Both the position numbers and the translations under genes were made by a program. Of a DNA stretch of 20,000 nucleotides, positions 1 to 20,000 are shown in pieces. Every line of letters begins with the position of its first letter. Within the stretch, counting starts at the first letter, position 1. The notes under the pieces are model-generated. The model did no database searches. It saw only the letters and a list, made by a program, of their open reading frames with translations, and was not told where the DNA came from. Source of the stretch: an uncultured virus (IMG/VR IMGVR_UViG_3300042449_000787) (taxonomy: Duplodnaviria; Heunggongvirae; Uroviricota; Caudoviricetes); IMG/VR virus record IMGVR_UViG_3300042449_000787; one strand, 5' to 3'.

Positions 1-1
1 A

Positions 2-739
2 CAAAAATATGTACAAGGAAACCCCTCGAAAGGGGTTATTCCTCGTAGGGTATTAGTATTAGATGTTAACGATGAGTTTGAGGACATAAGGGCTATTAGG
101 GTTAGTGATGTTATGCGTTTTTCCGCACACCCAAAAGTAGAAGCTAGAAGGATAAGACCATTGCATGAAAACGGAGTTAGAATGACACTTACTGAAATTC
201 AAGAGGTGCTATTCAAAATCTTAAACGATTATAGAGGTGGGCTTTTATTGATTGAGGATATTAACAGATACATTTCTGATTATTTGCCTAATGACCTTGT
301 GGGGGCTATATGCACCAACAGACATACGGATACAGATATTATTTTGCATTTTCAATCGGTAGGAAGGATTTCACCTAAAATATGGCAGAACTTGAATTGG
401 ATTAGGTTTCACAAAAATACCGATTCAGTAGATAAACACCGTACAAAGTTTGAGGACAAATACGAATTATTGAAATTAGTAGAGAACTATGTTAATGCCG
501 AGTATCATGCAGGAGACCAAAGAATTTATATTTATGTAGATATAGATGATGAAAAAATAAAGGGAGTTGACCGTAAAAAGTTCGATGCTGTTTTAGACCA
601 ATATTTATCTGAAAATTACAGAAAGCTAATTTCCCCAATGTTACAATCAAAGGATTTAGGTAAGGGCGCAAAGAAATATACACCTCAAGAAGCGGTGGCA
701 ATTCAAAAAGAACGAATAACCAAATATTATTTAACATAA
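2..739 (+). CDS. FtsK/HerA-superfamily (A32-like) P-loop ATPase, putative genome packaging ATPase; 5' truncated
   Basis: Frame is open from base 2 (QKYVQGNPSKGVIPRRVLVLDVNDEF...), upstream of the track's Met at 113. Has the hhhD-x-x-x-E strand RVLVLDVNDEF, Walker B-like GLLLIED and the R-H...Q motif TNRHTDTDIILHFQS. Walker A would lie outside the window. Confidence 0.75.
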   Translation, partial: QKYVQGNPSKGVIPRRVLVLDVNDEFEDIRAIRVSDVMRFSAHPKVEARRIRPLHENGVRMTLTEIQEVLFKILNDYRGGLLLIEDINRYISDYLPNDLVGAICTNRHTDTDIILHFQSVGRISPKIWQNLNWIRFHKNTDSVDKHRTKFEDKYELLKLVENYVNAEYHAGDQRIYIYVDIDDEKIKGVDRKKFDAVLDQYLSENYRKLISPMLQSKDLGKGAKKYTPQEAVAIQKERITKYYLT

Positions 740-857
740 AAAAAATGAGTTAGTAGCTCATTATTTATATTTCGGCTTCCACTCCGACAACACAAATATA
801 AAAAAAAATATTATCTTTACCATAAATAATCAATTTTTTAATTAAAAAAAAGAAAAA

Positions 858-1121
858 ATGGAAAAAAAATTAGAAGAAAAAAAAAGAGGGTTTATTGCAA
901 AATTATTTTGTGAAAAAAACGAACCAAGTTCAAAAAGATTTGTTGGCATTATAGGGTCAATAACATTATTTAGTACTTTATTTGCAAACAGCTTTACGCA
1001 TATAAGCCAAGCACCAAGCGAAGCATTGGTAAACGCAGTAGCATTATTGTCTTTTGGTGCATTAGGTATCACTGGGGCAGAAAGAATATTTGGTAAAAAA
1101 GAAAATAATAACGAACAATAA
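858..1121 (+). CDS. Holin-like small membrane protein
   Basis: 87 aa, two hydrophobic segments (FVGIIGSITLFSTLFA; LVNAVALLSFGALGITGA), charged termini, immediately upstream of the endolysin. Confidence 0.65.
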   Translation: MEKKLEEKKRGFIAKLFCEKNEPSSKRFVGIIGSITLFSTLFANSFTHISQAPSEALVNAVALLSFGALGITGAERIFGKKENNNEQ

Positions 1122-1133
1122 AAATTAAAAATT

Positions 1134-1601
1134 ATGAAATTATCAGAGCATTTGGATTTATCAGAAGTAACAAGAAGTGAAACTGCAAAAAGAAAAGGTA
1201 TTAGCAACATGCCGACACCAGAGCATTTGGAAAATTTTAAAAAATTGGCTGAAAATATTTTTGAACCGATTAGAAAACATTTTGGAGTGCCAATTCACAT
1301 TTCAAGTGGATATAGAAGCAAGGCTTTAAATACTGCTATTGGCGGAAGTTTAACAAGTCAACATTGCCAAGGTGAGGCTATTGATATTGATATGGATGGT
1401 AGTTCTAATGGGGTTACTAACAAAATGGTATTTGACTACATAAAAGCTAATCTAAATTTTGACCAATTAATTTTTGAGTTTGGAACAAAAGATGCACCTG
1501 ATTGGGTACACGTTTCATTTGAATCAACTGGAAAACAACGTAAGCAAATTTTAAGAGCAATTAAAAGTGGTGGTAAAACTGCATACCAACCTTATGCGTA
1601 A
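1134..1601 (+). CDS. Peptidase M15A-family (D-Ala-D-Ala carboxypeptidase-like) endolysin
   Basis: ISSGYRS, SQHCQGEAIDID and DWVHVSF motifs give the H-x6-D...H zinc ligand pattern. Confidence 0.9.
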   Translation: MKLSEHLDLSEVTRSETAKRKGISNMPTPEHLENFKKLAENIFEPIRKHFGVPIHISSGYRSKALNTAIGGSLTSQHCQGEAIDIDMDGSSNGVTNKMVFDYIKANLNFDQLIFEFGTKDAPDWVHVSFESTGKQRKQILRAIKSGGKTAYQPYA

Positions 1602-1625
1602 CATTTAACAGTTTAAATAGATTTA

Positions 1626-2741
1626 ATGAAAAACCTATCAAAAGAAGAGTTATTGAGCAGATTGGAAGCAATCAATAGGAGCAATGCTATTATTTACTTT
1701 GACCTGCATGGTACTATATTAGGTGTCAATGACATTTTTTTAGAAGTAATGGGTTATGGAATAGGTAATCACGAAGAACTTATTGGAAAACACCATAGCA
1801 CTTTTGTGTGTCAAGAATACGCAAAATCTCTTGAATATGAGAAGTTTTGGGACATATTAAGAAGCGGTAAATATTATCAAGGAGAATTTGAACGAAGAAA
1901 AAAAGATGGAAGTCTTATCAATCTTCAAGCAACTTATAATCCTATTTTTGATGATAGTGGCAAGATTACTAAAATAATGAAAATTGCTACTGATGTTAGT
2001 GCTATCGTTAGTAGTAAAAAACAGATAGATGCTATCAATAGAAGTACAGCTCTTATTACTTTTAATGTTGAAGGAATCATAACAGATGTTAATTCTATAT
2101 TTTTAGAAGCTATGGGATATAAATCTAATGAAAAAACTAAAATAATTGGAAAGCATCATAGTATTTTTGTAACTTATCAGTATTCACAGTCTGATGAATA
2201 TAACAATTTTTGGGAAAATTTAAGAAAAGGTAAGTTTTTTGATGGAATTTTTGAAAGGGTAAAAGTAGATGGTTCTACAATTTATTTACAAGCATCTTAT
2301 AATCCTATCCTTGATAGTAAAGGCAACATTACAGATGTGGTTAAAATTGCAACTGATATTACGGAATCTATAAATAGTAAGAAAAAAATAGAGGAACTAA
2401 CAAATAATTTGAAATTTGAATTGGAAAACTCACAAAAACTTAAAGATTCAATAGAAGTCGAAAAAAATATGGCTTTGAATGATTTAGATGTAATGATAAA
2501 AAAAAGTCAAAGTGAACTGATAAAAATAATCGTTAAATGTGCTTTAGCAGTAATAATTGGTGTTGGAATTGTAACTACTATATTATATTGGGTAGCGATT
2601 GTAACAAACAAAGAAACTCAAATAATTGGCTCAACTTGGAGTAATATGTTTAGTGTTTTATTGACAAACGCATTTTCAATAGTTGGTACAATTATGGGCA
2701 TTAAATATGCCACTCAAGAAAATAATAATAAAAATAATTAA
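1626..2741 (+). CDS. Tandem PAS-domain protein with coiled coil and two C-terminal TM helices
   Basis: Two ~120-aa repeats (AINRS..IxF..G.I..VN..FLE.MGY..IGKHHS.FV..FW..LR.GK..G.FER...DGS.I.LQA.YNPI.D..G.IT...KIATD) typical of the PAS/PAC domains of soluble chemoreceptors. No MCP or kinase domain follows; it ends in two hydrophobic helices. Confidence 0.85.
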   Translation: MKNLSKEELLSRLEAINRSNAIIYFDLHGTILGVNDIFLEVMGYGIGNHEELIGKHHSTFVCQEYAKSLEYEKFWDILRSGKYYQGEFERRKKDGSLINLQATYNPIFDDSGKITKIMKIATDVSAIVSSKKQIDAINRSTALITFNVEGIITDVNSIFLEAMGYKSNEKTKIIGKHHSIFVTYQYSQSDEYNNFWENLRKGKFFDGIFERVKVDGSTIYLQASYNPILDSKGNITDVVKIATDITESINSKKKIEELTNNLKFELENSQKLKDSIEVEKNMALNDLDVMIKKSQSELIKIIVKCALAVIIGVGIVTTILYWVAIVTNKETQIIGSTWSNMFSVLLTNAFSIVGTIMGIKYATQENNNKNN

Positions 2742-2746
2742 AAATT

Positions 2747-3397
2747 ATGATTACAACAATTAACAAAAATAGGATATTTACATGGGTATTACTAATATCT
2801 TGCTTGGTACTAGTTTCACAACTATTTCAAAAATGCGAAAGTGAGAAATTACAATTAGCTAACGTGGAAGCTCTAAATAGTCAATCTAAAGTTTATAAGC
2901 TTAAAAATGGACAATTAGTAACTAGCGTTGAAACTTTATCTTATAGCAATAGTCAGTTAAAAAACTCTATTGTAATGAAAGATAAAAAAGTTAAAGAGCT
3001 AACTAATAAATTTTCTAAAGTTCAATCTCTTACAAAGTATGTTACAAACACAAAATTTGATACAATAGAGCTTCGATACAAAGATACCGTACCTTGCGTA
3101 TTTGAAAGAAAAGATAGTTTATTAAAGGAATGGTATCATATAGCTTATAAGTCAAATCAAAAGGGAATTGAAATAACCGAACTATCAATACCAGACAGTG
3201 TGATTGTAGTTACTGGAATTAAGAGAAAATGGTTTTTAGGTAAGCAAACACAAACCACAGATATAACTCATGCAAACCCATTTGTTCAGACTAACAATGT
3301 TCAACACATTGAAGTAGTAACTCAAAAAAAATGGTACGATACTTTCCTATTTAAAGTCGGATTAGGATTTATAGGCGGAGTTTTAATAACTAAGTAA
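2747..3397 (+). CDS. Spanin-like envelope protein (N-terminal signal/TM with Cys, C-terminal TM)
   Basis: Hydrophobic N-terminus ending LFQKC, coiled-coil then beta-rich middle, C-terminal FLFKVGLGFIGGVLITK; last gene before the terminator of the lysis cassette. Confidence 0.5.
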   Translation: MITTINKNRIFTWVLLISCLVLVSQLFQKCESEKLQLANVEALNSQSKVYKLKNGQLVTSVETLSYSNSQLKNSIVMKDKKVKELTNKFSKVQSLTKYVTNTKFDTIELRYKDTVPCVFERKDSLLKEWYHIAYKSNQKGIEITELSIPDSVIVVTGIKRKWFLGKQTQTTDITHANPFVQTNNVQHIEVVTQKKWYDTFLFKVGLGFIGGVLITK

Positions 3398-3426
3398 GTT
3401 ACCAAAAAAATAATTAACTACTAAAC

Positions 3427-3452
3427 AGCTATCGGAAACGGTGGCTTTTTTT
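3427..3452 (+). terminator. Rho-independent terminator
   Basis: AGCTATCG-GAAA-CGGTGGCT stem (8 bp with 2 GU pairs, GNRA loop) followed by a T run. Confidence 0.85.
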
Positions 3453-3609
3453 GTGCTTTGTAAATTAAAAAAAATCTTTTCAAAAAAATTATTTCAGTTT
3501 ATTTTTAAATAAATGCCTAGATACTTCTTTCATTTAACATAATTTTGGATTGTAATTATATCTGAATATAATTATCATTTAAAATAAGTTTAGTTACAAT
3601 CATTCTGAA

Positions 3610-3786
3610 ATGAGAAACGAGATTAAAAAGGTTACAAAGATTACAAAGATTACAAAGATTACAAAGATTACAAAGATTACAAAGATTACAAAAACATTAG
3701 CCATCGTAATAGATGGAGTTTTAATAGCTAATTAAATAGATAGAAAATTTTTATCTTCAAGGATTAGTTTGCCGAACAAAATTTAA
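3610..3786 (+). pseudogene. Small ORF (41 aa, 3610..3735) with ITK repeat; possibly a decayed small membrane protein gene extending to 3786
   Basis: MRNEIKKVTK(ITK)6TLAIVIDGVLIAN*IDRKFLSSRISLPNKI*; resembles the basic-hydrophobic-basic small proteins downstream but has an in-frame TAA at 3733. Confidence 0.4.
3621..3692 (+). repeat. 9-bp tandem repeat GATTACAAA
   Basis: Six perfect copies at 3639-3692 preceded by two degenerate copies. Confidence 0.95.
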
Positions 3787-3830
3787 GAGTAAAAAAACAC
3801 AAAACACAAAACAAATAAAAACATAAAAAA

Positions 3831-4532
3831 ATGTCAGTAAGAAATTATTTAGCAAGAGCGCAAAGAAGCGCAATGGAGAATTTTTCTAATGCAGATGGAT
3901 TTATAGATGATGATTTATCATTCTCTGGTGAAGACTTCTTCAATGCACAAGGAAATTCAATGATAGGGCAACAAGCGGCTCAAACGTCTCAACCATATAT
4001 TATAGATATTACATCTACTTCTGGTTCAGCAGTATCAAATTTTGAAGTATTAGGGTCTTACCAATACATCAATAACGCAGGTTTTACACCAAACGGAGAA
4101 TTGACTATTGGGTCAATTACAGTTAGTTCTGGAATTTCAGACATCTCTTATAGAGAGATGCTATATCAATTTATGAACAATCCTTATTCTGTTGGTTTGA
4201 CTTATATTCAATCAGCTACGGCTAACCAAGTATTAGAAACTCTTTCAGTTAACACTAAAGATGCAAATGGTAACTTGGCTCAAAAGACTTTAGTTCCGAC
4301 TATTGACCCTTACCAACAACAAACTACAATCATTGCAATGAAATATGCTTATCGTATTGATGGTTTCACAAAAATCATCATCCGTCAAATTCTTGCAAAT
4401 GCAACTGTAAAACTTTACTTCTACCCAGCAGACAACATAAACCTTGCTCGTGCTTTAGGAGGACAGTCAGTTAGTAAACAATTTGGTTCTCCAAAAGTTG
4501 CTAGTGGACAAACTATTAAGATTGCGCAATAA
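3831..4532 (+). CDS. Candidate major capsid/structural protein (possibly single jelly-roll)
   Basis: 233 aa, soluble, acidic low-complexity N-terminal ~50 aa then alternating beta-strand-like segments. Follows the longest intergenic region, has its own terminator and appears to favour TTC/AAC/TAC codons. Fold is inferred, not demonstrated. Confidence 0.5.
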   Translation: MSVRNYLARAQRSAMENFSNADGFIDDDLSFSGEDFFNAQGNSMIGQQAAQTSQPYIIDITSTSGSAVSNFEVLGSYQYINNAGFTPNGELTIGSITVSSGISDISYREMLYQFMNNPYSVGLTYIQSATANQVLETLSVNTKDANGNLAQKTLVPTIDPYQQQTTIIAMKYAYRIDGFTKIIIRQILANATVKLYFYPADNINLARALGGQSVSKQFGSPKVASGQTIKIAQ

Positions 4533-4568
4533 TTTATGTTATTGAGGTAATCAAATTAATGTATAATT

Positions 4569-4608
4569 AAAGAGAGCAAGTCTGATTTAGTCAACTTGCT
4601 CTCTTTTT
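4569..4608 (+). terminator. Rho-independent terminator
   Basis: Perfect 13-bp inverted repeat AAAGAGAGCAAGT / ACTTGCTCTCTTT followed by Ts. Confidence 0.9.
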
Positions 4609-4624
4609 ATTTAAAATAAAAAAT

Positions 4625-5107
4625 ATGTCAGATTATAACGATATTGCATTAAGAAATCCACAAGGAGCTGTAAGCGTTATATCCTCTTTCGGATATGAAA
4701 TACTAGACCGAAGTAATTTAGGTCAAAGCTTAAACGAGTTAATAGCTCAAGAAGGTGAGCCAGCTTTAAGAAAAGTTATGGAAATACACCCAGACAAAGA
4801 TGTTATTTTAGAATTATTTTCTAATAAAACTACAGAACCAGAAAAAAACGGGTGTGGCTGTTCGTCTTGTAATGAAAAAAAATCCGATAAAATATTTGAG
4901 CGTAACTCTGAAGGAAATTTTGAAAGATATGAAAACTTCATTAACTTCAACGGAATACTAGAAGAAGCAAAAAAAACTGCTAGCACAACTGCTAACACAA
5001 ATGCTAACACAACTTCTAATACTAATATTTTAGCACATCAAACAAACAATATATTAATAGTCGCAAGTTTATTTATAGCGACTGTTTTAATTCTAAAAAT
5101 TAAATAA
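4625..5107 (+). CDS. C-terminally anchored membrane protein with GCGCSSC motif
   Basis: C-terminal ILIVASLFIATVLILKIK; Cys cluster; T/N-rich linker. Confidence 0.7.
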   Translation: MSDYNDIALRNPQGAVSVISSFGYEILDRSNLGQSLNELIAQEGEPALRKVMEIHPDKDVILELFSNKTTEPEKNGCGCSSCNEKKSDKIFERNSEGNFERYENFINFNGILEEAKKTASTTANTNANTTSNTNILAHQTNNILIVASLFIATVLILKIK

Positions 5108-5108
5108 A

Positions 5109-5876
5109 ATGAACGAACTATCAAATTTAGGGGCAGATGTAATTGTAAACAGCGTTATAGAAAATAGAGGCGATGTTGTAGACTTACTTTTTAAAAACGG
5201 AGCAATAGTGCCTGACGACTTAACTAATTTAGAGTTGTCTCAAATAGTCACAGAGCTTTTAAAAAATTCAAGTAATTTCCAAAATGAATATTTGGATTTT
5301 ATAACTAATCTTATAATTTCAAAAAATCAGATTGTAACGAGTAATTATAGTAACTTAGATGGTGATTTTTACAATGAAGATGAGATGGGTAATTATAATA
5401 ACGTAGAAGGAACTTTTTACGATGTAGATGAAATGAGTGATTATAATAACTTAGAAGGAACTTTTTACGATGAAGATGAAATGAGTGATTACAGTAATGC
5501 TGTAGGTAGCTTTTCAGATACTTTTAGCGTAGCTCCAAGTCCTTTTACTCCAAAAAATACAGCTCAGACTAGTCCAAGTACAGGTTCAACAAATACAACA
5601 ACTACAACGCCAAGAACTGGATTTACGTTAGATAAAGGCTTAGATATTATAACCAAAGGTTTAAATGCTTTTTTAACTTTAGATACTAACAAAACAAATA
5701 GAGCTTTGGCAGATGCTTCTGTAAAAACTACTCAATCTTCAACGATTATTAGTACGCCAGATACATATACAAAAACTAAAAAATCAAATACTACAACGTA
5801 TGTTATTTTAGCATTAGTGGGTGTTTTAGTAGTTGGTGGTGGAATTATGTATGCAGTTAAACGTAAAAATTCTTAA
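5109..5876 (+). CDS. C-terminally anchored protein with acidic 16-aa repeats
   Basis: C-terminal TM YVILALVGVLVVGGGIMYAV followed by KRK; internal repeats. Confidence 0.75.
   Translation: MNELSNLGADVIVNSVIENRGDVVDLLFKNGAIVPDDLTNLELSQIVTELLKNSSNFQNEYLDFITNLIISKNQIVTSNYSNLDGDFYNEDEMGNYNNVEGTFYDVDEMSDYNNLEGTFYDEDEMSDYSNAVGSFSDTFSVAPSPFTPKNTAQTSPSTGSTNTTTTTPRTGFTLDKGLDIITKGLNAFLTLDTNKTNRALADASVKTTQSSTIISTPDTYTKTKKSNTTTYVILALVGVLVVGGGIMYAVKRKNS
5343..5513 (+). repeat. 48-bp coding repeat, about 3.5 copies
   Basis: NYSNLDGDFYNEDEMG / NYNNVEGTFYDVDEMS / DYNNLEGTFYDEDEMS / DYSNAVGSF. Confidence 0.9.
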
Positions 5877-5878
5877 TT

Positions 5879-6190
5879 ATGTCTTTTTTTACAACAGACG
5901 CAGGACGAAACACTATAGGTGCAGGTATAAACAGTTTATTGAGCTTAGGAGTAACAGCAGTAGGTGCTAATCAAGACAGAAAATTATTAGCAGGTCAAGC
6001 AAATATTTCGGCTCAACAAAATCAAACCGCAATAGAAGTCGAGAGAGAAAGAACAAGACAAGCTCAATTAAACCTCGAAGCTTCAAGGGCTAAAGCTCCA
6101 GAATCTGGAAGTAAGGCTCTTTACATTGGATTAGCAATAGGAGGAGTAGTTATTTTAGGAGGTATTATTTTTGCGGTAACTAGAAAATAG
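5879..6190 (+). CDS. C-terminally anchored coiled-coil protein
   Basis: Gly/Ala-rich N-terminus, Q/E/R-rich helix, C-terminal TM. Confidence 0.75.
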   Translation: MSFFTTDAGRNTIGAGINSLLSLGVTAVGANQDRKLLAGQANISAQQNQTAIEVERERTRQAQLNLEASRAKAPESGSKALYIGLAIGGVVILGGIIFAVTRK

Positions 6191-6196
6191 AAAAAA

Positions 6197-6421
6197 ATGG
6201 GAGCAGTAAAAGGTTACATGGCAGATGTAAAAAGCATTGTGAGTAAGGACAAAAGAGATATTCTATTGCATACATCAAAGGCTTCGGTTAACGGAGCTGT
6301 CACTGGTCTTGTGCTAGGACTAATGATAGGATATTACAAAAACAAAAATGTTTATGTAAGTGGTCTTATAGGAGCCGTAGTTGGCGGTGTTGCCACTGCA
6401 ATTATTGTATCTAAAAAATAA
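6197..6421 (+). CDS. Small glycine-rich two-TM protein
   Basis: GAVTGLVLGLMIG and GLIGAVVGGVA GxxxG-type helices. Confidence 0.75.
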   Translation: MGAVKGYMADVKSIVSKDKRDILLHTSKASVNGAVTGLVLGLMIGYYKNKNVYVSGLIGAVVGGVATAIIVSKK

Positions 6422-6426
6422 AAAAA

Positions 6427-6912
6427 ATGGAAAATAAAACCACAATTGGTATTGGAGTTGTATTGTTAGCAGGTGTTGGGTATTACTTATACACCAAAAA
6501 CAAAAAAAATCAAACTCCTTTGGTTAATATGCCAAATAAACCTGCTTTACCTACTTTTGATAGGGATAAAGCTTCAAGAGAGTGGGCGGAATTGCAGTTT
6601 AAAAGAGAAGCTGAGTTTAGGGCTAAAAATAACGGCGTGGTTAAGCAAGGTGTCTCTTTGGTTACTGATGCAAAAACTGGAAAAATAACTGAGGTAGCTG
6701 TGATGAATAAAATTAAATCAGAGCTTAATCTTTACTATGACATGTTAAAAGTTTTAAATTCTATTACAGATGATTCTGATGCTGAATTTATGTTTAATCA
6801 ATATAAAACAATCTTTAAATCAGGTGATGATAGGAATTATAAACCAGACTTAAATACTCAAATTAGAACGGATTCTATTCTAAAAAAATATCCAAGCGCA
6901 AGAATCGATTAA
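6427..6912 (+). CDS. N-terminally anchored hypothetical protein
   Basis: IGIGVVLLAGVGYYLY followed by TKNKK. Confidence 0.75.
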   Translation: MENKTTIGIGVVLLAGVGYYLYTKNKKNQTPLVNMPNKPALPTFDRDKASREWAELQFKREAEFRAKNNGVVKQGVSLVTDAKTGKITEVAVMNKIKSELNLYYDMLKVLNSITDDSDAEFMFNQYKTIFKSGDDRNYKPDLNTQIRTDSILKKYPSARID

Positions 6913-6931
6913 TTAAAATAAAAAACAAAAA

Positions 6932-7213
6932 ATGGATAATAAAAAAATTATTATAGGAGTTGGTGCAGTTGTTTTATTAGGTGTAGTTTACTACATGATG
7001 ACAAAAAAGAAAGCGCCATATACAATACAATGGAAAGGAGACCCTACTGGGGCTGTTTTTGTAGTTATAAATGGTAAGAAATATGGTTTTATTAGTGGAA
7101 AAGCATTTGATGCTTATGGGCGTTCGGAGCCTAAATCAGTTACAAAAGAAGAAGTAGACGCTATTCCTAGTGGGGGAAGGGTTGACGAACTTGGAAAAGT
7201 TGTTCCGAATTAA
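6932..7213 (+). CDS. N-terminally anchored protein with small surface-type domain
   Basis: TM, then GAVFVVINGKKYGFISGKAFDAYG...VTKEEVDAIPSG. Confidence 0.7.
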   Translation: MDNKKIIIGVGAVVLLGVVYYMMTKKKAPYTIQWKGDPTGAVFVVINGKKYGFISGKAFDAYGRSEPKSVTKEEVDAIPSGGRVDELGKVVPN

Positions 7214-7264
7214 AAACTGTATATGGAAAAGGTTTGAAAAAAAGGCATCAATAAAAATAAAAAC

Positions 7265-7939
7265 ATGAAGAAATTAAATTTATTAGGTATATTAGCGATA
7301 GGAGGAATTGGTTATTACTTGTTAAAAAACAAAAAATCAAAGCCAATTTCTTCATCGTCAGCTCCATATACTAAAGAAATAACTTCGGAAAATAAATTAG
7401 TTGAATATCCTGTCAATACCTATGCTAAAATTAATACAGCCCCATCGCCAATTACAAATTGGAGTGGAAATAATAACATGCCAACTCCAATAAAAGTCGA
7501 TGTTAGCTCCGTTAGTACAATTAAGCCGAGTACAACTACTGTAAAAAATAATTCAAGCGTAAAAATAGAAAATGCGTTATCGCCTCTAGGAATTGCTAAT
7601 CCAAAAGCATTGCCTAAACTTAGTTTAATTGACGCTGTTAGTAAAACAGTATTTGATTTATATCCTAAAGACGGAATTTGGAAAGCAGAACCATGGCAAT
7701 TAAATAATCCTTTATGGGATAGGTATGGAATTGAAAAAGCAATGAATGAAAATCACAGTAATTATATTGGAATGGGAACTAAATTTTTAATTTTAAATCC
7801 TTCTAAAAGAAACAAATATACTGCTTATGTAGACCAATTTGGAAATATAATTGATGCTGGAAGGACTGCAAATGGCACGGCTATGGCTTCTGCTCTTGCA
7901 ATTTCACAATATAGAATAAAAAATAACATACCTTTTTAA
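7265..7939 (+). CDS. N-terminally anchored protein with S/T/P-rich linker
   Basis: LLGILAIGGIGYYLL followed by KNKK; globular-looking C-terminal half. Confidence 0.75.
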   Translation: MKKLNLLGILAIGGIGYYLLKNKKSKPISSSSAPYTKEITSENKLVEYPVNTYAKINTAPSPITNWSGNNNMPTPIKVDVSSVSTIKPSTTTVKNNSSVKIENALSPLGIANPKALPKLSLIDAVSKTVFDLYPKDGIWKAEPWQLNNPLWDRYGIEKAMNENHSNYIGMGTKFLILNPSKRNKYTAYVDQFGNIIDAGRTANGTAMASALAISQYRIKNNIPF

Positions 7940-7953
7940 AAAAATAAAATAAA

Positions 7954-8067
7954 ATGGAAAATTTATCAAAAAATACAAAAATAATAATCGTATTAGGTCT
8001 TTTAGGATTATCTTATTATCTTTGGAATCAGCAGAAAAAAAATAAAAACACTAATTTAAAAAAATAA
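7954..8067 (+). CDS. 37-aa single-TM protein (not in ORF track)
   Basis: MENLSKNTKIIIVLGLLGLSYYLWNQQKKNKNTNLKK; same start context and anchor pattern as its neighbours. Confidence 0.7.
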   Translation: MENLSKNTKIIIVLGLLGLSYYLWNQQKKNKNTNLKK

Positions 8068-8072
8068 TAATT

Positions 8073-8219
8073 ATGAGTCAGATACAAAATCAAAATATGT
8101 CAAAAAATGAAAAACAAAAATCTCTTACCAAAACTTTGGTTAGTGTGGGAGCGAGTGTATTGGTGCTGTTTGCAACCGTTTGGGTTATAGGCATTGCTTG
8201 GAAAAAAAGCCAAAACTAA
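8073..8219 (+). CDS. 48-aa single-TM protein (not in ORF track)
   Basis: MSQIQNQNMSKNEKQKSLTKTLVSVGASVLVLFATVWVIGIAWKKSQN. Confidence 0.7.
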   Translation: MSQIQNQNMSKNEKQKSLTKTLVSVGASVLVLFATVWVIGIAWKKSQN

Positions 8220-8231
8220 TAATTTTAGATT

Positions 8232-8360
8232 ATGGATAAAAAAACAATCGGGAGCATTTTAGTAGTCTTAGGGATAGGTGCTTTAACTTATCTATATGTC
8301 GGCTACCTTAGACCTAAACAACAAGGAATACAAGACGCATTACGAGAAAATAAAAAATAA
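8232..8360 (+). CDS. 42-aa single-TM protein (not in ORF track)
   Basis: MDKKTIGSILVVLGIGALTYLYVGYLRPKQQGIQDALRENKK. Confidence 0.7.
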   Translation: MDKKTIGSILVVLGIGALTYLYVGYLRPKQQGIQDALRENKK

Positions 8361-8365
8361 CAACA

Positions 8366-8671
8366 ATGGAAGATGAATTATTGGGTAAAAGTGCAAATCA
8401 GCTATGGAAAGAAAGCGGAACTACTTTAAGTTTTAAAGATTGGATTCAAAGAGAAAAAGAAAAGGGAATGTTAATTCCTAATAAATTAATTAATGATTCC
8501 ATTGCTTTAATTAAGAGTAGGGTTGGCATAAGAGATAGCGAAATTAGCAATGTTTCTTTAGAACAAGGAACTTCTAAAACAGTTTTAGGATTAAATAAAT
8601 TGGCTATAATATCAAGTGTTTTAATTATTGGGGGGGCTTTGGCTTACAACTTTTATAAAAAAAGAAAGTAA
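8366..8671 (+). CDS. C-terminally anchored hypothetical protein
   Basis: C-terminal LAIISSVLIIGGALAYNFY followed by KKRK. Confidence 0.75.
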   Translation: MEDELLGKSANQLWKESGTTLSFKDWIQREKEKGMLIPNKLINDSIALIKSRVGIRDSEISNVSLEQGTSKTVLGLNKLAIISSVLIIGGALAYNFYKKRK

Positions 8672-8673
8672 AT

Positions 8674-9459
8674 ATGAATTTTAGACTTCAGACAAGATAC
8701 GATGAGATGTGTTTGGTTATCAATTTAGCCGTAAAAACACCAACAGTTGTAAGAATAAAAATTTATGACGAAATGAAGCCTAAAATAGTCTTTACAGATA
8801 GGTATAAAACTGTTTTTTCAGAAGAAACTTTTTATGTTAGATTGCCCCTTACATCTGATAACATAGTAATTTCTATTTATGATGATAAAATAGGTAATAT
8901 GCCAAAGGAACAAGAGAATAATATAATGATTAAAGTAATTGATAAAATTCCTTTGGAAAAAAGACTTGATGTAGTTGATGTAAAAAATAGAACCGTTGCT
9001 AATTTTATAAATTTCGCTCAGAGGTTTTGTTATAATTCAGCATATTTAGAATCTAATAAAGCGTACCAATCTGATGATGGAGAGTTTTTAATAGAACTTG
9101 AACCATATATAACTGGAAAAAACGGAAATACTTTAACAACGCCAGCAAGAATCTCTAAAGTAACTGGAAGGATTCAAGTGTCAAAAAAAGAATTTGATAC
9201 CTATACAGTGCCTATGAAGTTTGCTATTTTGTGCCATGAGTTTTCGCATTTTTATTTGAATGAAAATATGGACGATGAGAGCGAAGCAGATATAAATGGT
9301 TTGTTAATATATTTAGGATTAGGTTATCCTAGAATTGAGGGATACCAAGCTTTTTTAGAAGTTTTTAAGGACAGCCCTAACGAGCAGAATAAAAAGCGTT
9401 TCGACAGAATTGATGCTTTCATACAAAATTTTGAAAAAAATAAAATGATTTTACAATAA
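8674..9459 (+). CDS. Zincin-like metallopeptidase (HExxH)
   Basis: FAILCHEFSHFYLNENMDDESEAD: HExxH plus a downstream E-x-x-A-D as in gluzincin-type (M48/M56/M78-like) peptidases; beta-rich N-terminal domain; no terminal anchor. Confidence 0.75.
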   Translation: MNFRLQTRYDEMCLVINLAVKTPTVVRIKIYDEMKPKIVFTDRYKTVFSEETFYVRLPLTSDNIVISIYDDKIGNMPKEQENNIMIKVIDKIPLEKRLDVVDVKNRTVANFINFAQRFCYNSAYLESNKAYQSDDGEFLIELEPYITGKNGNTLTTPARISKVTGRIQVSKKEFDTYTVPMKFAILCHEFSHFYLNENMDDESEADINGLLIYLGLGYPRIEGYQAFLEVFKDSPNEQNKKRFDRIDAFIQNFEKNKMILQ

Positions 9460-9464
9460 AAATT

Positions 9465-9737
9465 ATGAAAACAAAAAATATATTGATTGGTGCGGGGGTT
9501 TTAGTGGTTGGTTACTTGCTTTTGAAAAAAAGTAAAAATAATCAGCAACCTTTTAATATTCAGACAATAGTAAAAGACCAATCTAAAGCAGTTGTAGGCA
9601 GACCTATGACAGAAGATGAGTTGAAAAAGTTTAAATGCGAAATGGAATATTCTAAATTAGCAAAGCCAATGGTTATGATGCCTCCAGAATATTGGAGTAA
9701 ACGGAAAGAAGAATGGATGAAAGCTAATTGTAAATAA
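9465..9737 (+). CDS. N-terminally anchored protein with C-x30-C module
   Basis: TM, then CEMEYSK...EEWMKANC. Confidence 0.75.
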   Translation: MKTKNILIGAGVLVVGYLLLKKSKNNQQPFNIQTIVKDQSKAVVGRPMTEDELKKFKCEMEYSKLAKPMVMMPPEYWSKRKEEWMKANCK

Positions 9738-9745
9738 ATAAAAAC

Positions 9746-10315
9746 ATGAAAATAGATAACAAAAAATTATTGATTGGTGCAGGTATATTAGCCGTTGGAA
9801 CTGCAATATACCTATTCTTAAAAAATAAACGCAATAAAAGTCAGGTTGGAATATTAGATGACGAATCGATAGAAATTGACTATAATAACGCAAGTGGTAA
9901 ACCCTCTTCTACTGCTAGTGGAATAGCAAGCGGAGTAGAAAAACCTTTGTCGGTTAACGATTATAATACTAGTATAGAAAAGGCATTAAATGATAAAAAA
10001 TATCAAAATTACATAGGACAAAAAATATATACTCTAGTTGATAATGTGAATGTAAGAATGGGTGCAAATGTAAATAATGGTATATTTCATAACAAAGCTG
10101 GCACAATACCAAAGAAAAAAACATTTATAGGAAAGGTAGTTACTGCAAAATTAGGAAATGATAAAAAAATATGGTTTGCGGTAAATGAAGAAAACTCAAA
10201 TATATTATATAATGTTAAAAAGCATTTTAATTGGAGCATTTATTTAGAAAGAGACCCTTCTCTACGTTGGTTTAGGTCGGATGTAGTAATTGTTAAATTA
10301 GATAAAAATAAATAA
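9746..10315 (+). CDS. N-terminally anchored protein with SH3b-like domain
   Basis: DNVNVRMGA...GTIPKK...GKV...WFAV...WFRSDVV resembles the bacterial SH3b pattern (lNvR.gp...W..V...gWv.sd.v). Confidence 0.6.
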   Translation: MKIDNKKLLIGAGILAVGTAIYLFLKNKRNKSQVGILDDESIEIDYNNASGKPSSTASGIASGVEKPLSVNDYNTSIEKALNDKKYQNYIGQKIYTLVDNVNVRMGANVNNGIFHNKAGTIPKKKTFIGKVVTAKLGNDKKIWFAVNEENSNILYNVKKHFNWSIYLERDPSLRWFRSDVVIVKLDKNK

Positions 10316-10317
10316 AA

Positions 10318-10686
10318 ATGGAAATAGATAAAAAAAAATTATTGATTGGTGCAGGGGTTTTAGTAATTGGGTACTTAGCTTATAAAAGTATGAAAAATAA
10401 GTCTACTATATCTAAAACAGTAGTTGCTCCTACTGTTGATACTATTGTTAAACCTACTGTTCGTACTGCTGTCGCTTTAACACCAGAGCAAGAAAAAATA
10501 CAATTATTTGAAAGAGGTGTTTTAAGTTATGAAGGGGGCGTTGCTCCAAATAAAATGGTTTTAGACAATATTGCAAAAACAAGAAATGATGCGCTTGCTA
10601 AAATTAAGAATTTAATGCTAGATGCAGAATTTGCTACTTGGAAAAGCAAACGTACAATAGATAAAAAAGCTCCTCCAAGACAATAA
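10318..10686 (+). CDS. N-terminally anchored hypothetical protein
   Basis: LLIGAGVLVIGYLAY anchor; PTV-rich linker; helical C-terminus. Confidence 0.75.
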   Translation: MEIDKKKLLIGAGVLVIGYLAYKSMKNKSTISKTVVAPTVDTIVKPTVRTAVALTPEQEKIQLFERGVLSYEGGVAPNKMVLDNIAKTRNDALAKIKNLMLDAEFATWKSKRTIDKKAPPRQ

Positions 10687-10698
10687 AAAATAAAAAAT

Positions 10699-10995
10699 AT
10701 GAACTCAAAAACATTAAAATACGGACTTATTGGTGGGGCGGTTTTAGTAGCTATATACATCTTTAATAAAAAAAGTTTTAAAGGCACATCACAAGACCCT
10801 AATATAGACGAGCCTAGCGCAGTTGCAGACAAGGACAAATATTTGTCATTAGGTTCAACTGGTTTGGAAGTTATGTTGCTACAAAAAGCTCTTGGAAATC
10901 TTGCAGTAGATGGTATTTTTGGAGTTAAAACACAAGCTAGATTAAAAGAGGTAAAAGGGCTTAGTTTAATCACACTTAATCAATTAAATAAATAA
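10699..10995 (+). CDS. N-terminally anchored peptidoglycan-binding (PG_binding_1-like) protein
   Basis: LSLGSTGLEVMLLQKALGNLAVDGIFGVKTQARLKE matches L..Gs.G..V..LQ..L....vDGiFG..T. Confidence 0.85.
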   Translation: MNSKTLKYGLIGGAVLVAIYIFNKKSFKGTSQDPNIDEPSAVADKDKYLSLGSTGLEVMLLQKALGNLAVDGIFGVKTQARLKEVKGLSLITLNQLNK

Positions 10996-10998
10996 AAA

Positions 10999-11217
10999 AT
11001 GAATCGCAAATCATTTTATATATTAGGAGGTTCGTTAGCCGTTATTATTGCCGTTTTGTATTTCACAAAAAACAAGGCTATAATAGTTAAAAAAGAAGAG
11101 CGAGTTGTCACTGGGGGTCAATCAGCGACTATACCACCAATGGAAGCTCCGACTTTAAGAACTCCTCCTTTAGTTGGAGATGTTTGGCTTACTCTCAAAG
11201 GAATATTTAATAAATAA
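10999..11217 (+). CDS. N-terminally anchored Pro-rich small protein
   Basis: TM plus short Pro-rich tail. Confidence 0.7.
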   Translation: MNRKSFYILGGSLAVIIAVLYFTKNKAIIVKKEERVVTGGQSATIPPMEAPTLRTPPLVGDVWLTLKGIFNK

Positions 11218-11234
11218 CAATTAAAACAATAAAA

Positions 11235-11498
11235 ATGGATGACAAAAAATTTAAAATAGCAGGATTGTTGATTTTAGCTGTTGGGGCTTATTTCTTATAT
11301 TCAAGGGTAAAGCTTAATCAAAAAGTTGGAGATGTGGACGCTATTATTTCTTCTGGAAATTCTTCTAACAAGCCAGTTTTACTTACGTTCCAAAAAGAAT
11401 TTCTTTCTGCATGGGCTAGTGCTATAAAACAAAGTATCCCTACGTTTGTATTTGAGAATAAAACATACAACACTAAAGGCGGAAAAGCAATTAAATAA
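11235..11498 (+). CDS. N-terminally anchored hypothetical protein
   Basis: IAGLLILAVGAYFLY anchor. Confidence 0.7.
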   Translation: MDDKKFKIAGLLILAVGAYFLYSRVKLNQKVGDVDAIISSGNSSNKPVLLTFQKEFLSAWASAIKQSIPTFVFENKTYNTKGGKAIK

Positions 11499-11509
11499 AA
11501 AATATAAAA

Positions 11510-12019
11510 ATGGAATCTAAATTTATATCAAAAGCAGGTGATTTTATTGCTAATAATAAAAAGCCATTAATATATGTGGGAGGTGCTATTGCAATTGTTG
11601 TAATAGGGTATTCCATTATTAGAAAATTGCAAGGTGGTATTGGCTCATTTCTAAAAGACAAAAGTGTCGGAGCAAAAGACTTTGTGCCAGTTCAGGTAGA
11701 TGTTGCAAAATCTACAATTTCAGATGCCATTGCTAATAACTATGCAAATCAATTGTTTAACGCTATGGATGGTTTTGGAACTAATTCAAGTGCAATTTAC
11801 GAGATTATAAATAAGCTACAGCAAAAGGAAGATTTTAGAAAAGTGTACAACTCTTTTGGAAGAAAAAGTTACTACATAGACGGAAGTCCTACTGCAAGCG
11901 CTTATATTTTTGGTTACAAAAACCTAGATTTAATCGAATGGTTGGATAAAGAAGTTGGGTACTCGAATCCATTAACATACAACTTAGTTAAAAAAACAAT
12001 TAAAAACGCAAATTTATAA
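11510..12019 (+). CDS. Membrane-anchored protein with an annexin-repeat-like domain
   Basis: ANQLFNAMDGFGTNSSAIYEII...FRKVYNSFG...DLIEWLDKE resembles the annexin consensus A..L..AM.G.GTde..i..il...i...Y...G..L...l..E. Confidence 0.7.
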   Translation: MESKFISKAGDFIANNKKPLIYVGGAIAIVVIGYSIIRKLQGGIGSFLKDKSVGAKDFVPVQVDVAKSTISDAIANNYANQLFNAMDGFGTNSSAIYEIINKLQQKEDFRKVYNSFGRKSYYIDGSPTASAYIFGYKNLDLIEWLDKEVGYSNPLTYNLVKKTIKNANL

Positions 12020-12023
12020 AAAA

Positions 12024-12917
12024 ATGAGAAAAACATTAGCAAAAAAAATGCCTTCTAAAGCATCTTCACCAACTAGCGGTGTTTTATTTAAACCATCAAA
12101 AGTTTTAGGTGTAAAAGTTCCAAGACCAGAAAAAAATAAAATTCAGCCAAGAATTTTAGGCGGAAAAATTGCACGACCATCCTCAAAATTAGTTGCGGAT
12201 ATTTCTTTAGGGCTAACACCTAAAAAGTCAAATGCAAATTTACCTAGCACAAGTTTAGCATCTTTATCTGATTGCGAACAAAAAGCAAGGCAAAAAATGT
12301 CGAATATGAGATTCATATCAGCTAAAGCTATGAGTGATTACAAAACAGACTTTATAGCTAAATGTATGGGCGTAAAAACAGTACTGCCAGTACCGCAAAG
12401 TATTCCACAAAAAGAACAAGAAAATAAATATTCGCAGATGTTAAGTATGATACCTAATGAGTTTGTAATTAAGTCAAGTGGCTATAATACATCTTACTAT
12501 AAAGGCAAATCTAATATTCATACAAAATTAAGCGCTACAACGGTTGGGATTGGTACTGGTTCTCCAATACAAATTTCTAATGAAGAATTTATAGATGCTT
12601 ACAGTCAATTTTTGAAACAACCAAAAGTAATGATGCCGATAATGCCATCAGCGCCATCAGCGCTATCAGCGCCATCAGCGCCATCAGCGCCATCAGAAAT
12701 AACATCAGATTCAGAGTTAGAGCAAGAGCAAGAGTTAGAAACTATTACTCCTAGTAATTCTGCTGATACTGTTGCTCCTATTAATCCTACTAATAATGGC
12801 ACATCCAACATTCAAGTTAATAGTGCGCCTAAAACAAAAAAAACTAATTACTTATTGTATTTTGTTTTGGCTATTTCTAGCGTAATAGTTTTAAAAAAAT
12901 TTTTAAAAAAAAAATAA
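12024..12917 (+). CDS. C-terminally anchored low-complexity protein
   Basis: Basic K/P/S-rich N-terminus, VADISLGL motif, C-x29-C module, PSA repeats, C-terminal TM. Confidence 0.75.
   Translation: MRKTLAKKMPSKASSPTSGVLFKPSKVLGVKVPRPEKNKIQPRILGGKIARPSSKLVADISLGLTPKKSNANLPSTSLASLSDCEQKARQKMSNMRFISAKAMSDYKTDFIAKCMGVKTVLPVPQSIPQKEQENKYSQMLSMIPNEFVIKSSGYNTSYYKGKSNIHTKLSATTVGIGTGSPIQISNEEFIDAYSQFLKQPKVMMPIMPSAPSALSAPSAPSAPSEITSDSELEQEQELETITPSNSADTVAPINPTNNGTSNIQVNSAPKTKKTNYLLYFVLAISSVIVLKKFLKKK
12645..12695 (+). repeat. 9-bp coding repeat CCATCAGCG (PSA)
   Basis: About 5.7 copies, one with CTA in place of CCA. Confidence 0.9.
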
Positions 12918-12918
12918 T

Positions 12919-13050
12919 ATGAAAAGCTCAACAATTTTATTAGTCGTTGGTGGATTAGCAATAGGTTATTTATATTTAGAAAATAAAAAACCACAATCTA
13001 CCGTATCAAAAAAAGTCAAGCAAATCAATCAAAAGCTAAAACAACTTTAA
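12919..13050 (+). CDS. Paralog family member 1, 43 aa, anchor only (not in ORF track)
   Basis: [43 protein letters not shown]. Confidence 0.65.
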
Positions 13051-13060
13051 AAAAAATAAG

Positions 13061-14242
13061 ATGAAAAATTCAACAATTTTATTAGGCGTAGGTGGATTAG
13101 CAATAGCGTATTTTTATTTAAAAAATAAAAAACCACTATCTACTACATCGACAACTCAAACAAATGAACCAACAGGTTCAACAGGTTCAACAGGTTCAAC
13201 AGGTTCAACAGGTTCAACAGGTTCAACAGGTTCAACAGGTTCAACAAGTTCAACAGGGTCAACAGGGTCAACAGGGTCAACAGGGTCAACAGGGTCAACA
13301 GGGTCAACAGGGTCAACAGGGTCAACAGGGTCAACAGGGTCAACAGGGTCAACAGGGTCAACAGCATTAGTGGAAGAAATGGAAGAAATGGAACCAACGG
13401 TACAAACATCACCAACGGTACAAATACCTCCAACGGTACAAATACCTCCAACGGTACAAACATCACCAACGGTACAAATACCTCCAACGGTACAAATATC
13501 TCCAACGGTACAAACATTACCAACGGTACAAACATCACCAACGGTACAAACATTACCAACGGTACAAATACCTCCAATAATTATACCTTCTGTGGCTGAT
13601 ATTTCTTTAGGATTACAACCTATAACTACAACTACAAAACCTACAGTAGACACGGTTGTATCGGCATTTGCAGAAACGCAAACTGAAAACTATAAAAAAG
13701 CAAGAGAATTGTCAAGAAATATTAGCGCTCTTTTAATTAAAGTTGATTTATACAAAACTAAGAAAACTAAAAATAAAATCAGAAACGAAATATCAGATAA
13801 AACAAAGCAAGCAAATGCTTTGGGGTACAAAATATTGCCTTACGGTGAAATTGTAGCATTGAACGCTGTTGCAGATATTTCTTTAGGATTAAAACCAACA
13901 ACCGCTAACACACCAAGTTTTTTGACAAGAATTTTAGGAGGAACACTTACACCAAGTGCTTTAACTCAAGCAAGTAGTATGTCAACTCCAGCAAGTAGTG
14001 TGAAAACTCTACCAAGTTTTTTAGGAGGAGGACGAAGTATTACACCAAGTGTTTTAACTCAAGCAAGTAGTATGTCAACTCCAGCAAGTAGTGTATCAAC
14101 TCCAATAAATAGTATAAAAATTTTCGGAGGAAGAGTAATTCCAGTAAGCCCAACAAGTAGTGTAAAAACTCCGCCAATTTTTTTAGGGGGGCGAACAAGC
14201 GCAACAACAAATAGTTTTCTGTCAAAATTAAAAAGAAGATAA
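13061..14242 (+). CDS. Paralog family member 2 (MKxST anchor; TGS and PTVQ repeats)
   Basis: Anchor, (TGS)21, (PTVQxx)10, ADISLGL, ENYKKA...[17 protein letters not shown] tail. Confidence 0.85.
13172..13360 (+). repeat. 9-bp coding repeat (TGS) x21
   Basis: 8x ACAGGTTCA, 1x ACAAGTTCA, 12x ACAGGGTCA. Confidence 0.95.
13394..13573 (+). repeat. 18-bp coding repeat (PTVQ[TI][SPL]) x10
   Basis: CCAACGGTACAAA core in each unit. Confidence 0.95.
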
Positions 14243-14243
14243 T

Positions 14244-15170
14244 ATGAAAAGTTCAACAATATTAGGGGTTGGGATAATATCAGTAGTTGGTGTGGGTGCG
14301 TATTTTTATTTAAAAAATAAAAAACCACTATCGACAACATCGACAACAGGGTCAACAGGGTCAACAGGGTCAACAGGGTCAACAGGGTCAACAGGGTCAA
14401 CAGGGTCAACAGGGTCAACAGCATTAGTGGAAGAAATGGAAGAAATGGAACCAACGGTACAAACATCACCAACGGTACAAACATCGCCAACGGTACAAAC
14501 ATCGCCAACGGTACAAACATCGCCAACAATTACACCTTCTGTGGCTGATATTTCTTTAGGATTACAACCTATAACTACAACTACAAAACCTACAGTAGAC
14601 ACGGTTGTATCGGCATTTGCAGAAACGCAAACTGAAAACTATAAAAAAGCAAGAGAATTGTCAAGAAATATTAGCGCTCTTTTAATTAAAGTTGATTTAT
14701 ACAAAACTAAGAAAACTAAAAATAAAATCAGAAACGAAATATCAGATAAAACAAAGCAAGCAAATGCTTTGGGGTACAAAATATTGCCTTACGGTGAAAT
14801 TGTAGCATTGAACGCTGTTGCAGATATTTCTTTAGGATTAAAACCAACAACCGCTAACACACCAAGTTTTTTGACAAAAATTCTTGGACGAACACTTACA
14901 CCAAGTGTTTTAACTCAAGCAAGTAGTATGTCAACTCCAGCAAGTAGTGTGAAAACTCTACCAAGTTTTTTAGGAGGAGGACGAAGTATTACACCAAGTG
15001 TTTTAACTCAAGCAAGTAGTGTATCAACTCCAATAAATAGTATAAAAATTTTCGGAGGAAGAGTAATTCCAGTAAGCCCAACAAGTAGTGTAAAAACTCC
15101 GCCAATTTTTTTAGGAGGACGAACAAGCGCAACAACAAATACTTTTCTGTCAAAAGTAAAAAGAAGATAA
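14244..15170 (+). CDS. Paralog family member 3, near-duplicate of member 2
   Basis: (TGS)8, (PTVQTS)4; downstream sequence almost identical to 13061..14242. Confidence 0.85.
   Translation: MKSSTILGVGIISVVGVGAYFYLKNKKPLSTTSTTGSTGSTGSTGSTGSTGSTGSTGSTALVEEMEEMEPTVQTSPTVQTSPTVQTSPTVQTSPTITPSVADISLGLQPITTTTKPTVDTVVSAFAETQTENYKKARELSRNISALLIKVDLYKTKKTKNKIRNEISDKTKQANALGYKILPYGEIVALNAVADISLGLKPTTANTPSFLTKILGRTLTPSVLTQASSMSTPASSVKTLPSFLGGGRSITPSVLTQASSVSTPINSIKIFGGRVIPVSPTSSVKTPPIFLGGRTSATTNTFLSKVKRR
14346..14522 (+). repeat. (ACAGGGTCA)8 and 18-bp PTVQTS x4
   Basis: Arrays at 14346-14417 and 14451-14522. Confidence 0.9.
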
Positions 15171-15171
15171 T

Positions 15172-15504
15172 ATGAAAAGTTCAACAGTATTAGGAATTGG
15201 CTTATTAGCAGTACTCGGAGTAGGGGCTTATATTTATTTAAAAAATAAAAAAGCAACCAAATCAAGTGTAACTTTACCTAGCACAAAAAACACATCAAAT
15301 ACAACAGGCGTTAAAACTTCTTTGTCGGATGATTCTTTAGGATTAAAACCAACTCCAACAAATATTGCAAAAACTTCTGTGTCGGATGCTTCTTTAGGAT
15401 TAGAACCAACCCCAACAAGTAGTGTAAAAACTCGACCAATTTTTTTAGGGGGGCAAACAAATCCAGCAATAAGTATGATAATGTCAAAAGTAAAAAGAAG
15501 ATAA
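15172..15504 (+). CDS. Paralog family member 4 (lacks helical domain)
   Basis: Anchor, two SDxSLGL motifs, PIFLGG...SKVKRR tail. Confidence 0.8.
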   Translation: MKSSTVLGIGLLAVLGVGAYIYLKNKKATKSSVTLPSTKNTSNTTGVKTSLSDDSLGLKPTPTNIAKTSVSDASLGLEPTPTSSVKTRPIFLGGQTNPAISMIMSKVKRR

Positions 15505-15505
15505 T

Positions 15506-15976
15506 ATGAAAAGCTCAACAATATTAGGTCTTGGGATAATATCAGTAATTGGGGTGGGTACTTATATTTACTTAAAAAGTGGTAAAATACCATTTTTAGA
15601 TAAATTTTTAGGAGAACTTTCTCCAACAAGCGGTAAAGTAAATAACACGGGAAGTACAACAGCTACAACAGGCAGTACAACAACTCCAACAAGCAATAAA
15701 CCAACAAATACAGCTTCTGTAGCTGATATTTCTTTAGGATTACAGCCTAAACCTACAGTAGATACAGTTGTTTCAGCATTTTCAGAAACACAAACTGAAA
15801 ACTATAAAAAAGCAAGAGAATTGTCAAGAAATATTAGCGCTCTTTTAATTAAAGTTGATTTATACAAAACTAAGAAAACTAAAAATAAAATCAGAAACGA
15901 AATATCAGATAAAACAAAGCAAGCAAATGCTTTGGGTTACAAAATATTGCCTTACGGTGAAATCGAAAAAATGTAA
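15506..15976 (+). CDS. Paralog family member 5
   Basis: Anchor, KSGKIPFLDKF linker, helical domain identical to members 2 and 3, ends GEIEKM. Confidence 0.85.
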   Translation: MKSSTILGLGIISVIGVGTYIYLKSGKIPFLDKFLGELSPTSGKVNNTGSTTATTGSTTTPTSNKPTNTASVADISLGLQPKPTVDTVVSAFSETQTENYKKARELSRNISALLIKVDLYKTKKTKNKIRNEISDKTKQANALGYKILPYGEIEKM

Positions 15977-15987
15977 ATTAAAATAAT

Positions 15988-16515
15988 ATGAAAAGTTCAA
16001 CAGTATTAGGAATTGGCTTATTAGCAGTACTCGGAGTAGGGGCTTATATTTATTTAAAACGTAAAAAAGAAACCACATCAAGTGTAACTGCACCTAGCAC
16101 AAAAAAAACATCACCAACGGTACAAACATCGCCAACGGTACAAACATCGCCAACAATTACACCTTCTGTGGCGGATGCTTCTTTGGGTTTACAACCTAAA
16201 GCAACAATAGATACTGTTGTTTCAGCATTTTCAGAAACACAAACTGAAAACTATAAAAAAGCTAAAGTAATATCTAAAGAAATTGAAGTTTTGACTAATA
16301 CTTTAAGAAATTTAGAAATTGATAAGAAAAAAGAAAGTTCTAAGCCTTTTACAACGGGAAATTATATGGCTGGCGTGAGGGCTAATGCTGGTAAAAATGT
16401 GGCTAGTATTATATTTGCAATTAGAAGTGTTCAAAAACAAATGTCAGAAAAAACAGCTCAAGCAAATGCTTTAGGTTACAAAATATTACCTTATGGCGAA
16501 ATCGAAAAAATGTAA
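15988..16515 (+). CDS. Paralog family member 6
   Basis: Constant ends with unique central segment. Confidence 0.85.
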   Translation: MKSSTVLGIGLLAVLGVGAYIYLKRKKETTSSVTAPSTKKTSPTVQTSPTVQTSPTITPSVADASLGLQPKATIDTVVSAFSETQTENYKKAKVISKEIEVLTNTLRNLEIDKKKESSKPFTTGNYMAGVRANAGKNVASIIFAIRSVQKQMSEKTAQANALGYKILPYGEIEKM

Positions 16516-16526
16516 ATTAAAATAAT

Positions 16527-17018
16527 ATGAAAAGTTCAACAGTATTAGGAATTGGATTATTAGCAGTACTCGGAGTAGGGGCTTATATTTATTTAAAAAA
16601 TAAAAAAGCAACCACATCAAGTGTAACTGTACCTAGCACAAAAAAAACATCAAATACAACAAGCGTTACACCTTCTGTGGCGGATGCTTCTTTGGGTTTA
16701 CAACCTAAAGCAACAATAGATACTGTTGTTTCAGCATTTTCAGAAACACAAACTGAAAACTATAAAAAAGCTAAAGTAATATCCAAAGAGGTTGAAGTTT
16801 TGAATAATAGATTAAGAACTTTAAACAGTGATTATGCAAGAGAGAGAAGTAAACCTTTTATAATAGGAAATAGCATGACTGGTTTTAGACCTGATAACAA
16901 ATCAGCTCAAATTAAATTACAAATTAATTCTGTTGAAAAACAAATGTCAGAAAAAACAGCTCAAGCAAATGCTTTAGGTTACAAAATATTACCTTATGGC
17001 GAAATCGAAAAAATGTAA
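16527..17018 (+). CDS. Paralog family member 7
   Basis: Constant ends with unique central segment. Confidence 0.85.
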   Translation: MKSSTVLGIGLLAVLGVGAYIYLKNKKATTSSVTVPSTKKTSNTTSVTPSVADASLGLQPKATIDTVVSAFSETQTENYKKAKVISKEVEVLNNRLRTLNSDYARERSKPFIIGNSMTGFRPDNKSAQIKLQINSVEKQMSEKTAQANALGYKILPYGEIEKM

Positions 17019-17057
17019 ATTAAAATAATGTAAATTAAAATAATGTAAATTAAAATA
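17013..17057 (+). repeat. 15-bp junction repeat ATGTAAATTAAAATA x3
   Basis: Also x2 at 17612-17641 and x1 at 15971 and 16510. Confidence 0.95.
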
Positions 17058-17059
17058 AT

Positions 17060-17617
17060 ATGAAAAGTTCAACAGTATTAGGAATTGGCTTATTAGCAGT
17101 ACTCGGAGTAGGGACTTATATTTACTTAAAAAGTGGTAAAATACCATTTTTAGATAAATTTTCAGGAGAACTTTCTCCAACAAGCGGTAAAGTAAATAAC
17201 ACGGGAAGTACAACAGCCCCAACAAATGGTACAAAAAATCCAAGAAAAGGTTTTTTGACAAAAATTCTTGGACGAACACGTCCAAAAGCAAGCACACCAT
17301 CCATAGCTGATACTTCTTTAGGGTTACAGCCTAAAGCTACAATAGATACTGTTATATCTATTGTTTCAGAAACACAAACTGAAAACTATAAAAAAGCTAA
17401 AGTGCTATCTAAAGATATTGAAGTTTTGATGGTAGAATTGAAAAATGCAGAAAATGAATTAAAAAGTTTTGATTACAAACCTATGACTACTTTTGAAACA
17501 AAAGCTCGTAAAAGGGAAGACATTGCGATAATTAAAAAACGAATGTCAGAAAAAACATCTCAAGCAAATGCTTTAGGTTACAAAATATTACCTTATGGCG
17601 AAATCGAAAAAATGTAA
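17060..17617 (+). CDS. Paralog family member 8
   Basis: Anchor as in members 6 and 7, linker as in member 5, unique central segment. Confidence 0.85.
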   Translation: MKSSTVLGIGLLAVLGVGTYIYLKSGKIPFLDKFSGELSPTSGKVNNTGSTTAPTNGTKNPRKGFLTKILGRTRPKASTPSIADTSLGLQPKATIDTVISIVSETQTENYKKAKVLSKDIEVLMVELKNAENELKSFDYKPMTTFETKARKREDIAIIKKRMSEKTSQANALGYKILPYGEIEKM

Positions 17618-17643
17618 ATTAAAATAATGTAAATTAAAATAAT

Positions 17644-18063
17644 ATGAAAAGTTCAACAGTATTAGGAATTGGCTTATTAGCAGTACTCGGAGTAGGGGCT
17701 TATATTTATTTAAAACGTAAAAAAGCAACCGAATCAAGTGTAACTGTACCTAGCACAAAAAACACATCAAATACAACAAGCGTTACACCTTCTGTGGCTG
17801 ATGCTTCTTTAGGTTTGCCTACAAAAGTAACTGCTAGTGCAGAAGAGCAAAAAAACTATTTGGAAGCAAAAGACTTGGCTAGGATTTTATTACTAGATAA
17901 TGCGAAGGTATTTGATAATGAGTTTAAATTATTAATTACAAAATATGGAATTAAATGGAATCCTATGTTGAGGCTTACGAGTATTTGGAGTAAAGCTCAA
18001 ACTAAAAGAATAAACGCATTAGGCTACAAAGTGTTGCCTAACTACGATATTGAAAAAATGTAA
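17644..18063 (+). CDS. Paralog family member 9
   Basis: NYLEAK...NALGYKVLPNYDIEKM variant end. Confidence 0.85.
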   Translation: MKSSTVLGIGLLAVLGVGAYIYLKRKKATESSVTVPSTKNTSNTTSVTPSVADASLGLPTKVTASAEEQKNYLEAKDLARILLLDNAKVFDNEFKLLITKYGIKWNPMLRLTSIWSKAQTKRINALGYKVLPNYDIEKM

Positions 18064-18070
18064 ATAAAAT

Positions 18071-18442
18071 ATGGCTCTTAATAAATATACACAACAAGAA
18101 TTTTCAGATTGTATATTACTCGATGCAAAATTGCGTAAGAGTATAATTATTGTTGCTGATTTGCAAAAAAAGAAACTTTCAGGAGGATTTAGTGCAATGG
18201 ACAATCTTTTATTGAATCAAGAAATTGAGTTAAAAAATAAAAGGGAAATGGAATTTTCTAAATCATCTTGTGCAAATAAAATTGAGTACAAAAGATTATT
18301 AGAAACTGGTCAAATTACTACTGAAATGGCTAAAAAGCAAGAAGATGACATTTTGCCTAAAAATAACAATGAGCAGTACATTTACATTGGAATAGGAGTA
18401 GTTGTATTAATAACAAGTTTATATTTAATATTAAAGAAATAA
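18071..18442 (+). CDS. C-terminally anchored helical protein with Cys pair
   Basis: EFSDCILL...SSCANK; C-terminal TM. Confidence 0.75.
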   Translation: MALNKYTQQEFSDCILLDAKLRKSIIIVADLQKKKLSGGFSAMDNLLLNQEIELKNKREMEFSKSSCANKIEYKRLLETGQITTEMAKKQEDDILPKNNNEQYIYIGIGVVVLITSLYLILKK

Positions 18443-18819
18443 TGGCAGTATCATCAAAAGATTTAGCTAAAGAATTTCCATACACCGAAGATTGTGAGTT
18501 ATTGGCAAAACAAATTGATTTGCTTGTAATAAACAAAGAATATTGGAGTAGGCAATCTAATAATTCAGAAGCAGACGCTACAAATAATTATTTATCAGCT
18601 AAAAGAAAGTGGTATAATGTCTACGGGTGTCTTTCTAAAGTAAACGCTATAAAAATGAAAGATGTTAGCGGTGTTTTTAATGCTTTTGGCGAAGAAGACA
18701 AATTAAGAATAGAAAAACAAATAGCTTCAGAAGTAAAAAAAAGGAACATTATCGGATTATCAGTGTTAATGGTATCTTTGCTTATGATAATTATTTTAAG
18801 TGAGATTAGAAAAAAATAA
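18442..18819 (+). CDS. C-terminally anchored helical protein with Cys pair
   Basis: EDCELL...YGCLSK; C-terminal TM; TAATG stop/start overlap with the previous gene. Confidence 0.75.
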   Translation: MAVSSKDLAKEFPYTEDCELLAKQIDLLVINKEYWSRQSNNSEADATNNYLSAKRKWYNVYGCLSKVNAIKMKDVSGVFNAFGEEDKLRIEKQIASEVKKRNIIGLSVLMVSLLMIIILSEIRKK

Positions 18820-18823
18820 TAAT

Positions 18824-19438
18824 ATGAAAAATTCAACAATATTAGGAATTGGCTTATTATCAGTAGTTGGAGTAGGTGCTTATATTTATCTAAAAGGTAA
18901 AAAAACAACAAATATAACAAGCGGTGCATCCTCTGTAGTAAATAGTTCTTTAGGATTGTCTACTGCATCAACAAATCCTACAACTGAAAATACAAAATTA
19001 TTGCAGGATTTGGGTGTAATAATAACACCCACAACTGTAACTTTAAATATTAAGCCAAACGAAGGTGTTCCTTTGCTTACAACCGAAAAGATACAAAACG
19101 CCTTGTCGGCTTTAGGTATAGACCCAACAAAGTCTATTTCTAAAGAATTGACTCTTCCTAACTATGTTGAAGCTAAAAAAATAGCTAGTGACATGAAGAT
19201 AATTAATGATGGAGCAGGTGCAATTGACCCATATAGAAATCCTACAAAATGGATTTACCCAAAAGAAATATTAAACAAATTTTCTAGTTTAGCAGGACAA
19301 ACGGTAACTTCAACCGCATCATATCGTAATCCCCCTGAGCTTAAACCTAGTCGTTCAGAGTTATTAGCAAATATGACCAAAAAAGTAAACGCATTAGGCT
19401 ACAAAGTGTTGCCTAACTACGATATTGAAAAAATGTAA
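18824..19438 (+). CDS. Paralog family member 10 (start corrected from 18800 to ATG 18824)
   Basis: MKNSTILGIGLL anchor; NYVEAK...NALGYKVLPNYDIEKM. Confidence 0.85.
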   Translation: MKNSTILGIGLLSVVGVGAYIYLKGKKTTNITSGASSVVNSSLGLSTASTNPTTENTKLLQDLGVIITPTTVTLNIKPNEGVPLLTTEKIQNALSALGIDPTKSISKELTLPNYVEAKKIASDMKIINDGAGAIDPYRNPTKWIYPKEILNKFSSLAGQTVTSTASYRNPPELKPSRSELLANMTKKVNALGYKVLPNYDIEKM

Positions 19439-19441
19439 ATT

Positions 19442-19636
19442 ATGCCAGCAGGAAAAATATACGATACAGACGAAACAACTAGAATAAAAGATTTTCTAAA
19501 TATTCAGACTAAAGAATTGAAAGCTTTAGAATCAGAAAAATCGGTTACAGATAAAACTGTAATTCGTTATGCTATAGTCATCTCTGGTGCTGTAATTGTT
19601 TTGTTAGCAGTAAAGTTTTTAACAAGAAAAAAATAA
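19442..19636 (+). CDS. Small C-terminally anchored protein
   Basis: Short coiled coil plus YAIVISGAVIVLLAV followed by KFLTRKK. Confidence 0.7.
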   Translation: MPAGKIYDTDETTRIKDFLNIQTKELKALESEKSVTDKTVIRYAIVISGAVIVLLAVKFLTRKK

Positions 19637-19637
19637 A

Positions 19638-20000
19638 ATGGGAAAATCGACAACATTAGGAATTGGATTATTAGCAGTACTCGGAGCAGGTGCTTATATT
19701 TATCTAAAAAATAAAAAAGCAACCACGCCAAGTGGAATTATTGATAACACAACAAATAAAACTGGAATTGTAACGCCTCCAAAAAAAGGTTTATTACCAA
19801 GTTTTTTAGGAGGAACACCTCCAAAAGCAAGCACACCATCAATAGCTGATACGTCTTTAGGATTACAGCCTACAACTACAACTACTTCGGTAGTAGATAC
19901 TGCAACTGGTGCGACTAAAACAACTAAAACAGATACAACAAGCGGAACTGCTGTAACTACTGTAACAAATGTAATAGACGAGACTAAAACTAATAATTAC
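19638..20000 (+). CDS. Paralog family member 11, 3' truncated by the window (not in ORF track)
   Basis: MGKSTTLGIGLLAVLGAGAYIYLKNKK...PSFLGG...SIADTSLGLQP; frame open to the window end. Confidence 0.85.
   Translation, partial: MGKSTTLGIGLLAVLGAGAYIYLKNKKATTPSGIIDNTTNKTGIVTPPKKGLLPSFLGGTPPKASTPSIADTSLGLQPTTTTTSVVDTATGATKTTKTDTTSGTAVTTVTNVIDETKTNNY

Follow-up and report, generated by a model that had tools for sequence, protein, structure and literature searches.

An uncultured lake-water caudovirus carries, inside its lysis cassette, a gene whose 371-aa product joins two PAS domains and a long helix to a C-terminal hairpin of two transmembrane (TM) helices. Judged from its relatives, it would condense into a single protein a signalling unit that occurs only in phages and acts through a membrane hairpin. 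The gene moves between unrelated phage backbones and is nearly always found among lysis genes, and we consider it somewhat probable that the protein has some role in lysis timing. The form of that role is proposed more tentatively: rather than the primary holin, the protein may be an accessory that modulates lysis timing under the control of its sensor domains, with a hairpin that acts independently of the holin present. The stretch of DNA analysed (20,000 nucleotides, IMG/VR record IMGVR_UViG_3300042449_000787) is referred to below as the window.

The lysis cassette of the window

Four plus-strand ORFs make up the cassette in 858-3397, with intergenic gaps of 12, 24 and 5 nt in order (Table 1). 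The arrangement described in the earlier note was recovered, with the PAS gene placed between the endolysin gene and orf216, gaps of 24 and 5 nt on its two sides, and one shared terminator-like hairpin. A scan of 600-4000 returned four terminator-like sites on both strands (0.9 +/- 1.0 in shuffles), and none of them lies on the plus strand within 858-3397. Because the hairpin that closes the cassette is thus its only plus-strand terminator-like site, co-transcription of the cassette genes is plausible. Two metatranscriptome runs contain 0.23 and 0.07 of the words sampled from the stretch, which is also present in 18 lake or freshwater DNA runs dated from 2016 to 2024.

Table 1. Positions of the cassette genes, the closing hairpin and the parts of the PAS protein in the window
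Feature	Position	Strand	Details
orf87	858..1121	+	87 aa; two hydrophobic segments, charged C-terminus; candidate class-II-type holin ("c1" family)
Endolysin, Peptidase_M15_3	1134..1601	+	155 aa; PF08291 E 2.2e-20; phrog_894 endolysin E 3.7e-39
PAS-PAS / long helix / two-TM protein	1626..2741	+	371 aa; ORF, profiles, hydropathy, model
PAS domain 1	1680..2000	+	residues ~19-125; PAS_3/PAS_9; nearest solved sequences MmoS (3ewk, E 1.4e-11), NifL, Aer
PAS domain 2	2040..2375	+	residues ~139-250; second Pfam stretch; nearest solved sequences Aer (8dik, E 4.7e-5), MmoS
Continuous predicted helix	2361..2603	+	residues 246-326; cytoplasmic stalk running into TM helix 1 (~293-320)
Short outer loop and TM helix 2	2616..2717	+	residues 331-364; invariant core of the hairpin
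orf216, DUF6549	2747..3397	+	216 aa; PF20186 E 9e-8; usual downstream partner of the endolysin
Terminator-like hairpin and T run	3427..3452	+	hairpin 3427-3446; 8-bp stem, 4-nt loop, T7 tail; end of the cassette

The neighbours of the PAS gene were characterized by family searches and hydropathy. For orf87, no family match was found in Pfam or PHROGs, and its two hydrophobic segments (residues 28-46 and 56-74) are moderate. Members of the c1 family are 14-85% identical to it in alignment. The M15 endolysin shows no TM-like segment by hydropathy, its N-terminus included. Comparison of termini among homologues showed that orf216 has a hydrophobic segment at the N-terminus and a conserved, Gly-rich hydrophobic C-terminus, and it is regarded as a putative spanin-like protein. 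The 10 cultured-phage records with a homologue all belong to Bacteroidota phages, and in two of these 10 the gene stands directly 3' of a peptidase gene.

Architecture and conservation of the PAS protein

The architecture that had been read from the letters alone, namely two PAS domains, a coiled coil and two C-terminal TM helices, is borne out by profiles, hydropathy and an AlphaFold2 model, with one long helix at the place of the coiled coil. PAS_3 matches in two stretches (E 9.3e-25, 87.2 bits against a cut-off of 25.6), as does TIGR00229 over the protein (E 9.6e-30, 103.3 bits against a cut-off of 22.9). Only PAS families were reported by Pfam and NCBIfam, with no kinase, MCP-signal or GGDEF match; residues beyond ~251 matched no Pfam or PHROG family, and neither the whole protein nor its 285-371 tail matched a non-PAS NCBIfam model. 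None of the PADLOC defence profiles matched the PAS protein, orf87 or orf216. In the ESM Atlas the best cluster for the tail, composed of viral hypothetical proteins, scored 0.87, which is below 0.9 and is a lead only.

The model has a mean pLDDT of 86.9, with two PAS folds above 90, and its best Foldseek match is 3ewk (E 5.6e-17). According to DSSP, one unbroken helix spans residues 246-326 and is followed by a turn and a second helix at 331-369; hydropathy peaks fall at residues 298-316 and 341-359. The hairpin is predicted to lie N-in/C-in, which would place both PAS domains in the cytoplasm, and the cytoplasmic stalk is probably a coiled coil within a dimer. TM helix 2 carries a stripe of Ser, Thr, Asn and Gly and a G-x-x-x-G motif.

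The PAS gene is real, with an intact frame under strong purifying selection. Across 61 distinct sequences, residues 331-364 include 0/34 codons variable in amino acid and 31/34 variable synonymously, at a nucleotide identity (0.861) close to the values for the PAS regions (0.84-0.85). No other portion of the protein is as conserved as the membrane tail. Its invariant TM2 core, W-S-N ... T-N-[AS]-F-S-I-[IV]-G-T, is also invariant in the relay-type relatives described below, at ~40% overall identity. An internal second start at M290, as in a dual-start motif, was considered and rejected: just 50-80% of the 61 sequences have this Met, and some of the short matches inspected have no Met at this position.

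Among solved structures, those closest in sequence and fold to the PAS domains of the window are PAS sensors of the flavin clade: MmoS (3ewk), NifL (2gj3) and Aer (8dik). Aer, too, is anchored in the membrane through a hairpin. Its output is a HAMP and a chemoreceptor signalling domain (PMC13232288), whereas in the window protein nothing follows the hairpin, which is itself the best-conserved part. In the flavin pocket of Aer, H53 stacks on the isoalloxazine, N85 hydrogen-bonds flavin N3/O4 and R115 lies over N5 (PMC9668731). Aer H53 corresponds to H57 in PAS1, invariant in the 61 sequences, and to H177 in PAS2; in both domains the position of N85 is taken by Arg and that of R115 by Ala, according to phmmer alignments that use sequence only and may contain register errors. 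With only the His kept of these three residues, the pocket does not support a flavin, and the cofactor-based redox or oxygen sensing suggested earlier is, as far as flavin is concerned, unsupported.

Distribution among phages

Relatives of the PAS protein occur in at least 280 viral stretches, of which 80 loci, at 77-94% identity, were fetched. The loci counted below (81 with a PAS gene and 79 of the relay type) are non-independent samples, their genes were called crudely as longest ORFs and grouped by BLAST clustering, and a lysis-gene neighbourhood is a matter of gene order, hence of association only. The nearest endolysin gene is one gene away from the PAS gene in 51/81 loci, two genes away in 15 and three genes away in 3, so that 66/81 have an endolysin within two genes. 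These endolysins belong to different groups: GH19 (27, and one short GH19 fragment), GH24 (20), PG_binding_1 with phrog_3000 (13) and M15 (8). When loci were reduced to distinct two-gene contexts, of which there are 55, an endolysin was present in 39 of the 47 that are complete. The link between the fusion and lysis genes is therefore seen in a wide range of different phages.

The earlier note had also considered that homologues might occur mainly in cellular genomes, away from lysis genes; the searches found the reverse. Among the genomes of 185,579 species, the hairpin was found in 8 MAG contigs only. PHROG-family genes accompany it in 6/6 of the contigs whose neighbours were scanned, and 5 of these 6 carry hallmark phage genes (topoisomerase II, virion protein, endolysins, holin). 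The PAS-hairpin family is thus essentially absent from cellular genomes and belongs to phage DNA only. Among cultured phages, tblastn matched three records, in which only the PAS part was covered, and megablast of the whole window gave no match.

The hairpin as an output module

A phmmer search with the tail returned only 92 representatives in 1.84 billion proteins, 67 of them at E <= 1e-10. The N-terminal modules attached to this tail are varied and include PAS-PAS, a single PAS, GAF, a SOUL fragment and a small N-domain. A profile of the hairpin family (A1) matches the window gene at E 1.7e-44, and the window protein fits this helix-hairpin family in its invariant TM2 core, its single long helix and its N-terminal input module.

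No stand-alone, holin-like version of the C-terminal tail, of the kind that the earlier note suggested looking for, was confirmed among the forms checked. A search for proteins under 204 aa gave 1982 matches, 18 of which were inspected. All 18 are collinear with the interior of full-length proteins and start at internal Met, Val or Leu codons that are not conserved. At the 80 viral loci nearest an 81-aa form, 0/71 complete frames are under 200 aa: 54 are at least 330 aa long and 17 fall in 200-329 aa, including 12 single-PAS proteins of 247-255 aa. Given these internal starts and the lack of any complete frame under 200 aa, the short hits were rejected as stand-alone hairpins and are regarded as truncated gene calls.

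Another group of relatives, found in at least 558 viral stretches and analysed at 79 loci, forms a phage kinase-receiver-hairpin relay. Directly 5' of the hairpin gene, 64/79 loci have a PAS/GAF-HATPase_c kinase gene and a Response_reg gene, and the hairpin protein itself has a small N-domain ahead of the helix-hairpin. The relay thus takes three genes (PAS/GAF histidine kinase, free receiver, hairpin protein) where the window has a single one, whose product short-circuits the relay. Both types share the helix-hairpin output (55.8% identity over 113 aa), have homologous PAS pairs (39.5% identity over 253 aa, E 7e-50, against the relay kinase) and are found in phage DNA only; the long helix and hairpin are present in the structure models of both. 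HATPase_c is matched in the related phage kinases (E 7e-16) and has no match in the window protein, and there is no receiver gene in the window's genome. The tie to lysis is looser for the relay type: an endolysin gene directly flanks the relay block in 33/79 loci, and none was recognized in 37/79, many of these being loci that are cut. Neighbours also include replication and chaperone genes, for example those for topoisomerase II and Hsp70.

Possible roles in lysis

The PAS gene is optional, and dispensable, in the sister phages of the window. Among 38 backbone relatives, the PAS gene is present in 2, while 11 have the M15 endolysin cassette but lack the PAS gene, with a match to orf87 in 8 of these 11; the site at which the PAS ORF is inserted is the 12-nt endolysin/orf216 spacer. 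Across the wider family, the holin candidates beside the hairpin come from the unrelated families c1, Phage_holin_4_1 and Phage_holin_10. A c1 gene directly adjoins the PAS gene in 40/81 loci and lies within two genes in 48/81, Phage_holin_4_1 lies within three genes in 33/81, and one or the other lies within four genes in 62/81. No other holin candidate was found within four genes in 11/81, nor did anything in the window's genome match Phage_holin_4_1. None of the representatives, drawn from all four endolysin groups, has a membrane segment, so a hole-forming holin should still be required. Because the gene is optional and another holin candidate stands nearby in most loci, a modulator is likelier than a holin.

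Class II holins and pinholins have two TM helices in an N-in/C-in topology. That the PAS protein is itself a holin of this type, with triggering held or released by its own PAS domains, is in our view very unlikely, even though it resembles them in predicted topology, short outer loop, charged C-terminus, the polar and glycine face of TM2 with its G-x-x-x-G, and position beside an endolysin and other lysis genes. The 11 loci in which no other candidate was found mean that the hairpin could itself be the holin in some phages, and the lack of Phage_holin_4_1 in the window's genome fits as well. However, the protein is large, with ~290 of its 371 residues cytoplasmic; a free hairpin was never found, each one being joined to a long helix and an input module; other holin candidates co-occur with it; related phages keep the same cassette minus the PAS gene; and no holin family was matched in Pfam, in PHROGs or, for the tail, in NCBIfam. 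A specific antiholin or pro-holin, in which the hairpin would bind the cassette holin inside the membrane and block or promote its oligomerization while the PAS pair times release, by analogy with RI and holin T of phage T4, seems quite unlikely too. The adjacency of c1 and Phage_holin_4_1 genes and the optional character of the gene, as with antiholins, would suit it, and holin-binding antiholins anchored in the membrane are known (PMC11413866). Yet the partner holins are of unrelated families, and divergent even within c1, while the loop and TM2 stay invariant, which argues against specific pairing, since a lock-and-key partner should co-vary. Of the signal-gated holin or antiholin first put forward, then, the link to lysis and the membrane tail as the only visible output stand, the assignment as holin is weakened by the lack of a holin family and of a free form and by the optional nature of the gene, and a specific antiholin by the invariance of TM2.

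That TM2 never varies although its phage partners do would be explained equally well by a conserved target in the host membrane. The protein might accordingly be a membrane effector unrelated to lysis, encoded by an accessory gene expressed late and acting in superinfection exclusion, on a host membrane machine or in energy shut-off, with the cassette as a permissive site; this is unlikely, but it agrees with an optional and mobile gene and with the relay form, in which many loci have no recognized endolysin nearby and replication or chaperone genes are neighbours. A permissive site explains poorly, however, why an endolysin lies within two genes in 39/47 contexts across four endolysin groups, and leaves unexplained why the gene sits precisely in the gap that separates the endolysin from its usual partner; nor did PADLOC give any match. 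Many relatives carry the JGI label "methyl-accepting chemotaxis protein", which could point to a captured chemoreceptor fragment or a decaying host gene. This is hardly credible for a protein that has no MCP signalling domain (PF00015), whose reading frame is unbroken and evolves under strong purifying selection across the 61 sequences, and whose tail has no cellular counterpart.

The reading preferred here is an accessory modulator of lysis timing, and the identical hairpin beside unrelated holin and endolysin families favours an action independent of the holin over a lock-and-key antiholin. In such a scheme, the PAS pair, probably dimeric, would bind or sense an intracellular cue. The signal would travel along the helix through a piston-like or rotational motion and alter the packing of the hairpins in the inner membrane, and the hairpin would then shift the firing time of the cassette's real holin, here probably orf87. 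Self-assembly of hairpins through their polar Ser/Thr/Asn/Gly face might perturb membrane energization, a cue reported for the lambda S holin. Lysis comes prematurely when KCN is added, and a fall of 40% in PMF is enough to trigger the lambda S holin (PMC3166277). A complex prediction for residues 246-371 with orf87 scored 0.00 (mark 0.32) and counts neither way. A bolder generalization, which we find somewhat doubtful, is that the hairpin is a universal, holin-independent, sensor-gated depolarizing trigger of lysis, driven by PAS/GAF domains or by a kinase and receiver and pluggable into any cassette. If so, phages would compute the moment of bursting from intracellular cues through their own signal transduction, and lysis control of this kind would be distinct from every described holin/antiholin pair.

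Comparison with known lysis control and significance

The timing of lysis sets phage burst size and fitness. Full-text literature searches yielded no report that places a PAS or two-component protein in the lysis cassette of a phage, or that describes the PAS-hairpin family, and we know of no case where the lysis step takes its input from standard intracellular sensor domains or from a two-component relay of the phage. One of the closest likenesses is with T4 lysis inhibition, in which superinfection is sensed by the antiholin RI, which attaches to the periplasmic domain of the holin T (PMC11413866). Like the window protein as proposed here, RI is a phage-encoded, membrane-associated accessory that makes lysis time depend on a signal and is dispensable for lysis as such. 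RI is not known to have a PAS or other standard sensor domain, and it has no sequence likeness to the window protein, which is a cytoplasmic sensor with a two-helix hairpin as predicted effector. The holin TeaA and antiholin ArrA of ICP1 also make lysis timing depend on the environment, and PMC7182436 presents such sensing as otherwise characterized only in T-even coliphages. Among the reports consulted, lysis inhibition in T-even phages and in ICP1, both responding to superinfection, are the only characterized cases in which timing depends on a signal (PMC11413866; PMC7182436). TeaA and ArrA differ from the present case in having no sensor-domain protein and no homology, and family searches gave no link between them and the window proteins.

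Lake viromes are rich in the hairpin families, with viral stretches numbering at least 280 for the one-protein type and at least 558 for the relay type, and the hairpin could serve as a compact, portable actuator from sensor to membrane. If its part in lysis control holds, this would be, to our knowledge, the first input of such sensor domains, or of such a relay, to lysis. Whether phages time their bursting by the physiology of the host is an old question, which this family makes testable with one small gene.

Architecture and Conservation of the PAS-Hairpin Protein

The two PAS domains of the PAS-hairpin protein are the sole features recognised by any profile library. Nothing in Pfam or PHROGs matches residues 251-371, no non-PAS model of NCBIfam matches the whole protein or its 285-371 tail, and PADLOC returned no match to the whole protein; an identity as a chemoreceptor (MCP), kinase or defence protein was upheld by none of these libraries. 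Hydropathy places membrane segments at 298-316 and 341-359, and an AlphaFold2 model (75-row alignment, mean pLDDT 86.9) predicts two PAS folds, one helix (246-326), a four-residue turn and a second helix (331-369). Because the ORF, family, hydropathy and model results all agree with it, including the intergenic gaps, the description of the locus in the earlier note (a PAS-PAS sensor with a holin-like tail, lying in a lysis cassette) was right in every detail that could be checked.

Among solved proteins, MmoS, NifL and Aer are closest by sequence, and MmoS, DosP, NifL, LOV-HK and FixL by fold. The flavin contacts given for Aer are H53, N85 and R115 (PMC9668731). In phmmer alignments of both PAS domains the His is kept (H57 and H177), but Arg stands opposite the Asn and Ala opposite the Arg. 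Since these two contacts are replaced, identification as a flavin sensor is not endorsed.

Conservation peaks at the membrane end. Across 61 distinct sequences, the PAS domains have a mean column identity of about 0.90 and the stalk one of 0.84; the value reaches 1.00 at residues 339-362, and residues 331-364 do not vary at all. This invariance reflects selection at the protein level, since synonymous variation is present at 31 of the 34 codons and the nucleotide sequence there is about as conserved (0.861 identity) as in the PAS parts, which also rules out recent spread as the cause. The second membrane segment (TM2) bears a Ser/Thr/Asn/Gly stripe with a G-x-x-x-G motif, and its core is invariant even in relatives whose overall identity is no more than about 40%. 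The hairpin is the conserved working end of the protein.

Cassette Layout and Optional Status

The window covers bases 48,864-68,863 of a 101,210-base virus record, complete according to CheckV, and has a G+C content of about 30%. The four cassette ORFs lie head to tail, with successive gaps of 12, 24 and 5 nt. A terminator scan found no plus-strand terminator-like hairpin within the cassette; the first, with a T run, lies 3' of orf216. The endolysin is a Peptidase_M15_3 protein (Pfam, PHROGs). The candidate holin orf87 has two moderate hydrophobic segments and a charged C-terminus by hydropathy, with no family match in Pfam or PHROGs, and orf216 is a DUF6549 protein (Pfam), a family that may take the place of spanins in Bacteroidota phages. 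Profile searches of the window's genome found the hairpin once only, and no Phage_holin_4_1 match or receiver domain.

Features of the window, including the lysis cassette
Feature	Position	Strand	Product
Variable slot	740-3830		
orf87	858-1121	+	87 aa
M15 endolysin	1134-1601	+	155 aa
PAS-hairpin protein	1626-2741	+	371 aa
orf216	2747-3397	+	216 aa
Terminator-like hairpin	3427-3446	+	
Small ORF	3610-3735		41 codons
Tandem repeat	3620-3692		
Conserved downstream backbone gene	3831-4532		
Three consecutive genes	4625-6190		160, 255 and 103 aa
Adjacent gene pair	13061-15170		

Several further features were seen in the window. The spacer 3' of the cassette holds a perfect-looking 9-nt tandem repeat (unit AGATTACAA, 8.1 copies, 95% matches) that falls inside the small ORF and reads in frame as a K-I-T repeat. 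Just past the cassette, the three consecutive genes encode a series of tail-anchored membrane proteins, each with a single C-terminal hydrophobic anchor and no family match. Farther along, at 13061-15170, the adjacent gene pair matches collagen-like tail-fibre PHROG families. The spacers preceding the endolysin and orf216 starts (1122-1133 and 2742-2746) share with the junctions of two PAS-less relatives, L176 and L180, the string ATTAAAAATT immediately 5' of ATG, and contain no Shine-Dalgarno-like sequence.

Backbone relatives (n=39) were retrieved with the conserved downstream gene, and 38 of them hold both flanking backbone genes, between which the slot is variable (loci L171-L208). The slot contains a cassette with the PAS gene in 2 of the 38 (the L002 and L020 contigs), an M15 endolysin cassette lacking it in 11, no cassette at all in 12, and other content in 13. 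In the 12 with adjacent backbone genes, the whole lysis cassette must therefore sit elsewhere; the slots of the other relatives carry differing lysis gene sets. The PAS-hairpin gene is thus optional.

In L176 and L180, 12 nt separate the endolysin stop from the orf216 start, and it is within this spacer that the PAS ORF of the window is located. DUF6549 homologues occurred in all ten matching cultured-phage records, whose hosts are all Bacteroidota, and in two of these directly 3' of a peptidase gene. From these PAS-less spacers and the cultured-phage context, endolysin followed by DUF6549 is read as the ancestral unit and the PAS gene as an insertion, and a freshwater bacterium of the Bacteroidota is the probable host. 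As to the DUF6549 proteins themselves, those of lake phages show a conserved Cys and then acidic residues past an N-terminal hydrophobic segment, and all members seen (window, L209, L210) have a Gly-rich hydrophobic C-terminus. In cultured phages of Flavobacterium and Tenacibaculum, the gene immediately follows that of the endolysin.

Distribution and Lysis-Gene Neighbourhood

The PAS-hairpin gene is genuine, and it is abundant in phage DNA. Relatives are encoded by at least 280 stretches in an IMG/VR scan, and the 80 fetched show 77-94% identity along the full length. A protein database search gave 4,954 matches; 119 of the 120 best have lengths of 353-388 aa and identities of 82-95%. The tail alone (285-371) has only 92 matches at E <= 0.001 among 1.84 billion representative proteins. 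The earlier note would have counted it against its own reading if most homologues lay in cellular genomes at a distance from lysis genes. A pattern and tblastn scan of 185,579 species, each represented by one genome, instead yielded eight loci, every one on MAG contigs from scattered phyla. All six with scanned neighbours contain genes matching PHROG phage families, and five of the six loci show hallmark phage genes (topoisomerase II subunits, virion structural protein, endolysins, holin).

The window's backbone is common to only 2 of the 80 fetched loci, and the PAS-hairpin gene travels with lysis genes. With crude ORF calling (longest frames), BLAST clustering and cluster names from Pfam and PHROGs, its neighbours include GH19 endolysins, GH24 lysozymes, M15 peptidases, PG_binding_1 with phrog_3000, Phage_holin_4_1 proteins and the orf87 family (c1). 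The nearest endolysin is one gene away in 51 of the 81 loci, two in 15 and three in 3; none was seen in 12, at least five of which stop directly past the PAS gene. Gene order varies, with 54 loci having the nearest endolysin downstream of the PAS gene and 15 having it upstream. As the 81 loci are not independent samples, distinct two-gene contexts were counted too: of 55, 47 are complete, and 39 of these include an endolysin.

Interchangeable Inputs and a Phage Relay

As an output module, the hairpin is combined with different inputs. The N-terminal parts of the tail's 92 relatives are PAS-PAS, a single PAS, GAF, a SOUL-like fragment or a small domain (about 36 residues, no Pfam match); two more, consisting of GT2 and TsaD fragments, may be artefacts of gene calling. 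No free-standing hairpin was found among the forms checked. With at least 558 viral stretches, the small-domain form is the most frequent. Directly upstream of it lies a Response_reg gene in 73 of the 79 loci with a recognisable hairpin ORF, and 64 additionally have a PAS/GAF-HATPase_c kinase within two genes. Given that the window's PAS pair is homologous to that of the relay kinase (39.5% identity over 253 residues, E 7e-50), the PAS-hairpin protein is interpreted as a one-protein short cut of this phage relay of kinase, receiver and hairpin.

Single-PAS variants of 247-255 aa (L222, L232, L248, L253, L275 and others) keep the PAS1 N-terminus and the helix-hairpin, so the number of PAS domains is not fixed. 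Relay receivers (L082-L161) are free proteins of 143-154 aa, and several relay loci have two kinases flanking a 200-aa gene (e.g. L096, L100, L146, L147). Others (L099, L115, L127, L133, L135 etc.) carry beside the relay a full-length homologue of Hsp70/DnaK (E 1.7e-255), together with genes for a class II aminoacyl-tRNA-synthetase-like protein and a calcineurin-like phosphoesterase.

Possible Mode of Action

Alongside the observed architecture, selection, mobility, lysis context, optional status and interchangeable inputs, a mode of action can be proposed. The cytoplasmic PAS pair would switch upon a cue, the unbroken helix would pass the change to the first membrane segment (TM1), and the altered packing of the hairpins would shift the firing time of the cassette's holin. 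Such an action could be generic, with hairpin self-assembly perturbing membrane energisation; with the lambda S holin, lysis is reported to be triggered by a 40% PMF drop or by KCN (PMC3166277).

Generic modulation of lysis timing is the best explanation, tentatively held. A hole-forming holin is still required, because representatives of all four endolysin groups have no membrane segments, and another holin candidate lies within four genes in 62 of the 81 loci. For both reasons a modulator is ranked over the holin itself, a quite improbable identity, although 11 loci have no other candidate within that distance, which counts against a modulator. Of the earlier suggestion of a signal-gated holin or antiholin, the lysis-gene context is supported and the holin and antiholin roles are outranked. 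That the protein is a specific antiholin is unlikely: its hairpin is identical beside unrelated holins, so a generic action is ranked higher. An effector unrelated to lysis is a somewhat stronger contender, though still on the unlikely side. The evidence for a generic modulator is association throughout, the link to lysis genes is looser for the relay form (of its 79 loci, 33 have an endolysin immediately beside the block and 37 have none that was recognised), and a conserved host membrane protein is an equally possible target of the invariant hairpin.

Holins are known only as free-standing small proteins, and the hairpin family is set apart from them by the absence of a free form among those checked. 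The PAS-hairpin protein also matches no described holin family by profile (Pfam, PHROGs, NCBIfam). It resembles Aer truncated past its membrane anchor, but here the anchor itself is the conserved output. In working it would come closest to lysis inhibition by T4 holin T/RI (PMC11413866) and by ICP1 TeaA/ArrA (PMC7182436), from which it differs in sequence, sensor type and compartment. A full-text literature search found no description of such a protein, and papers beyond the searched collection may exist. The observation in the earlier note is confirmed, and its interpretation is partly supported. The finding is placed with the known signal-dependent control of phage lysis, here with a phage-only hairpin family that would be previously undescribed.
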